From Candidatus Dojkabacteria bacterium (lineage in GTDB: Bacteria > Patescibacteriota > Dojkabacteria > B142 > JAFGFJ01): a stretch of 64,000 bases of DNA. This document shows positions 1-64,000 of the stretch, in pieces; positions within the stretch are counted from its first letter, which is position 1; every line of letters begins with the position of its first letter. The position numbers and the translations under genes are program-made. Under the pieces are notes generated by a model, which saw nothing but the letters and a program-made list of their open reading frames with translations, did no database searches and was not told the origin of the DNA. The stretch covers positions 7,050-71,049 of the forward strand of contig JAFGFJ010000001.1 in NCBI GenBank assembly GCA_016931155.1, in the 5' to 3' direction.

Positions 1-920
1 AATCTTCTTGCTTTTGTTGCCATTTCAAGAATATTAATTCCGGGAGTATCATCAATAAAAAGTCCAGATTCAGATAAAACTCCCATTGCATCTGCAAGTC
101 TGCCAAATACTTCTTCAGGAAGTCTACCGGTACGAAGATCCCACAAATTTGCATTGACCTGCATGGCAAGAAGGCGATCCATTAGCTGTACATTCGACAT
201 TTCGAGAGAGAACACTCCTACATTCTTCTTCTCCCTGGTAGCAATATGCCTGGCAAAATCAAGAGCTAAAGCACTTTTTCCAACTGACGGACGAGCAGCA
301 AGTATTATCAAGTCCGATCTCTGGAAACCTCCCAAAAGATTGTCCAACAATGAAAACCCTGTTTTAAGACCGCGGATTTTACTATCATCCTGGTCTACCT
401 CTACCGCCCTTTCATAAGCTTCTTCAAGAAGTTTTGAAATGTGAGTAAAGTCCCTTTCTATGCTTTCTTCAGAGATCTGATAGAGATCACGCTCAACCTG
501 GTTAAGTATATCTTCGAGTTTTTTATCTTCTTTAAACGCAAGCTCATTTACCTGTCCGCTTAATGTAATCATTCTTCTCCTGATACTGTTATCTTTGACT
601 ATATGTGCATATTCTTCAATATGTGATGATGTCGGGACTCCTGCAACAAGATCCGAGAGATAGCCAGCCCCACCTACTTGCTTCAATTTGTTATTTTTCT
701 TTAAGAAATTTGAAACTGTAAGAACATCAATTGCTTTTTGAGATTGAAATAGCTCCATCATTGCAGAGTATATTTCAGTATTATTTGGATTGTAAAAATG
801 CTCCGGTCTAAGAAACTCAGCTACCTTAATGATTGCCTCCTCATCCATAAGAAGAGCCCCTAAGACTGATTTCTCAGCTTCGAGATCCTGCGGCGGAAGT
901 TTATAAGTAGTTGCCATCAT
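1..920 (-). CDS. dnaB: Replicative DNA helicase DnaB, N-terminal ~306 aa; the 3' end of the gene runs past the window start. The ORF track missed it because there is no stop codon inside the window.
   Basis: Manual minus-strand translation: MMATTYKLPPQDLEAEKSVLGALLMDEEAI... GFSLLDNLLGGFQRSDLIILAARPSVGKSALALDF... LFIDDTPGINILEMATKARRL. This is the DnaB N-terminal domain plus the Walker A region, and it stays open to position 1. Confidence 0.8.
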   Translation of the reverse strand, partial: MMATTYKLPPQDLEAEKSVLGALLMDEEAIIKVAEFLRPEHFYNPNNTEIYSAMMELFQSQKAIDVLTVSNFLKKNNKLKQVGGAGYLSDLVAGVPTSSHIEEYAHIVKDNSIRRRMITLSGQVNELAFKEDKKLEDILNQVERDLYQISEESIERDFTHISKLLEEAYERAVEVDQDDSKIRGLKTGFSLLDNLLGGFQRSDLIILAARPSVGKSALALDFARHIATREKKNVGVFSLEMSNVQLMDRLLAMQVNANLWDLRTGRLPEEVFGRLADAMGVLSESGLFIDDTPGINILEMATKARR

Positions 921-1079
921 TGAAAATATTTCAAAAATACGACTATATTTAGAAATTTAACTCAACATATCACACCCCACCTGCTGATCCTAAACAGGTT
1001 TAACTAAACTCAGAGTTGATCATGGACAATTGGTTAGCAACAATTCTACACTCCAAACCCTCTTAACTCAATAATTATT

Positions 1080-2678
1080 TCAAAAGCTGGTATATTCCCA
1101 TACCCTCTCAAGAATCCTCACATAAAGAGGATCCTCTTCAAAAACAGGAGTCGGTTGCCACCAAACACAACCCTGGTTCTCAGGAATTCTGTCTACCTCT
1201 TCATATGTGATTTCCCCGGCAACAACCCTGTCTGCAAGATTATTACTACTTTGATGATATCCACATGTTTTATGTGGAATCATTCTCATATCTAACAGCC
1301 TTCCTTTATACAGTGTAAAATTTACTATAATGCCCTCTCGTGTTGGATCGGTATGAGTCTGATCGAAAATAAGATTACCAAGACTGTACCAGACAGGTAT
1401 AGATTCCCCATCAGAGTTTTCCATTACCTCAACATTTTGCACCCAGTGAGGGTGGCTTCCCAGAACAAGGTCTGCTCCTGCAAGCACAAATTCCTTTGCC
1501 ATCTCCCGCTGGTGTGTTGTTGCATAGTTTTTGTATTCAATCCCCCAGCTCATAAAAACAACCACAAAATCTGATTCACTTTTTGCCTCCTCTATATCCT
1601 TCATAATTTTTTCTCTGTCAATCGTAAGCGAACCATTAGATTCTCTTTTTGAATAACTGTTTATTCCCTGATATTCCTCACCAGCCCAGTAAAAATATGC
1701 GACATCGTCTGCACCAAGAAATGCAAACTTAATTCCATTTGCTTCAACAATTGTATGTGAACTGGCAAATTCGATGTTGTCTCCTGTCCCAAAATTTTTT
1801 ATACCTGCCTCATCCAGCAATCTTTTTGTATTTGCATACCCCTTTGATCCTGCATCTCCTGCGTGATTCCCTGCAAGTGAAAGAACATCAAAGCCAACGT
1901 TTTTGAATGCTGGTATGACTTTTTCATCACTTACAAAAGTTGTGCAACCCGTGCATGGGACAGGATCACCCAGATAAGAATTTTCCAACATTGCTAATGC
2001 AAGGTCAGCATCTTGAATATAGGGTCTAATCCTCTCAAACAGAAATTCTGCATTATCCGTTCTATTCAACCAAAGCCTGTCAACAGCTCTTGCCAGAATC
2101 ATTTCTCCTCCTGTAGAAAGTGTTGTAATTTGGTCTTTAGCAAAAGCCTTCGTATCTGCCAGTTCCCCTTCTTTATCTTTACTGGTAAGTACTTCTGTTT
2201 TTAAGGGATAATCCTCGAGACTTACCATTTTATCGAAGAGGTGGACACCCTCAACTGCCAGAGATTTCAATCTGATATCTTTTTCGAATGGGTAAACAAT
2301 TAGTATCGCATCTTTAGAAAGCGACGAAAAAGTATTAAAGTCGGGTTTTATTTTGGATGTCTCAGTAAGTTCTAATAAATCTTTTATCCTGCCAATCTCA
2401 TCCTCTGAGATATTCTCTGAGAAATATATTTCTCTGGTCTTGAGTTCGTCCAAAGTTACTGAATTACCAACGGTTTTGAAATGAGTCTGCGGAATGTAGT
2501 AATTGGTTAAATAGTACGCGTCTTTATCTACATCCGCATCAGAAATCTTCCCTCCCTCGTACTTAGGATAAAAAAAGTAAAAAAAGACCGGAAATGTAAG
2601 TAAAACCAACAGAATCAGCCAGCAAGGTGGTCTTTTTCTCTTCACCGGATCATAAGTTACAGCCACTTTAGAAATCAT
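1080..2678 (-). CDS. CapA/PgsA-family metallophosphatase (poly-gamma-glutamate capsule synthesis family) with an N-terminal TM anchor and a ~200-aa N-terminal extension
   Basis: C-terminal half shows the CapA (PGA_cap) signature (LSLAGNHAGD, SWGIEY, LAGADLVLGSHPHWVQ, YSLGNLIFDQ). An N-terminal hydrophobic segment is present. Confidence 0.65.
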   Translation of the reverse strand: MISKVAVTYDPVKRKRPPCWLILLVLLTFPVFFYFFYPKYEGGKISDADVDKDAYYLTNYYIPQTHFKTVGNSVTLDELKTREIYFSENISEDEIGRIKDLLELTETSKIKPDFNTFSSLSKDAILIVYPFEKDIRLKSLAVEGVHLFDKMVSLEDYPLKTEVLTSKDKEGELADTKAFAKDQITTLSTGGEMILARAVDRLWLNRTDNAEFLFERIRPYIQDADLALAMLENSYLGDPVPCTGCTTFVSDEKVIPAFKNVGFDVLSLAGNHAGDAGSKGYANTKRLLDEAGIKNFGTGDNIEFASSHTIVEANGIKFAFLGADDVAYFYWAGEEYQGINSYSKRESNGSLTIDREKIMKDIEEAKSESDFVVVFMSWGIEYKNYATTHQREMAKEFVLAGADLVLGSHPHWVQNVEVMENSDGESIPVWYSLGNLIFDQTHTDPTREGIIVNFTLYKGRLLDMRMIPHKTCGYHQSSNNLADRVVAGEITYEEVDRIPENQGCVWWQPTPVFEEDPLYVRILERVWEYTSF

Positions 2679-2767
2679 AGTCCTCAGAAATTAAAAATCT
2701 ATGAGTATAGCACGTAGATTTATGCTTATATTTACGAGCAGCAATCAGGCAAATAGTCTGGCGGGCT

Positions 2768-3328
2768 TTACTTCGAGAGAAAAACAAACCTCATAGGAAT
2801 TTCCTCACCAAGAAAATCTTCTTCTTTTACTTTGAGTTTTGATTCTTTCTCAAAATCCGCATGCCCTAGACCTAATACAAATTTTTTCACTCCTTCTTCT
2901 TCTTCCCCCAAAGGAACAACAATATAGGGATCAACCAAATTGACCATCTTTTTTGCAAAATCTGCATTCCTTACAGAAAGAAAAAGGATATCAATAACCC
3001 CCATTTCGTCACGAATAGACTCAGGCAAACTTTCTACACTCTCTCCAATAAAACAAACGTTCACATTATCGATATTTATTTCAAAAATATCGGCTTTTTG
3101 TTTGTCTATACCTACCCCTGTCTGGTAAGCACTTACAAGTACATCACTTCTTTCATATTCTCCGGGAGAAAAAACCTGAAAAATCCCTCCATTAGAGACC
3201 TTTTCTCCACCAACAACAAAACTCGTACCATCCTTTATCGTCCTACCTGTCTCTTTTGGATTAACAAGAACCTTGGCGTTTTTACCCGCAAGAACAACCG
3301 AAAAAGATTCTACTAATTGAACTTCCAT
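2768..3328 (-). CDS. Hypothetical protein, possibly an MBL-fold/UlaG-like hydrolase C-terminal-like domain
   Basis: Only weak pattern similarity to MBL-fold hydrolases (DILFLSVRNADFAKKMVNLVDPYIVVPL). 186-aa ORF in a gene-dense minus-strand block. Confidence 0.35.
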   Translation of the reverse strand: MEVQLVESFSVVLAGKNAKVLVNPKETGRTIKDGTSFVVGGEKVSNGGIFQVFSPGEYERSDVLVSAYQTGVGIDKQKADIFEINIDNVNVCFIGESVESLPESIRDEMGVIDILFLSVRNADFAKKMVNLVDPYIVVPLGEEEEGVKKFVLGLGHADFEKESKLKVKEEDFLGEEIPMRFVFLSK

Positions 3329-3664
3329 AGCAATGTGTCAAAAAATTAATAAGTGAACATAATCAATCTTAGCTTTTATTTGAAAGTTTCTCAAGGGGAA
3401 TTTATGAAGAATGCTATACACCCACCTAAATCAAATAATCCCGAAGTTATCCACAACTCGATGTTTTTAGTTGCACGGGAAATGCTTTAATACTTTAAAG
3501 TGTTTTATATATTAAATTACGTAACATTGTTTTCCTGCTGTGGAGGAATTTTTGTGCGCACAACGACCTGTTTAAAAACCACACAAGGGATGACACCAAA
3601 CACATATACTCACAAGTTCCAACAGACCTGTGTATAGAATAGGAGATACAAATACCAAATATAT

Positions 3665-4267
3665 TTATTGAGAGAATTGACCCGGCTGGAAGAAAAACCT
3701 CAAAATACCAAAAGTAATGACAATACCGACCAATGCCCCGATTATTACCTGAGAGACAGTATGCTTTTTTTCATAAACTCTTGACCACCCCACAAGGAGA
3801 ACCAGCACAAAAAGAAGTGAGTATGGCCATCCCGAAAAATATGCCATTATCGTAACCATAACGGCATTGGTAGAGGTATGAATACTAAGAAGCCAGAACT
3901 TATTAACTAGAGCAACCAAAGCCCCTGGAGCTATAAGCAAGAGCATAAATTTAGCCAAGTTATATTGTCCTCCAAACAACGAAACGCCAATTAATAGAAG
4001 ATCACAAAACAGGAACATCAACAGTATTAGTATTCTCTTCTTCCTGTCCCTTGTGTCCGGATCCTCTATTATCCTTAACTGCATGAAAGCTATAAAAACA
4101 GTGAAAGGAACAACCAGAAGGAGGAAAAAAGACATAACTTCCAGACTTCTACTCCCGGAAAATAGCTCTTTTGCTTCAAAAAGCAGATAGGCTACCATAT
4201 ACATCACCCAGCTAACTGGACTCAAGATGGAGCCTACTATTATCGCAAAAGTTTTGACAAATCTCAT
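3665..4267 (-). CDS. Polytopic membrane protein with weak PAP2-like features
   Basis: About 6 hydrophobic helices. The C-terminus has SRvyekkHtvsQ, which resembles PAP2 motif 3 (SRx5Hx3D) with D replaced by Q. Confidence 0.3.
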   Translation of the reverse strand: MRFVKTFAIIVGSILSPVSWVMYMVAYLLFEAKELFSGSRSLEVMSFFLLLVVPFTVFIAFMQLRIIEDPDTRDRKKRILILLMFLFCDLLLIGVSLFGGQYNLAKFMLLLIAPGALVALVNKFWLLSIHTSTNAVMVTIMAYFSGWPYSLLFVLVLLVGWSRVYEKKHTVSQVIIGALVGIVITFGILRFFFQPGQFSQ

Positions 4268-4578
4268 AATACAGTCAACTTATATGACCCGGGACTATAA
4301 TAATTCGGGAACCCGGTTAGTTTAACTAGTTTTCCATTTTTACTGTCAATCATCCCTATTTGATACTTTATTATAACAATAAAATCTCCTGAGGATAATT
4401 GCATCCACTCAACAGGATACTGCCCTCTATAGCCAAACCAGGAGATTAAAGTAGTCTTTGTATTTTCTTTTGTATTAATAAGCCGGAGCTTATTTATGCC
4501 AACAACTGATTCCTTTATTTCCAATCTATAATTCTCATTTATTTCCTGAGGTTTAATAGTATTAGTACTGACTACCAC
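4264..4578 (-). CDS. Hypothetical protein
   Basis: 104-aa ORF that overlaps the downstream gene start by 4 nt (operon-like). No recognisable motif. Confidence 0.35.
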   Translation of the reverse strand: MVVSTNTIKPQEINENYRLEIKESVVGINKLRLINTKENTKTTLISWFGYRGQYPVEWMQLSSGDFIVIIKYQIGMIDSKNGKLVKLTGFPNYYSPGSYKLTVL

Positions 4579-4739
4579 ACTAAATCTCTCGTTCTGATCA
4601 AAGAACGAATAAATCGGATATAGATATATATTAATAAAACTGTCAGAAAAGATCCTGAATAGTATGCTACCTCTGGAAATGCTGACCGGGTAATTATTAT
4701 GCTGGTATTCACCACAGGATTCTGTCCTTCCACATTCTT

Positions 4740-5045
4740 TCAGATAAGTATAATGAAAAAAATTTGAAATTCTCTGTTTTTTATCATTTTTATTAAGAAA
4801 TTAACTAAATTAAGCAAAAAGCCTTGATGAATACTTTCAATTTCAGTAGATATATCATTAACATTACCAAAATCCTTAAAAGCAACATTAATTGCTTCTT
4901 TTTCTGTTTTTCCAAGCAAGATAAGCTCCGTAGCCTTTTCAAAAATATGTGAGCCTAGTTCTTCTCTAAACATACATTTTGAATTTTTATCCAAAGACAA
5001 GCTCACCAACTTTGTATTTATCAGATCCTGGAGATTATTTTTCAT
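4740..5045 (-). CDS. Hypothetical protein; its start overlaps the PadR gene stop
   Basis: 101-aa ORF co-oriented with padR and overlapping it by 11 nt. Confidence 0.35.
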   Translation of the reverse strand: MKNNLQDLINTKLVSLSLDKNSKCMFREELGSHIFEKATELILLGKTEKEAINVAFKDFGNVNDISTEIESIHQGFLLNLVNFLIKMIKNREFQIFFIILI

Positions 5046-5388
5046 TAAGAATAAAGCTTTTTGTGTTAAAAAATAGTTTGTCTATTAGAGTGCTAAATTT
5101 CTTCCATTCCTCCCTTGCCTCCTTTATTTTCCTTTTTCCTTTTTCAGTGATGTGATAGTACTTTCTTTTTGGAAGGTTTTCCTGCTCAATCCAATAACTT
5201 TCAAGCATTCTTCCTCTTTCCAATTTGTGCAAAATTGGATAGATCGTCCCTTCACCCAGCTTCAGCGAATTATCACTAAGCTGTTTAATTTGTTTGATAA
5301 TCTGGTAACCATATTTGTCCCCACTATTCAAAGAGGTAAGTATCATTGTATTTGTGGTTCCCTTTAGTAATTCTTTTGAGTAATTCAT
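5035..5388 (-). CDS. PadR-family transcriptional regulator
   Basis: Winged-HTH PadR signature: YGYQIIKQI...EGTIYPILHKLERGRMLESYW...KRKYYHITEKGK. Confidence 0.75.
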   Translation of the reverse strand: MNYSKELLKGTTNTMILTSLNSGDKYGYQIIKQIKQLSDNSLKLGEGTIYPILHKLERGRMLESYWIEQENLPKRKYYHITEKGKRKIKEAREEWKKFSTLIDKLFFNTKSFILNEK

Positions 5389-5409
5389 AATTTTAAATTA
5401 ATATATCAT

Positions 5410-5432
5410 ATTACGATGTAGTATATCGTAAT
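5410..5432. promoter_or_regulatory. Perfect 8-bp inverted repeat ATTACGAT-N7-ATCGTAAT, 22 nt upstream of the padR start. Candidate PadR autoregulatory operator.
   Basis: Seen in sequence: attacgatgtagtatatcgtaat. Confidence 0.35.
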
Positions 5433-5615
5433 ACAACCTATATAAAATGTCAAGTGAGGGTGAGAAACTACTGACAATTTGCTGGGTATCGGAATCAAAT
5501 AAGGCAACTACCCCTGCCTGATCATACTTTCGGTGTCATTTATGACCTGGCAACTTGTCCTCCAGACCTCCTTGTCAATCTTACCAACTATGCTATAATC
5601 ATCTCGTTAAAATCG

Positions 5616-5936
5616 ATGAAAACAGACGTTCACCCAAAATATAATAGTGAAGTTACAGTTACCTGCAGTTGCGGGAATACTTTCAAGACAGGCTCTACGG
5701 TAGAGAGTATCAAGGTTGAGCTTTGCTACAACTGTCACCCTTTCTATACAGGAAAACAAAGGATTGTTGACACAGAGAATCTTGTAAAGAAATTCGAAGA
5801 AAAGGCAAAGAGTGCACAAAAGGAAAAATCCGCTTTAAAGAAAGAGAAATTACAGAAAAGAAGAAAATCAAAAGTTACAGAGATCAAAGCTGGCGAAGCA
5901 CTTACTCTGAAAGATATGCTTAAGCAATATAAATAG
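5616..5936 (+). CDS. rpmE: 50S ribosomal protein L31 with a Lys-rich C-terminal extension
   Basis: [52 protein letters not shown] matches the L31 consensus including the CxxG...CxxCHPFY zinc ribbon. Confidence 0.85.
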
Positions 5937-6001
5937 TCTACTCCATTTTCATTTTTCACCTTTCCTTTCAGAGGATTTGAGTTTATGATTTTGTATCCCA
6001 A

Positions 6002-7048
6002 ATGATAAATATAGAAAAGTTAAAAAAAGAACAGGATGACCTGGCAAGAAAGATTCAGGATCCAAGTCTGAGTAAGGAACCTGGGGCATTCAAACGTGTT
6101 TCGACAAGGCTTTCTGAACTGGAAGAGATAATTAACACTTACAACGAAATCAAAGATCTTCAAAATCAGATAGAAGAAGCTCAGGAACTAATAAAATCAA
6201 GCGACGAAGATATGAAAAAGCTCGCCCAGGATGAATTGAAAGTACTAAATGAAAAAATTAAGACACTCAATTCAAAAATTGAAGAACTTACCATTGAGAA
6301 AGATCCGAATGATTACAGAAATGTACTTATTGAAATACGTGCCGGAACAGGAGGAGATGAAGCTGCACTTTTTGCAGAGAACCTCTACCGGATGTACCTG
6401 AAATACGCAGAAAGAATGGGGTGGAAAGTTGAAGAATACAGCAGTAGCAGAACAGGCAACGGCGGTTATAAAGAAGTCATTGCCCTTTTCTCAGGGGATA
6501 ATGCTTACGGAGAATTAAAACTGGAAAGCGGTGTACATAGAGTCCAGAGGGTTCCAGTAACCGAAAGTTCCGGACGAATTCATACCTCTACAGCCTCAGT
6601 AGTAGTCCTTCCAGAAATAGAAGATCTTGAGGTTGAGGTCAAAGACGAGGATTTAAAAATAGATGTTTTCCGTGCAGGAGGACCCGGAGGACAAAGTGTA
6701 AATACAACTGATTCAGCAGTAAGGATAACCCACCTTCCGTCAGGTCTCGTAGTTAGCGTTCAAGATGAAAAATCCCAGCTTAAGAACAAAGCCAAAGCAA
6801 TAAAGATATTGAAAAGCAGACTTTACGACATGAAACTTGCAGAAGAGGAGAAAAGAGAGTCCGAAAAAAGAAAGAATGCAATGAAGGGTGGAGACCGCTC
6901 GGCAAAAATACGCACTTACAATTTTCCACAAAGCAGGATCACAGACCACAGGATAAAGAAGAGCTGGCACAACATGCAGTCTATACTCGGAGGCGATCTC
7001 GAGGAAATAATTAAAACGACTGGAAGAGAATTAAATACGCAAAAGTGA
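6002..7048 (+). CDS. prfA: Peptide chain release factor 1
   Basis: GGQ motif ([26 protein letters not shown]). RF1-type [17 protein letters not shown] tripeptide-anticodon region. The gene ends with TGA. Confidence 0.85.
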
Positions 7049-7902
7049 CGAAAAGAAGAAACAAAAAAATATCAGAAATGGAACTGGAAATACTTACTTC
7101 CTTTATTCTTGGAAAACCAAAAGAGTTTTCGATCGCAAATCCGGATTTTGTACTTTCAAAGTTAGAAAAAAAGAAGTTGAGTGAACTAATAAAAAGACGC
7201 TTGAGTCAGGAACCTCTTGCCTATATCCTCGGAAAAAAAGAATTTTTCGGTCTTGATTTCAAAGTCAACAAAAATGTTCTAATCCCGCGACCCGAAACCG
7301 AACACCTTGTCGAAGAAGCAGTAAAAGCGATCATAGGAATCAGAGACAATCAGCCGGATAGAGTCATAAAAATACACGAACTTGCAACTGGATCAGGTGC
7401 TATCATAGTCAGTCTGGCACACGAACTCGTTAGTAGAAGATATGAGAAGAATTTGGAATTCGAGGCAAGCGATATTTCAGAAGAAGCAATGAAAGTTGCA
7501 AGAGAAAATGCAAAAAAACTTCTCAAGGAAAATAACCACATTTTATTCCGTCAAATAGATATTCTCAAAACAGAAATCAATATATCTGCAGATATATTGA
7601 TTTCAAACCCGCCCTACATACCTTCTACAAAGATTGCCCAACTCGACAAAACCATACGAAATTTCGAGCCCTGGCTGGCTCTGGACGGAGGTAATGATGG
7701 ACTTGAATACTACCATGCAATATTCGGTCACATTCAAAGAACAAGACCAGGGATAGTCCTGCTTGAGATCGAAAGCACCAATACGGAAAAGATAAGAAAG
7801 ACGGCAAAAGATACTCTCAAGAATTATTCGGTAGACACAATAAAAGACCTGGCTGGAAAAGATAGAATATTAAAACTTAATTACCTCCCCTTTCCCCAAT
7901 AG
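7045..7902 (+). CDS. prmC: Release factor glutamine N5-methyltransferase PrmC/HemK
   Basis: NPPY motif ([13 protein letters not shown]), SAM-binding GSGAI motif, prfA-prmC gene order. GTG start overlaps the prfA stop. Confidence 0.8.
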
Positions 7903-9094
7903 TCACTTCTAATTCACTTGTTGCCCCATTTCTAAGAATTGTAAGTTTTGCTTTCGCTCCGATTTCTTGTTCCTGAATATATATTGTCAGAGATTTACCC
8001 TCAAAAGTCCCGCTATTGAAGGCAACAATTACATCCCCGGAAAGAATTCCTGCTGCTTCTGCAGGTCCATCTGTAACGACACTACTAACTGAAGCCCCAA
8101 TAACGGACTCCCCGTTTATAAAAACCAGTTTATTTGTGTACGCTACTCCAATAAATGGAACCCTCAGCCTGCCAAACTCATTGAGCTCCTGAATTTTCTT
8201 TTTTACTCTGTTAATTGGAAGAGCAAAAGACAGATTATCCGCACCTGCAACTCGTGCAAAACTCACTCCAATCACTTCAGAAGAAGAATTCAAAAGTGGC
8301 CCGCCTGAATTACCAGGATTAATTGCTGCATCAGTTTGGATAACATCCTCATAGACACTGTTTGGACCAAATCCGAATCCCGAACCAACTTTTACCTCTC
8401 TGTGAAGACCACTTATTATTCCTGAAGTCACAGTACCTTCAAGGCTTCCCAAAGGATTTCCAATTGCAATAACTGTCTGCCCAGGTTTCAGCTTGTCAGA
8501 ATCCCCCAGTGCAATAAAAGGAAAGTCCCCACCTTCTATTTCCATAAGAGCTATGTCATTCAGTACATCCCTGTATATATCTTTTACAACAATTGTTTCC
8601 TGTTTGTCCTTGAAGCTAACAAAGTACTCAGCAGTAACATCTGAAACAACATGCTGATTTGTTACTACAAGACCACTTGGGGAGACAACAAAACCGCTTC
8701 CAATAACTTGACTTTCTCCTCCCTTTTTTGCCCCTATTGCAACAACTGCCGGGCTCACTTTTTCAAACACATTACTTACAACTACCTCCTCCTCAGTCAC
8801 CTGCGGAGATCCCTGATCAGATCCTTCCTTTATTGGAAATCTATTGTCCTGTGTTTCTTCATCCGGCTTTATCTGCTCCAAATCAGCACAATTCAATACA
8901 TCATAAATATCCGAGCTGCTTGTGAAATTCGGACATACTTGCCTGCTTATATAACCAGTAAACCAAAGCAAGCCTGTAACGAGTAACAATACAAAAATAC
9001 AACCAAATGAAATGACGAAACAAGTCAGAATCAACTTCCAACTCCTTTTCTTTTTTACTTTAACTTTTGCTTTCTCGACCTCGGGTTCAGCCAT
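7877..9094 (-). CDS. HtrA/DegP-family (S1C) serine protease with a PDZ domain and N-terminal TM anchor
   Basis: Catalytic-triad context is present (TNQHVV..., DIALMEI, GNSGGPLLNSSSEVIGV). The C-terminal region is PDZ-like. Confidence 0.8.
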   Translation of the reverse strand: MAEPEVEKAKVKVKKKRSWKLILTCFVISFGCIFVLLLVTGLLWFTGYISRQVCPNFTSSSDIYDVLNCADLEQIKPDEETQDNRFPIKEGSDQGSPQVTEEEVVVSNVFEKVSPAVVAIGAKKGGESQVIGSGFVVSPSGLVVTNQHVVSDVTAEYFVSFKDKQETIVVKDIYRDVLNDIALMEIEGGDFPFIALGDSDKLKPGQTVIAIGNPLGSLEGTVTSGIISGLHREVKVGSGFGFGPNSVYEDVIQTDAAINPGNSGGPLLNSSSEVIGVSFARVAGADNLSFALPINRVKKKIQELNEFGRLRVPFIGVAYTNKLVFINGESVIGASVSSVVTDGPAEAAGILSGDVIVAFNSGTFEGKSLTIYIQEQEIGAKAKLTILRNGATSELEVTIGERGGN

Positions 9095-9108
9095 GATATT
9101 TATATAAT

Positions 9109-10362
9109 TTATTTGAGTAATTCTACCGCTTTTTCCAACTGCGGATCAAGCCCTTTATTGAATTCCTCTATTTTATACTCTATCTTGAAATCCGGTGTTA
9201 TTGGATCTTCCTGATTTATATTTCTTCCATTGGGAGTCAACCACCTTCTAAAAACAACATGCATGCTGGCTCCACCACTGAGATTAACAACCCTCTGCTC
9301 TACTCCTTTTCCCACCGTTTTTTCTCCTACCACCTTTGCTCTTCCATGATCCTGCAGAGCACCGGCAAATATTTCCGAGGCAGAAGCACTTCCTTTGTTG
9401 ACAAGTACAACAACAGGAATATTTCTCATCAGCCCGGTTCGTTCAACTTTGTGAGTATTTCTTCTGCCGTCCCTGTCTTCCTCGATAAGGATCACTTTAC
9501 CTTTATCAAGAAACTCACTCGATGCATATTTTGCTGAATCCACAAAGCCTCCCGGATTATTTCGAATATCAATTACTATGCCCCTTGGATTTTTTGAAAG
9601 AACATTTTGCATAGTAGCATCCCACTGCTGGTTAAAAGCAGAAACAGTTTCTTCGGTAAACTTAATTATCTTTATCTTGACAATTCCATCCCCAAGATCC
9701 TCATAGGTTACATTATCGAGATCTATTTTCTCTCGTACGATATCCAATTTTTGCTCCTCTTGTTTCGATACCTTGAAAATTGCCAATTTCACTGTCGTGC
9801 CAGCCTCTCCTCTGATCTTTGCTGCTACATGAGTAGCACTTTTATTCCTCATATCCTCACCGTCTACCTCAAGTATCACATCACCAGGTTCAAGCCCTGC
9901 CTTTCTGGCAGGATAACCATCTATGGGAGATTCAATTACAGTATGTTCACCATTGTACCTGAGTGTTGTACCAATTCCCTCAAATGCACTGGCATTACCA
10001 TTTTGATATTCTGCTGTCTCTTCTTTGGTAAGAAAAAAAGTATAGGGATCTCCAAGTGAATCAACAAGACCTTTTACAGTCCCATTCAAAAGGTCTTCAC
10101 CACTTAGGTCTTTCTTTATGTAAATTGATTCAAGCTGATCCCAAGCATCCCATAAGATATTTATGTTGACCTCATTTGCTTTATTGTAAAAATCTCCTGT
10201 CAGTTTATAATCGACCCCTTCTTCTTTTTGTTTTTTTATCTCAACCTTCCCGACAAAAACTCCCGAAAGAAATACGGTTATTCCTATTAATAAAAAGAGA
10301 AGAAATCTCATCGGATTCATCTCCCGTCTGTCCAACTCAGTTTTTTTATTACTATGGTTCAT
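9109..10362 (-). CDS. ctpA: Carboxyl-terminal processing (S41 tail-specific) protease
   Basis: PDZ domain followed by the S41 signature GIVIDIRNNPGGFVDSA and the downstream catalytic K region. Confidence 0.8.
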   Translation of the reverse strand: MNHSNKKTELDRREMNPMRFLLFLLIGITVFLSGVFVGKVEIKKQKEEGVDYKLTGDFYNKANEVNINILWDAWDQLESIYIKKDLSGEDLLNGTVKGLVDSLGDPYTFFLTKEETAEYQNGNASAFEGIGTTLRYNGEHTVIESPIDGYPARKAGLEPGDVILEVDGEDMRNKSATHVAAKIRGEAGTTVKLAIFKVSKQEEQKLDIVREKIDLDNVTYEDLGDGIVKIKIIKFTEETVSAFNQQWDATMQNVLSKNPRGIVIDIRNNPGGFVDSAKYASSEFLDKGKVILIEEDRDGRRNTHKVERTGLMRNIPVVVLVNKGSASASEIFAGALQDHGRAKVVGEKTVGKGVEQRVVNLSGGASMHVVFRRWLTPNGRNINQEDPITPDFKIEYKIEEFNKGLDPQLEKAVELLK

Positions 10363-10364
10363 CT

Positions 10365-12488
10365 TCAGTCCAGATTATACAGAGAGACTAATTCTACCTT
10401 ACCATCACCAAACTCCACAAGCACATCCCTATCCTTTATGCTCAATATTTTTCCAATCTTGCCCCAACTAGAAAGGCTCCTTACCACCACCTCCTTGTTT
10501 GCCCTGAAACTGCTGGTCTGTGACAATGAAACCCCCTTGATCGAAAACTTATTTTCTCCTCCAAAATATATTTTTACTGCTTTTTCTTCAACATCAAGGC
10601 GGGCAACATGCCCTTCAAATCGGGATATTCTTTTTTTGAAATCTTTCCCCATCCTGAATTTGCCATAACCCATAAGTACCCCTATCGCAAAATCCAGATT
10701 TGTCTTAACCAGAAAATCCTCAAGTTTCCCTATATTTTTATAATGAATTGACTCAAAGACTATACCTTTTAGACCAAGCTGAAGTAGCTGTCTGAGGTTA
10801 TACAAACTGAGTTCATCTTCCTCGAAAAACAAAATTTTATTTGTCAGATCCTTTTCTTCATAATCAAAAACAAGCTCCCCCTCAACACTTTTCCCGACGG
10901 TATCAAAGAGATTAGTACGAAATTCTCCTGTCTCATAAAGCACTCCTTTTCCAGGTACTACCTTCAAAATTGTACCCGAAACCTCGGCAGTTCCTTCTAC
11001 ATTCTTTGTCAACACATCAAGTTCAATAAAGCCGTTTTCCACATTCCCAAGTAACACCTTCCCGTAGTTCGGACTTTTCAGTTGCCTTTCTTTATTTCCA
11101 AAAAATCCCTCTTTTTCTGCAAGCAACTGTCCTTTTTCAACAAGTTGACCATCAATAACCACAACATGTTCATGAAAATCTTCAAATATATCCAAAGGCG
11201 AGACCAAATCTAGTACCTGTCTTTCAATTTTATTCTTGTAAATACCAATTTTCTGTCCCTTCTTAACCTCAGATTTCTGGGGAACAGACAAGGTAAATGA
11301 TTTATTGGTCTTCTGCTCAAATATACTTTTTCCAGAGTATAAAATGTTCGAAATATCCAGATCTACAACTTTTCTCCTTTCGTCTTGTTTTTCAACTTTC
11401 ATTCCTCTTTCCCAATCATTGAATTGATCTATCAATTGATCTTTTGATGATTGCGCAACACCCAACAGATCGCTATATTCAATTTCCCTTGTGTCAACAA
11501 ATAGCAAATTGCCCCTCAGATCGATTCTAGCTTTTTCATCATTTTTGATACTGGAAACCTCAAGATACTCCTTGTCATATATTTCAATTACCCTTATTTT
11601 GTTTTTTTCTATCACCAAATCGCTGGGAACCCCTTCTATTGGAATTAAACTGTGTTTGTAATCCTGAAGTTCTGTCGGGATGAAAATATAGCTTGCCGCT
11701 TCAGCCGTTTCCTCAATATACTCAAGACTTTCTGAATTAAAATAATTAAAAATATCTATAATAAACTCATATCTTTTACTAAGACCCAAAGCACTTCCAA
11801 GTAATGATACTAGATAAATATAATTACCCCATACAAAAGGAAATTCTCCAGTTAAAATAATATCAGAGACGGCTTTTCTCCAGTTTACTTCTTTTTCATC
11901 TATCCTTTCCGTTAACACTTCAAAGATCAAACCATATAACAAGGTCTCCACCTGATAATTACTGTACGAAGCTACAGGAAATGCTTTTTGAAAGTTCAAT
12001 AATTTCACCTCATCTATTCCATAGAAATCAAGAAATCCCTTGATTTTCGTGAATTTTGAAAGAGACTGATAAGTCATTTCTATTGACTCAACAAACCCCT
12101 TCTCACCCCCAAGAATAATATCTATACGATCAACATCCCAGTTAATTATCAGTCTGCTTTCTGTAAGAATTGATTCCAGCTCAGCTTCTTGTACAGAAGT
12201 ACACAAATCCTGAATGACACCCGGCACAAACTTGCCTGAAAGAGTCACACACTCTACATCTTTGTTGAAACATATTGTCTTTGGATTTGATTTTTTACTG
12301 AGAATATTTACCTTGGAAGCTTCTTCCAGAGACCTAATCATGAAATACATAATCTCGCCAGACTGAGAGTCATCCGCCAGAAAAGGAATCCTTGATACCG
12401 TTGAGAAAACAGGCTCGAAGTCTTTCATCGAGAGCATAGTCAGCCCTATAAACTGACTGGCATAGTTTATATGAAGGAGCAGCTTCAT
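10365..12488 (-). CDS. Large hypothetical protein (707 aa) of unknown function
   Basis: Long uninterrupted ORF between ctpA and rpsR with no TM segments. The C-terminal ~250 aa look like a beta-rich barrel-like region. No motif could be assigned by eye. Confidence 0.5.
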   Translation of the reverse strand: MKLLLHINYASQFIGLTMLSMKDFEPVFSTVSRIPFLADDSQSGEIMYFMIRSLEEASKVNILSKKSNPKTICFNKDVECVTLSGKFVPGVIQDLCTSVQEAELESILTESRLIINWDVDRIDIILGGEKGFVESIEMTYQSLSKFTKIKGFLDFYGIDEVKLLNFQKAFPVASYSNYQVETLLYGLIFEVLTERIDEKEVNWRKAVSDIILTGEFPFVWGNYIYLVSLLGSALGLSKRYEFIIDIFNYFNSESLEYIEETAEAASYIFIPTELQDYKHSLIPIEGVPSDLVIEKNKIRVIEIYDKEYLEVSSIKNDEKARIDLRGNLLFVDTREIEYSDLLGVAQSSKDQLIDQFNDWERGMKVEKQDERRKVVDLDISNILYSGKSIFEQKTNKSFTLSVPQKSEVKKGQKIGIYKNKIERQVLDLVSPLDIFEDFHEHVVVIDGQLVEKGQLLAEKEGFFGNKERQLKSPNYGKVLLGNVENGFIELDVLTKNVEGTAEVSGTILKVVPGKGVLYETGEFRTNLFDTVGKSVEGELVFDYEEKDLTNKILFFEEDELSLYNLRQLLQLGLKGIVFESIHYKNIGKLEDFLVKTNLDFAIGVLMGYGKFRMGKDFKKRISRFEGHVARLDVEEKAVKIYFGGENKFSIKGVSLSQTSSFRANKEVVVRSLSSWGKIGKILSIKDRDVLVEFGDGKVELVSLYNLD

Positions 12489-12495
12489 CTTTTTC

Positions 12496-12732
12496 TTATG
12501 TATACTGAGCGAAAGGCAATAATGCTATATACCTCGCCCTCTTTATTTCCCTGGTAAGTTTTTTTTGACAGGAAGAACATACTCCTGTTCTACTCGATGG
12601 CAAAATTCTTCCCCTTGTCGTGACAAATTTCTTAATTTTGTAAACATCTTTGTATGAGATGATCTCTCCGCATAGCGGACAGGATGAATACTGTGGGATT
12701 ATTTTTATTTTTTTCTTTCTCTTTTTATTCAT
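12496..12732 (-). CDS. rpsR: 30S ribosomal protein S18
   Basis: CPLCGEIISYKDVYKIKKFVTTRGRILPSSRTGVCSSCQKKLTREIKRARYIALLP matches the S18 consensus. Lies in the rpsF-ssb-rpsR arrangement. Confidence 0.85.
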   Translation of the reverse strand: MNKKRKKKIKIIPQYSSCPLCGEIISYKDVYKIKKFVTTRGRILPSSRTGVCSSCQKKLTREIKRARYIALLPFAQYT

Positions 12733-12838
12733 TGTTTTTAGTTTTTACCCTTTTTATCGAATTTTTTATAGCTCGTCTGGTCGAGATGGATACTTCCGTC
12801 TTCAAGACAGACTAAAAACCCAACCAAACGTTTATAGT

Positions 12839-13369
12839 TTAAAACAATTCTTCAGCCTCCCTGCTTATATCCTCATCCTCTGCTCCTTCCTTTTTTCCCT
12901 TCCTCTCCGGTTTCTCTTTATTATCTTCTTTTTCTTTTTTGTCTTCGACTTCTTCCAAAACTACCTCCTGATCCACCCTCACAGAATTATTTCTGTCCTT
13001 TGCCCCTTCAATCCCAACAGGATCCCTCCCTTTCTTATCAAGAAGTTTCAGATCATCTATCTTAACTTCTGTTCTGAAGTGTCTTACTCCATTCTCATCG
13101 TCCCATGTTCTTGTTCGTAATTCTCCTTCAACATAAACCAGCATTCCTGTTGAAAGAATTTGTGCAGTAATCTCTGCAAGCTTATTCCATGCTACAACAT
13201 TATGAAATTCTGTTCTCTCCTGAATATTGTTGTCAGCATCTTTCCAGGTAGAGTTTGTAGCAATACCAAATGTTGAAACAACCCCGCCATTTGGGGTCTC
13301 TTTTAGTGATGGATCCCTTGTTATGTTTCCTATCAACATCACCTTATTTAACGATCTTGAGGTTGACAT
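12839..13369 (-). CDS. ssb: Single-stranded DNA-binding protein
   Basis: OB-fold consensus (VMLIGNITRDPSLKETPNGGVVSTFGIATN...TEFHNVVAWNKLAE...YVEGELRTRTW) with an acidic C-terminal tail. Confidence 0.85.
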   Translation of the reverse strand: MSTSRSLNKVMLIGNITRDPSLKETPNGGVVSTFGIATNSTWKDADNNIQERTEFHNVVAWNKLAEITAQILSTGMLVYVEGELRTRTWDDENGVRHFRTEVKIDDLKLLDKKGRDPVGIEGAKDRNNSVRVDQEVVLEEVEDKKEKEDNKEKPERKGKKEGAEDEDISREAEELF

Positions 13370-13403
13370 TTATAATAATTAAGAAATAAATTAAAACCCT
13401 AAA

Positions 13404-13685
13404 TCAATCTAACTTGATAGTCATATAGCGCAAAATATCCCCCATAAGCTTAAGCTCCCTTTGGAAATCTATAATTTTATCCGGAGTTAACTCAATATTG
13501 TAGAGGATATAATATCCTTCTTCGTGTTTCTTTATGGGATATGCCAGGTGCTTCTTTCCCCAAACATCTTTACTTACTACTTTTCCCTTCTGGGATTCGA
13601 CGTAGTCTTCAACTTTTTTCAAAACCTTAGTCTTCAAATCCTCTGGCAAGAGTGGCTTCAAAACCAAAACTAATTCATACTTCAT
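13404..13685 (-). CDS. rpsF: 30S ribosomal protein S6
   Basis: MKYELVLVLKP...HLAYPIKKHEEGYYILYNIE matches the S6 consensus. First gene of rpsF-ssb-rpsR. Confidence 0.8.
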   Translation of the reverse strand: MKYELVLVLKPLLPEDLKTKVLKKVEDYVESQKGKVVSKDVWGKKHLAYPIKKHEEGYYILYNIELTPDKIIDFQRELKLMGDILRYMTIKLD

Positions 13686-13889
13686 ATTTATATAAAATCA
13701 ATTTATATGGATCCTTTCAAATCGGGATCCCGACCAAGTCGGGAATAAACTGAAATGGAAGTGCTTGAGAATAATAACATAATTTTCCACTTTGTAAATA
13801 TTTCCCGGAAACAATCTCAAAATATTTTTCTGCATTGATTGGAAACAAATAATAACCCAAAGAGTGCTCCGAAGCTAAAATCACTATAA

Positions 13890-14606
13890 CTATTGGGCGT
13901 TTTTTCTAAGATTGTACCCATACTTGAGCACACAAAAGCCGAGCAGTGTTAAAACCAAACCAGCAGCAATTCTGTCCTCGGATTTTCCAATAACAGCTGT
14001 TCGAGGTAGCTCTCCAGATGCAGGAATAGGAGAGGATGTTGGAGCTGGACTGCCTGTCGGACTCGGTGATGGCGATGGTGACGGTGACGGCGATGGTGAT
14101 GGCGATGGTGACGGCGATGCACCCGGCTTCACCGTAACACTAGCCGTAGCACTACAGGTTGCATTGGTACTTCCCGGAGTAGTTATGCTCAAGCTATAGG
14201 TACCAGATAGTTCCGCTTTCACCACTTGACCAAGACAATTGTACCCACCCCCCGTTGCATCGCAAGAAAGAACGGTTGATCCATTTGGAGAAGCCACAAC
14301 ATAACGACAATCTGTACACGGTGTATCGGTACTATTTCTAAACCCTCCCACTCTGAATGTCTCTCCTTGGTTTACAGTAAGATTTGGCTGCCACGGACAT
14401 TGCTGCCATGGCTCACACTGAACCCTTGCCTGAGTTGAATTATATGGGCAATCTCCTGCTGCTTTTCCCTCTTCAGGTGTTGTTGGAGCTTTCTGAGTTA
14501 GCCTCCAGGCAATAAAAACCGCTGCTATTCCAAGTGCCAATGCGATAGACACGAGAATAATAAAATAGGTTTTACGCTGTTTTTCTGTTTCTGCTATAGT
14601 TGCCAT
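13890..14606 (-). CDS. Cys-rich surface protein with N-terminal signal anchor, (SP)10 linker, and an LPRTA motif followed by a hydrophobic segment and basic tail (sortase-signal-like C-terminus)
   Basis: N-terminal TM (FIILVSIALALGIAAVFIAW). 10 Cys in the middle domain. SPSPSPSPSPSPSPSPSPSP repeat. C-terminus ...ELPRTAVIGKSEDRIAAGLVLTLLGFCVLKYGYNLRKNAQ. The DNA is visibly GC-richer than its flanks. Confidence 0.6.
   Translation of the reverse strand: MATIAETEKQRKTYFIILVSIALALGIAAVFIAWRLTQKAPTTPEEGKAAGDCPYNSTQARVQCEPWQQCPWQPNLTVNQGETFRVGGFRNSTDTPCTDCRYVVASPNGSTVLSCDATGGGYNCLGQVVKAELSGTYSLSITTPGSTNATCSATASVTVKPGASPSPSPSPSPSPSPSPSPSPTGSPAPTSSPIPASGELPRTAVIGKSEDRIAAGLVLTLLGFCVLKYGYNLRKNAQ
14040..14112. 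repeat. Hexanucleotide tandem repeat (GGTGAT/GGCGAT/GGTGAC)x~12 that encodes the (Ser-Pro)n linker on the minus strand
   Basis: Seen directly: ggtgatggcgatggtgacggtgacggcgatggtgatggcgatggtgacggcgatgc. Confidence 0.8.
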
Positions 14607-14818
14607 AGAGAATTGTATAAAACAAAATTAACATCAATAGATGGTCTTAGCAACCATAAAAGTAAGACCAGTATACTTCCAATATCACTTGCACCTCTAC
14701 ACATCTTGTATCGCATCACTTCTCAGTAAAATGGAATACACATATTGATTTTATTCAAAATCAATCCCCAATTGAAACAAAAAAACAAAGGTTAAGACTT
14801 AGGATTCAATTGTCAGCT

Positions 14819-15895
14819 TCAAACCCCATGCTTGAAGAGCATAACATCACCATCTTTAACAATATATTCTTTTCCTTCAAGCCTCACTTTCCCCTTTTCC
14901 CTGGCTCCTTCCCATCCGCTAAAATCCACAAAGTCTCCATAGCTGACAACATCAGCCGCAATAAATTTTTGCTCAAAGTCAGTATGTATTACTCCCGCCG
15001 CCTGTGGCACTTTCGCTCCTGCAGTTATTGTCCACGCTCTCACTTCCATTGGCCCAGCAGTAAAGAATGAAATAAGACCAAGCATTTTATAAGAAAGCTG
15101 AGTAAGTTTCTCAAAGCCTGATCTTTCAAGACCCAGACCTTCGAGATATTCTTTTTTTTCTTCATCTGAAAGATCAGTGAGTTCTGATTCCATTTTGACA
15201 TCCAGAAATAAGAGTTCACCTTGAAGTTTGGTCAAAAGCTTTTTCATATCTTCGGATTCGTGTTTATTTACCGATTGATTAATGAGATAAATCAAAGGTT
15301 TATCCGTAAGCAGAAATAATTCCTTCCTGAATTTTTTTATTTCCTCTTCTGTACCTTCATATTTAAAATTAAACGCAAGTTTTCCTTCGGCAAGATGATC
15401 AAGCAGACCTTTTGAAAATTCTTTTGTTTTTTCATCCACTTCTCTATCCCTCTCAACTTGTCCCCATTTTCTTTCTACTGCTTCCAAATCTTTGAGTACA
15501 AGTTCCGTTTCCAGGATATCAATATCTGCAAGGGGGTCAACACGATTCTCAACATGAGTGACATCACTTGACTCAAATGCTCTAACAACTTGAACAATAG
15601 CATCTACTTCCCTGATATGAGAAAGAAACTTATTTCCAAGTCCTTCACCTTTGTGTGCCCCCTTCACTAGGCCTGCTATATCAACAAACTTGATAACCGC
15701 AGGAACTTTCTTTTCCGGCTTTACTATTTCTTCAAGTTTGTCGAGACGATCGTCATGAACAGCTACAACACCAACGTTCGGCTCAATCGTATTGAACGGA
15801 TAATTCTCGGCCGGAACCTTGTTTTTTGTAAGGGCATTGAAAAGAGTTGATTTCCCTACGTTTGGAAGTCCAACAATGCCGATTGAAAGAGACAT
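14819..15895 (-). CDS. ychF: Ribosome-binding ATPase YchF (Obg-family GTPase)
   Basis: G1 motif GIVGLPNVGKSTLFNALT, YchF helical insertion, and a C-terminal TGS domain. Confidence 0.85.
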   Translation of the reverse strand: MSLSIGIVGLPNVGKSTLFNALTKNKVPAENYPFNTIEPNVGVVAVHDDRLDKLEEIVKPEKKVPAVIKFVDIAGLVKGAHKGEGLGNKFLSHIREVDAIVQVVRAFESSDVTHVENRVDPLADIDILETELVLKDLEAVERKWGQVERDREVDEKTKEFSKGLLDHLAEGKLAFNFKYEGTEEEIKKFRKELFLLTDKPLIYLINQSVNKHESEDMKKLLTKLQGELLFLDVKMESELTDLSDEEKKEYLEGLGLERSGFEKLTQLSYKMLGLISFFTAGPMEVRAWTITAGAKVPQAAGVIHTDFEQKFIAADVVSYGDFVDFSGWEGAREKGKVRLEGKEYIVKDGDVMLFKHGV

Positions 15896-15945
15896 AAATC
15901 AGAACATAAACTAATTCTTTTTTTCTTGACTGCTGGTCAAGCTTT

Positions 15946-16695
15946 CTACAAACACTCCTTGTCTTCCGAAAGCTCTAAAAGAATATCAGGGGGTTCCACT
16001 CCTAAAGCGTGGTAAAGAGCATTAATCGCATAACCACCAACGGACTGGAGATATTTAAGATACTCTATCGACTTTTCAGGAGCATTAGGTATCATCTCAA
16101 GATCTATACGTATCGGATTATCAACCTCCATCTCAGCCTCCATCTCATCTGGATCCGATAAAACCCTCATAGCATCTTCACGTGACTCAAATCCAAGATG
16201 CAGTAGTACTTTTGCGTTACAACTCTTATCTAAAAGAGTTACCTCTCGACAACCATCTTCATCGTATTTCAGATTTGCCTCAAAGCCTTTTCTCTTAAGC
16301 TCCTCAAGGATAGTTTCTGCTTTTGCGGGTATCTGCCATTGCACTTCACTGTTTTTTTCCTCAGGAGAAAAATAAAAAAAGAATGTAACTTTCCCCCATT
16401 CTCCACTTTCTAGAGAGTAGGCAGCTTTCAACTCGACCAAAATCTGATTTAAAACACTATCATAAACGTCTACCAACCATATCTTAGTTCCAGGAAACAG
16501 CCGTCGCGATTCCCCCCTAAGACACTGCTCTATCTGTTCAGAACCTTCCACAAGAAGTTGATCATGAGTTGAGTCACCACAGTGTGAAGACCATTTTTTG
16601 AGCCAGTCGGCAATCCATCGGGGGTTGGGAATAGATAAACGAAATCCAGTTGCTCCCGGGTCACTCTCGTTTGTAGATCTATATTCATCTTTCAT
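15946..16695 (-). CDS. Hypothetical protein
   Basis: 249-aa ORF with coding-like composition and no recognisable motif. Confidence 0.4.
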   Translation of the reverse strand: MKDEYRSTNESDPGATGFRLSIPNPRWIADWLKKWSSHCGDSTHDQLLVEGSEQIEQCLRGESRRLFPGTKIWLVDVYDSVLNQILVELKAAYSLESGEWGKVTFFFYFSPEEKNSEVQWQIPAKAETILEELKRKGFEANLKYDEDGCREVTLLDKSCNAKVLLHLGFESREDAMRVLSDPDEMEAEMEVDNPIRIDLEMIPNAPEKSIEYLKYLQSVGGYAINALYHALGVEPPDILLELSEDKECL

Positions 16696-16796
16696 CTTGT
16701 ATATTACCTAAAAGCAAAGAATTATAGCGTAAATTTTGAAAAGTTACTTGAACACAACTGAGTTTCGTTCTATATTGTCTCATCCTAATTATTCTT

Positions 16797-17063
16797 ATGA
16801 AGATTCCTAAAAGATTTAAAAACCTTTTCTGGGACATCCATACACAAAGTCTGGACTACTCTGATCACAAAAATTTTGTGATCTCCAGAATTCTCGAAAA
16901 GGGAAATTTTGATGTTATCAGATGGCTATTTAAGTGTTACTCAATAAGTGAGATACTCCATACAATAAATACATCTACAAATCTCTCCCGGTCAACAATA
17001 TGCCTCTGGAAAATGGTATTATTGCCTCATGGGCAAGCTCTACAAGGAAGTTCTGAGGTCTGA
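16797..17063 (+). CDS. Small hypothetical protein immediately upstream of, and overlapping, the AbiEii-like gene. Possible cognate antitoxin-like partner or a fragment.
   Basis: 88-aa ORF overlapping the next gene by 35 nt. This arrangement is typical of TA-like pairs. No motif was identified. Confidence 0.3.
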   Translation: MKIPKRFKNLFWDIHTQSLDYSDHKNFVISRILEKGNFDVIRWLFKCYSISEILHTINTSTNLSRSTICLWKMVLLPHGQALQGSSEV

Positions 17064-17661
17064 TAGCTTTCAACTGCTCCAGAACATTAGTCAAAACAAG
17101 TCTCTTAATACATTTTTCCTTGCCGGAGGAACTTCTCTTGCTCTACAGATCGGACATAGAATTTCAGATGATCTGGATTTTTTTACAAAAAGCGAGTTCA
17201 AAAGTAATTTATTGAGCGAAATTCAGGGGAAATATGAAGTAATCACACTTCATGACAATTCGATAGAGATTATTCAAAGCAATACGAAAGTATCATTTCT
17301 CTTTTTTGCATTTCCATTATACAAAAAGCTTAAAAAGGCAGGAAATATCAGGCTGGCAGATCCGATTGATATTGGGCTGATGAAGCTTCTGGCTCTCCAG
17401 GGCAGAACAACAAAAAAAGATATAGTCGATTTGTATTTCATTGACAAGGAAATAATCCAGCTTGAGAAACTTCTGAAGCTATTCGAATCTCATTTTCCTA
17501 AAGAAAGTTTCAACAGCTACTCAAGCATCAAGGAATTATTTAACCTTGAAGAACTCGCAGCAGAACCCATGCCAAAAATGATAAAAAAAGTAAAGTGGGA
17601 GGAAGCTCTGGAAAAAGTGTTAGGAGAAGTTTCAAGATTTGTCAGGCAAACTGTCGACTAA
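17029..17661 (+). CDS. Nucleotidyltransferase of the AbiEii/DUF1814 (type IV TA / abortive infection) family; shorter than typical
   Basis: FFLAGGTSLALQIGHRISDDLDFFT matches the AbiEii N-terminal GGTAL...R.SeDlDF signature from memory. It is 210 aa versus the usual ~280-300. Confidence 0.45.
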   Translation: MGKLYKEVLRSDSFQLLQNISQNKSLNTFFLAGGTSLALQIGHRISDDLDFFTKSEFKSNLLSEIQGKYEVITLHDNSIEIIQSNTKVSFLFFAFPLYKKLKKAGNIRLADPIDIGLMKLLALQGRTTKKDIVDLYFIDKEIIQLEKLLKLFESHFPKESFNSYSSIKELFNLEELAAEPMPKMIKKVKWEEALEKVLGEVSRFVRQTVD

Positions 17662-17902
17662 CTTGGGTTGAAATAAAAGCTGACCAACTTGACAATTTTG
17701 CGAAATATATACTAAGTATGTTTCATACAATATCTTTCGCAAATTATGAAAACAAAAAGATTACAAAAACTTATTTCTTTTCCTAAACCTCTTTATGAAA
17801 TTATGGGAAAAAAGCCAACAAATATGGTATGCTTTTCCCTGAATATATTCGATACGTTACATTGAAACACATTCAAGAAGAAGAAAAAATTCTTGATAAA
17901 TC

Positions 17903-18640
17903 CTAATATAAAACATCAAACCCATTTGATTTTATATCCCCATTTAACATCCCAATCACTGCCATACCTATATGATATCCCAGATTTACAGGCACTGCAT
18001 TACCAATCTGTCTATATTGAGAAGCGACAGATCCTTCGAACTTCCAGTCATCTGGAAAGGTTTGAATCCTTGCATATTCTCTTATAGTCAACGGGCGTGT
18101 TTCTATCGGATGACATCTTTCCGTCTGCTTTTGTGCAGGACTCGTTGTAAGTGTCAAAGAGGGTTCATCCCAACTTAACCTACGAGCCATCCCTGTTCTT
18201 CCGCCGGTATGAAAAAAGCTGGCACCCATATATTCTCTCTGTAGCTCTTTGGGTAGATCCCTCCAATAACCTCCAGGAGGTATAAGTTTCATGATTTTAG
18301 CTTTTGACTTAGGATAACTATAGCCCTCCGATATCGGGACACCTTCCAAAGCCTCTCTCAAACTAACAATATAATTCCTTTCCCTGGGAAAAAGAATTGA
18401 AAGATTTAACCCTTTTTTAACACCTATTATTATCAGCCTTTCTCTTTTTTGTGGAGTATCTAGATACTGCGAACGCAACACTTTGTACTTTACCATATAC
18501 CCTATTTCATTAAGAGCACTTAGCATTGTCTCCAATGTTTTACCTTTATCATGTTTCAATAGACCTCTAACGTTCTCACCTATGACAATCTTTGGACTTA
18601 TTTCATTAAATTCTCTAGCACTTGACAGAATTAGACCTAC
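17903..18640 (-). pseudogene. DNA (cytosine-5)-methyltransferase, N-terminally truncated. Motifs VI-X and the TRD are present; motifs I-IV, including the catalytic PCQ, are absent.
   Basis: The in-frame translation upstream of the annotated TTG start gives ...REFNEISPKIVIGENVRGLLKHDKG (motif VI ENV). Further motifs follow: TPQKRERLIIIG (motif VIII), TIREYARIQTFPDDWKF (IX), QYRQIGNAVPVNLGYHIG (X). Only ~210 nt remain between the frame's upstream stop and the neighbouring gene. That leaves no room for the ~130-aa SAM-binding/catalytic N-terminal half. Confidence 0.7.
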
Positions 18641-18811
18641 TTATTGAAAAACATACAAAATGCCGCCTATAAATTGGGAAAAAGCACAGTATAAGAATGA
18701 GACTCTATAAACTTCGCCCATAAGTTTATGATCGTTGATACTAAATAATAATCAGTAGAAGTCATTTTTTGTAAAGAGTGACTCCACTGATCAACATACG
18801 GAGAAATAGTG

Positions 18812-20338
18812 TTAACCGAATTCAAATATCCCATTCGCTTCCCTTTCCAGAAGTTTCTTTGCAAGGTTCATTCTTCCTGCCGACGTTGCATATAGCGTAA
18901 TCAGTTTTTCACCTTCTGCAACAGTGTCCCCTGTCACTTTGTGAAAATACATCCCGGCATTTTTTATCCTTGGATTTCCGAGAGCATGACCAACCTCAAA
19001 AATCTTTTTATTACTCATATGTTTGATCTCACCTCCTTGATAAGATATATAGTGATGAACAATTTCACCAAGCTCGATTTTATCCGAACTGACAGTTGCA
19101 TCCCCTCCCTGATTCCCGATTATCTCCTTCAACTTTTTCAATGCCTGTCCGGAAGTAATAATTTCTTTTGCCATATCAAAACCCTTCCCGACCGGAGCTT
19201 TTTCCGTAAGCTCAATCAATTTTCCTGCCATTTCAAGTGCATCCAGCTCCAGTGTTTTTGATTTTTCAGGATGATTTTCCAAAACTCTCAGGAATTCAAT
19301 ACATTCAAGAGCAGGACCCACTGCTTTGCCGTCTATTCCTGTAATATCCCTTTTGTGAACAGACAGATGAATCCCGAATTTGGCACAAACTCTTTCAAAA
19401 GTTTCTTTCACTTTTTGAAATTCTTCTTCTTTTATCTTCGCACCGGACCCTACCGGCACATCAAAAACCACATGTGTCACTCCCTGAGCAATTTTTTTTG
19501 CAACAATACTTGAGACAAATTTATCAATAGATTCCATCCCAAGAGGCTTCTGAACCTTGATAATTTCATCATCAGCAGGAGCAAGATCAAGACCTCCTCC
19601 CCACACCATAAAAGCATTACTTTTAAAAATCATCGACTCCAGAGCTATCTTATCAAATGTCATCGGCATAAGTACTTCAAGCATATCTGTCGTAGCGCTG
19701 GAGGTTGTTATGGCACGTGTTGAAGTATTTGGTACTTTCATCCCTTCAATTGAAGCAACAATTGAGACAATGATAGGAGTAATTCCTTTCCCTGCAACCC
19801 CTCCAATTGAGTGTTTGTCTGCAACAATCCCGTCAAACGCAAGTCTTTCTCCTGTTTCAGCAAGAGCTTTTGTCATGTACTCGATTTCTTCAGTATCAAA
19901 ACCAGGACTATACCCCGCGGCGGCAAAATAGGTTGTGAGAGTACTCCCAAGCCTTCCATTTGCAATATCACGCATGATTTTGAAGAAGTCTTCATATTTA
20001 AGCTTTTCTCCTAACAATTTTCTTCTTATACTCTCTACAGCATCTGAATTGGAAATAAAATCAACCTTTATTACTTCATTCTCTTTTAGATTGTACTTTG
20101 ACCAAATATCTTCATATAAACCAATTCGACCTGCTTCAACAATCGAACTTGTAACGTCCGCAATGACAATAACTCCATCTCCATATGAATCCCAGCGAAC
20201 TTCAAGAGCATCTCCAGGGTTTATCCCGTATTCTTTGGCATCCGAATCGTTAACAATAACAACGAATTCAGATCCGCTTGAAATATCAAGTTTTTTTGCT
20301 GAAAGGAAATGCGACATTTTATTCTCAAACCTAACCAA
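18812..20338 (-). CDS. deoA: AMP phosphorylase / archaeal-type thymidine phosphorylase family
   Basis: N-terminal AMP-phosphorylase-type extension. Glycosyltransferase family 3 core with KHSIGGVAGKGITP, equivalent to the DKHSTGGVGD motif. Adjacent to RbcL-like and R15P isomerase genes. Confidence 0.75.
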   Translation of the reverse strand: MVRFENKMSHFLSAKKLDISSGSEFVVIVNDSDAKEYGINPGDALEVRWDSYGDGVIVIADVTSSIVEAGRIGLYEDIWSKYNLKENEVIKVDFISNSDAVESIRRKLLGEKLKYEDFFKIMRDIANGRLGSTLTTYFAAAGYSPGFDTEEIEYMTKALAETGERLAFDGIVADKHSIGGVAGKGITPIIVSIVASIEGMKVPNTSTRAITTSSATTDMLEVLMPMTFDKIALESMIFKSNAFMVWGGGLDLAPADDEIIKVQKPLGMESIDKFVSSIVAKKIAQGVTHVVFDVPVGSGAKIKEEEFQKVKETFERVCAKFGIHLSVHKRDITGIDGKAVGPALECIEFLRVLENHPEKSKTLELDALEMAGKLIELTEKAPVGKGFDMAKEIITSGQALKKLKEIIGNQGGDATVSSDKIELGEIVHHYISYQGGEIKHMSNKKIFEVGHALGNPRIKNAGMYFHKVTGDTVAEGEKLITLYATSAGRMNLAKKLLEREANGIFEFG

Positions 20339-20372
20339 TTGTAAGAATTCTTCTCAAAAAATTCCAAATAAT

Positions 20373-21749
20373 TTATATCTCTCCTCTAGGCTCCATAATA
20401 CTCACAGAATGAATTTGCTCCTTTTTCTTTTCTATCTCTGTTTTTTTTGTTTTCACCAAAGCATATACGTTCGTATAGGGATTTTCATGCTCAAAAGCAT
20501 TTTCACCGAAAACACCCCACTTATCAAGAGCCGCTTTCAGTTCCACGCTTTCTTTTGATATTTCACGTAAGGTTTTACCATTAACAACTCCCTCTATTGC
20601 TTTTCTGACTGTTCTAGCTCCAGATTCCGCACCCATAGGATGAGCAAGTACCCCTCCTCCCATATTTATCACTTGATCTTTGCCGAGTAATTCAAATAAT
20701 TTTTCTATATGTCCTGGATGAAGCCCACCAGAACTCACCGGCATAATAGAATTCAGCTTGTGCCAGGAATCTCTTAAAAAATAATTAACATCCAAAACAC
20801 TTTCTTTTTCTTCCTTTTTCTTCCCCACCGAAGTTGGAATATGAAGGAAGTCAATACCAGCAAGTCTTGAGATCTTTGCCATAACCATGAGTGATAGACC
20901 ATTGTAGTTTCCTGTTGATAATCGGTGACCGTGAATAATAAGATCAAGATTTTGATCTCGCATAAACTGCACACCACTCATTCCTACAGACAATAGATCC
21001 ACCATAACTGCAATCCCTCCCATCTCTTGTACAAATTTTGCCCTTGCGTACATCTCAGAAATCCTTGCTGTCACATTAGGAATATACATTTTCTTCTCAC
21101 CTGTAACCTTCTCAACTTCCCGAAGAGCTTGCATAACAAGATTAACCCTTTCATAAAAAGGGCATATATCCTGGTCTGTCAGGTTTTCGTCATCTCGAAC
21201 AATATCTGCCCCTCCCGCCCAGGCTTCGTATGCCAGTTTTGCAAAAGACTGAAGAGATAACCCCACCTTTGGCTTTATTACGACAGAAACCAAGGGTCTG
21301 TCATAAATCCTAAGTTTATCTCTTATCCCAATAAGACCAAAAGCAGGTCCTTTGTTTGCCATTACATAATCCTGAGGAAACTCTACCTCCATTACCTTCA
21401 AATCGTCTATTACACTTAGTGATGAGAGGTTGCCAGAGATTATACTCAGAAGCTGAGGCATATTATCTGTTTCAAAAAGACCAAGTGGATAAGCAATCTT
21501 TACGGTTCCCTTCTTTTCTCCATCCTCAAGAACCGATAAGACTTTTGCTGCATATTTTGCAACAATATCTTTACTGAGATCGGGAATATCAATCCATGTT
21601 CCAACCGAGGACTCGATTGCCATAGCTTTTGATGCATCGGAAAGTGCAGCATTAGATTCAACCCTGAAAGTAACTAAAACATAGTTTTCCGAGTCAATCT
21701 CTTCCCCAGAAGCAAGATAAGAGAATTTCTGGTTATAACTCATGGGCAA
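20373..21749 (-). CDS. rbcL: RuBisCO large-subunit homolog (form III / II-III-like) with Arg replacing the carbamylated active-site Lys (RDDE instead of KDDE)
   Basis: Collinear with RbcL: SIISGNLSS (N123 region), VVIKPKVGLS (K175/K177), AWAGGADIVRDDENL (aligns to GGLDFTKDDEN), IIHGHRLS (H294/R295), RLAGIDFLHIPTSVGKKKEE (H327/loop-6 K), PVSSGGLHPGHI (S379-G381), MGGGVLAHPMG (G403/G404). The Arg codon CGA was checked directly in the DNA. Confidence 0.8.
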   Translation of the reverse strand: MPMSYNQKFSYLASGEEIDSENYVLVTFRVESNAALSDASKAMAIESSVGTWIDIPDLSKDIVAKYAAKVLSVLEDGEKKGTVKIAYPLGLFETDNMPQLLSIISGNLSSLSVIDDLKVMEVEFPQDYVMANKGPAFGLIGIRDKLRIYDRPLVSVVIKPKVGLSLQSFAKLAYEAWAGGADIVRDDENLTDQDICPFYERVNLVMQALREVEKVTGEKKMYIPNVTARISEMYARAKFVQEMGGIAVMVDLLSVGMSGVQFMRDQNLDLIIHGHRLSTGNYNGLSLMVMAKISRLAGIDFLHIPTSVGKKKEEKESVLDVNYFLRDSWHKLNSIMPVSSGGLHPGHIEKLFELLGKDQVINMGGGVLAHPMGAESGARTVRKAIEGVVNGKTLREISKESVELKAALDKWGVFGENAFEHENPYTNVYALVKTKKTEIEKKKEQIHSVSIMEPRGEI

Positions 21750-22058
21750 TTTTTGTATTGAAAACCTAAAACATACTACAACTAATACTCATGGAGGTAA
21801 AGACCATCCAGTAATAACAAAGAAGAGGGCTCCTAACTTTTCTTTATGAAAAGTAACTGGAACCCTCTCAGCAAAAGGCGGTAAACAATAGCAAACATAA
21901 ACTAATGAATTTGTAAAAGCTTGTCAAGAGATTTAATAAATATTTTGTACAGAAGTGTTGGATAAATTTCTTCAATTGGAAAACTGCTCTTTTTTCCTCA
22001 ATTTGTTACGAAGCTTACTAGCAGTTGCAATCAACTCTGCTAATAACTAGCCAAAAGC

Positions 22059-22991
22059 TTATTGATTCAACCAAGGATAAAGCTCCAACGCCTTATCCTT
22101 AACCTCACTACTGGTTATAACTCCAGCCTCAGTGATATACCCGGTAACAAATTCAGGTCTTATCAGATCAAAAGCCGGGTTAATTATTTTTAGTTCCATC
22201 GGAGCATCTTCCCAGACTTCCTTTGATGGTCTCATCTCAATCTCAGGAAATTTTATATCCTTTTTCAGATTTAATTTAAGGAGAGTAGTTGCAACATAAA
22301 ACTTGTCTTTCCCTGCCTTCGCAGACAGTGCCATTGAATATGTTCCAATTTTATTGATAAAGCTCCCATCCGAAAGAAGCTCATCATTACCAACCAGTAC
22401 ACACTCAACAGGCAGATACCTGTCATCTTCAATAAAGGAAGGTGCAGCAGAATCCACAATTTGAAACACTTTGGCATTGGCGTTGGACAGTTTTTTTGCA
22501 GTAATCCTTCCCTGAAAGAGAGGTCTGGTTTCAGTTGATACAACACTTAACTTGGGATTCCTTTTTGAAAGCTCAATTAGTATTTTTGTAGAAGTAGACG
22601 AATGGCAGTGTGTAAGTATGACATCAAAATTTTTCAGTTCTTCGACTCCTGCTTTAAAAATTTCTTCTTTTGATTTATTAATTAGCTCAACATATTCCTC
22701 AATCGCCAAACTTATTGCCTCCTTTGCTTCTACCAAATCTTCAAAGTTCTTTATTTTCCCAAGAATGTATCTAACTCCATTTCCTGCAAGCGGTTCATTT
22801 TCCCTGGCTTCACTCAGTTCGATTCCTGTTTTCTCTATCTCCTCAAGAAAAGAACTGACAGAATCAGCAGTTGATTCGTTTGCAGTAATCTTAATACCGC
22901 CAAGGGTTGCAAGAGCAACATTGGTTGCACCCTGTATCTCAATATTCTTAATCTTCGCTTTGATTTCTTTTATTTGATTCAAATAACTCAT
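22059..22991 (-). CDS. Ribose-1,5-bisphosphate isomerase (eIF-2B alpha/beta/delta-like family)
   Basis: eIF2B-like fold signatures (GATNVALATL..., ILTHCHSSTSTKIL, VLVGNDELLSDGSFINKIGTYSMALSAKAGKDKFYVA). Clusters with the RbcL-like and AMP phosphorylase genes. Confidence 0.7.
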   Translation of the reverse strand: MSYLNQIKEIKAKIKNIEIQGATNVALATLGGIKITANESTADSVSSFLEEIEKTGIELSEARENEPLAGNGVRYILGKIKNFEDLVEAKEAISLAIEEYVELINKSKEEIFKAGVEELKNFDVILTHCHSSTSTKILIELSKRNPKLSVVSTETRPLFQGRITAKKLSNANAKVFQIVDSAAPSFIEDDRYLPVECVLVGNDELLSDGSFINKIGTYSMALSAKAGKDKFYVATTLLKLNLKKDIKFPEIEMRPSKEVWEDAPMELKIINPAFDLIRPEFVTGYITEAGVITSSEVKDKALELYPWLNQ

Positions 22992-23000
22992 TTCAATAGA

Positions 23001-24395
23001 CTAAAGCTCTATAGATTGTTTCCACTCAGGTATTACTCCCTCTATTTGCTTTTTTGCAAGCTCCTCTTTAAAAACTTCACTTCTCTCCAGCTCTGCATGT
23101 AACAAAAATACCTTCCTCAATCTATCCTTATCTAACCTGCCCACAAAGTCAAGTAGATCACCATTATCTCCATGAGCTGAAAAACCAAAAAAAGTATTTA
23201 TCTTGGCTTTTACTCTTGTGACCTTGTCATCTATCAAAACCTTTTTTGCTCCTTCCGTTAGTTCTCTTCCGAGCGTTTGCTCTGCCTGGTATCCAACAAA
23301 GCACACAGAGTTTTTTGCATCACTCAATCCTTTTTTAAAATGAGAAAGAATTCTTCCTCCATTAGCCATTCCGCTACCAGCAATTATTACACTTGGTTCT
23401 TTTTTCCAAATTCCCAGCGATTGTTTATATGATCTTATAGTTTTTAACCCAGGAAAACTGAACGGACTATCACCCAAGGCAAACGACTGCTGAACCATCT
23501 TACTTAAGGCCAATTTACTGTCTGTGTATATCTGTGTAGCACCTATTGCAAGCGGACTGTCCAAAAAAACTTGAACATTGTCTCCGATCAATCTTTTCTG
23601 TTTAGCCGTTTTGATAATATACAGCAACTCTTGCGTTCTTTCGACTGCAAACGAAGGGATCATAACATTACCGTTCCTTTGTAGTGTCAAATTTATTGCA
23701 TCAATTAGTTCCCTCTCTGTCAGCCTCCTGTCCTCATGATACTTACCCCCGTAGAGTGATTCCATAACAACATAATCGACCGATAGTGATTTATTTAAAT
23801 CAAAATGAGCAACAAGTTCCTGACCCCTGTGACCAATATCCCCCGAAAAAAGAATTCTTAAATTATCCACCTCTACAACAATACTTGCTGCACCTAAAAT
23901 ATGACCTGCATTTATAAAGGTTGCCTTTATCCCTTCTCTAATCTCTATTTCCTTGTCCAGTTCAACTGTTCTAAAGGAGTTAATAGCAGAAAGGGCATCC
24001 CTGGTATCATAAAGAAGATTTCCAGACATTTGGCTTTTCTTCATCCTCAATACTCTCCTTCTAAACTCATCTCGCTGGTTATTCTCCTGAATTTTCGCCG
24101 CATCAAGCAAAAGAAGCTCAGCCAAATGACTTGTCGGTACTGTCATATATACTTCCCCCCGAAAACCTTCTCTGAAAAGCTTGGGTATAAGTCCTGAATG
24201 GTCAATATGTGTATGAGTCAAAAGAAGAAAATCTATCTGCCTTGGATCAAATTTAAATTTTTCAAAGTTTCTATCCTCCACGTCAGGTCCCTGAAACATT
24301 CCACAGTCAACTAAAAACTTATTCCTGTCAGTCTCAACAAGAAAACACGAACCTGTAACTGTTTCTGCCGCTCCAAGAAATGATAGTTTTGTCAT
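23001..24395 (-). CDS. Beta-CASP family MBL-fold ribonuclease (RNase J / CPSF-like). The likely true start is MTKLSFLGAAE at 24395; the annotated ORF extends to 24491.
   Basis: MBL motif LLTHTHIDHSG with downstream beta-CASP motifs, and the RNA-metabolising MBL C-terminal region. Confidence 0.7.
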   Translation of the reverse strand: MTKLSFLGAAETVTGSCFLVETDRNKFLVDCGMFQGPDVEDRNFEKFKFDPRQIDFLLLTHTHIDHSGLIPKLFREGFRGEVYMTVPTSHLAELLLLDAAKIQENNQRDEFRRRVLRMKKSQMSGNLLYDTRDALSAINSFRTVELDKEIEIREGIKATFINAGHILGAASIVVEVDNLRILFSGDIGHRGQELVAHFDLNKSLSVDYVVMESLYGGKYHEDRRLTERELIDAINLTLQRNGNVMIPSFAVERTQELLYIIKTAKQKRLIGDNVQVFLDSPLAIGATQIYTDSKLALSKMVQQSFALGDSPFSFPGLKTIRSYKQSLGIWKKEPSVIIAGSGMANGGRILSHFKKGLSDAKNSVCFVGYQAEQTLGRELTEGAKKVLIDDKVTRVKAKINTFFGFSAHGDNGDLLDFVGRLDKDRLRKVFLLHAELERSEVFKEELAKKQIEGVIPEWKQSIEL

Positions 24396-24492
24396 GATAT
24401 ATATTTCCAAAAAAAATAATCGTACAAACTTACAAAGACCTGCGATTATAGCACTTAGTAATAGATGCAGATAGTCCGAAGTAGTTCGCAAT

Positions 24493-26037
24493 CTATTCCA
24501 GATACTTTTGTCTCACTATTTCTGTTAAAACAGCTTTTTTGTTTTTTACCGGCTCCTCAATTACTATTTCCAATAAATAATTCAGAATTTCCCCCATCCC
24601 TGGCCCTGATTCAATCCCTAGCTTACGCAAATCCTCTCCATTAATATCAAGATCTGTTATTTTAATCGCCATTTCTTTCTCTCGCACCTCCGCAATCCTG
24701 TTTTCAAGAGCCTCAATCTCCCCTGGATGAAAACTGGATTTTGGGTTTGCTCCTGCATCAGCAATTCTCAATTTTATCAGATCTTCAATGGCTTCCTCTC
24801 CCCCGGCGTTCCTTATGAACCTTCTAATTGCAGCATCAGTCCAGCCCTCCTTAAAACTTTTACTCCTTCTGGATTTCATAATTCTTTCATTTTGTGCCTC
24901 AAGATTTCCTACTACCTTTCCTTCTTTTTCTATTTCAACTGGATTTTTTCTTGCATTGATTATTTCCTCTTCTAATCTCCAATCAGCAGAAGGATAATAA
25001 AACATATGCCACCTAACAAGGCGAAAATTGCGTTCAATTTCATCTCTGGAAAACTTCAATCTTGAAAGAATTTGTCTGGTCATTTCTGCTCCAACAACAT
25101 CATGACCGTAAAAGTGAACCTCTTCCCCATCCTTAGTCATTGTTCTTGACTTTCCTATATCATGAAGAAGAGCAGCTATCTTTACCGAATCTTGGGCTAA
25201 ATCATAAGCCTTTAAGGAATGATCAAAAAGATCATCAGCATGGTATTCGGGCTGAACAATTCCTATACAGTCAAGAAGCTCAGGAAGAAAAATTTCCAGA
25301 AGACCTGTATCCTTCATGAGTCTCAGTCCCGTAGAAGGTTTTGAAGATCCCATTGTCATTTTGATAAATTCATCTCTTATTCTTTCCATAGACACTTTTT
25401 CAGCAACACTAAGCGTATTTTTTATCGCCTCAAATGTTTTTTCCTCTATTGTAAATTCGAGCAAACTTGCAAGCCTGCAGGCTCTGAAAGCTCTTAGCCC
25501 GTCTTCAGTAAATCTTTCAACAGGGTCACCCACTGCTTTAATTATTTTCTTTCTCAGATCCTTGAGACCAAGAAACAAATCAACAATCTGCTGATCTTCA
25601 TCTTTTTTGTCAAGGTTCACCGCAAGAGCATTGATTGTAAAATCTCTTCTACTTAAATCCTCCTGTATCGAACTGGTAAACTTAACTTTTGAAGGCCATC
25701 TGCCGCCTGTATAGTCCTCTTCACTCCTATAAGTTGTTACTTCAATATCAAAAGTTTCTCCCTTTTTGTCTTTTGATAGAACAATCACTGTTCCAAACCT
25801 TGCATTTGTTGAAATTGACTTGGGAAAGATTCTTTCAATTTCGTCAGGTTTTGCATTTGTTGCAATATCATAATCAGAAGGCACTCGACCAATGATCAGA
25901 TCCCTCAGACTTCCTCCAACAAGATAAGCCTCAAAACCATGCCTGATAAGCTCATCAGAGACGACAAAAACATAAGAAGGTATTTTTTTAATAATAGATT
26001 CTATTTCTGGTTCCATTCGATTTTTATAATTATGCAA
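24493..26037 (-). CDS. cca: CCA-adding tRNA nucleotidyltransferase with an HD domain
   Basis: Pol-beta NTase head (LVGGSLRDLIIGRVPSDYDIATNAKPDEI), HD motif (LLHDIGK), and a C-terminal extension. Confidence 0.8.
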   Translation of the reverse strand: MHNYKNRMEPEIESIIKKIPSYVFVVSDELIRHGFEAYLVGGSLRDLIIGRVPSDYDIATNAKPDEIERIFPKSISTNARFGTVIVLSKDKKGETFDIEVTTYRSEEDYTGGRWPSKVKFTSSIQEDLSRRDFTINALAVNLDKKDEDQQIVDLFLGLKDLRKKIIKAVGDPVERFTEDGLRAFRACRLASLLEFTIEEKTFEAIKNTLSVAEKVSMERIRDEFIKMTMGSSKPSTGLRLMKDTGLLEIFLPELLDCIGIVQPEYHADDLFDHSLKAYDLAQDSVKIAALLHDIGKSRTMTKDGEEVHFYGHDVVGAEMTRQILSRLKFSRDEIERNFRLVRWHMFYYPSADWRLEEEIINARKNPVEIEKEGKVVGNLEAQNERIMKSRRSKSFKEGWTDAAIRRFIRNAGGEEAIEDLIKLRIADAGANPKSSFHPGEIEALENRIAEVREKEMAIKITDLDINGEDLRKLGIESGPGMGEILNYLLEIVIEEPVKNKKAVLTEIVRQKYLE

Positions 26038-27481
26038 TCACACGCCATTCTGTTCCGTCTTTTTGGTCTTCAATCTCAACATGATATTTCTTTCCAAGCA
26101 CCTTTCGTATCTGGTCAGCCTCTTCCCACCCCTTGTTGCCTCTATATTTTTCTCTTTCATCCACGAGCCTTTCAATTTCTTTTCTATTCTTCTTTAAAAA
26201 TTCAGAAATGTTCTCTGCTTCCTCTTTAAGCCCTAAACCAAAAACCTTGTCAAAATCAAAAATCAATGCTAATTTAGCACTCTCAAGAAGATCTGCTTTC
26301 ACTACTTCCCACAAAACCCCAAGTGCCCGGGGAATATTGAAATCATCCTCCAGTGCCTCGATATATTTCTTCCTATATTCCACTTCAACCTTTCCTTCCT
26401 TGAAATTTTCCAGCCATGATCCCAATTGTGTCTTCAACTTTTGATAAGCAATTCTTGCCCCATCCAATGCCTCCCATGTAAAATTCTGTTTGCTCCTGTA
26501 GTGTGCCTGCAGAAAGAGATACCGCATATCAAGCGGACTGTATCCTTTTTCAATTATTTGTTTCAATGTGTAGCTTGTACCTTCAGATTTTGCCATTTTT
26601 TTACCATTAACCAGAAGATGTTCATTATGTAACCAGTGTTTGACATATTTCTTGCCAGTAACTGCCTCACTTTGTGCTATCTCGTTAGTGTGATGGATTG
26701 AAATATGCTCAACCCCTCCCATATGAATGTCCAGTGTTTCACCAAGATTTTGAAGCGCCATTGTAGAACATTCAATATGCCATCCAGGAAAACCTTCCCC
26801 ATTCTTTACTTCTGGAGATGTAAAAGGAGACGACCAATACTGAAGGGCATTTTTGTGAACTCCTGTTCTAAAAAACCAAAGTACAAAATCAGCTGGATTC
26901 TTCTTGTCCGGATCAGTAATATCTCCTATTCCAGCACCAGCTTTATCTTTCTCCAAATCTCTACCGGACAGATCCGTATAATTTTTGAACCTGGAGATAT
27001 CAAAGTAAACCGCCTTAGATGTAACATACGCAAAACCCCTATCAATAAGCAACTTTACCATTTCTATCATTCCATCAATATAATCAGTCGCTCTTGCCTT
27101 AACCGTCGGTTCAAGAATGTTGAGAAGTTTTGTATCTCTATCAAATTCTGCGATATACTTTTCGGCAATTATCTGCGGAGTGAGATTTTCTCTCTTCGCG
27201 GCCTTCTCCATTCTGTCTTCTCCAGTATCAGCATCCCCGATATTATCACCTGTAAGATGACCAAAATCAGTATAATTTCGAACATGCCTCACCTCATATC
27301 CCAGATAAGACAAGCTCCTCCTTATAAGGTCTCCCATCAGCATTCCCCGCATATTCCCAATATGCTGTGTCCAATATACCGTAGGTCCACAGTGATAAAA
27401 AGAAATCTTCCCCTTATTAAGAGGTTCAAATTCTTCAAGTTTTCTTCCTAACGTATTAAAGACCTTTAGCATAATAATCAA
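26030..27481 (-). CDS. cysS: Cysteinyl-tRNA synthetase
   Basis: HIGN motif (YHCGPTVYWTQHIGNMRG), KMAKSEG (KMSKS-like), and class I fold collinearity. Confidence 0.85.
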   Translation of the reverse strand: MIIMLKVFNTLGRKLEEFEPLNKGKISFYHCGPTVYWTQHIGNMRGMLMGDLIRRSLSYLGYEVRHVRNYTDFGHLTGDNIGDADTGEDRMEKAAKRENLTPQIIAEKYIAEFDRDTKLLNILEPTVKARATDYIDGMIEMVKLLIDRGFAYVTSKAVYFDISRFKNYTDLSGRDLEKDKAGAGIGDITDPDKKNPADFVLWFFRTGVHKNALQYWSSPFTSPEVKNGEGFPGWHIECSTMALQNLGETLDIHMGGVEHISIHHTNEIAQSEAVTGKKYVKHWLHNEHLLVNGKKMAKSEGTSYTLKQIIEKGYSPLDMRYLFLQAHYRSKQNFTWEALDGARIAYQKLKTQLGSWLENFKEGKVEVEYRKKYIEALEDDFNIPRALGVLWEVVKADLLESAKLALIFDFDKVFGLGLKEEAENISEFLKKNRKEIERLVDEREKYRGNKGWEEADQIRKVLGKKYHVEIEDQKDGTEWRVIA

Positions 27482-27639
27482 ATAATAGCTATTATAGCAG
27501 TGATTTAGAGCAAAGAATATTTAGAGACCGAAAGAGTGATCAATGGTGATTCAGCTACAACAGCAAGATATTTTTGAAGAAAAAGAACACATCATATCAA
27601 CACCATTCTACAGGACACAGAACCTTTGATCAAATCACT

Positions 27640-27790
27640 ACTCTATCGCCCCTGTATCGTCCTATGTATCATTCCGTATGGCCTGTGTCATTCTATATCG
27701 CTGTATATCATTGTCTATGATTCTGTGTTGTTCTGTGTCATTCTGTACATCCTGTGTCATTCTCTAGTGTTAGTATCATTAGCCAAGAAC
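27640..27790. repeat. Degenerate pyrimidine-rich tandem repeats (core ~CTGTGTCATTCT, plus variants) in the cysS upstream / galU downstream intergenic region
   Basis: Seen in sequence. cctgtgtcattct occurs twice and tctgtgtcattct once. Degenerate copies include cctgtatcgt, cctatgtatcattc, ctgtatatcattg and tctatgattctgtg. Confidence 0.6.
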
Positions 27791-27823
27791 TACCACGTCT
27801 TACTGACAGGGACTCCAGCCAGA

Positions 27824-28735
27824 TTAGACAATACTGTCACTGGAAAATCTCATCTGTGCACGAATATAACTTGCAGGATCGCCGGTAGTAAACCATTCCC
27901 CTTTTAGTTCCTTGAAAAGTACTTTTCCATTTTCCGCCAACTCATCATTTGCATCCTGCAACCATAGCTCTCCATCCTTTCCAGTAGCTTCCGGTTTCAA
28001 ATATTCAAAAATCCTGGGTGTAAGCACCATCCGGCCGTAAGAGACAAGGTCACTGGGAGCATTATTCTTTTCTGGTTTCTCAATTATTCTCTCAGCCTGG
28101 TTTGTTGTCCCTTCTTTTATTTTCACCGATCCGTATTTGACCACTTCTTCCATAGACATTTTTTGAACACCTAAGGCACCATCACATTCATTTTCCTCGA
28201 AAAATTCTACCAACTGCTTAATTGCTGGCTGTTCTCCATAGAAAAGATCGTCACCCCACAGAAGAGCAAATGGGCTATCTTCAAGAAGCGATTTAGCACT
28301 AAGCACAGGACTTCCATTACCGTAAGACAGTTTTGTGTCCTGATAAATAAATACAAAGTTTGCCATATCATGAATCCGGATAATTTTTCTCAGGATTTCT
28401 TCCTTACCATTCTGCCTAAGGTAATCCTCCAACCCCTCATCTTCGTTGAAATGTTCAATGATTGACTCACTCCCGGCTCTTATGACGATAATAATATCTT
28501 CAATTCCAGCCCCAACACACTCTTCAGCTAAATGCTGAATAATCGGTTTATCCGCAATAGGAAGCATTTCCTTAGGAATTGCTTTTGTTGCAGGCAAAAA
28601 TCTCGTTCCTCTCCCTGCAGCAGTTATTACAGCTTTAGTAACTTTTTTCTTGTTTATTTCACCCAAATAATATTTAAAATATGGATGAACACTCTCAGGA
28701 TAGCAAAATTTCTGATAGGAAGGAAGAAAAGACAC
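27824..28735 (-). CDS. galU: UTP-glucose-1-phosphate uridylyltransferase (sugar nucleotidyltransferase)
   Basis: VITAAGRGTRFLPATKAIPKEMLPIADKPIIQH, i.e. the G-x-G-T-R-x-LPxTK motif. Confidence 0.8.
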   Translation of the reverse strand: MSFLPSYQKFCYPESVHPYFKYYLGEINKKKVTKAVITAAGRGTRFLPATKAIPKEMLPIADKPIIQHLAEECVGAGIEDIIIVIRAGSESIIEHFNEDEGLEDYLRQNGKEEILRKIIRIHDMANFVFIYQDTKLSYGNGSPVLSAKSLLEDSPFALLWGDDLFYGEQPAIKQLVEFFEENECDGALGVQKMSMEEVVKYGSVKIKEGTTNQAERIIEKPEKNNAPSDLVSYGRMVLTPRIFEYLKPEATGKDGELWLQDANDELAENGKVLFKELKGEWFTTGDPASYIRAQMRFSSDSIV

Positions 28736-28869
28736 TCATGATTGTATATGTACTTGCATTCCTGCCATAATTTTTCTATTGTTTTTCCTATCGCTATTGT
28801 TTTTGTTTTAATTTTTGCTATAGTGTTCAGACAAAGAATTCTACAAATATATTACTTATCACCATCACA

Positions 28870-29298
28870 ATGGATCTAGGTCTAGAGGGACAATATAGAG
28901 AAGCAGATACACAGCAACGCAACTTTGGCAATGTAGAGGACCAGGAAGAATTTACGATAATTAACCCAAAAGATGTTCTTTCTTTTTTAGAGAAGTCAGT
29001 TGGGGAAATTTTAAGAGGAAGAAAGGTCACAGCGGTAAAAGAACCTGTTACAGGAAAAATTGTGAACAAATTTACTCCCTGGATTCCTGTCAGGATTGAG
29101 AATGTAATGAGATCGAGCGTAGGTGTCACGTGGGAAAAAAATGGAGCTAAGGAATGGGGACTTACTGATTCATCTATTCCTAACAGGAGCACTTTTCCTC
29201 CTCAATATTCAATGGCTGGATATTTTTGGTACGAGTTTGGGACAGGAGAAGGTTTAGACGGAACAGGGGATTTTCTTCCGATAAATTCCAGACTCTAA
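28870..29298 (+). CDS. Hypothetical protein; lone plus-strand gene inside a long minus-strand block
   Basis: 142-aa ORF with protein-like composition (FTPWIPVRIENVMRSSVGVTWEKNGAKEWGL...). It was preferred over the overlapping 121-aa antisense ORF at 28827-29192. Confidence 0.4.
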   Translation: MDLGLEGQYREADTQQRNFGNVEDQEEFTIINPKDVLSFLEKSVGEILRGRKVTAVKEPVTGKIVNKFTPWIPVRIENVMRSSVGVTWEKNGAKEWGLTDSSIPNRSTFPPQYSMAGYFWYEFGTGEGLDGTGDFLPINSRL

Positions 29299-29373
29299 TA
29301 GCACAGATACTATAGAAATTCGAAGAACTCGATATTCCGGAGAGATTTTTGAAGCCTTCTTACATTTAATCTA

Positions 29374-30000
29374 CTATAGCTCAGTCCTTCCCTCGATCGC
29401 TCTTCTCAGTGTAGTATAATCTGCATATTCCAGATCAGCTCCCGTAGGTAGACCTCTGGCAAGACGGGTAATTTTTACTCTCTCCAGCACCCTATTTTTA
29501 ATTTCCTCATAGATGTACATTGCTGTTGCCTCTCCTTCAAGATTTGGATTTGTTGCAATAATAATTTCAACACAATCCTGCATACCCTCTATCCGTTTTA
29601 TAAGCTCAGATATTCTAAGATCCTCCGGACCAACTGAGTTGACAGGAGAAATCACGCCACCAAGAACATGAAAAACACCCCCGAACCCTCCTTCCTCCTT
29701 TATCCCAACCCTATCAAAAGCCACAACATCAAGTGGTTCCTCGACCACCATTAGAAGATTTTGATTTCTTCCGGGATCAGAGCAAATCGAACATGGAGAA
29801 TTTTCTGTAAAGTTATAACAAATCTCACAGGATTTGACCTTGTTTTTTACATCAAGAATCAGAGCAGAAAGCCTTTCTGCACTTTCCCTGGAAGCACGAA
29901 GATAGTGATAAGCCATGCGAGCAGCCGACTTTGGTCCAACACCAGGAAGTTTTTCGAACTCCTCGATTAATTTCTGAACAACTTGAGGAAGAGCTGACAT
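29374..30000 (-). CDS. recR: Recombination protein RecR
   Basis: HhH (KLPGVGPKSAARMAYHYL), C4 zinc finger (CEICYNFTENSPCSICSD), Toprim domain. Confidence 0.85.
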   Translation of the reverse strand: MSALPQVVQKLIEEFEKLPGVGPKSAARMAYHYLRASRESAERLSALILDVKNKVKSCEICYNFTENSPCSICSDPGRNQNLLMVVEEPLDVVAFDRVGIKEEGGFGGVFHVLGGVISPVNSVGPEDLRISELIKRIEGMQDCVEIIIATNPNLEGEATAMYIYEEIKNRVLERVKITRLARGLPTGADLEYADYTTLRRAIEGRTEL

Positions 30001-30018
30001 TGTTTCTTAGTATCCAAA

Positions 30019-30324
30019 TTAACTTCCCAGCATGCCTTTTAGTTTGTCTATATCCATATCCTTCGTCATTTCCTTTCTTAATAACTTCTGAGCTTCCTCC
30101 ATCGCTTGCTTTATCTCCTTTTCAAGATCCTTTTTTCTGTCCAGACTCATCAGATCATCAGAAATATTGATTTCCAAAATCTCTTGAGTCCCATCAATTA
30201 TTATTTCCACGTGTTCATCCTTTGAAAGACCAGAAATTTTTTTCTCTTTCATTTTTTTCTGCATTTCTTTCGCCTCTTTTTGAAGCTTATACAACTCCTT
30301 TATTTTTGAGAAAGCACCTGCCAT
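30019..30324 (-). CDS. ybaB: Nucleoid-associated protein YbaB/EbfC
   Basis: ~100-aa coiled protein in the dnaX-ybaB-recR position; conserved family pattern. Confidence 0.8.
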   Translation of the reverse strand: MAGAFSKIKELYKLQKEAKEMQKKMKEKKISGLSKDEHVEIIIDGTQEILEINISDDLMSLDRKKDLEKEIKQAMEEAQKLLRKEMTKDMDIDKLKGMLGS

Positions 30325-30374
30325 GATAATAGATCTAAAAAATAAAATTATAGTCCCGGGATTTTGAGACTCAT

Positions 30375-32003
30375 TTATTGTTCTTCAAGCATATCACCAA
30401 AAACTTCTTCTACCAAGTCTGCATTATCAGTATCTTTTTCTTCTTCAGCTATTTCAGACCTCAACCCTTCTTCTATTATACACGAAGGAACGAGGGAGAC
30501 ATTTATTAGTGCCTTAAACACTTCCGAAATTACTTTTCTGCTTGCATGTTCTTCTATTCTCGATTTATGAAATTTGAAAGGAACCTTAAGAATAATTTTG
30601 TCCCCCTTAATTTCAGAGGGCTCTGCCTTTAAAAGAAATGCCTGGAGATGGTTATTATGAGGCTTAATTTCTTCAAGAAATTTATCCCACATTTTTTTGA
30701 TCTTTTTAATTTCAGCAACAGGGTGTTCATCGCTCTTTCCTTCGCTTATGCTCTCACTCTGTTCTTGCTCTTGTTCTTGTTCTTGTTTACTAACAGTTAT
30801 ATTTTTATCCTTTTCCTTTTTCCTGCTCGTTTCTTCTGTTACTGAGGAATTCTTTTTGATAGAAAACTCCTCTATGGCTGCCTTCTTCTCAGTAGTATTG
30901 ATTCTAAATGGAGCTTTTCCCTCACCTTTTTGTATACCCGGATTATCCTTTTTGTACCCACAGATATCAACAATAGCAAGTTCAAGCGGAAGAATTTGTA
31001 TTGTTGCGGCCTTCATTTGAACAGCACATTCAGAAAGGATTCTTATCATTTTGACCAAATCTTTGAGATCAAAATCTATGCCGATAGCATTTTTCTTTGA
31101 TTCAATTTTGTTATGAATAAGTACCCTTCCAAATTCAAGCAATTGTTTCAAAAATTGAATGAGGCTCAAACCCTGACTATTTATCTCGTAAAGAACTGAA
31201 AATGCTGAATCCAAATCACATAAAACTAGAGATTTCATCATACTTTGTACTGCTCTTTCGTCAGTTAGACCCAAAATTTGCCTTACTTCATCAAGAGTTA
31301 TACTCCGATTCTTCAATGATTCAGCAGATCTAATTACTTTTTCAAGAATAGTCTCAGCATCCCGAAAACTTCCTCCCCCACCATTAATTATAATATCAAC
31401 TGCACCTTCATCCATTTTTACTCCCTCCTTTTTCAGAATAAGTTGAATCCTCTTTTTTAAATCTTCATCATTTGCAAGTTTAAAATCAAACCTTTGCGTT
31501 CTTGAAATAATAGTAAGCGGAATTTTATGCGGTTCAGTTGTTGCAAGGATAAAGACTGCATGCTGTGGAGGCTCCTCTAGAGTCTTTAGAAGAGCATTAA
31601 ATGCCTCAGTAGTGAGCATGTGAGTCTCATCAATAATATATACTTTGTTCCTTCCTTCTGCAGGTGCAAAATTGACCCTTTCTTTAAGCTCTCGGATTTC
31701 ATCAATTCCTCTGTTTGATGCGGCATCAATCTCAAATATATCGAGGAATCTCCCTTCGTTTACTGCTTTGCAAACAGTGCACTTATTACATGGCTCACCA
31801 TCTTTTAGATTGAGACAATTTAAGGCTTTAGCAACTATTCGGGCAGTACTGGTCTTTCCCGTTCCTCTCGCCCCAGAAAAAAGATATGCATGAGAGTGCT
31901 TTCCGTCTTTCAAGGCCTTCTTGAGTACTTTGGAAATCCAATCCTGTCCTACTATCTCGTCGAATCGTCCTGGTCTATACTTTTGATAAAGAGTAATTGG
32001 CAT
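30375..32003 (-). CDS. dnaX: DNA polymerase III subunit gamma/tau
   Basis: YRPGRFDEIVGQD..., Walker A GARGTGKTSTARI, zinc module CLNLKDGEPCNKCTVC, SRC/arginine finger region. Contains a (QE)n low-complexity linker. Confidence 0.85.
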   Translation of the reverse strand: MPITLYQKYRPGRFDEIVGQDWISKVLKKALKDGKHSHAYLFSGARGTGKTSTARIVAKALNCLNLKDGEPCNKCTVCKAVNEGRFLDIFEIDAASNRGIDEIRELKERVNFAPAEGRNKVYIIDETHMLTTEAFNALLKTLEEPPQHAVFILATTEPHKIPLTIISRTQRFDFKLANDEDLKKRIQLILKKEGVKMDEGAVDIIINGGGGSFRDAETILEKVIRSAESLKNRSITLDEVRQILGLTDERAVQSMMKSLVLCDLDSAFSVLYEINSQGLSLIQFLKQLLEFGRVLIHNKIESKKNAIGIDFDLKDLVKMIRILSECAVQMKAATIQILPLELAIVDICGYKKDNPGIQKGEGKAPFRINTTEKKAAIEEFSIKKNSSVTEETSRKKEKDKNITVSKQEQEQEQEQSESISEGKSDEHPVAEIKKIKKMWDKFLEEIKPHNNHLQAFLLKAEPSEIKGDKIILKVPFKFHKSRIEEHASRKVISEVFKALINVSLVPSCIIEEGLRSEIAEEEKDTDNADLVEEVFGDMLEEQ

Positions 32004-32326
32004 CTGAAACTATGTGAAGATAATGGATCGACTAATCATAACTCAAAAGAACCGACAAAAAAAGTAAAGAAAAGAATTATGAATCAATTAGAGACATAAC
32101 AGCGTAATCTGCCACACTGTTTAGAAATTCTACCCTTCGGAGAAATTGACCAAACAACTAATATCCACCCCTATTCTCTTCAAAATATTTTTCAGAATTC
32201 GAAGAATCATTTGATATCGAACACTACCATATAATACAAAACTTCCTGGATTATTGGCACTCAAAACCCTCAGAACCTCTAAAAATCTCTTCTAAAGGTT
32301 CCCTGTCACATTTATATTCCGAATAA

Positions 32327-32560
32327 CTAGGATTTATCTGCATATCTTGTAATTTTACTCCTCCTTTCTCTAGTTGCAGTTCTTCTTCTTCTTTTGGTTT
32401 TCTCCCAGATTTTTCTGTTCTCGTGCTTCAGTTGTGTTGGCTTTACATGGTATCTATTTTTCTGAAGCTCAACAGGAATATTCTCTCTATTTGCCTCACG
32501 CCATAGCATCTTCAAAGCCTGATCAATTGGCATATCATCTGTTACGATTACTGACATCAA
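32327..32560 (-). CDS. rpsU: 30S ribosomal protein S21
   Basis: 77-aa basic protein MMSVIVTDDMPIDQALKMLWREANRENIPVELQKNRYHVKPTQLKHENRK. It follows the S21 pattern, a small basic protein with an Arg/Lys-rich tail. Confidence 0.65.
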   Translation of the reverse strand: MMSVIVTDDMPIDQALKMLWREANRENIPVELQKNRYHVKPTQLKHENRKIWEKTKRRRRTATRERRSKITRYADKS

Positions 32561-32687
32561 AAAACACCTCCTATAGTTTTAATAAAATACTAGGTTAGGA
32601 TTATAACACACAGAGAGCTACAATTTACTACATTCAAAGAGCTCAGCTTACTGCACTTAAAGGGTCAAATTCAATACTTAATACTTA

Positions 32688-34265
32688 TTAGCTTACAAGA
32701 CCCCTTACCAGCTCGAGTATCCTCGGAATCCACTCAAGCATAATAATATCTTTCAGGATGATCACAATACTTAAAATTATAATAAACAGAAAAGACAGTT
32801 TTGAGATTATCTCTTCACTTCCAATAGGAATTCTTTTCCCCCTGATTTTTTCAAGCGCCAAAAACATAAGATGACCACCGTCAAAAAGCGGGATCGGCAG
32901 AATATTCATAAAGGCAAGGGCAATACTTACCAATCCAGTAAGGTTGAGAAGATCGGAGAAATTATTTGCTCTCACAAGATTGTTAACTTCATTTGCAACA
33001 ACGACAATACTTCCTACCCCGCTGGCTACCGGTTCTACACTTCCCTGAACAAACGAATCTCTTACCAGCACACCCAGCACCTTAATTTGATAGCCAAGAA
33101 TATTTATGGAATGGAAAAATCCTGACAGAAGCTTCGAATCCGAGTAGTCAAGATGGTAAAACTCGAGATAAATGGTTTCATTTTGTGACAGCACAGCTCC
33201 AATGACCGGATCATCCTCTTTCACTTTTTGTAGAAGTTCCATTTCCACAATTTCTATTTCCCCCTCCTCATTAAGAATTTTTAAAGAAACTGTTTCCCCT
33301 TGATAAGCCTCCAGCAACTTAATAAAATTTTCTACAGAACCTGTTTCTTCGTCATTAATCTCGAAAATAATATTCCCCTTTACTAACCCCGCCTCATGTG
33401 CAGGGAAATTCTCGCTCACTCCTGCTATCCTGATTTTTCCCTGAACTTCCTCATCCAGATTTGTATCAAACTCTGAGGTGTTTAGAGTAATAGTCTTATC
33501 AACAAAATTTCCCCCCTCATCAATTAGAGTATATTTTACCTCTTCCCCCTCATTCTCTTTAAGAAAATTTGAGAATTGCTCTCTACTTTGAACAAGTTCA
33601 CCATCTATTTTCCAGACTAGAGTTCTCTCCACTCCGGCTTCCTTTAGCTCTTTAGTATAAGCGTCAACAATAATAGGCCTTTCGTCCACTCTTTGTTTTG
33701 ACCCCCAGAAATCATAGTCTGTTCTCTTGCTTATCTCAGTCGTAAAACCACCAAGAGAAAAATAAAGAAGAAAAATAAGTATTGCAAGAAGAAAATTCAT
33801 CGTTACACCAGCAACAAGAACAAACGCCCTTTTGAAAACAGACTTGTTTAAAAAGCTATCTTTACTTGTCAACAGGGCAATTCTTTCCTTACCAATTTTT
33901 ATCAATTCCTTTTTTTCAGAGTCCTTGAGTTCAGCCAGTCCCCATATTTTTTTAGACAGTTCTTCCCTGTCAGTAATCTTATAAAGATCGTACTCCTTCC
34001 ATACATTTACAAGTTTTCCATCAGCTTGGATATCATTACCTGGCAATTCACCATAAATCTTTACATATCCTCCAAGAGGGATAAGATTTATTTTATACTC
34101 AGTTCCCCTTATTTTCTTTCCTAGAAGCCTTGGACCAAAACCAAAAGCGAACTCTTCGACTTTTGCTCCAATCAGCTTGGCAGCAACAAAATGTCCAAGC
34201 TCATGAATAAAAACGAGAAGACCAAGAATAATAATTAGGACAAATAACGACAAGATTAAATGCAT
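32688..34265 (-). CDS. rseP: RIP (site-2) zinc metalloprotease RseP, M50 family, with PDZ domains
   Basis: HELGHFVAAKL (HExxH in TM1), internal PDZ-like regions, C-terminal LDG-containing TM. Confidence 0.8.
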   Translation of the reverse strand: MHLILSLFVLIIILGLLVFIHELGHFVAAKLIGAKVEEFAFGFGPRLLGKKIRGTEYKINLIPLGGYVKIYGELPGNDIQADGKLVNVWKEYDLYKITDREELSKKIWGLAELKDSEKKELIKIGKERIALLTSKDSFLNKSVFKRAFVLVAGVTMNFLLAILIFLLYFSLGGFTTEISKRTDYDFWGSKQRVDERPIIVDAYTKELKEAGVERTLVWKIDGELVQSREQFSNFLKENEGEEVKYTLIDEGGNFVDKTITLNTSEFDTNLDEEVQGKIRIAGVSENFPAHEAGLVKGNIIFEINDEETGSVENFIKLLEAYQGETVSLKILNEEGEIEIVEMELLQKVKEDDPVIGAVLSQNETIYLEFYHLDYSDSKLLSGFFHSINILGYQIKVLGVLVRDSFVQGSVEPVASGVGSIVVVANEVNNLVRANNFSDLLNLTGLVSIALAFMNILPIPLFDGGHLMFLALEKIRGKRIPIGSEEIISKLSFLFIIILSIVIILKDIIMLEWIPRILELVRGLVS

Positions 34266-34274
34266 ATTTGTATA

Positions 34275-34814
34275 TTATACAGTCATAAGTTCAGTTTCCT
34301 TCTTTTTTCCGGTCTCTTCAATTTCCGAGTTTACACTATCAATCATTGTTTGTAATTCTTTCTCTTTTCCCTTTTTCTCATCTTCACTAAACCCCTGCTC
34401 ATCAATCCAATCAAGAACTTCCTTTCGAATCACTCTTACAGCAATTCGAGAATCTTCAAGCTTGTCTTTCATTACTTTAACATACTCAGTCCTTCTCTCT
34501 TCACTAAGAGGAGGAAAAGAAACTCTCACAAGATCTCCATCAACACTAACCCCAAATCCCATCTCAGATGTTTTAAGAGTCTTCTCAACTTCATTGATAA
34601 GAGTTTTATCCCAAACATTTACCGTAAGAAGTCCAGCGTCAACAACATTTATATTGGCCACCTGATTAAGTGGCATCTTCTGTCCATATGCATCCACAGT
34701 CATTCCTTCTATTATTTGCGGATTTGCCCTGCCGGTTCTTATTGCGGCAAGCTCCTTGGTGAGATGATCTAAAGCACCGGAAAGCCTGGTTTGAGCCTCA
34801 CTTAGAAGAATCAT
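34275..34814 (-). CDS. frr: Ribosome recycling factor
   Basis: RRF consensus (AIRTGRANPQIIEGMTVDAYGQKMPLNQVANI...). tsf-frr adjacency, with no pyrH in between. Confidence 0.85.
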   Translation of the reverse strand: MILLSEAQTRLSGALDHLTKELAAIRTGRANPQIIEGMTVDAYGQKMPLNQVANINVVDAGLLTVNVWDKTLINEVEKTLKTSEMGFGVSVDGDLVRVSFPPLSEERRTEYVKVMKDKLEDSRIAVRVIRKEVLDWIDEQGFSEDEKKGKEKELQTMIDSVNSEIEETGKKKETELMTV

Positions 34815-34844
34815 ATTGGTTATAATAAAAGGTAACTTGCTCTA

Positions 34845-35474
34845 TTATATTTCATCTATCCCACAAGCACCAGATACCTGTGCAATTTCAAACCTGGCAA
34901 ATCTTGCTATCCGGACATTCTCTCCAATCTTTGCAAGTGCCTCTGCAAGAAGGTCACCCACTTTTTTCTTTTCGTCTCTAACATATGGCTGTTCCAACAA
35001 AACATTTTCTGTATAGAACTTTTGAAGTTTACCCTCAATTATTTTCTCAACTACTTCTTTTGGTTTCCCCTCCAATTGATCTTTGCTCTCCTTGGTAATG
35101 AATTCCTTTTCCTTATCGAGAACTGCCTGAGGAATATCCTCAATAGTTATGTATAAAGGTTTTGAGGCAGCGATATGGAGTGCAACATCCTTACTTAGTT
35201 GCCGGAAATCTTCCGACCTTGAGGCAAAGTCTGTTTCTGAGCTCATTTCAATCAAGACTCCAATTTGACCATCACCATGAATATAAGCAGCAACAACTCC
35301 ATTTTCTGTTGCCCTGCCTGCTCTTGCTGCTCCTTTCGCAAGTCCTCTTTCCCTGAGTATTTCAATCGCCTTTTCTTCATTGCCTTTTGCCTCCTCCAGA
35401 GCAGACTTCACGGCGCCGACACCAACACCTGTCCTTTTCCTTAGACTTTTTATTTGATCTAAAGTAATTGCCAT
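34845..35474 (-). CDS. tsf: Elongation factor Ts (short form)
   Basis: UBA-like N-terminus LRKRTGVGVGAVKSALEEAKGNEEKAIEILRERG plus the dimerisation/core region. Confidence 0.85.
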   Translation of the reverse strand: MAITLDQIKSLRKRTGVGVGAVKSALEEAKGNEEKAIEILRERGLAKGAARAGRATENGVVAAYIHGDGQIGVLIEMSSETDFASRSEDFRQLSKDVALHIAASKPLYITIEDIPQAVLDKEKEFITKESKDQLEGKPKEVVEKIIEGKLQKFYTENVLLEQPYVRDEKKKVGDLLAEALAKIGENVRIARFARFEIAQVSGACGIDEI

Positions 35475-35500
35475 ATCGAATTTGTTAATAAATTAATCTT

Positions 35501-36562
35501 TTAGTCGGTCTTTTTGACCGTGTCTTTAACCGCTGCTTCTTTCTCCTCTTCAGCCTCTTCTTCAGCCTTTCGTTCATCAGACTTTCTTTTTATCTTGACC
35601 TCAGTAACATTATAATCTCTTACATCATGTTTTACGCCTTTCCCTTCATTTCCTTCTATGACTGCATCAGCAAAGCATTTTGCAAAAAGACCAATAGAAG
35701 CAAGTGCGTCGTCATTCCCTGGAACAGGATAGTCAACAACCTCAGGGTTACTATTTGTATCGACAATAGAAACAACAGGTATACCAAGCCTTCTAGTCTC
35801 GGTCAGAGCAACCTTTTCAAAATTTGAATCAACTATAACTACGGCTCGCGGAAGCTGTTGCATTGTTTTTATCCCGCCATATAGTCTATTCAACCTTTCC
35901 CAGCCTTTTTTCATCCTTGAAACTTCATATTTAGTCTTTCCCTCAACCCCTGATTCAAACTGATTTTCAATGTCAAGAAGCTTTTTAAGACTTTTTTTAA
36001 TAAGTTCAAAGTTTGTCAGAAGTCCTCCGGGCCACCTATTTACAATGAAGTGCGCTCCTGCTCTCATTGCTTCACTCTGGATAATATCAACTGCCTGTCT
36101 CTTCGTTCCAACAAATAAAATATCGCCTTCCTTTGAGGCCTGTGTTAGAAAATTTAATGCCTTCTCAAGAAGCTCAAGAGTTTTATTTACATCAATAATA
36201 TGAATATCCCACCTTTTGGAATAAATATAGTCCTCCATTTTCGGATTAAGTCTCTTCGCTTTATGTCCAAATTGAACACCCGCTTTAAGCAATTCCTGAA
36301 TTTCAGGAAGTTTTGCTATAAGACTTGTCTCTTTTTGTTCAACTTTTTCAATTGTTTTCCCGGTTTGAGAGACAGCCCCAATTTTTGAAGTATCTTTTTT
36401 TGTAGAAACTTTCTTCTCAGGAGATTTTGGTGTCTTCTTTGCTTCAGCAACAGACTTTTTGACTGTTTTCTTGGTCACTGAAGCCTTAGTCACAGTAGTT
36501 ACTTTCTTCTCTGCCTTTTTTGGCGGAGATTTTTTTACGGACGACTTTTTCTTTGTTGTCAT
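35501..36562 (-). CDS. rpsB: 30S ribosomal protein S2 with a ~95-aa Lys/Thr-rich N-terminal extension
   Basis: Core S2 consensus (LLKAGVQFGHKAKRLNPKMEDYIYSKRWDIHIIDVNKT...). The N-terminus MTTKKKSSVKKSPPKKAEKK... is low-complexity and basic. Confidence 0.85.
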   Translation of the reverse strand: MTTKKKSSVKKSPPKKAEKKVTTVTKASVTKKTVKKSVAEAKKTPKSPEKKVSTKKDTSKIGAVSQTGKTIEKVEQKETSLIAKLPEIQELLKAGVQFGHKAKRLNPKMEDYIYSKRWDIHIIDVNKTLELLEKALNFLTQASKEGDILFVGTKRQAVDIIQSEAMRAGAHFIVNRWPGGLLTNFELIKKSLKKLLDIENQFESGVEGKTKYEVSRMKKGWERLNRLYGGIKTMQQLPRAVVIVDSNFEKVALTETRRLGIPVVSIVDTNSNPEVVDYPVPGNDDALASIGLFAKCFADAVIEGNEGKGVKHDVRDYNVTEVKIKRKSDERKAEEEAEEEKEAAVKDTVKKTD

Positions 36563-36724
36563 GTTTTTCCTTTATTAAATTAAATTGTGCGCTTTCCGCA
36601 CTTCTTCCCACTCAAGACCTGAAAAACCAGGAAGGAAACAGTATGAGAGGTGCTTATTTAAACCGGCTAATGATAACAGAAATACCGGAAACTATGCAAA
36701 TCACCTTTGTATGAAGAATAAGGG

Positions 36725-37165
36725 TCATGGCTCAAAGAGATCAGAACGTGACCTGCTCACCTCCTGATTGTAATTAACAGGCTGAATGAGCGATTTCTGA
36801 GTCTTCAGGATCATCGCATTTAAGACGCTTTTCAAATCCCGTGCCTCAGAATTTGAGAGGTTTTCAATGACAAACAAAGTCGCCATTGTATTCCTCCTTC
36901 GGACAGTTATTTTTGACCCGGAAAATCCCTGATTGACAATGATATCACCCAAATCCATCGTTGGGTAAGTCTCCTGATGTTCCCAGAATCCAAATTTTGA
37001 TTTCTTGATTATTGATATTCTGCTCGGATAAATCCTTATAGTAATGGATTCTGTCCAAAAAGGTTTGGAGATATTTACAACATAAAGTGGAGATCTTGAC
37101 GCTTCTGAAAAATCCTCGTCATTTATTATCAAACTCTTTTGAATAAAATTGCTTGCATTTTGCAC
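36725..37165 (-). CDS. Hypothetical protein
   Basis: 146-aa ORF with no assignable motif. Confidence 0.35.
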   Translation of the reverse strand: MQNASNFIQKSLIINDEDFSEASRSPLYVVNISKPFWTESITIRIYPSRISIIKKSKFGFWEHQETYPTMDLGDIIVNQGFSGSKITVRRRNTMATLFVIENLSNSEARDLKSVLNAMILKTQKSLIQPVNYNQEVSRSRSDLFEP

Positions 37166-37234
37166 CTCTTGTTACCTTTGATAATAAGAACGTTCGATAA
37201 TTGAAAATATAACGGGTTTTCTTACGGATTTATC

Positions 37235-39442
37235 TTATTTCTTTTTTATATATCTGCATTTGGGATACCCGCTGCAACTTATAAAGATCTTTCCCCATTT
37301 ACCTTTTCTTTCAACAAGATTATGGCCAGACTCAGGACATTTTTCTTTTAGCAGAAGCATTGCCGTTTCCTTTACATTCGGATAATCCGGATGAGCCCAG
37401 AACTGACCGAACCTGCCAGTTTTTAGAATCATTGTTTTACCATCACTTCCTTTTGGGGCTGACTCGTACTTCTCTATGAATTCCGAAGATTCCTCATTTT
37501 TGCTGCCATCGTCTCCAAAACTCTTCATGCCCTTACAATTTGGAAAGTCTGTACAGCTCAAGAATTTACCAAAACGACCAAGTTTTATCTTCATAGGTTT
37601 CCCACAAACCGGGCATTTCTCATCTGACTTTCCGAGATTGGTGTAGTCTTCCCTGTCTATTGTTTTCTCCTTTTGCTTTAACTCCTTTTCAAAAGGCAAA
37701 TAGAAATCCGATATTATTTTGACCCACTCTTTTTGACCGTTTGCAACACTGTCAAGATCATCCTCCATATCTGCAGTAAAACCAAAATCAACAATTCTGG
37801 AAAAATTTTCAACAAGCAAATCATTGACTGCCATAGCTACATCAAGAGGAAATAGGTACCTGCCATCCTTTCCAATATACCCCCTGTCCTGAATCGTACT
37901 CATAATAGGAGCATAAGTTGATGGTCTGCCTATCCCGTGTTTCTCAAGTTCCTTAATCAGTGTTGCTTCAGTAAACCTTGCGGGTGGCTTTGTATAATGC
38001 TGAATCCCACGAAGCTTTTCCAGGAATAATACTTCTCCAGTTTTTATTTCAGGAAGAATGTTTTCATTTACCATCTCTGGATAAACTTTAAGGAATCCGG
38101 GGAAAATTATTCTTTGTCCACTTGCCCTATAGAGATAATCGTCAATCCGGTTTTCAAGAGTGGTATTCTTGAGCCTGGCTTCAGACATCTGAGAAGAGAT
38201 TGCTTTTTTCCAGATAAGGTCGTATAGACGCTTTTCGTCATTATTTGAGCCAGCAGAAGTATTATTAAAATGTGTCGGCCTTATCGCCTCATGTGCCTCC
38301 TGTGCAACTTTGCTTCTAGTTTTATAATGTCTCCCATGTTCCGGCACATATTCTTTTCCAAAGCGACTTGTTATTTCACTCCTCGCATTTTTTATTGCAG
38401 ACTCAGACAAATTCGTTGAATCTGTTCTCATATAGGTAATATGGCCTGCCTCATAAAGCTTTTGTGCTATCTGCATGGTTTTTTTCGCACTAAAACCCAT
38501 CCTGTTTGAAGCCGCTTGTTGTAATGTGCTTGTTGTAAAGGGTGGAGAAGGATATTTTTTGGTATCCTTACTCACAACACTGGTTATTTCCCATTTTTTA
38601 TTACTGGAGTCTTCAACTACCTTTTCTACTTCACTTTTGTTCCCAAGCTTTGGTTTCTTTGAATTTACCTGTGCAAGCTCAAACCTGATAAAACCAGACC
38701 CTGACACGGAACTTTCTGCAGTCTCCTCCTTTTCCTCTTTCTTTTCCTTACCTTCTTCAGTAGTTCTTTTCTGATTTTTCTCGCTTAAAACATAGTCAAT
38801 CTCGATCCCTTTACTCGTTTCTTCATCAGATAAATACGCCTCAACTGACCAATACTCGTTTGCTTCAAATTTTTCTCGTTCTCTTTCTCTATCGACAACA
38901 AGCCTGACCGCAGCAGATTGTACTCTACCGGCAGAAAGACCATATCTAATCTTTTTCCACAAAAGCGGAGAAAGTTTATAGCCTACAAGCCTGTCAAGTA
39001 CTCTCCTTGCCTGCTGAGCATTAACAAGACTCATGTCAATAGATCCTGCATTACTCATTGCTTCAAGGATTGCTTCTTTCGTAATTTCATGGAAAACAAT
39101 TCGCTTCAAATTTTTACTTTTACTTATTACCTCCCCCTGATCATTTATCACTCCAAGCTCACGTGCAATATGCCAACCAATCGCCTCCCCTTCTCTATCA
39201 GGGTCAACAGCAAGTACAAGCGTATCTGCATCTTTTAATTCTTTTTTGAGTGCGGAAATTATTTTATTTTTTCCCTTTGCAATAGTGTATGTTGGTTCGA
39301 AATTATTCTCTGTATCAACTGCAAGTTCCTTCGTCGGAAGATCAACCACATGACCCATGGAGGCTCTAACCTTATACTCTTGTCCCAAATATTTCTCAAT
39401 TGTTTTTGCCTTTGCAGGCGATTCAACAACTACTAAATTCAT
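37235..39442 (-). CDS. topA: DNA topoisomerase I. The likely start is MNLVVVESPAKA at 39442; the annotated ORF extends to 39493.
   Basis: Toprim start (VVVESPAKAKTIEKYLG), the active-site Tyr region, and C-terminal C4 zinc ribbons (CPVCGKPM..., CPESGHNL...). Confidence 0.85.
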   Translation of the reverse strand: MNLVVVESPAKAKTIEKYLGQEYKVRASMGHVVDLPTKELAVDTENNFEPTYTIAKGKNKIISALKKELKDADTLVLAVDPDREGEAIGWHIARELGVINDQGEVISKSKNLKRIVFHEITKEAILEAMSNAGSIDMSLVNAQQARRVLDRLVGYKLSPLLWKKIRYGLSAGRVQSAAVRLVVDREREREKFEANEYWSVEAYLSDEETSKGIEIDYVLSEKNQKRTTEEGKEKKEEKEETAESSVSGSGFIRFELAQVNSKKPKLGNKSEVEKVVEDSSNKKWEITSVVSKDTKKYPSPPFTTSTLQQAASNRMGFSAKKTMQIAQKLYEAGHITYMRTDSTNLSESAIKNARSEITSRFGKEYVPEHGRHYKTRSKVAQEAHEAIRPTHFNNTSAGSNNDEKRLYDLIWKKAISSQMSEARLKNTTLENRIDDYLYRASGQRIIFPGFLKVYPEMVNENILPEIKTGEVLFLEKLRGIQHYTKPPARFTEATLIKELEKHGIGRPSTYAPIMSTIQDRGYIGKDGRYLFPLDVAMAVNDLLVENFSRIVDFGFTADMEDDLDSVANGQKEWVKIISDFYLPFEKELKQKEKTIDREDYTNLGKSDEKCPVCGKPMKIKLGRFGKFLSCTDFPNCKGMKSFGDDGSKNEESSEFIEKYESAPKGSDGKTMILKTGRFGQFWAHPDYPNVKETAMLLLKEKCPESGHNLVERKGKWGKIFISCSGYPKCRYIKKK

Positions 39443-39461
39443 TCTTAAAAAAATATTCGTA

Positions 39462-40571
39462 TTAAACCGTCCTCCAGGAACCCTTTTCATCACAATAAAT
39501 CATTCCTTTGACTTCAAGCTCTGAAAGTGCAGCATTTATTCCGCCAATACTATAACCTAATTTGTCAAATAGTTGGTCACTTGCCACTGGTGTTTCTGCC
39601 AGCACAGTTAGTATTTCGTTTTGAAGTTCAGAAATTTCATTTCCCTGTTTTTTTGATCGATCAAGAGATTCTGAGAACCCATTATTCACATAATTACTTT
39701 GCAAAATCTCTACAAGTACATCATCGATATTTTGAACAAGCTTTGCTTTCCCTTCACTTATTAAATTGTTACAACCTTCACCATTCTTGTGGTCAATTGG
39801 CCAGGGAAGAGCAAACACCTCTCTGTTTTGATCTATAGCTGAGTGGGCAGTAATAAGTGCTCCACTTTTTCTTGGTGCTTCAATCACAAGGGTTCCTAAA
39901 GAAAGTCCTGATACTATCCTATTCCTCCTCGGAAAATTCCAGGGTTCGATATTGATCCCGGGAGGATATTCCGAGATAACAAGTCCATTTTCTAAAATCT
40001 TTCTATAAGTACTTCTATTTGCCACCGGATAAGGTTTATCTGCCGAACCTCCCAGTACGGCAATAGTGTAACCCCCGGCATCAATAGCACCTTCATGTAC
40101 ACATTTATCTATCCCAAATGCCATACCACTTGCTACTGAAAATCCAAAGCCCACCAGATCCATCGCAAACTTTCTACTAAATACTTCCCCCTGTTTGCTT
40201 GCATTTCTTGTTCCAACAATGCTGATGCATTTTTTTAATTTATCCTGATCATACTTTCCCTTATAGTACAAAACAGGCGGAACATCATAAATTTGCTCCA
40301 GCAGGAAAGGATAATCCTCTTCCCCATATACTAAAAATTGCGTACCAGAATCTTTCAGATTCCGGAAAATCCTATTCGTATCAATACCGTCACGAGCCCT
40401 TAATATAGCTGTTCCAAATTTTTGTCCAACTTTAACAAGAACCTGTTCAGAAGAAAGCTTTTCAAGAAGCTCAAATGCAGAGACACTCCTTAGAAGCTGT
40501 TGAAAACTAACAGCTCCAATCCCTTTTACATAACTCAAAATTAGTCTGCTATTTTTCTCCTCTGCTGTCAT
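39462..40571 (-). CDS. dprA: DNA processing protein DprA (Smf)
   Basis: Rossmann-like DprA core (IVGTRNASKQGEVFSRKFAMDLVGFGFSVASGMAFGIDKCVHEGA...) and a C-terminal winged-helix region. Confidence 0.8.
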   Translation of the reverse strand: MTAEEKNSRLILSYVKGIGAVSFQQLLRSVSAFELLEKLSSEQVLVKVGQKFGTAILRARDGIDTNRIFRNLKDSGTQFLVYGEEDYPFLLEQIYDVPPVLYYKGKYDQDKLKKCISIVGTRNASKQGEVFSRKFAMDLVGFGFSVASGMAFGIDKCVHEGAIDAGGYTIAVLGGSADKPYPVANRSTYRKILENGLVISEYPPGINIEPWNFPRRNRIVSGLSLGTLVIEAPRKSGALITAHSAIDQNREVFALPWPIDHKNGEGCNNLISEGKAKLVQNIDDVLVEILQSNYVNNGFSESLDRSKKQGNEISELQNEILTVLAETPVASDQLFDKLGYSIGGINAALSELEVKGMIYCDEKGSWRTV

Positions 40572-40598
40572 AGGGGTTAAATACTTTTACATTATGAG

Positions 40599-42515
40599 CT
40601 AAAAACTATTTGCATTAGTGACAGGCAGTCCAGCAAAATCAGAGTAAAGACAATTTATAAAATCTTTGATTACAGGCACACTTTTATAGCCTCTTCCTCC
40701 AAGTGTTATATGAACAACAAAATTGTATTCTTTCCCTCCGTACTCAAAGCCTCCAATAACCCACGAATGTGCACCTTTTAATGGTTTTCCATCTATATAT
40801 TCTGTAGCATCGGCAGAACCTGTTTTTGCATAAGGATTCCCAGGTGTTCCCTTTAGTATCCATGCACTTCCCTGCGCCGCATTAACAGCTTTATACATAC
40901 CGTCTTTTATCAAAGCAAAATTCCCATCATCAACTTGTATCTCTCTAACAACTTCACCTTCGTATGTCCGAATAGTTGTTCCTTCTTGGTTTTTTACCTC
41001 ATGAACAAGTTTCGGTTTGTAAATTTTCCCTCCCGTCGCAACAGCTTCAGCAACTTGAAGCATCTGTATAGGTGTTGTTGTAACGAGACCCTGCCCAATT
41101 GCTGTATTGCAAATATCGCCCAACAACCATTCCCTGTCGTGGACTTTTATCATAAGTTCGGGTGTAGCCATACTGCCCGCCTGTTCGCCAATCATACCAA
41201 GATCCGTTTTATGTCCGATTCCAAATTGATCCGCATAATTCATCAATGTCCTTATTCCACCAGCCTTTTCAGTTAGTTGTAATCCCGTATTACAAAAAAA
41301 TACATTACTTGATTTGCCAATTGCCTGAGACACATTCATCTTGCCTAAATACACTCTATCTGCCTCACAGAATTTAATGTTTCCAGGTAACGTCATACAT
41401 CCCTCAGAAGAAATAGTTGTGTTTTTATTGATCACACCTTCCTGCAAAGCAGTAGCGGCAAGAATCGGCTTGAAGGTTGAGCCAGGAGGTAGCTGTAAAG
41501 CAATCGCTTTGTTGACCAAGGGAGTTTTATTATCTGTTATCAAACTATTGAAAGTAGCATTATCGATACCCTTTGAAAAGAGATTGTTGTCGAAGCTCGG
41601 ATAGCTAATCATAGATTTAATATTTCCCGTACCCACCTCCATTATAATTGCCGCCCCTCCGTAGCCATCGAGATCTTCAACATATTTACCAAGCGAATTG
41701 AACAAGGCTTCCTGCCAGCGTGAATCTATTGTCAAAACGATATTATCACCAGCCTTTGCACTTTCCGGTATGTATACATTTTCAGACTCAAAACGCACAT
41801 CTTTCTCGACAATTTCAACACCATCCATCCCTCTCAAAACCTCATCATACATCTCTTCAATACCAATTTTTCCTATCTGAGAATTTGAATCGAAACCTCT
41901 TTCTGCTACATCCTTTGGACCGGCATCACCAACATACCCAATCACATGTGAAAAAGCTTCTCCTCCTTCATATTGCCTGAGTGCATCTTCTTCAAGATAA
42001 ACACCTGAAAGACTCCCTATTTGAGGTTGAATAGAAAGAAAATCATTATTAGTAAGACCCGATTTTATTGTAACCCTGGTAAGACCAGGAATTTTGCCCT
42101 TTTCATTATAAGCTTTACCTTTATATGTATCAAAAAGAACTTCCTTGTCGACAGAAAGAATTTCTGAAATTTTTGAAATAGTGTCCTCTTCTTTTTCTAC
42201 AGCAATCTCAACCGGATTCAGGTAGAGAGTAAAAGCAGGAATATTCACCACCAGTCTTTGCCCATTTGAATCAAAAATCAATCCGCGGGGAGCCCTTATC
42301 GGCACAGAAGAACGACTTATGGTATTTGCATGTAGAAGATTTTTGTCTCCGTTCACAATCTGAAGACCAAAGAGTTGCCAAAACAAAAATCCAAGAAGAA
42401 CTACAAGGAAAACATAAAGATAGACAAGTCTCCACTTACTCAACTTGATTTCATCCTGAGGCAATATTCCATCCTCAAAATTCAGTTTGTGAAAAGTTTT
42501 CCCCATTTTTACCAA
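40599..42515 (-). CDS. mrdA: Penicillin-binding protein 2 (class B transpeptidase)
   Basis: N-terminal TM. SxxK (STFKP), SxN (SSN) and KTG (AKTGSA) motifs. Sits downstream of mreBCD. Confidence 0.8.
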   Translation of the reverse strand: MVKMGKTFHKLNFEDGILPQDEIKLSKWRLVYLYVFLVVLLGFLFWQLFGLQIVNGDKNLLHANTISRSSVPIRAPRGLIFDSNGQRLVVNIPAFTLYLNPVEIAVEKEEDTISKISEILSVDKEVLFDTYKGKAYNEKGKIPGLTRVTIKSGLTNNDFLSIQPQIGSLSGVYLEEDALRQYEGGEAFSHVIGYVGDAGPKDVAERGFDSNSQIGKIGIEEMYDEVLRGMDGVEIVEKDVRFESENVYIPESAKAGDNIVLTIDSRWQEALFNSLGKYVEDLDGYGGAAIIMEVGTGNIKSMISYPSFDNNLFSKGIDNATFNSLITDNKTPLVNKAIALQLPPGSTFKPILAATALQEGVINKNTTISSEGCMTLPGNIKFCEADRVYLGKMNVSQAIGKSSNVFFCNTGLQLTEKAGGIRTLMNYADQFGIGHKTDLGMIGEQAGSMATPELMIKVHDREWLLGDICNTAIGQGLVTTTPIQMLQVAEAVATGGKIYKPKLVHEVKNQEGTTIRTYEGEVVREIQVDDGNFALIKDGMYKAVNAAQGSAWILKGTPGNPYAKTGSADATEYIDGKPLKGAHSWVIGGFEYGGKEYNFVVHITLGGRGYKSVPVIKDFINCLYSDFAGLPVTNANSF

Positions 42516-42516
42516 A

Positions 42517-42999
42517 CTATCTATAGAGCGAAGTCTTTTTCACCAAGGAAGAACTCGCAATGATCCAGACAATAGAAAATAAAATTATATTTGCAGCTAT
42601 TGTATAGATCAAAGATGAATGCGAAAAACTCCCGATAGCATTATCTTTGAAAATTATTAAAAAATAATTAAAAAGCAATGTAAAGACCAAATGAACAAGA
42701 GCTCCAAAAAATCTCCTTCCTTCTGATTGAAGATCAAAAATGGAGTTTATTAAAACAACAATAAGCAAACCTGCAAAACAAGCTAGTTCTTTGGTTCCAA
42801 TCCAATCTCCACCCAGAAGATCAATAATAATTCCTGAAACAAAAGTAAGAACAATTGCTTCAGTTTGTCCAAAGAGCCAAAAAATAATCACAGCCGCAAT
42901 AAACAGATAGTTTATATACCCAAAAGGAGAAACACTTCCTACAGTTGCTTCAAAAAAAGCAAGAATGAGTCCGAAAATAACTAGGTAGAAGTATTTCAT
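42517..42999 (-). CDS. mreD: Rod shape-determining protein MreD
   Basis: 160-aa polytopic membrane protein directly downstream of mreC. Confidence 0.65.
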   Translation of the reverse strand: MKYFYLVIFGLILAFFEATVGSVSPFGYINYLFIAAVIIFWLFGQTEAIVLTFVSGIIIDLLGGDWIGTKELACFAGLLIVVLINSIFDLQSEGRRFFGALVHLVFTLLFNYFLIIFKDNAIGSFSHSSLIYTIAANIILFSIVWIIASSSLVKKTSLYR

Positions 43000-43811
43000 T
43001 ATTGATCTTTCTTAATTCTTAAGACAAATACATATCTTAGTTCTCTGAAATCTATTGCATTCTCAAGCACAGCTGTTTTCTTTGTCTCCGCCTGTACTTC
43101 CCTTATTTCACTCACCCTGCCAACAAATAGACCCGATGGGTATTTACTGTTTGTCCCAAGGGTTATGAAAGACTCGCCGTTTTCCAGTTTGTCTGTCTGG
43201 AGAATATTGTTCACAACAACCCTCCCACCAAATTCCCCAGTCATAATCCCCCTTGTCTGGTTTGTTTGAGAAATGACAGAAATACTCGCCTCAGGGGAAG
43301 TAATCAATAAAATATCACTTGTATAATTATTTGCTTTTACTACCTCTCCGAGAGCAGAATTATTCAAAACAAGGATATCTCCTTCACTGACACCATCTGA
43401 CAAGCCTCTATTAATCCTCGCCCTGCCCTCCTCCTTTGGATCAAGAAAAATAATCTCTCCGGCAACAAGTTCAAAATCCTGAGAAAATGTTGTTCCAAGT
43501 TGATCTTCAAGTACTTTTATTCTCTCCCCGTATATTTTTAGTCTTGTGTTTTCTTCCTCAAGCAACCCAACTTTTATTAGAAGATCATCCCTTTCTTTTT
43601 TTATAGAATAGACATTTCCAAACACTCCAACTGTCTGATTAAAATTATCTACTCCTGACTTTATGTCAGCTCTGATATTCCTGGTAAGCTCATCCGTAAG
43701 TGAGTATATTGGAGAGAAAACCCCTATCAGACTTAAAAGAACAAGAAAGAAGCTGACAACAGTTAATATCGATATTTTAACAACAGATAAAAAGCCGACA
43801 CTTTTACGCAT
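42999..43811 (-). CDS. mreC: Rod shape-determining protein MreC
   Basis: N-terminal TM, coiled coil, and C-terminal beta domains (GLFVGRVSEI), in the mreB-mreC-mreD order. Confidence 0.75.
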   Translation of the reverse strand: MRKSVGFLSVVKISILTVVSFFLVLLSLIGVFSPIYSLTDELTRNIRADIKSGVDNFNQTVGVFGNVYSIKKERDDLLIKVGLLEEENTRLKIYGERIKVLEDQLGTTFSQDFELVAGEIIFLDPKEEGRARINRGLSDGVSEGDILVLNNSALGEVVKANNYTSDILLITSPEASISVISQTNQTRGIMTGEFGGRVVVNNILQTDKLENGESFITLGTNSKYPSGLFVGRVSEIREVQAETKKTAVLENAIDFRELRYVFVLRIKKDQ

Positions 43812-43823
43812 ATGAAATTATAA

Positions 43824-44879
43824 TCATATAAACTCATCTCCTGTAAGTTTTACTTTCTCGAGGAGAGCAATCTCATCAAGTAAAAGCTCTGTCCCCCTTA
43901 CAACAGCTGTTACAGGATCTTCAGCAATAATCACTGGAGTATCAAGTCTGCTCTCTAAGTACTTATCTATTCCCCGTATCAATGCCCCGCCTCCTACAAC
44001 CGTTATCCCTCTTTCAAGAAGGTCAGAAAGGATTTCGGGTGGGGTCTGCTCTATCGCATCCTTTACAGCCTCAGCGATCTTATCCAGAACCCTCATCATC
44101 GCTTCCCTCATTTCTATACTTGTAACCTTTACGATTTTTGGAAGACCAGTCATAAGATCCCTTCCTTTCATATCTATATCCATCTCTTCCTTCATCGGAT
44201 AAGCAGACCCAATAGCAATCTTTATATCTTCAGCCGATCTGTCACCAATAAGCAGGTTGTATTTATGCCTTGCGTAATTAACTATCTCCTGATCCATTTC
44301 ATCTCCTGCTATTCTCACCGTATTATCAACAACTATGCCCCCTAACGAAATGACTGCTATATCTGTCGTTCCGCCTCCAATATCAATTATCATACTACCT
44401 GACGCATCTTCTATTGGTAGCCTTACCCCGATAGCAGCAGCCATTGGTTCTTCTATTATATAAGCTTTTCTTGCCCCTGCAGAAAGTGCTGCGTCCGCTA
44501 CTGCTCTCCCCTCCACTTCCGTAATAGATGAAGGCACTCCCATAACTACTCTCGGCTTTGGAAGCTTAAATAACTTCGGGTACTCATCATGAACCCTCCT
44601 GATAAAGTAGCGAATCATTGCCTCTGTGGTATCGAAATCGGAAATTACTCCATCACGGAGAGGTCTCACTGCAACAATATTTGAGGGAGTTCTTCCTATC
44701 ATTCTACGTGCCTCAGTCCCTACTGCCAGCACCTGCTTAGTATTTTTGTTGAGTGCCACAACAGAAGGCTCATTGAATACTAACCCCAGTCCTTTTATAG
44801 AAACAAGCGTGCTGGTAGTACCGAGATCCATCCCGATATCATGCGTAACCATGCCCCATATCGAATCCATTAAACTCAT
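43824..44879 (-). CDS. mreB: Rod shape-determining actin homolog MreB
   Basis: Actin-fold phosphate motifs (GMDLGTTSTL, IIDIGGGTTDIAV, VVGGGALIRG) and the MreB consensus. Confidence 0.85.
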   Translation of the reverse strand: MSLMDSIWGMVTHDIGMDLGTTSTLVSIKGLGLVFNEPSVVALNKNTKQVLAVGTEARRMIGRTPSNIVAVRPLRDGVISDFDTTEAMIRYFIRRVHDEYPKLFKLPKPRVVMGVPSSITEVEGRAVADAALSAGARKAYIIEEPMAAAIGVRLPIEDASGSMIIDIGGGTTDIAVISLGGIVVDNTVRIAGDEMDQEIVNYARHKYNLLIGDRSAEDIKIAIGSAYPMKEEMDIDMKGRDLMTGLPKIVKVTSIEMREAMMRVLDKIAEAVKDAIEQTPPEILSDLLERGITVVGGGALIRGIDKYLESRLDTPVIIAEDPVTAVVRGTELLLDEIALLEKVKLTGDEFI

Positions 44880-45049
44880 TAGGAAAAAGTTGTAATTCGC
44901 TCGATTTTAACACGAAGAAGATATATTTAGAAATTTTACCCGGCTACCGTCCCCTATCTAAGTCAATTATCTGCTTGTTTTTAAGGTTTGACAACAAGTG
45001 CCTTAGTCTTTAACTTAGTCCTCAACTTGAACTTTTACTTAGTTTTTAA

Positions 45050-45460
45050 CTAAAACTTTGTCTTTCTTTTTGCCTTTGTTTTTTCCCTTACTTTAGCTTT
45101 TCTCTGAGTTTCGACCGCAACTCCGGCTTCGTTTTTTGATTTAATTTCACCTTTTCCTTCTCTTTTTCCAGGCTTTGTCTTTGAAACTTGTTCTTTTATT
45201 TTGCCCGCAGATTTTTCTGCAGGAATTACTTGAGCAGGCTCCTCATTTCTGAGCCTTTTGTAACATTTCATGCAAATGACCTCTTTGTAAATCCGCCCGC
45301 CTTCATCAATAGTGATCTTCCTGAGATTTGGTTTCCATGTTCGAAGAGTTCTCTGAGCTTTGAATCTCCAGGCTCCTCCTCCCCCGCTACTACCCCTTCT
45401 GTGCTTGCGATTTCCACCGGTAGCAATTGATTTTTGACAAATGAAACAAACCTTAGTCAT
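45050..45460 (-). CDS. rpmB: 50S ribosomal protein L28 with a Lys-rich C-terminal extension
   Basis: MTKVCFICQKSIATGGNRKHRRGSSGGGGAWRFKAQRTLRTWKPNLRKITIDEGGRIYKEVICMKCYKRL follows the L28 pattern (C..C...G.N..H......R.F.PNL). Confidence 0.65.
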   Translation of the reverse strand: MTKVCFICQKSIATGGNRKHRRGSSGGGGAWRFKAQRTLRTWKPNLRKITIDEGGRIYKEVICMKCYKRLRNEEPAQVIPAEKSAGKIKEQVSKTKPGKREGKGEIKSKNEAGVAVETQRKAKVREKTKAKRKTKF

Positions 45461-45546
45461 TGGAATTTAAAAACTTCATAAAGACTTGTCGATATTATAC
45501 CAAAAAATAGGAATTGGCAAGGAATTTTGACTCGATAACACCTTAT

Positions 45547-45623
45547 CTGGAGCTGAGGGCGAGAGTCGAACTCGCGACCTACGGTTTACAAAACCGTTGC
45601 TCTGACCAACTGAGCTACCTCAG
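45547..45623 (-). tRNA. tRNA-Thr (anticodon UGU), CCA encoded
   Basis: Manual cloverleaf: acceptor GCTGAGG/CCTCAGC, D-arm GCTC..GAGC, anticodon stem ACGGT/ACCGT, loop TTTGTAA, T-arm GCGAG-TTCGACT-CTCGC, TCCA tail. Confidence 0.8.
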
Positions 45624-45651
45624 CAGCTATCCAGATTATGTTACTATAAAA

Positions 45652-45738
45652 ATGGTGCAAGGAGAGGGATTCGAACCCCCGAAGTCTCGCGACGCCAGAT
45701 TTACAGTCTGGTGCATTTGACCACTCTGCCATCCTTGC
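45652..45738 (-). tRNA. tRNA-Tyr (anticodon GUA) with a long variable arm, CCA encoded
   Basis: Manual fold: anticodon stem CCAGA/TCTGG, loop CTGTAAA, long variable arm CGTCGCGAGACTTCGG, T-loop TTCGAAT. Confidence 0.75.
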
Positions 45739-45825
45739 ACTACGCCTCCTAGATTATATCATTGTACCCCGACGAGTCAGAATCATAATCTTGTTTTTGC
45801 TCGACCTGCTCACAGACAAAACTAA

Positions 45826-45902
45826 TGGAGCTGAGAGTGAGATTCGAACTCACGACCTTTCCCTTACCATGGGAATGCTCTAACCAACTGAGCTACCTCA
45901 GC
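45826..45902 (-). tRNA. tRNA-Thr (anticodon GGU), CCA encoded
   Basis: Manual fold: acceptor GCTGAGG, anticodon stem TTCCC/GGGAA, loop ATGGTAA, T-arm GTGAG-TTCGAAT-CTCAC. Confidence 0.75.
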
Positions 45903-46305
45903 ACAACCAAGTCCAGCTTTTGGAGAGCGCCCACAATTATACCCTATTTAAAGGCTTTGGAAAAAGACAGAGAAAATACGTTTCGATGATATCCATTTTT
46001 CATCTGACACTAGAATAAAGTGCAATAAAATACCCTCCCTTTACCGCGCTAAACAAGGTTACTGAGAAACCTCTCAGCTCAGGTGGGTGATCTCAACCCC
46101 GCCCGCTAGAGCGAAATGCTTTTGATCTCCCTTGTAAACTTTGTAGGTTCAATTATCCTCGTTCACTTACGAATAACGGAGGGCAGTATAGTATACCAAA
46201 TCCTGGCCTTTACTTCGAGCTTTTTAAGAATAGGATAAAGGCAAGCCCCAAGAGTAATTTTGATGGGAATGATCAATTTATTTCAGAATTTGATATACTC
46301 GGGGG

Positions 46306-46923
46306 ATGAAAACTCACATAGCGTTTGATTTCGACGACACAATAACTGCTTCTTACCTTCACAACCAAGACATCTTAGTTGATAACCTAAAAGCCCATTT
46401 CCCAAACATAGATGATAGTCTCATCAGAGACATTCACTACTCAAACAGAGGCCTTCCCATGTTTGAGTTATTTAAAATAATAAGGAAAAAGTTAAATATT
46501 GAATTTGATCAGAAAGAAATTTTTGACGACAATCTTAGACTCCATTCAGAAAGAATTAAACAAGTAAGGGTATTCCCGGGATTTCCGGGCTTTTTAAAAA
46601 GCCTAAAAGCTAATAAAAAGAAAATATACATCGTTTCAAATAGAGACAAAAGTACAATAATTCCTGTATTAAAAAACTATAAAATAGATTCTTACTTCGA
46701 AGAAGTAATCTCCTGTATAGACGAAGGTTTTGAGAAGCCGGATCCCACAACTCTGCTAAATTTAATAAAAAAAGAGGAAAAAACAAAAAAGGATTTCTTG
46801 TATATTGGGGACTCAAAAACCGACGCCGAGTTCGCAACCAGGGCAAATGTTGATTTTATAATAATCGATCACTATCTGAATTTAGAGAAGTTTTATCAAA
46901 GAATCGTTGGTTTATTTATCTAG
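46306..46923 (+). CDS. HAD-superfamily hydrolase
   Basis: Motif I FDFDDTI (DxDxT), downstream motifs (VSNRD..., GDSKTD), and a typical Rossmannoid HAD layout. Confidence 0.7.
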   Translation: MKTHIAFDFDDTITASYLHNQDILVDNLKAHFPNIDDSLIRDIHYSNRGLPMFELFKIIRKKLNIEFDQKEIFDDNLRLHSERIKQVRVFPGFPGFLKSLKANKKKIYIVSNRDKSTIIPVLKNYKIDSYFEEVISCIDEGFEKPDPTTLLNLIKKEEKTKKDFLYIGDSKTDAEFATRANVDFIIIDHYLNLEKFYQRIVGLFI

Positions 46924-46935
46924 CGGAGAAAGAAT

Positions 46936-47385
46936 TTATTTACTTGAAGTGCCAGGAACTGCCCCTTCCGGGAATTCACCGTTTTCTTTATACCACAGGA
47001 AGTCCACTCTCCAGTCAAGATTTTTCTCCCAGTCGGGATGCTCGGCTCTCACCGATTCTGGAACGCTCCATATGTTTCTTGTACCGTCAAAACCTCTCCA
47101 CTCCAGTGCCACCCATTCTGTCTTTTTGTAATATGTATAAAGTTCTCCTCTCCTATTCTGCATAGACAAATCTGCCCCTTTATATGAAACAATTTCATCC
47201 CGTTTACCGTCCAAACCGCTTGAAAGCGGGGCAGTCAACCACGTTCCCTCTTTTTCAACTTCAATTCCGCTTATCAATTTACCGACGAATACTGCCACAG
47301 CAACCATGCCTGCTGCCTTAAGAAGAGCCCTTACTGAAACCTTTTTGTCTTCTCCCTTATTTTCCGTCTCTGGTATTTGACTCAT
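46936..47385 (-). CDS. Hypothetical membrane-anchored protein
   Basis: 149-aa ORF with one N-terminal TM (AAGMVAVAVFVGKLISGI) and a Trp-rich C-terminal domain. Confidence 0.4.
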   Translation of the reverse strand: MSQIPETENKGEDKKVSVRALLKAAGMVAVAVFVGKLISGIEVEKEGTWLTAPLSSGLDGKRDEIVSYKGADLSMQNRRGELYTYYKKTEWVALEWRGFDGTRNIWSVPESVRAEHPDWEKNLDWRVDFLWYKENGEFPEGAVPGTSSK

Positions 47386-47477
47386 AGTTTATTCTATCTT
47401 ACTTATTATACAAAGTACTGTCAAATTGGTGCCGCAAAGTCAATTCATATATAATCTAGTAATTTTTACTTTATGTT

Positions 47478-48203
47478 ATGCAAATCGAAGGCCGAAACCC
47501 TGTTCTTGAAAGCCTACTCTCAAAAAGAGAGTTCAGCTTTTTAAAAATTCAAAAGGGAATAAAGATTGACGTTAAACTCAAGCGCATCCTGGATCTTGCC
47601 AGATCAAAAAGGATAAGAATCGAAGAAATGGATCGCAAGAAATTAGATAAAATGAGCGAAACAGGTTCTCATCAAGGAGTTATCGGGATAGTAAGAGAAA
47701 GAAAAACAAAAACATTTAGTGAGCTTATTAAATTGATCGACGAAAGAAAAGAGACACCTTTTCTGGTTTACGTTCGTGAAGCTCTTTATGAATTCAATCT
47801 TGGGGCAGTAATCAGAACTGCAGAATGTGCAGGTATGCAGGGAGTTATTGTGCCACCAAATCGGGATATTACTCCACAAATTGTCAGAGCCTCCATGGGA
47901 GCAAGTGAGCATATCCAAATCGTCAAGGGAAGTCTTTTTCAGATTATAAAGGAAGCAAAAGAATATGCTATAAGGGTTATCGGTATTGAACTTAGTGGAG
48001 AAAAAAATGTTTACGAAGCCGATTTAACTGGTCCGATTTTATTCGTTGTGGGCGGGGAAGATAAAAGCCTGAGCACAGAGGTAGGAAAAAAAGTTGACGA
48101 AGTAGTAAAAATTCCGATGAGAGGAAAAGTAAATTCACTAAATATGAGCGTAGCAGCGGCAGTTGTAATTTATGAGAAATTAAGGCAGGAAATATCTAGC
48201 TGA
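47478..48203 (+). CDS. rlmB: SpoU/TrmH-family RNA 2'-O-methyltransferase (RlmB-like)
   Basis: N-terminal L30e-like substrate-binding domain. SPOUT motifs (GSHQGVIG, NLGAVIRTAECAGMQGVIV, LFVVGGEDKSLS, NSLNMSVAAAVVIYE). Confidence 0.75.
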   Translation: MQIEGRNPVLESLLSKREFSFLKIQKGIKIDVKLKRILDLARSKRIRIEEMDRKKLDKMSETGSHQGVIGIVRERKTKTFSELIKLIDERKETPFLVYVREALYEFNLGAVIRTAECAGMQGVIVPPNRDITPQIVRASMGASEHIQIVKGSLFQIIKEAKEYAIRVIGIELSGEKNVYEADLTGPILFVVGGEDKSLSTEVGKKVDEVVKIPMRGKVNSLNMSVAAAVVIYEKLRQEISS

Positions 48204-48429
48204 ACTAGCTTACAGAACAATAGACTTACCACTACACCTTTCTCTAATCTAATAATAAGGTAACTCATTTCAGCCTGATGATTCCAAAAATGTTTTATAA
48301 AATACTTTACTATCTCAATCCGAATCTATATAATTAACTCTCTTTATTTTTCCCGCAAAGTTTTTACTAATTATTTAAGTAGCCTTTGCAGGTCTCAATA
48401 AGGTAGAATCAGGCAGTTAAAGTAACGAA

Positions 48430-48600
48430 ATGGCAAAAAAAGGAAATAGAATAATAATTTCACTTAAGTGCAGTGTTTGTAATTCAAAAAATTACACTGT
48501 TACAAAAAACAGAATAAATACTCAGGAAAAACTTGAGCTGAAGAAGTTCTGCCCGCACTGTAAAAAAGCGACAGCACATAATGAAACCAAAATAGTATAA
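48430..48600 (+). CDS. rpmG: 50S ribosomal protein L33 (56 aa; below the ORF-track cutoff)
   Basis: Manual translation: [56 protein letters not shown]. Has the C4 zinc ribbon and sits in the conserved position before tRNA-Trp/secE/nusG. Confidence 0.85.
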
Positions 48601-48808
48601 AGGCAGGTAGGATCGGGGTTATTGGGGTCAGGCGAGAACAAAAATATGTTGCTGACAGGATGTTTTTGAGAGTCATAGTGTTAATGCTTAATGAGCAATT
48701 AACGAGACAAACGAAGGGATGTCAAGATCATGCGAATTAGTCTCGATGAGTCTGTAAATCGAGATCAGCAGATACTCAATCAATAGGATTGAGGATCGAA
48801 GACATTGG

Positions 48809-48880
48809 AGGGCCATAGTGTTAATGGTAGCACAACGGTCTCCAAAACCGTTAGTAGAGGTTCAAATCCTCTTGGCCCTG
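48809..48880 (+). tRNA. tRNA-Trp (anticodon CCA); no encoded 3' CCA
   Basis: Manual fold: acceptor AGGGCCA/TGGCCCT, anticodon stem ACGGT/ACCGT, loop CTCCAAA, T-loop TTCAAAT. The anticodon is CCA rather than UCA, so there is no UGA suppression. Confidence 0.8.
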
Positions 48881-49003
48881 TTCTGATTAAAGTCTGGATT
48901 TTGCCAGCGAAATAGCAAAACCATTAATAGAATAAGTTCCAGCAAATTAGAAAGTGCTGAAATTTAATATTTTTTGATATAATTAATTTTTCTTGATAAG
49001 ATC

Positions 49004-49321
49004 ATGAATGTTCAAGAATTGTTACAGAACGCAGGGGTAAGAATTGGAGCATGGGTAATAGGAGTTCTTCTTGCATTTAATCTCCTTTTGATCCTTATAA
49101 ACGTTATTTTTAGAAAAAATAAGGACGGGATTTTTGGAATACAGAATGCAGCAAAGGAATATGCCAAAAGCGTACTTGGAGAGCTAAAACTTGTTGAATG
49201 GCTCGGCAGGAAGGATACAGTCAGGTACACCGTAATTGTTGTGGTTGCTTCTATTATTCTCGGAGGGTTCATTGCTCTTCTTGACTATTTGTTCTTTAAA
49301 CTTAGAGCATTCATAATATAG
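49004..49321 (+). CDS. secE: Preprotein translocase subunit SecE (two-TM form)
   Basis: C-terminal region AKEYAKSVLGELKLVEWLGRKDTVRYTVIVVVASIILGGFIALLD matches the SecE consensus. Immediately upstream of nusG. Confidence 0.75.
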   Translation: MNVQELLQNAGVRIGAWVIGVLLAFNLLLILINVIFRKNKDGIFGIQNAAKEYAKSVLGELKLVEWLGRKDTVRYTVIVVVASIILGGFIALLDYLFFKLRAFII

Positions 49322-49336
49322 ATCTAAGAATCAATT

Positions 49337-50092
49337 TTGATGGCAGACAATAATAAACCGAAAAAGAATCCTGTTGGAAAACAAAAGACAAAGAGTGAGG
49401 ATGTTGTTATAAGCGAGAATGCGAATATGAAAGAAATACCTGAGAATCCAACTGGAAAAACAATCAAACAAAAAGCTAAAGCCAGAGCTGAAGCCGAGAA
49501 AATGAGTAAAGAAGTAGAAAAAACAGAGACTGCTGAGAAAAAAGAAAAGAAGCCAAAAAAAACGAATCCAGATGCAAAATGGTACGTTTTAAATACATAT
49601 TCAGGACACGAAAAGAAGGTTGCACAGCTCATTGATCAACGAGTTAAAGCAAATGAACTTGAGAATAAAATTCTGGAAGTAATGGTTCCCACCCAGGAGA
49701 AAATCCTTGTAAGCGAAGGAAAGAAAAAGACACTTGAGGAAAAAATATTTCCCGGGTATGTCCTTGTTCAAATGGTAATGAATGATGACACATGGTATCT
49801 AATCCGAAATACCGAAGGGGTTACTGGGTTTGTTGGAACACAGCGAAAACCAACCCCCCTTACTGAAGAAGAGGTAAAAGGAATTCTGGCGTTCTCTGAG
49901 CTTCAGCAGCCATCATTTCAGGCATCATTTGCCGTTGACGACCCTGTTAAAGTTACTGACGGTCCATTCAAAGATTTTGTCGGTACTATTTCTGAAATAA
50001 ATGAAGATAAAGGACAGGTCAAAGTTCTTCTTTCAGTATTTGGAAGAGAAACTCCTGTTGTTCTAGACTTTCTACAAGTTTCTAAATTATAA
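49337..50092 (+). CDS. nusG: Transcription termination/antitermination factor NusG with a ~70-aa Lys/Glu-rich N-terminal extension
   Basis: NGN domain (KWYVLNTYSGHEKKVAQLI...FPGYVLVQM), KOW domain (VKVTDGPFKDFVGTISEINEDKGQVKVLLSVFGRETPV). Confidence 0.85.
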   Translation: MMADNNKPKKNPVGKQKTKSEDVVISENANMKEIPENPTGKTIKQKAKARAEAEKMSKEVEKTETAEKKEKKPKKTNPDAKWYVLNTYSGHEKKVAQLIDQRVKANELENKILEVMVPTQEKILVSEGKKKTLEEKIFPGYVLVQMVMNDDTWYLIRNTEGVTGFVGTQRKPTPLTEEEVKGILAFSELQQPSFQASFAVDDPVKVTDGPFKDFVGTISEINEDKGQVKVLLSVFGRETPVVLDFLQVSKL

Positions 50093-50101
50093 GATTATAA
50101 A

Positions 50102-50527
50102 ATGGCAAAACCAATAAAAGCAAAAATTAAATTACAGATAGAAGGAGGAAAAGCAGTCCCAGGGCAAAAGCTTGGCCCTACACTTGGACAGCACGGCGTT
50201 CCTATAGGTGACTTTGTAAACAGATTCAATGAAATGACAAAGGATAAAATGGGAACAATTATCCCATGTATTCTTACTGTTTATGAGGACAGAACCTTTT
50301 CCATTGAGCTTAAAAGCCCTCCTGCAGCCAACCTCATTGCAAAGGCAATAGGGTTGAAAAAAGGCTCAGATACACCAAACAAAAAGAAAGTCGGGAAAAT
50401 CTCAAGAAAACAACTTGAGGAAATTGCAAAAGTGAAAATGGCCGACCTGAATACCAACAATCTTGATTCTGCCACTAAGATTATTGAAGGAACAGCAGTC
50501 AGTATGGGACTCGAAATTAATGATTAA
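50102..50527 (+). CDS. rplK: 50S ribosomal protein L11
   Basis: L11 consensus (KIKLQIEGGKAVPGQKLGPTLGQHGV...); conserved position. Confidence 0.85.
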   Translation: MAKPIKAKIKLQIEGGKAVPGQKLGPTLGQHGVPIGDFVNRFNEMTKDKMGTIIPCILTVYEDRTFSIELKSPPAANLIAKAIGLKKGSDTPNKKKVGKISRKQLEEIAKVKMADLNTNNLDSATKIIEGTAVSMGLEIND

Positions 50528-50536
50528 AAAAATACC

Positions 50537-51226
50537 ATGAAAAGAGGTAAAAAATACAACGAAGTAACGAAAAGTTTTGATAAAACAAAGAAGTATTCTT
50601 TGGACGAAGCATCAAAACTTCTTCCAGGACTTTCAATAAGCAAATTTGAAGGATCTATCGAGATCCATCTCACAATTGACGCCAAAAGCAAGAAGAAGGA
50701 ATGTACTGTAAGAGGAAGTATCACTCTACCACATCAAACTGGTGCTTCAAAAAAGGTTGCTGTAATTGCCGAATCGAAAGATCAGAAGAAAGCAACAGAT
50801 GCTGGAGCGGACAAAGTCGGGCTTGATGACTTGATCAAGGAAATAGAAGGCGGAAAAATTGATTTTGACGTCTTAATTGCAACTCCAGAAGTCATGCCGA
50901 GAATTGCATCTCTTGGACGAGTACTCGGACCAAAAGGCCTTCTTCCAAATCCAAAAAACCAAACAGTAACTACCGATATTGAAAGAGTTGTGAAAAGTTA
51001 TAAAGCAGGAAAGCTGGATTTCAAAATGGATGAAGCGTTTGGGATTCACGCAAAAATCGGAAGAACTAGGATGACCCCTGAGCAGATAAAAGATAATTTA
51101 TCCTCATTTTTAAAAGCTGTTTTAAATGAGGCAAAAATCATTTCCCCTACCCCATTTAAGTCTGTAGTAGTGAGTCCAAGCATGGGACCAGGAGTGAAAA
51201 TAGAAACAAAGGAATTTACTTTATAG
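50537..51226 (+). CDS. rplA: 50S ribosomal protein L1
   Basis: L1 consensus (KFEGSIEIHLTIDAKSKKK..., VAVIAESKDQKKATDAGAD, GPKGLLPNPKN). Confidence 0.85.
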   Translation: MKRGKKYNEVTKSFDKTKKYSLDEASKLLPGLSISKFEGSIEIHLTIDAKSKKKECTVRGSITLPHQTGASKKVAVIAESKDQKKATDAGADKVGLDDLIKEIEGGKIDFDVLIATPEVMPRIASLGRVLGPKGLLPNPKNQTVTTDIERVVKSYKAGKLDFKMDEAFGIHAKIGRTRMTPEQIKDNLSSFLKAVLNEAKIISPTPFKSVVVSPSMGPGVKIETKEFTL

Positions 51227-51278
51227 AAGTAGTTTCAGTGAACTGGTTCAGAATACCTCAAAATATCCATTCAACTCA

Positions 51279-51893
51279 CTATGGTTCTATATCTAGTAGA
51301 TTTTCAAGAAGAGACAATTGCTCAGCCAGTGAACTACTATACTTTTCCTCAATTGATTTACTCAACACTTTACAAAGCTCCTCAGCCGATACTTCTCTGT
51401 AAAAACAGTATTCTTCTTTTACACGCATAGAAGGAATATATGCATAACTCATATTTCCTTTTTCATCCCTAAGTTCTAACATAGCTGAATTGTATTGAGG
51501 TTCCTGCCCAGTGAGGCGTGAGGCTAAATCAGTCAAGTAAAGCCTGGGATGCTCCCCAATATCTCTCCCACTCCCATTTGTATCTTCTCTTGTTATTTGT
51601 ATTTCGATTAGCCCAGGTAAACCATCATTGAGATACAAACTGATAAATGCACCTGGAAAAGAGGCAGAAACAGGTTTACATTTTTTAACCGTATGATTTC
51701 TGATACTTATTGCATTAATTTCTAATCCTCCAGAGACTTGATATGAATCTGGATCTAAATCTGGTTCTGAACTATTGTTTTCTCCGAAAAAGCAAGCACT
51801 TATCACCACAGGAGGTTTAAAATATTTTGTTGTTATACCAAAATCATCTATTGTTCTATAACCTTCTTTTGTGCCATTTATTTGATCCTTCAT
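51279..51893 (-). CDS. Hypothetical protein encoded antisense between rplA and rplJ
   Basis: 204-aa ORF with protein-like composition. It occupies the position where an rplJ leader/promoter normally lies. No motif was identified. Confidence 0.4.
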   Translation of the reverse strand: MKDQINGTKEGYRTIDDFGITTKYFKPPVVISACFFGENNSSEPDLDPDSYQVSGGLEINAISIRNHTVKKCKPVSASFPGAFISLYLNDGLPGLIEIQITREDTNGSGRDIGEHPRLYLTDLASRLTGQEPQYNSAMLELRDEKGNMSYAYIPSMRVKEEYCFYREVSAEELCKVLSKSIEEKYSSSLAEQLSLLENLLDIEP

Positions 51894-52172
51894 AATATCT
51901 CGCTAATAATTTTTCAAAATAATAGAAAAATAAACAACCATATTTTTAATTACCAGTGGGTAAAAATTCCTTTGTCACTGAGTGTGGAGAGGATGTTATA
52001 AAAAACAACACCAATTTGTCAACTGTTTTTGACTTTTCCCTCCTCTTGTATTACAATCATCCAGTCAAAGACAACGAGTGCAATTTGAGTCGGATAGATT
52101 CTGCTCAAGAGCTTAATATCTCGTCGAGACCAAGCAAAATTAAACTCTGAATTCGTTCTTAGTTTTTTATAG

Positions 52173-52199
52173 CCGTCTCGAGACGGTTTTTTCTTTTTT
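52173..52199 (+). terminator. Intrinsic-terminator-like hairpin (CCGTCTCGAGACGG) plus T-tract, 28 nt upstream of the rplJ start. Candidate L10-leader attenuator.
   Basis: Seen in sequence: agccgtctcgagacggttttttctttttt. Confidence 0.55.
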
Positions 52200-52227
52200 A
52201 AAGAACCAATTTTTTTAGCGAAATAAA

Positions 52228-52752
52228 ATGGCAAAAACAAAAGATGAGAAAAAACAGAGCGTGGCAGAATATAGAGACAGACTCAGGTTATCAAAGGCAG
52301 TATATTTGATCGAGCCGAAAGGTATAACACCAAATGAAGCAACAGAGCTTAAAAAAGCTTTGTTTAATCTTAATTCGCAGTTTAATGTTGTGAAAAATTC
52401 TCTTTTCAAACTTGCTTTGAAAGACGAAGGGATGGATCTAGATGAGGATCTTCTTGATGGACCAAACGCAGCAGTTTTTACCTCGGAACAAAGTTTAAGC
52501 GAAGCGGCAAAAATTATTTCTAAATTTATAAAAGATTCCGAAAAAGGAGAAATAAAAGGTGGGATATTGGACGGGAAATTTGTATCAAAAGATCAGGTCG
52601 AGGCTCTTGCCAATCTGCCTTCAAGAGAGCAGTTGCTCGCACAGGTAGTTGGAACAATGTACGCACCTGTTTCCGGTTTTGTAAATGTTCTTGCCGGAAA
52701 TATTAGAAGTATTCTTTATGTGCTCAATGCTGTAAAAGAGCAGAAAGCATAA
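52228..52752 (+). CDS. rplJ: 50S ribosomal protein L10
   Basis: L10 consensus and position upstream of rplL. Confidence 0.8.
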   Translation: MAKTKDEKKQSVAEYRDRLRLSKAVYLIEPKGITPNEATELKKALFNLNSQFNVVKNSLFKLALKDEGMDLDEDLLDGPNAAVFTSEQSLSEAAKIISKFIKDSEKGEIKGGILDGKFVSKDQVEALANLPSREQLLAQVVGTMYAPVSGFVNVLAGNIRSILYVLNAVKEQKA

Positions 52753-52798
52753 TTTGTCCCAATAAACCGGACAAAATTTTATTTATTATTTAATTAAA

Positions 52799-53272
52799 AT
52801 GTCAGACGAAGCAAAAAAGACCGAAGCCGCAGAAGCAAAGGCTGAAGCTAAAGCCGAGGCAAAGGAAGAAAAGAAAGACACAGTTGAGCTGAAAGGTGAT
52901 CAAAAAAAGATTGCCGAGATGATCGAAAAGATGTCTGTTCTTGAGCTTTCCGAGCTTGTAAAAGCTCTTGAAGATAAGTTTGGTGTTTCTGCAGCAGCAC
53001 CCGCAGCTATGATGGCTATGCCTGCAGCAGGAGGAGAGACAGAGAAGCCAGAAGAAGAAAAGACAATCTTTGATATTATTCTTCAAGAAGCTGGAAGCAA
53101 TATGATTGCAGTAATAAAAGCTGTCAAGAACGCAACCGGACTTGGACTTAAGGAGGCAAAGGATCTTGTAGAAGGAGCACCTAAACCTGTAAAGGAAGGA
53201 GCACCTAAGGAAGAAGCTGAAGCTCTAAAGAAAGAATTGGAAGAGGCTGGGGCAAAGGTAGAATTGAAATAA
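52799..53272 (+). CDS. rplL: 50S ribosomal protein L7/L12
   Basis: N-terminal dimerisation helix, Ala/Glu-rich hinge, and C-terminal domain ([21 protein letters not shown]...[10 protein letters not shown]). Confidence 0.9.
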
Positions 53273-53302
53273 GCCTACCAAGCAATAAGCTAAAAAACAG
53301 AA

Positions 53303-53336
53303 CCCTGATGTACAAAGCGTCAGGGTTTTTTGTTTC
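53303..53336 (+). terminator. Rho-independent terminator downstream of rplL
   Basis: aaccctgatgtacaaagcgtcagggttttttgtttctt: a 7-bp GC-containing stem plus a U-tract. Confidence 0.65.
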
Positions 53337-53388
53337 TTCTCTTGACTCCAAAATTAAACTATAATCTTTGAGAAATTAAATTACATCT

Positions 53389-54093
53389 ATGAAAGAAATC
53401 ACGTTGTTCCTTTTAGAAAACGGTGTTAGAGAGGAAACCTTGATACTGCTTTTGATGCTTCCGATTATAAGTACAGTTATAGGATTTGGCAGGCATTTCG
53501 TCGGGATAAGAACAATTGGAATATACACCGCAATCGTCCTGACTTATGCTTTCTATCTACTGGGCATCACTGAGACTAACGGACCAAGCAATATTCTTCT
53601 GGGAATGAGACTCGGAATCGGCATAACGGTTGCAGTATATGCCATTGCTTCCATTGGACAGCTAATGACAAAAAAAATCAGGCTTCATTATCAACCAAAG
53701 CTTGCAATTATTATCTCAATAATTGCAATACTTGCATTTATTGCTCTACTTCTTTTTGCAAAATTTGGACAAGTGACTATTACAAGAGTAAATGCTATAG
53801 CAATTATTTTAATAGTAACAACATCTGAACAGTTTATAAGCAGTTTTGTTAAGAAAAATTTTTCCTCTGCGGTGCTTTTAAGCTTTGAGACAATGATAGT
53901 TTCTCTGATTTGTTATTCTCTGATTTCATGGCCAAGCCTCCAAAATTTCATACTTACCTACCCTATCGTTGCTACTCTGGCAATCCCTTTCAATCTGATT
54001 ATAGGCAAATTCACAGGACTTAGACTTAAAGAACACCTGCGCTTCAGAGATTTACTAAATAATAATGAGCCTGGCAACGATTCTCAACAATAG
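53389..54093 (+). CDS. Seven-TM membrane protein, first gene of the ATP-grasp island. Resembles the 7TM module that accompanies RimK-related ligase systems.
   Basis: Seven hydrophobic helices are predicted by eye and there is no soluble domain. Its stop overlaps the start of the next gene by 29 nt. Confidence 0.55.
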   Translation: MKEITLFLLENGVREETLILLLMLPIISTVIGFGRHFVGIRTIGIYTAIVLTYAFYLLGITETNGPSNILLGMRLGIGITVAVYAIASIGQLMTKKIRLHYQPKLAIIISIIAILAFIALLLFAKFGQVTITRVNAIAIILIVTTSEQFISSFVKKNFSSAVLLSFETMIVSLICYSLISWPSLQNFILTYPIVATLAIPFNLIIGKFTGLRLKEHLRFRDLLNNNEPGNDSQQ

Positions 54094-55516
54094 AAAAAAA
54101 ATTCTCGGTCTAAACGAGAGGAACCTTAAGTATATCCGACCTTTCAATAAAAAAAAGGCTAAATTGATTGCGGATAATAAGCTCCTTACCAAGAAATATC
54201 TGGAGAAGGCAGGAATCCCTATTCCGAAACTTCTGGCAGTCATTAAAAATGAAGAAGAGCTTGAAAATTTCGATTGGGATTCACTGCCAAAAAGCTTTGT
54301 TGTAAAGCCTGTTATGGGACATGAAGGAGGCGGAATAGAAATTTTTTACAACAAAGATAACAAGGGAAGATGGATAAGGGCGGACAAAAGTAAAGTAAAT
54401 CTGTCGGAGCTTAAGGCATACATCTTTGACATTCTGGATGGGAAATACTCATTGCACAATACACCAGATATGGCCTTTTTCGAAGAAAGAGTAAAACTAC
54501 ATAAAAGATTTAGATACCACACCTACAAAGGAGCCCCGGATGTTCGCATAAATATCTTCAATAATATTCCTATCATGGCATATATCAGGTTTCCAACAAG
54601 AGAATCCCGGGGAAAAGCGAATATGGCAATGGGAGCAATTGGTACAGGAATAGATATGGCTAGCGGAGTTACCACCACTTCAGTTTACGGAAAAGGGAGT
54701 GGAGGAAGAGGAACACCGATTGAATGTGTACCTGGTACGAAAATCAGGCTTGCAGGACTTAAGATTCCTTATTGGAATAAAATGCTGCGTTATGCCATTG
54801 AAGTTCAAAAAATTACAAAACTGGGTTATGCCGCAGTCGACTTTCTTTTGGACAGGGATCTTGGACCACTTGTAGTTGAAATAAATGCCCGCCCGGGTCT
54901 TTCCGGGCAGATTGCAAATCAAGATGGACTTGCCTGGAGGCTCAAAAAAGTCGCAGGACTCAAAATAAAGACCGTAGAGAAAGGTGTGAGACTGGCAAAA
55001 GATCTTTTTGGAGGCGAAATTGAAGAGGAAATCGAAAGTATCTCGGGAAAAGAAGTAATAGGGATTTATGAGACCGTCATACTCATAGGAAAAGAAGGTA
55101 AAGAGCTCGAGAGAAAAGCAAAGATAGATACAGGAGCTGATAGTACTTCTATTGATATAGAACTGATAAAACAGCTTGGATATGAAGATCTGGTGAAAGA
55201 GATTGAGTCTAAAGCTATTCCAGATAATATGAATAGAGACGAAGGACTTGAGCTTGCCAGAAAACTTGAGGCAGATCTTTTGCCGAAATATCCAGAAATT
55301 GCTTATCTGGCATATATAAAGTCCAGTCATGGGACAAGTGTAAGACCGAGTATAAAGATTTCTTTAAGGCTGGGAGATACACAGTTTGAAACTACGGCAA
55401 CAATTTATGATAGAAGTAAATTAACCTACCCCGTAATCGTAGGGAGAAAGTCTCTTTCAAGGTTCTTGGTCGATCCAACAAAAACTCGACCCTTCAGCGG
55501 AGAACAAAAAAAATAA
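54065..55516 (+). CDS. ATP-grasp ligase (RimK-related / sugar-transfer-associated type) fused to a C-terminal retropepsin-like aspartic peptidase domain (DTGA)
   Basis: ATP-grasp motifs FVVKPVMGHEGGGIEIF, DVRINIF and AAVDFLLDRDLGPLVVEINARPGLSG. The C-terminal ~150 aa carry KIDTGADSTSIDIEL (a clan AA D-T-G-A active-site signature) and ...VIVGRKSL. Confidence 0.65.
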   Translation: MSLATILNNRKKILGLNERNLKYIRPFNKKKAKLIADNKLLTKKYLEKAGIPIPKLLAVIKNEEELENFDWDSLPKSFVVKPVMGHEGGGIEIFYNKDNKGRWIRADKSKVNLSELKAYIFDILDGKYSLHNTPDMAFFEERVKLHKRFRYHTYKGAPDVRINIFNNIPIMAYIRFPTRESRGKANMAMGAIGTGIDMASGVTTTSVYGKGSGGRGTPIECVPGTKIRLAGLKIPYWNKMLRYAIEVQKITKLGYAAVDFLLDRDLGPLVVEINARPGLSGQIANQDGLAWRLKKVAGLKIKTVEKGVRLAKDLFGGEIEEEIESISGKEVIGIYETVILIGKEGKELERKAKIDTGADSTSIDIELIKQLGYEDLVKEIESKAIPDNMNRDEGLELARKLEADLLPKYPEIAYLAYIKSSHGTSVRPSIKISLRLGDTQFETTATIYDRSKLTYPVIVGRKSLSRFLVDPTKTRPFSGEQKK

Positions 55517-55534
55517 TTTTTATAGAGATATAGG

Positions 55535-56443
55535 ATGGTTTCGAATTTATTGTTTATTACATCAACCCTAAAATACAATACATATACCGACAGACAGTTT
55601 TTGACTGAGGCAAAAAATCTGGGGTTAAATGTACTTGCCCTCAACCCAAACGCATTTTCTTATTCAGTGAATAGATCAAATAATTTCATAATATGGAACA
55701 AGGATAAAGAGTTTCATGTACCTCTAGATTCAATAGTCTACAGAAAGTCTATAAGTAAAGCTGGAGTTGGTTTAGAAGATATTCTAAAAAGGTATGGAGC
55801 AACTGGATTTGAAGAAAATCATACTAAGAAAAAAATCAAAGGTATGGAGAAATTTAGTGACTATGTAGCATATGCGGAGGATAATGTAAAAATTCCAAAC
55901 TCATATCTATTAACTAATAAGAATCAAACCACTTATGCAATAGATTATTTTGATGGAAAGTTTCCATTAATAGTGAAAAAAATATCTGGTACCCACGGTA
56001 TTGGAATATTTGTTGCAGAAAGCAAAAGGGCACTTTTACCAATTGTGGAATATCTATTGAATGAAGGAGAACAATCTCCAATAATCATTCAAGAATTCAT
56101 TGAAGCTTCAGAGGGGAAAGACATAAGAATTATTGTTTTGGATGGAAAAGTAGTCAGTGCAGTATTAAGAGATAATACGGGCAAAGACTTTAGATCAAAT
56201 ATTTATCAAGGAGCAAGTCCCAAGCTTATTGAACTCACCCCAGAACAGGAAAAGATAGCTATAAATGCCGCAAAGGCAGTAGGGTTAGAATTTGCCGGTG
56301 TAGATGTGCTTTATGCCAATGAAGGATACGCAATTACTGAGGTCAACTCGCCATGTGATTTTAGTTTTGTTGAACAGACAACAAAGGTTCCCGTAACAAA
56401 AATGCTGATCGAGTATTTAATTAACAAGGCTTCAAATAAATAA
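55535..56443 (+). CDS. rimK: RimK-family alpha-L-glutamate ligase-like ATP-grasp enzyme
   Basis: PLIVKKISGTHGIGIFV, DIRIIVLDGKVV and RSNIYQGASPKLIELTPEQEKIAINAAKAVGLEFAGVDVLYANEGYAITEVNSPCDF are collinear with the RimK C-terminal signature. Confidence 0.7.
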   Translation: MVSNLLFITSTLKYNTYTDRQFLTEAKNLGLNVLALNPNAFSYSVNRSNNFIIWNKDKEFHVPLDSIVYRKSISKAGVGLEDILKRYGATGFEENHTKKKIKGMEKFSDYVAYAEDNVKIPNSYLLTNKNQTTYAIDYFDGKFPLIVKKISGTHGIGIFVAESKRALLPIVEYLLNEGEQSPIIIQEFIEASEGKDIRIIVLDGKVVSAVLRDNTGKDFRSNIYQGASPKLIELTPEQEKIAINAAKAVGLEFAGVDVLYANEGYAITEVNSPCDFSFVEQTTKVPVTKMLIEYLINKASNK

Positions 56444-56466
56444 TTTACGTTGAGAATAATCACGAC

Positions 56467-57417
56467 ATGAAAATACTAGTGCTTTCTACAAGAAAATCTT
56501 CCTCATTCTCTAGCAAGCAAAATGAACTGCTTTATAGAAAATGGGCCGTATACGGTCAGTCCAAAGGCCATGTTATTGCTCTCTCAGGAATAGACTATTT
56601 TGATGAAGTTTCTTTTTCCAAAGCATTCAGTTGGGACAAAAACGGGAACAAAATAGAAGAAACAAATTTTGCTCCTGATGTTATTTATTTAAAAGTTGTG
56701 AGCAGTAAAATATTTGAGAATTACGGTAAACTAAGACTAATCACTTCAAAATTTCCTGCCGTAAATTCTTTGGATTTCGTAATAAGTCTCGAAAGCAAGG
56801 TAAATCAGAGCTTAATGTTTAAAGAATATTTGCCCGAGACTTTTATAGTTACCAATTCCCACCAAATTGAAGAGATATTAAATTCAAATGACAAAGACTA
56901 TTTGTTAAAACCTGATTTATCTACTGGAGGACAAAACATATTGTTCCTCAGAAAGAACAAATACCCTAGAGACATTAGCCATGCTTTTCTAGTCCAGGAA
57001 ATGATAGACAATACCAAAGGTACCCCAGGCATAACAGATGGAAGGCACGACATGCGCTTTATGTTTGTGGGTGGAGAGCTGAAATACGCATTGCTTCGAA
57101 AACCAAAGGGAGATTCATTTTTTGCAAATGCTGCAAAAGGGGGCTCAACTCAGATTCTTGATGCAAAAAAGATAGATAAAGACATCATGAAACTACCGCT
57201 TGAAGTAGCAAAAATAATTCTTTCAAAATGGGGAAAAGATAATATTTTTACAGTGGACGTGATTGTAGGTAAAGGCGAAAAGGTTTACCTTATGGAGGTA
57301 AATACGTTCCCTGGAATTTCCTATATTGACGAATATATGCAATTTACCATGTTCGACTCTTACTTTAATCTATTTTCAAAAATTATTGATTCATATGCAA
57401 ATAAAACCTCAAAGTGA
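56467..57417 (+). CDS. ATP-grasp domain protein (RimK/YheCD-like), third ligase paralog
   Basis: YLLKPDLSTGGQNILFL, FLVQEMID, HDMRFMFVGGELKYALLR, KVYLMEVNTFPGIS (the E-x-N Mg-binding motif). Confidence 0.6.
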   Translation: MKILVLSTRKSSSFSSKQNELLYRKWAVYGQSKGHVIALSGIDYFDEVSFSKAFSWDKNGNKIEETNFAPDVIYLKVVSSKIFENYGKLRLITSKFPAVNSLDFVISLESKVNQSLMFKEYLPETFIVTNSHQIEEILNSNDKDYLLKPDLSTGGQNILFLRKNKYPRDISHAFLVQEMIDNTKGTPGITDGRHDMRFMFVGGELKYALLRKPKGDSFFANAAKGGSTQILDAKKIDKDIMKLPLEVAKIILSKWGKDNIFTVDVIVGKGEKVYLMEVNTFPGISYIDEYMQFTMFDSYFNLFSKIIDSYANKTSK

Positions 57418-58396
57418 AAAATTCAATGCTGATCTTTATCTTTCTGCAGCAGAAGAGCTTGGACTAAAATCTGAAGTCCTAAATGAAAGAGTCGGCTTCT
57501 GCAGAATTTATACAGACAATAATGAGCTCTACATAAAGAACACAAGTCTCAGCTGTAATGATATGGTTGCAATGAGCTTTGCTATGGACAAAAATCTCTC
57601 CCTTGATATTCTAGGAAAAGCAGGAATACCTGTACCAAAACAAGAACTTTTCACAGCAGATGAAGAAGCTGAACCGGGAGACCCTATCAATAGAACTCCA
57701 ATACTCGAGTATGCCAAATCCCATTTCCCACTCGTGGTCAAACCACTGAAGGGGGCAGGAGGAAAAGGAGTTTTCATTGCAGTAAATTCACTTGATGAAG
57801 TAAATTTAGCACTCAATGAAATAGAAAGGCTAAAATACCAGGATGTACTTATTGAAAATTATGTCAAAGGTAAAGACTATCGCATACTAGTTGCCAACGG
57901 GAAAGTAGTTGATATTTTGGAGAGGATACAGGCTTTTGTAATAGGAAATGGGAAAAAGACAGTAAGCGAGTTGATAAAAGAAAAAAATAAAATTCGAGAA
58001 GCAATGAGAGTAAATCCTGTCAAAGTTGATGACAAACTACATAACCATTTGTCGAAACAGTCTAGGTCGGTATCAAATATACCGGCAGAAGGAGAAAAAG
58101 TAGTACTCAGACCAAATTGTAACTTTTCAGAAGGGGGAGAAACACACAGAATAGATATACAAATTATAAAGCAGGACGACATAGATATGTTTCTTAAGGT
58201 CGCAAAAGTAAGCCGGCTAGGACTTTGTGCAATAGATTATATTACCCCAGATATCACTAAATCTTATAAAGAGGTCCAGACAATAATAAATGAAATCAAC
58301 GGTAGTCCAAGCATGGACATACATTATTACGCAGATACGAAGGAAGATCTTCAGGTGATAAAGGATATTCTTATTTCTATTTTAAAGGTTAGCTGA
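57395..58396 (+). CDS. Standalone cyanophycin-synthetase-like ATP-grasp domain protein. The likely start is MQIKPQ at 57395; the annotated ORF starts at 57326 and overlaps the previous gene.
   Basis: Collinear with the CphA ATP-grasp domain: ILGKAGIPVPKQE, VVKPLKGAGGKGVFIAV, GKDYRILVANGKVVDILERIQAFVIGNGKKTVSELI, AEGEKVVLRPNCNFSEGGE, GLCAIDYI. There is no Mur-ligase-like C-terminal domain. Confidence 0.65.
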   Translation: MQIKPQSEKFNADLYLSAAEELGLKSEVLNERVGFCRIYTDNNELYIKNTSLSCNDMVAMSFAMDKNLSLDILGKAGIPVPKQELFTADEEAEPGDPINRTPILEYAKSHFPLVVKPLKGAGGKGVFIAVNSLDEVNLALNEIERLKYQDVLIENYVKGKDYRILVANGKVVDILERIQAFVIGNGKKTVSELIKEKNKIREAMRVNPVKVDDKLHNHLSKQSRSVSNIPAEGEKVVLRPNCNFSEGGETHRIDIQIIKQDDIDMFLKVAKVSRLGLCAIDYITPDITKSYKEVQTIINEINGSPSMDIHYYADTKEDLQVIKDILISILKVS

Positions 58397-60535
58397 TAAA
58401 TGCTCTGTAAGTGTTTTTAATATCTTAACTCTAACATCCTCTAAAATAATTTCACTTGGTCTCATCTCCGGTAGAACTGCTTTGGACCTATCAAAAAGTC
58501 CAACCTTGTTAAGCTCGGCAAGGGTTTGCAAACTAACTCCACCGATAGCCAATAAATCAGACATTCCTCTATTCGACAACTCTTCAGCAACAAGATTCTG
58601 TTCAATATATGCAAGGGGCTTACTATTGGTAGTATAAGAACTCCAGTTCCCAAATATCCCGGCTCCAGTAAATATTCTTCTAGTATGTTTTACTGCCTCT
58701 TTTACCCCTTCCATTTTTTTCTCTTCGGAAGGAGAAGCTATCCCTTCCATATAATTATCATAGAAGGCCTTTGCACAAGCTTTAAAACTTCTGCCTTTCG
58801 TTCTTTCTTGCACAGCCCTAAAAAGACCTTTACTAACTTTTGCCTCTTGCCCTAGGTATCTTTTCTTAGCTTCTCTTTCCCATGCTATTGCCCCTGCCTC
58901 AGCATTGACTGAACTCCTATCGGTTCCAATATTTTCTGTAATTGCTAAACCAATCCTTGCTTTATTCTCGTGTTGCAGGATATGCATAGTTTCATGATCA
59001 GAAATTGCTATTACTCCTGAAGGTGCAGTTGAGCCAAGTTTCCTAATCTCTCCAGAAGGAATAAAAATTGTCCCTTTTCTGCTATTAACAGAAATTATTG
59101 TTACCCTAGGACTAATAATAACCTGCCACTTGTTATCATCTGCTCTTCCATTCCTATCTGAACTATAGACTGAAGTTGCATCAGTTTCAGGGTCAATTTC
59201 AATAGTTTCATTGGAATCAGTGTTATATTGAGTTTGGGTACTGCTTAAAAGTTCATATCTTCTCAAAACCTTCTTCCAAAGTCCCTCTATTTCCGATGCA
59301 TTCATTTGTATATTTACAATTATTTCTCTCAATTTCGCTGCTGACTCATCACCATATCTCCGCACAAGACTCAGCAGTGACCCGTTCCCCAAAACTTCGG
59401 TCGGAATTAATTCTTTCAAGACAAAAACTTCCTTGGTTAGGTTAGACAACCCCTCAGGAGAAAGAGTATTAGAGAGTTCAGAGTATAAACTACTTGAGAA
59501 CTCACTAGTGTTTTCTCCATCACGGTGAGCAATAGCCAATAGAGTTTGATTCAACGGAGGAATTTCTGTTACCTGACTTGCAGATTTTTTCCTCTTAGAT
59601 AATTCTACAGCTTCATTACTTATTGGCCCATAATTCCCACTGGAAAGTGCCTCTCCTGCTCCTTCTTTAAATCTGTCTAACCGGGCAAGTTTTCTAAGAG
59701 TGGGTGTTTGAGTTTTTGTTTCATCTATGCCTATACCAAAAAAACCTTCTTTCATTACATCAAACAACTCTTGATCTCTCCACCCAGAAGCTTGTTGCTG
59801 TCTTTCAAAATTGATAAATAGTGGGTAAAGATTTGCTATCATTTCATTAGTCCTAAGTGCATGAATGTCTAACAAGGCAAGTTTCGCTTTTGATAAATCC
59901 GAACCATCTTTCTTCAATTCCGCTCTGTATATTTTGTGATAGCGCTTAAGAGCACGGAGCTTTTCAACTTTTTCTGCCAGATTCAATGGATTCTTTATTA
60001 CAACAATTTTGGTTGGATTTCTAATTGATCTTACATCTGAGAAACCACGCCTACGAAAGGCTTCAGTAAACTGATCACCCATGTATTTAGAACTGGCACC
60101 TGAGATTTTGTCTACAACTTGCGTTTCTACCTTTGAATAATCGAAAGAACTCAAAAAAGAAATTATCGCTTCCCGGTCATTAACTTCAGGATCCAATCCT
60201 AAATTATCAACTAAAAGTTTCCTTCCTTCATCTTTCAGAAAATAATCTACATAAAGTTCCACTAAATTTATCTTTATCTTCCATATATGCTCAAGTCCTT
60301 CTGCTGTTACTATCTCCACAACCTCACCCTGATCATTTCTTCTTTCAATCTGAAGTGTTTCTGACCTGGTTAAATTATCTTCAAAACTGAGTGCTTCTGC
60401 TCTTTGATCCGCTGACAACTGTATTTCAGGAGGTCCTGCAATAGCTTCCACATAGGCGCCTATCTTAACCCCTGCTCTTTCCGGAAAAGGGTACCTGGAA
60501 GATTCTGCGATGCCTGATTCTCTTTCCTGTGTCAT
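58382..60535 (-). CDS. Large (717 aa) putative zinc metallopeptidase with an HExxH motif, convergent on the ATP-grasp island and co-oriented with the upstream mreB paralog
   Basis: The motif ISDHETMHILQHEN (H-E-x-x-H) sits in the C-terminal third, followed by Glu-containing segments and a large alpha-helical N-terminal region. No other family could be assigned by eye. Confidence 0.45.
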   Translation of the reverse strand: MTQERESGIAESSRYPFPERAGVKIGAYVEAIAGPPEIQLSADQRAEALSFEDNLTRSETLQIERRNDQGEVVEIVTAEGLEHIWKIKINLVELYVDYFLKDEGRKLLVDNLGLDPEVNDREAIISFLSSFDYSKVETQVVDKISGASSKYMGDQFTEAFRRRGFSDVRSIRNPTKIVVIKNPLNLAEKVEKLRALKRYHKIYRAELKKDGSDLSKAKLALLDIHALRTNEMIANLYPLFINFERQQQASGWRDQELFDVMKEGFFGIGIDETKTQTPTLRKLARLDRFKEGAGEALSSGNYGPISNEAVELSKRKKSASQVTEIPPLNQTLLAIAHRDGENTSEFSSSLYSELSNTLSPEGLSNLTKEVFVLKELIPTEVLGNGSLLSLVRRYGDESAAKLREIIVNIQMNASEIEGLWKKVLRRYELLSSTQTQYNTDSNETIEIDPETDATSVYSSDRNGRADDNKWQVIISPRVTIISVNSRKGTIFIPSGEIRKLGSTAPSGVIAISDHETMHILQHENKARIGLAITENIGTDRSSVNAEAGAIAWEREAKKRYLGQEAKVSKGLFRAVQERTKGRSFKACAKAFYDNYMEGIASPSEEKKMEGVKEAVKHTRRIFTGAGIFGNWSSYTTNSKPLAYIEQNLVAEELSNRGMSDLLAIGGVSLQTLAELNKVGLFDRSKAVLPEMRPSEIILEDVRVKILKTLTEHLSANL

Positions 60536-60562
60536 AATATTTTTTAGAATTCTAAGAGGAAA

Positions 60563-61567
60563 CTAGCTCACCCTCAAACTCCTCTTTATAATTTCAAGAT
60601 TCTGTATTGCTTCGGCAATTCCTTTTATAACAGCATAAATCGGCTCATCGGCAACATAAACAGGAACACCCGTTGCCCTTGTAAATAGTTCATCCATCCC
60701 CCTTAACTGTGCAGTACCTCCTGTCAACACAATTCCACGATCGATAATATCTGAAGCAAGCTCTGGAGGAGTATCTTCAAGAACCTTTTTTATCGACCCG
60801 ATAATCTGATTGAGAGTAAGCTTTATGCCTTCGGCGATATCATTTGAATTGACAACAATTGAGGTTGGAAGCCCTGATGATGCATCACGTCCTTTCACCT
60901 CCATTTCAAGCGGCTTTTCCATATTCATAGCACTTCCTATCTGAATTTTTGCTTTCTCTGCCATTTGCTCACCTATCACAAGATTGAGTTTCTTCCTCAC
61001 CGTATTCATAATTGCCTCATTCACCGCATCCCCTGCAACACGCTTCGAATCAAATCTCACAATACCGTTCATAGAAATAACAGCAATTTCTGAAGTCCCT
61101 CCCCCCATATTTACTATCATGTTCCCGGAAGATGTGCTTATTGGCATTCTTGCTCCAATTGCCGCAGCGATCGACTCCGGGATAAGATAAACCCTGCCTG
61201 CCCCGGCTGAGGATACCGCTTCTATTACAGCTCTTTCCTCCACAGAAGTAACACCAGAAGGAACACTAATCATAACCTCGGGTTTGAAAAGCCTTGATCT
61301 TCCAATAGCTCTATCAAGAAAAGCCTTAAGAAGAGCCTCAGTGAGCTTATAACTTGCAATAACTCCTTGTCTCAAAGGTCTTCTCGCAACAATACCTGTA
61401 GGCACTTTCCCCAGCATTTCCCTCGCCTCCTTCCCAACTGCAAGAATTTTCTTTTCTTCGACAGAAACAGTTACAACAGTAGGCTCTTCGATAACAATTC
61501 CTTTACCCTCAACCCAGACAATTGAGTTTGCCGTACCAAGGTCAATTCCAATTTTTTTGCCCGCCAT
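60563..61567 (-). CDS. Second MreB/Mbl-like actin homolog
   Basis: IGIDLGTANSIVWV, VPSGVTSVEERAVIEA, MIVNMGGGTSEIAVIS, VLTGGTAQLRGMD. Full actin-fold phosphate and adenosine motifs; ~45% identical by eye to the mreB at 43824-44879. Confidence 0.8.
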   Translation of the reverse strand: MAGKKIGIDLGTANSIVWVEGKGIVIEEPTVVTVSVEEKKILAVGKEAREMLGKVPTGIVARRPLRQGVIASYKLTEALLKAFLDRAIGRSRLFKPEVMISVPSGVTSVEERAVIEAVSSAGAGRVYLIPESIAAAIGARMPISTSSGNMIVNMGGGTSEIAVISMNGIVRFDSKRVAGDAVNEAIMNTVRKKLNLVIGEQMAEKAKIQIGSAMNMEKPLEMEVKGRDASSGLPTSIVVNSNDIAEGIKLTLNQIIGSIKKVLEDTPPELASDIIDRGIVLTGGTAQLRGMDELFTRATGVPVYVADEPIYAVIKGIAEAIQNLEIIKRSLRVS

Positions 61568-61627
61568 AACTCGAATTAATAATTATTTTAATTTCTGATA
61601 TACTCTCACTACCGTATATTATCTAAC

Positions 61628-63094
61628 ATGAGCAAGTTTAGGACAATAGTAATTGTTGTGGGAGTAGTTTTGATTTTCACCCTCATCGCAGCTCTGTCAA
61701 TCATCATAGCACAAGGAGGAAAACTCACTCCGGATAGAGGTTTTGTTAAAACGGGAATCATCCGTATAACATCTAAACCTCAAGATGTGAAAGTATATGT
61801 AGATGGAGAAGAAAAGTCGCTCCAGGATAAACAGATTGGAGGACTTGAAGACAGAGAGTATCTCATAACAATCTCCAAGGAAGGTTATTCCACATGGGAA
61901 AGAACCGTCAAGGTCGAACCAGGGATTGTAATAGAAATCTTTGCACAACTTTTTCCCACTTCTCTAAATCTCACCGAAGTCACTAAAACAAATATCGATA
62001 AAGTTTTTTATTCTAAAGATGGACAGTACGCGGTTTACGTGGTCAAAGATTCTGAGATTGGCGGAGACCTGGGAATATGGAAGCTCCGTCTGTCCAAGCC
62101 GACAATTACCATCGTGGGAAACAATAAGCCGATAAAGCTCTCAAATATCACTAGTACAGTCAGAGAAATAGTGAATGCAGATTACGAAATTGAACTGTCA
62201 CCGGACAACCGATTTATTATGATACACAATACTGACACAAATGAGTATTTTATTCTTAATGCTGAACTTTATAACGAGCCAGAAGAAAGTCTCAACAAAG
62301 ATCTCGGTTTTGTGCCGGACAGGGTTGACTGGTTTACTGATTCTACATCGCTTGTTGTAGCAAGGGATAGTACACTTTTTGAATACAATCTTCGAGAGGA
62401 AACCTCCTCACTGATTTCGCTCACTCCAGGCAAGAGACCTGTTTACTCAGTAAACGAAAGTAGAATAATTTTATACAATCACAACAAAAAAACCTTTGAG
62501 TTTTACGATGGAGAAAAAAGCAAGAGCTTGATTGTAGAGAACATTCATTTGCCAGTTGATATTGAGCAGATTCAGGTTTCCGAACTCACTCCAAACCTGT
62601 TAATCTTCGAAACAAACAATACATTTTATTATCTGAACGTAGAGAAAAGCTTTATTAGTGAGATCGGAAAAGATCTGGAATTTGTAGAACTTTCAAGGAG
62701 CGGAAAATCTGCTCTTTTCCTGAAAGAAAAAACCTTGATAAGCTATGAAGTTCGAGAAATTATCAGTGAAAGAAGATTTGAGTCAAAAATTTTTGAAATC
62801 CTGAAGAATTTTGACAAGTCAGTCCAAAAAGCCCGGTGGAGCACTGACTCCGAACACATCGTCATTTCAGGAACAAGAGATAAACTCAAAACAATAGCAA
62901 TATTCGACAAGGAGGGAGAAAATATGAATGAGCTGATAGCAGATAAAAGATTCCAGAACGATTTCTTCAAAGTACCCGCCAATTCTTCTTCGTTGTTTCT
63001 TCTTCTAAATGATGAAGTCAAAGAAAATGGAGAGGATCACATTTTGAGAACAAACCTTTATGAGCTCGACCTTGAAAAACCCTCTGTGAAATAA
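61628..63094 (+). CDS. Membrane-anchored PEGA-domain protein with a C-terminal beta-propeller-like region
   Basis: N-terminal TM (IVIVVGVVLIFTLIAALSIIIA). PEGA-like segment (GIIRITSKPQDVKVYVDGEEKS...YLITISKEGYSTWERTVKVEPG). The rest is repetitive and beta-rich. Confidence 0.5.
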   Translation: MSKFRTIVIVVGVVLIFTLIAALSIIIAQGGKLTPDRGFVKTGIIRITSKPQDVKVYVDGEEKSLQDKQIGGLEDREYLITISKEGYSTWERTVKVEPGIVIEIFAQLFPTSLNLTEVTKTNIDKVFYSKDGQYAVYVVKDSEIGGDLGIWKLRLSKPTITIVGNNKPIKLSNITSTVREIVNADYEIELSPDNRFIMIHNTDTNEYFILNAELYNEPEESLNKDLGFVPDRVDWFTDSTSLVVARDSTLFEYNLREETSSLISLTPGKRPVYSVNESRIILYNHNKKTFEFYDGEKSKSLIVENIHLPVDIEQIQVSELTPNLLIFETNNTFYYLNVEKSFISEIGKDLEFVELSRSGKSALFLKEKTLISYEVREIISERRFESKIFEILKNFDKSVQKARWSTDSEHIVISGTRDKLKTIAIFDKEGENMNELIADKRFQNDFFKVPANSSSLFLLLNDEVKENGEDHILRTNLYELDLEKPSVK

Positions 63095-63261
63095 TAGATC
63101 AGAAGCAAAATATAGATATACTGATTAACCTCGTTTTTGTCCTCGAGAGGTCATTGAAAATCTACGGGCTTCACTCTTAGACTTAATTCTGTTATACCGA
63201 ATCAGAGAAGATCACACAGCAGAGGTAGAATTTATATAACCTGTCATTCAGCCTGGATGTG

Positions 63262-63334
63262 TGCGCTTGGCGGGACTTGAACCCACAACCTACACGTTAG
63301 GAGTGTGTTGCTCTATCCATTGAGCTACAAGCGC
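63262..63334 (-). tRNA. tRNA-Arg (anticodon CCU); no encoded CCA
   Basis: Manual fold: acceptor GCGCTTG/CAAGCGC, D-arm GCTC/GAGC, anticodon stem ACACA/CGTGT (4 of 5 bp), loop CTCCTAA, T-arm GTGGG-TTCAAGT-CCCGC. Confidence 0.65.
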
Positions 63335-63536
63335 ACACATCCAGGCTTGATTTTTTACAAGAAAAATCTGTACTAAACTGATATTCATTTACTTGTTCAA
63401 GATACCATAGACAAAACAGCTTTCCTCTCGATTGCAATAAAAAGTCCCAACAAAATTGACCAGCCTGGCTCAATTCTACCATGAAAACAGATCAATTTAG
63501 GAATATTGCGATCGAGTTTCTCAAACCGGAGATTTC

Positions 63537-64000
63537 TTATTTTATTCTGCCTATCTTTCCAGCAAAGCCCATGGCTTTATGATAATTAACACTATATTCA
63601 TCAAAAATTTCACTCTTTTCAAACCAAAGGGCAATCTCGAATTCAGCCTCCTCTGGAGTACCCGAAGCATGCACAAGGTTATAAAATGGTCGCATAAAAT
63701 CATTTGCCAAATCGGCATTGTCAGAGGAATAATCTCCTCTAATTGTACCTGGAAGTGCAACTGAGGGATTTGTCTCACCTACAAGTTTTCTTCCTATCTT
63801 AACAGCGCCAGGACCTTCAAAGATCATCGCAAGCACTGGTCCTGCAGTAAGATACTCAACATTCCACTGCTTAATCATTTTGCCTATTTCAATTGCCTTA
63901 TCAGTTCCGAGTCTTTCTTTTGGGTCAATACCCTTCTCTTTGTATTCAGCCAGTGTTCTGTTTCCAACTTTCTCAAGCCATTCTTTTGTCGCAGGATAGT
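63537..64000 (-). CDS. ndk: Nucleoside diphosphate kinase; the 5' end of the gene runs past the window end
   Basis: GPVLAMIFEGPGAVKIGRKLVGETNPSVALPGTIRGDY...NLVHASGTPEEAEFEIALWF matches the NDK core (NIIHGSD/EIALWF). The frame is still open at position 64000. Confidence 0.8.
   Translation of the reverse strand, partial: YPATKEWLEKVGNRTLAEYKEKGIDPKERLGTDKAIEIGKMIKQWNVEYLTAGPVLAMIFEGPGAVKIGRKLVGETNPSVALPGTIRGDYSSDNADLANDFMRPFYNLVHASGTPEEAEFEIALWFEKSEIFDEYSVNYHKAMGFAGKIGRIK

What the first reader, a model, noticed from the sequence alone, without database searches (positions are those of the whole stretch)
57395..58396. Standalone cyanophycin-synthetase-like ATP-grasp domain without the Mur-ligase half
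Motif-by-motif collinearity with the CphA ATP-grasp domain: VVKPL.G..G.GV, G.DYR.LV..GKVV, the P-loop-like NxNxSxGG segment, and a D-x-I tail. The protein ends there. CphA needs both its ATP-grasp (Asp-adding) and Mur-ligase-like (Arg-adding) domains. A truncated paralog embedded among RimK-like ligases suggests a polymer or tag made of acidic residues only, or a new substrate.
Basis: partly seen in the sequence, partly recalled or inferred. Interest (0 to 1): 0.6.

Follow-up and report, generated by a model that had tools for sequence, protein, structure and literature searches.

The report
Stand-alone cyanophycin-synthetase-type ligase in a peptide cassette
The gene is a real, apparently active ATP-dependent peptide-bond ligase whose closest studied relative is one domain of cyanophycin synthetase, but it belongs to its own unstudied family and sits in a conserved ligase, peptidase and membrane-protein cluster of ultrasmall (CPR) bacteria that probably builds and trims an unknown peptide or poly(amino acid).

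Summary
Window 57395-58396 (+) encodes a 333-aa protein that is only an ATP-grasp domain of the cyanophycin synthetase (CphA) G-domain type. The CphA profile matches at E 2e-55. The AlphaFold model (pLDDT 94) fits CphA1 at TM 0.8, against 0.45-0.54 for Ddl and RimK.

It is not a truncated CphA:
- It fails four CphA hallmarks: no N domain, no M domain, His267 is Gly, Arg458 is Asp.
- It falls outside the CphA1 clade (bootstrap 98).
- It belongs to a large unstudied family of G-only ligases.

The main new result is context. In Dojkabacteria and Saccharibacteria these ligases lie in a conserved cassette:
- an RloB-like 7TM protein;
- an RloC-like ligase fused to a retropepsin or a MATCAP peptidase;
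- one or two G-type ligases, sometimes with RimK-type ones;
- a convergent MATCAP peptidase, then mreB.

38 of 80 metagenomic loci carry it. The window is a variant with RimK-type and YheCD-like ligases and an orphan HExxH protein in the MATCAP slot.

The likely role is C-terminal extension of a peptide or poly(amino acid). The substrate is unknown. No description was found in the literature searched.

The parts
57395..58396 (+). The finding: a 333-aa stand-alone ATP-grasp ligase of the CphA/GshF/Ngg type, with a G-omega module and no N or M domain.
   Evidence: TIGR02068 matches positions 168-467 at E 2.4e-55. The AF2 model has pLDDT 94.3. Foldseek gives TMq 0.79-0.81 to TeCphA1. The catalytic residues K66, K116, R163, R177, D281, E300 and N302 are invariant among 18 homologues, and N243 is conserved in at least 90% of them.
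53389..54093 (+). First gene of the cassette: a 7TM membrane protein resembling the membrane part of RloB, with no transglutaminase domain.
   Evidence: PF14402 7TM_transglut at E 2.2e-13. NF052267 RloB matches positions 312-507 only, 47.9 bits against a cutoff of 900. Orthologues occupy the same position in L013, L020 and L095.
54065..55516 (+). RloC-like ATP-grasp ligase (residues 10-300) fused to a retropepsin-like aspartic peptidase (residues 330-474; a DTGA motif is present).
   Evidence: PF14397 at E 2.7e-57, PF05618 at E 2.3e-9. TIGR02291 gives 241.7 bits (cutoff 314) and RloA3/RimB models also match. It is 54% identical to L013 and 41% to L020.
55535..56443 (+). [quoted passage not shown]
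   Evidence: TIGR00768 gives 163 bits, above its cutoff of 143.4. PF08443 matches at E 8e-43.
56467..57417 (+). Fourth ATP-grasp ligase, YheCD/GshB-like and divergent.
   Evidence: PF14398 at E 1.6e-11 and PF02955 at E 4e-10. No orthologue was found in L013 or L020.
58382..60535 (-). Convergent 717-aa orphan protein with HETMH and a downstream AEAGAIAWE segment. It occupies the slot that holds a MATCAP/QEGLA metallopeptidase in related cassettes. It is a possible divergent metallopeptidase, not proven.
   Evidence: The motif spacing equals the cassette MATCAP consensus HEVGTH...EEGLAtwNE. No significant sequence similarity was found. It has no homologues. The AF2 model has pLDDT 34.
60563..61567 (-). 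mreB, a conserved neighbour of the cassette (flank, not shown to be functionally part of it).
   Evidence: 58-64% identical to the MreB next to the cassettes in L013 and L020. mreB lies convergent downstream in 27 of the 29 RloC-bearing loci that have at least about 2.8 kb of sequence downstream.
61628..63094 (+). PEGA-domain-like protein, a conserved flank after mreB.
   Evidence: 29% identical over 495 aa to L013's 512-aa protein. It weakly matches L020's PEGA protein. L095 has the same arrangement.
53299..53329 (+). Terminator-like hairpin after rplL. It probably marks the upstream boundary of the cassette transcription unit.
   Evidence: A 13-bp stem followed by a T run. This is a consensus match only, and the number of such sites in the region equals the shuffle expectation.

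Best explanation
The gene encodes a catalytically competent ATP-grasp carboxylate-amine ligase of the G-omega-bearing clade. That clade also holds the G domain of cyanophycin synthetase, the C-terminal module of GshF, and Ngg. The gene belongs to a separate, uncharacterised family that consists of this domain alone.

The characterised relatives are described as sharing one chemistry (from PMC9427784 for CphA1 and GshF; from my own knowledge for Ngg). By analogy, the target most likely binds ATP between its core and lid and phosphorylates the C-terminal alpha-carboxylate of a peptide or N-blocked amino acid to an acyl-phosphate. An incoming amino acid, positioned by the G-omega loop, then attacks and adds one residue.

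It does not work alone. It is the last gene of a tightly packed cassette (53389-58396). The other genes encode an RloB-like 7TM membrane protein, an RloC-like ligase fused to a retropepsin-type peptidase, a RimK-family ligase and a YheCD-like ligase. A probable metallopeptidase gene faces the cassette.

The cassette as a whole probably makes a non-ribosomal peptide or poly(amino acid), perhaps anionic. Different ligases would add different residues or linkages, the peptidases would trim or turn over the product, and the 7TM protein would tie it to the membrane.

Shown here: homology, fold, intact catalytic residues, conserved gene linkage and domain fusions.
Inferred: the reaction type, cooperation between the ligases, and the nature of the product.
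Unknown: the substrates.
For: Homology and fold:
- Profile and structural similarity are strongest to CphA, GshF and Ngg, and much weaker to RimK and Ddl.
- The model is confident (pLDDT 94.3) and aligns over all 333 residues to the TeCphA1 G domain, including G-omega.

Catalytic residues:
- All ATP, Mg and acyl-phosphate residues defined in TeCphA1 (PMC9427784) are present: K220/K66, K261/K116, R309/R163, R323/R177, N394/N243, D431/D281, E450/E300, N452/N302 (TeCphA1 number / target number).
- Seven are invariant in 18 homologues and N243 is conserved in at least 90%.

Gene layout:
- The genes overlap or lie 18-23 nt apart.

Conserved linkage:
- All five closest homologues with readable context (P0002, P0017, P0018, P0022, P0023; 37-46% identity) lie beside an RloC::retropepsin gene, an RloC::MATCAP gene or a MATCAP gene.
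- 38 of 80 metagenomic loci found with family-derived patterns carry the cassette. Of these, 36 have RloC, 29 the 7TM protein, 29 the retropepsin, 27 MATCAP, and 33 have two G-type ligases.
- The cassette occurs in Saccharibacteria (L003, L004) and in Dojkabacteria (the window and L013).

Fusions that link the partners:
- RimK::G-type (P0133).
- G-type with PGA_cap/CapA, with Mur ligase, and with LPG_synthase_C.

Published background:
- In Pseudomonas, loss of RloB or RloC rescues mutants lacking the RloA peptidases. RloA has a positively charged substrate channel and cleaves RimB substrates in vitro (PMC12239564). This fits a ligase-made anionic peptide that peptidases must remove.
Against: - No substrate or product is known for any member of this family or for any Rlo system.
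- The substrate-side residues differ from CphA1 (H267G, R458D, E215S), so specificity cannot be transferred.
- Deep branches of the tree are unresolved, with bootstraps below 30.
- The window's cassette differs from the common form. It has one G-type ligase rather than two, adds RimK and YheCD-like genes, and has p717 in place of a recognisable MATCAP. The roles may differ accordingly.
- Some family members occur without the cassette (L017, L025 and L048, on contigs of 15-17 kb).
- Conserved order in small CPR genomes can partly reflect inherited synteny rather than function.
Confidence: 0.6

Rival explanations
1. Split cyanophycin synthetase. The protein is the Asp-adding half of a CphA-like system and makes cyanophycin, poly-Asp or a close analogue. 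The side-chain-adding step is provided in trans or has been lost.
For: - CphA is the best-scoring characterised family.
- CphA2 shows that a G domain alone can polymerise (PMC10273328, listed).
- Related cassettes contain a protein with the end of an N domain, a G domain and a degenerate M remnant (L020, 565 aa; matches CphA model positions 137-571; the P-loop reads GQSNND instead of GTNGKT).
- L095 has a separate 417-aa Mur ligase whose best hit is the CphA M domain, at E 5e-27.
Against: - The CphA1-specific residues are not conserved: His267 to Gly, Arg458 to Asp, Glu215 to Ser.
- The target lies outside the CphA1 clade, which has bootstrap 98.
- There is no M-like or N-like sequence in the window.
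- No cyanophycinase or isoaspartyl dipeptidase was seen among the cassette genes.
- The M-like partner was found in only 1 of roughly 45 cassette loci.
Confidence: 0.12
2. Small-molecule ligase. Like GshF or Ngg, it makes a di- or tripeptide, for example a compatible solute or a thiol, rather than a polymer or a tag.
For: - GshF and Ngg are the next-closest characterised relatives, and GshF is structurally as close as CphA2.
- In the NJ tree CphA1 groups with GshF rather than with the target family.
- The Rlo system and QEGLA/ATP-grasp genes respond to osmotic conditions (PMC12239564; PMC10308900).
- Large arrays of related ligases occur in Virgibacillus and Halomonas, genera I know as salt-tolerant.
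Against: - The constant partners are an endopeptidase-type retropepsin, a MATCAP-type carboxypeptidase and RimK/RloC-type ligases. These act on peptide chains.
- Fusions to CapA (PGA_cap) and to Mur ligases point to polymers.
- No GNAT module and no glutamate-cysteine-ligase module is present.
Confidence: 0.15
3. Protein C-terminal tagging cycle. The ligases add residues to the C-terminus of a protein, as RimK does on ribosomal protein S6 or TTL on tubulin. The retropepsin and MATCAP-type peptidases remove them. The target could be a neighbour such as MreB, the 7TM protein or a ribosomal protein.
For: - A RimK-family ligase and MATCAP-family peptidases are part of these cassettes.
- mreB is the conserved neighbour.
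- In Dojkabacteria the cassette follows rplJ-rplL.
- Pseudomonas rlo mutants have cell-shape defects (PMC12239564).
Against: - To my knowledge, no characterised enzyme of the CphA/GshF/Ngg clade modifies a protein.
- MreB C-termini next to cassettes are basic or neutral and variable (...FNREFRR...KSIT...LRVS), and the 7TM tails are not conserved.
- The rplJL linkage is absent in the Saccharibacteria-type locus L020, and a terminator-like hairpin follows rplL in the window.
Confidence: 0.1
4. Inactive remnant. The protein is a degenerate domain kept as a scaffold or regulator of the neighbouring ligases.
For: It lacks the N and M domains, and some substrate-side residues differ from CphA1.
Against: - The ATP, Mg and catalytic residues are invariant or nearly invariant across homologues of 32-46% identity.
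- The fold is predicted with high confidence.
- The family is large and conserved: 201 representatives at E<1e-30.
Confidence: 0.03

Closest known systems
Cyanophycin synthetase 1 (CphA1), G domain (PDB 7wac/7wae, 7lg5; NCBIfam TIGR02068)
   Same: It has the same ATP-grasp fold with Gcore, Glid and G-omega modules (TMq 0.79-0.81). It shares the ATP, Mg and acyl-phosphate residues (K220, K261, R309, R323, N394, S396, D431, E450, N452, H460). CphA1 is the best profile match (E 2.4e-55).
   Different: It has no N domain and no M domain, and scores 188 bits against a cutoff of 850. His267 is Gly, Arg458 is Asp, Glu215 is Ser, and the P-loop reads KGAGGK rather than DGNHGR. It lies outside the CphA1 clade. 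There are no cyanophycin-degradation genes nearby.
Cyanophycin synthetase 2 (CphA2; PDB 7ta5, 8fxh)
   Same: CphA2 is a precedent for a G domain that polymerises without an active M domain. Structural similarity is TMq 0.76. The 565-aa paralogue in Saccharibacteria-type cassettes has a CphA2-like layout.
   Different: CphA2 keeps an N domain and a truncated M domain and is about 630 aa long. The target is 333 aa with neither. Sequence similarity is lower than to CphA1 (E 6e-24).
GshF (GshAB) C-terminal ATP-grasp module (PDB 3ln6, 3ln7) and Ngg (N-acetylglutaminylglutamine synthetase)
   Same: GshF gives TMq 0.77. Both add one amino acid to the alpha-carboxylate of a small acyl-amino acid or dipeptide (GshF per PMC9427784; Ngg from my own knowledge).
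   Different: In both enzymes the domain is fused to a second catalytic module (glutamate-cysteine ligase or GNAT) that makes its substrate. The target is free-standing and is linked to peptidases and RimK/RloC-type ligases.
RloABC operon of Pseudomonas aeruginosa (mBio 2025, PMC12239564) and the RimK/RimB pair
   Same: The neighbours include a 7TM_transglut membrane protein, an ATPgrasp_ST ligase of the TIGR02291 type, a retropepsin-like peptidase and a RimK-family ligase.
   Different: The 7TM protein lacks the inactive transglutaminase domain. The retropepsin is fused to the ligase and so has no N-terminal signal peptide of its own. The RloC-like score is below the family cutoff (242 against 314). 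The G-type ligases, MATCAP and mreB linkage seen here are not part of the three-gene rloABC operon as that paper presents it.
MATCAP / bacterial QEGLA-motif proteins (PF08014, TIGR02421) with ATP-grasp partners
   Same: Related cassettes carry a MATCAP-family metallopeptidase, either free or fused to the RloC-like ligase. A ligase paired with a carboxypeptidase recalls the tubulin TTL/MATCAP cycle (my own knowledge).
   Different: The window itself has no recognisable MATCAP. It has only the orphan p717 in that position, with a collinear but statistically insignificant motif match.

Membership tests
Cyanophycin synthetase CphA1 (TIGR02068 / NF010623) | Full-length profile score at or above the curated cutoff (850 / 877 bits) | tested here: not met
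   188 and 184.6 bits. Only model positions 168-467 are matched.
Cyanophycin synthetase CphA1 (TIGR02068 / NF010623) | ATP-grasp G domain with Gcore, Glid and G-omega modules and intact catalytic residues | tested here: met
Cyanophycin synthetase CphA1 (TIGR02068 / NF010623) | Mur-ligase-like M domain (the Arg-adding site) | tested here: not met
   The protein ends at the end of the G domain. There is no M-like sequence in the 64-kb window.
Cyanophycin synthetase CphA1 (TIGR02068 / NF010623) | N-terminal domain that anchors the polymer | tested here: not met
   The match begins at model position 168, at residue 19 of the protein. No CphA_N hit was found in the window.
Cyanophycin synthetase CphA1 (TIGR02068 / NF010623) | CphA1-specific G-site residues: P-loop His267, Arg458 (alpha-carboxylate of the incoming Asp) and Glu215 (Arg side chain of the primer) (PMC9427784) | tested here: not met
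   The target has Gly122, Asp308 and Ser61 at these positions. Within the stand-alone family the commonest residue at the His267 position is Gly (33%) and at the Arg458 position Asp (38%). The Glu215 equivalent is read from the alignments.
Cyanophycin synthetase CphA1 (TIGR02068 / NF010623) | Placement inside the CphA1 clade | tested here: not met
   In the NJ tree the CphA1 G domains are monophyletic (bootstrap 98) and exclude the target. NJ only; deep nodes are unresolved.
Cyanophycin synthetase 2 (CphA2) | Architecture of N domain, G domain and truncated M domain | tested here: not met
   333 aa, G domain only. A CphA2-like layout is seen in the L020 paralogue, not in the window.
G-omega-type ATP-grasp clade (CphA G / GshF C-terminal module / Ngg) | ATP-grasp fold with the inserted G-omega subdomain ending in the N-x-S-x-G-G loop, and stronger similarity to this clade than to RimK, Ddl or GshB | tested here: met
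   Bit scores are 188, 143 and 108 against 59 for RimK and 43 for Ddl. TMq is 0.76-0.81 against 0.44-0.54. The loop NCNFSEGG is present.
RimK family (TIGR00768) | Profile score at or above 143.4 bits | tested here: not met
   59.2 bits, covering the N-terminal half only. The neighbouring gene 55535-56443 does meet the cutoff, at 163 bits.
RloABC-type system (context of the gene) | RloB: inactive transglutaminase domain fused to a 7TM region | tested here: not met
   Only the 7TM part is present. NF052267 gives 47.9 bits against a cutoff of 900, matching positions 312-507.
RloABC-type system (context of the gene) | RloC: ATP-grasp ligase of the TIGR02291 type | tested here: inconclusive
   It is the best hit at 241.7 bits but falls below the cutoff of 314.2.
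RloABC-type system (context of the gene) | RloA: a separate, secreted retropepsin-like peptidase with a signal peptide | tested here: not met
   The retropepsin domain is fused to the C-terminus of the ligase, at residues 330-474. It therefore has no N-terminal signal peptide of its own.
Any of the above | Biochemical activity: ATP-dependent ligation and the identity of the product | not testable with these tools
   This requires enzyme assays.

The most novel reading that the evidence does not exclude
Many CPR bacteria (Dojkabacteria, Saccharibacteria) carry a previously undescribed modular machine next to mreB. It comprises an RloB-like 7TM protein, three or four different ATP-grasp ligases (RloC-type, CphA-G-type, RimK-type), and a retropepsin and/or a MATCAP metallopeptidase.

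In this reading the machine builds and trims a hetero-poly(amino acid) or peptide tag at the membrane. The product would act in envelope, cell-shape or osmotic homeostasis. The G-only ligases would be the enzymes that add the second kind of monomer.

If so, these cassettes would reveal the still-unknown product class of the Rlo systems of Pseudomonas and Vibrio. They would also define a cyanophycin-independent branch of ATP-grasp amino-acid polymerases.
Probability: 0.2. Interest if true: 0.75.

Novelty: new variant of a known kind. Interest (0 to 1): 0.55.

Why it matters
Four points give this weight.

- The Rlo system was tied in 2025 to osmotic tolerance, cell shape, biofilm formation and antibiotic resistance in Pseudomonas, but its chemistry is unknown. 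The CPR cassettes contain the same core plus extra ligases and peptidases. That narrows the likely product to a ligase-built, peptidase-trimmed peptide or poly(amino acid), and it supplies small proteins suitable for biochemistry.

- It shows that the cyanophycin-synthetase G domain is one branch of a much larger set of G-only and multi-G ligases that remains largely unexplored. These ligases occur fused to CapA, Mur-ligase, acylphosphatase and LPG_synthase_C modules.

- For CPR biology, four ligase genes kept in a very small genome suggest an important product.

- For the gene itself the result is sobering. It is not a broken cyanophycin synthetase, and its substrate cannot be predicted from the sequence.

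Tried and rejected
- **210-domain NJ tree.** Backbone bootstraps were about 0, so it was not used for placement. A 55-taxon tree resolves only the shallow clades.

- **Reading specificity from the pocket.** The acidic residue after the GG of the G-omega loop (E249) looked like a clue to a basic substrate. GshF, which adds glycine, has Asp there, and half of all family domains have Glu or Asp. I dropped the inference. Only R458D remains as a difference, and I do not interpret it.

- **p717 as a MATCAP.** Pfam and NCBIfam give no hit, even at E 10 for Pfam. An HMM built from 31 cassette MATCAPs scores about 0 bits. hhalign gives probability 0.1-0.2%. The protein has no homologues among 5.8 billion proteins. 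The single-sequence AF2 model has pLDDT 34 and is unusable. Only position and motif spacing remain.

- **Alignment A1 for the metagenome scan.** The 18-sequence alignment was too diverse, so a 6-sequence alignment was used.

- **Tn-seq data for the Saccharibacterium Southlakia epibionticum (PMC10633639 supplements).** The term searches of the gene tables found only a RimK / 'RimK/LysX family' pair and no entry named MreB. I did not read all the ATP-grasp entries. I found no fitness data usable for this cassette.

- **Anti-phage defence.** There are no PADLOC hits for any cassette protein.

- **Acidic acceptor tails.** The C-termini of MreB and the 7TM protein show none that is conserved.

- **Literature.** Searches for DUF1704/MATCAP with ATP-grasp, and for cyanophycin or ATP-grasp in CPR bacteria, found nothing on this cassette. 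My guessed PMC id for Iyer et al. 2009 on amidoligases was not held.

- **AFDB fold library.** It was not available.
Full report
**1. The observation**

Window 57395-58396 (+) is an open reading frame of 333 codons.
- The ATG at 57395 overlaps the stop of the upstream gene by 23 nt.
- It gives an N-terminus that matches 17 homologues. The product is identical to an NCBI protein annotated only as 'ATP-grasp domain-containing protein [Candidatus Dojkabacteria bacterium]'.
- The similarity to cyanophycin synthetase is far beyond chance. NCBIfam TIGR02068 matches model positions 168-467 of 862 at E 2.4e-55. CphA1 structures 7wac, 7lgn and 7lg5 match at E 3e-37 to 1e-28.
- The protein covers only the G (ATP-grasp) domain. 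No N or M domain is present, and no CphA-M-like or CphA-N-like sequence exists anywhere in the 64-kb window.

The NxNxSxGG segment is not a P-loop. It is the large loop of the G-omega module, TeCphA1 residues 389-399 (PMC9427784).

**2. What kind of ATP-grasp enzyme it is**

Profile scores fall in a clear order: CphA 188 bits, GshF C-terminal module 143, Ngg 108, RimK family 59, Ddl 43.

An AlphaFold2 model built on 18 homologues is confident (mean pLDDT 94.3, pTM 0.90). Foldseek against the PDB gives:

| Structure | TM-score (normalised to the query) |
|---|---|
| TeCphA1 | 0.79-0.81, over the whole 333 residues |
| CphA2 | 0.76 |
| GshF | 0.77 |
| Ddl, RimK, LysX | 0.44-0.54 (a sharp drop) |

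So the protein belongs to the G-omega-bearing clade of CphA, GshF and Ngg, not to the RimK or Ddl clades.

The second test is whether the motifs are CphA-specific. Here the finding does not pass.
- I used the residue roles defined for TeCphA1 (PMC9427784).
- The ATP, Mg and acyl-phosphate residues are all present in the target: K220, K261, R309, R323, N394, S396, G398-G399, D431, E450, N452, H460.
- They are equally present in GshF and Ngg, apart from Ser396 (His in Ngg). Many are present in the window's own RimK.
- The residues that distinguish CphA1 are not conserved. P-loop His267 is Gly122. Arg458, which holds the alpha-carboxylate of the incoming aspartate, is Asp308. Glu215 is Ser61. The P-loop reads KGAGGK instead of DGNHGR.

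**3. It is a member of a large G-only family, not a truncated CphA**

An exhaustive search of 1.84 billion representative proteins found 8080 relatives at E<1e-3 and 201 at E<1e-30.
- The best hits are dominated by proteins of 310-370 aa with the same single-domain layout.
- A typical full-length CphA (P0163, 891 aa) scores only 133 bits, against 140-280 bits for the G-only proteins.
- The remainder are multidomain proteins with two or three tandem G-type domains. These are often fused to acylphosphatase, LPG_synthase_C, PGA_cap (CapA) or Mur-ligase domains.

In a 55-taxon neighbour-joining tree with 200 bootstraps:
- CphA1 G domains form a clade (bootstrap 98) that excludes the target and groups with GshF (bootstrap 67).
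- The target sits with Dojkabacteria homologues and other G-only proteins.
- Deep nodes are unresolved (bootstraps below 30), as they were in a 210-taxon tree.

The catalytic residues are invariant, or conserved in at least 90%, among 18 homologues of 32-46% identity. An inactive remnant is therefore unlikely.

**4. The genomic context is the main new result**

In the window the gene is the last of five tightly packed genes on the + strand. They overlap or lie 18-23 nt apart. They follow rplJ-rplL and a terminator-like hairpin.

| Coordinates | Strand | Product |
|---|---|---|
| 53389-54093 | + | 7TM protein matching only the membrane part of RloB |
| 54065-55516 | + | RloC-like ATP-grasp ligase (TIGR02291-type) fused to a retropepsin-like peptidase with a DTGA motif |
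| 55535-56443 | + | RimK-family ligase, above its curated cutoff |
| 56467-57417 | + | Divergent YheCD/GshB-like ATP-grasp |
| 57395-58396 | + | The target |
| 58382-60535 | - | Convergent 717-aa orphan protein with an HExxH motif |
| 60563-61567 | - | mreB |
| 61628-63094 | + | PEGA-like protein |

The rloABC operon was described in 2025 in Pseudomonas aeruginosa (PMC12239564).
- The secreted RloA retropepsins are needed for hypo-osmotic tolerance, biofilm formation, antibiotic resistance and normal cell shape.
- Deleting rloB or rloC rescues the protease mutants.
- The chemistry is unknown.

**5. The linkage is conserved**

All five closest homologues with readable context lie beside a cassette gene:

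| Homologue | Locus | Context |
|---|---|---|
| P0002 (43% identity) | L001 | Directly follows an RloC::retropepsin gene |
| P0017 and P0023 | L013, another Dojkabacteria genome | rplJ-rplL, then 7TM, then RloC-like ligase fused to a MATCAP peptidase, then two G-only ligases, then convergent mreB. This is the same chromosomal slot as the window. |
| P0018 | L014 | Followed by a MATCAP gene and a U32 peptidase |
| P0022 | L095 | 7TM, RloC::retropepsin, a stand-alone Mur ligase, RimK, the G-only ligase, then convergent mreB |

A metagenome scan with family-derived patterns returned 80 loci. They divide as follows:
- 38 carry the cassette. Of these, 36 have RloC, 29 the 7TM protein, 29 the retropepsin and 27 a MATCAP-like gene, and 33 have two G-type ligases.
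- 31 are ordinary CphA genes with flanking N and M domains.
- 1 is GshF.
- 10 are other, 7 of them on contigs shorter than 4 kb.

A representative cassette, L020, reads as follows: 7TM, RloC::retropepsin, G-only ligase (324 aa), a 565-aa G-type protein, a RimK-like ligase, then a convergent MATCAP/QEGLA protein (PF08014 at E 9e-30; TIGR02421), then mreB and a PEGA protein.

Two genome records place the cassette in Saccharibacteria (L003, L004). mreB lies convergent downstream in 27 of the 29 RloC-bearing loci that have enough downstream sequence. The varied MreB tails show that these loci come from many lineages.

Domain fusions link the partners directly. P0133 is RimK::G-type. P0100 is G-type with a RimK-like domain and CapA. 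P0154 is G-type with two Mur-ligase units and CapA.

**6. How far the CphA kinship goes**

Two observations favour real evolutionary kinship between the cassette ligases and CphA.
- The 565-aa paralogue of Saccharibacteria-type cassettes matches the CphA model from position 137 to 571. That spans the end of the N domain, the G domain and the start of the M domain. Its Mur-ligase P-loop is degenerate (VVVGQSNNDV). This layout is reminiscent of CphA2.
- In L095 the cassette contains a separate 417-aa Mur ligase. Its best hit is the CphA M domain (TIGR02068 positions 559-860, E 5e-27), ahead of MurE.

The M-like gene was found in only that one locus, and the window has none. The 'split cyanophycin synthetase' reading therefore stays a minority rival.

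**7. Mechanism proposed**

- Shown: the fold, the intact catalytic apparatus, operon-like packing, conserved linkage to ligases and peptidases, and the fusions.
- Inferred from the characterised clade members (CphA1 and GshF per PMC9427784; Ngg from my own knowledge): the enzyme phosphorylates a C-terminal alpha-carboxylate of a peptide-like acceptor and adds one amino acid.
- Inferred from context: it works alongside the RloC-like, RimK and YheCD-like ligases on a common product. That product would be a non-ribosomal peptide or poly(amino acid). The retropepsin domain and a metallopeptidase would trim it, and the 7TM protein would handle it at the membrane.

An anionic product fits three published or observed points:
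- the positively charged RloA channel and its cleavage of RimB substrates in vitro (PMC12239564);
- the CapA fusions;
- strong induction of RimK and of a QEGLA protein encoded next to a gene annotated GshB at low salinity in Photobacterium (PMC10308900).

The substrate of the target itself remains unknown. I considered and dropped a pocket-charge argument.

**8. The 717-aa neighbour**

It sits exactly where the MATCAP gene sits in the related cassettes. Its HE...(31 residues)...E-x-G...W-E spacing matches the cassette MATCAP consensus HEVGTH...EEGLAtwNE. hhalign aligns the two collinearly over 205 columns.

However:
- the scores are insignificant;
- it has no homologues in the large database;
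- its single-sequence model is unusable (pLDDT 34).

I record it as a possible divergent metallopeptidase, not as a finding.

**9. Verdict**

The finding is real, and more interesting in its context than in itself. The gene is a new member of the CphA/GshF/Ngg-type ATP-grasp clade and belongs to an uncharacterised G-only family. It is not a truncated cyanophycin synthetase, and there is no evidence that it adds acidic residues.

The cassette it belongs to is a new variant of the RimK/Rlo kind of ligase-peptidase system. It is enriched in CphA-type ligases and MATCAP peptidases, is widespread in two CPR lineages, and is linked to mreB. I found no description of it in the literature I could search.

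Noticed in passing
window 58382-60535 (-): A 717-aa orphan protein with no homologue among 5.8 billion proteins and no Pfam or NCBIfam hit. It has HETMH followed by AEAGAIAWE with the same spacing as the MATCAP/QEGLA zinc-binding motifs, and it sits in the MATCAP slot of related cassettes. It may be a very divergent metallopeptidase.
   Followed up: partly
L095 2217-3470 (+): A Dojkabacteria-like cassette contains a stand-alone 417-aa Mur-ligase protein. Its best family match is the M domain of cyanophycin synthetase (E 5e-27), ahead of MurE. This would be a G domain and an M domain encoded as separate genes in one cassette. It was seen in only this one locus.
   Followed up: partly
L020 8735-10432 (+), and the equivalent gene in about 33 cassette loci: The second G-type ligase of Saccharibacteria-type cassettes is 565 aa and matches the CphA model from position 137 to 571. 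It covers the N-domain end, the G domain and an M-domain start with a degenerate P-loop. This is a CphA2-like architecture outside cyanobacteria.
   Followed up: partly
window 60563-61567 (-); L003, L013, L018, L020 and others: mreB lies convergent immediately downstream of the cassette in 27 of the 29 RloC-bearing loci with enough sequence, in both Dojkabacteria and Saccharibacteria. Pseudomonas rlo mutants have cell-shape defects. MreB C-termini show no conserved acidic acceptor.
   Followed up: partly
L005 4600-11500 (Virgibacillus oceani); L006 9200-19700 (Halomonas heilongjiangensis): There are arrays of four (Virgibacillus) and six (Halomonas) G-type ligase domains encoded in a row. The three single-domain genes I scanned are fused to an acylphosphatase domain. 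One Halomonas protein carries two G-type domains around a CapA (PGA_cap) domain. I know both genera as salt-tolerant. This may be an ATP-grasp-based assembly system for peptides or poly(amino acids).
   Followed up: partly
P0133, P0100, P0154, P0016, P0048, P0069 (proteins): These are fusion proteins that join G-type ligase domains to RimK, CapA, Mur ligase, acylphosphatase and LPG_synthase_C (aminoacyl-tRNA-dependent transferase-like) modules. L096 places a Mur-ligase::CapA protein next to a triple-G-domain protein.
   Followed up: partly
L013 6533-8962 (+): In a second Dojkabacteria genome the RloC-like ligase is fused to a MATCAP peptidase instead of a retropepsin. The two peptidase types look interchangeable modules on the same ligase.
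   Followed up: partly
window 51279-51893 (-): A 204-aa ORF on the opposite strand lies between rplA and rplJ and has no Pfam or NCBIfam match. Whether it is a real gene is unknown.
   Followed up: no
window 52799-53272 (+) and 49337-50092 (+): As called, L7/L12 (157 aa) and NusG (251 aa, TTG start) carry Lys/Glu/Ala-rich N-terminal extensions compared with typical bacterial versions. L013 also has a long L12 (187 aa). Start codons were not verified.
   Followed up: no
literature: PMC10308900: In Photobacterium damselae, low salinity induces RimK 52-fold and a QEGLA-motif (MATCAP family) protein 27-fold. The QEGLA gene is encoded next to a gene annotated GshB, which also appears in the paper's table of regulated genes. 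This is an osmotic link for ligase and MATCAP modules outside the CPR.
   Followed up: no
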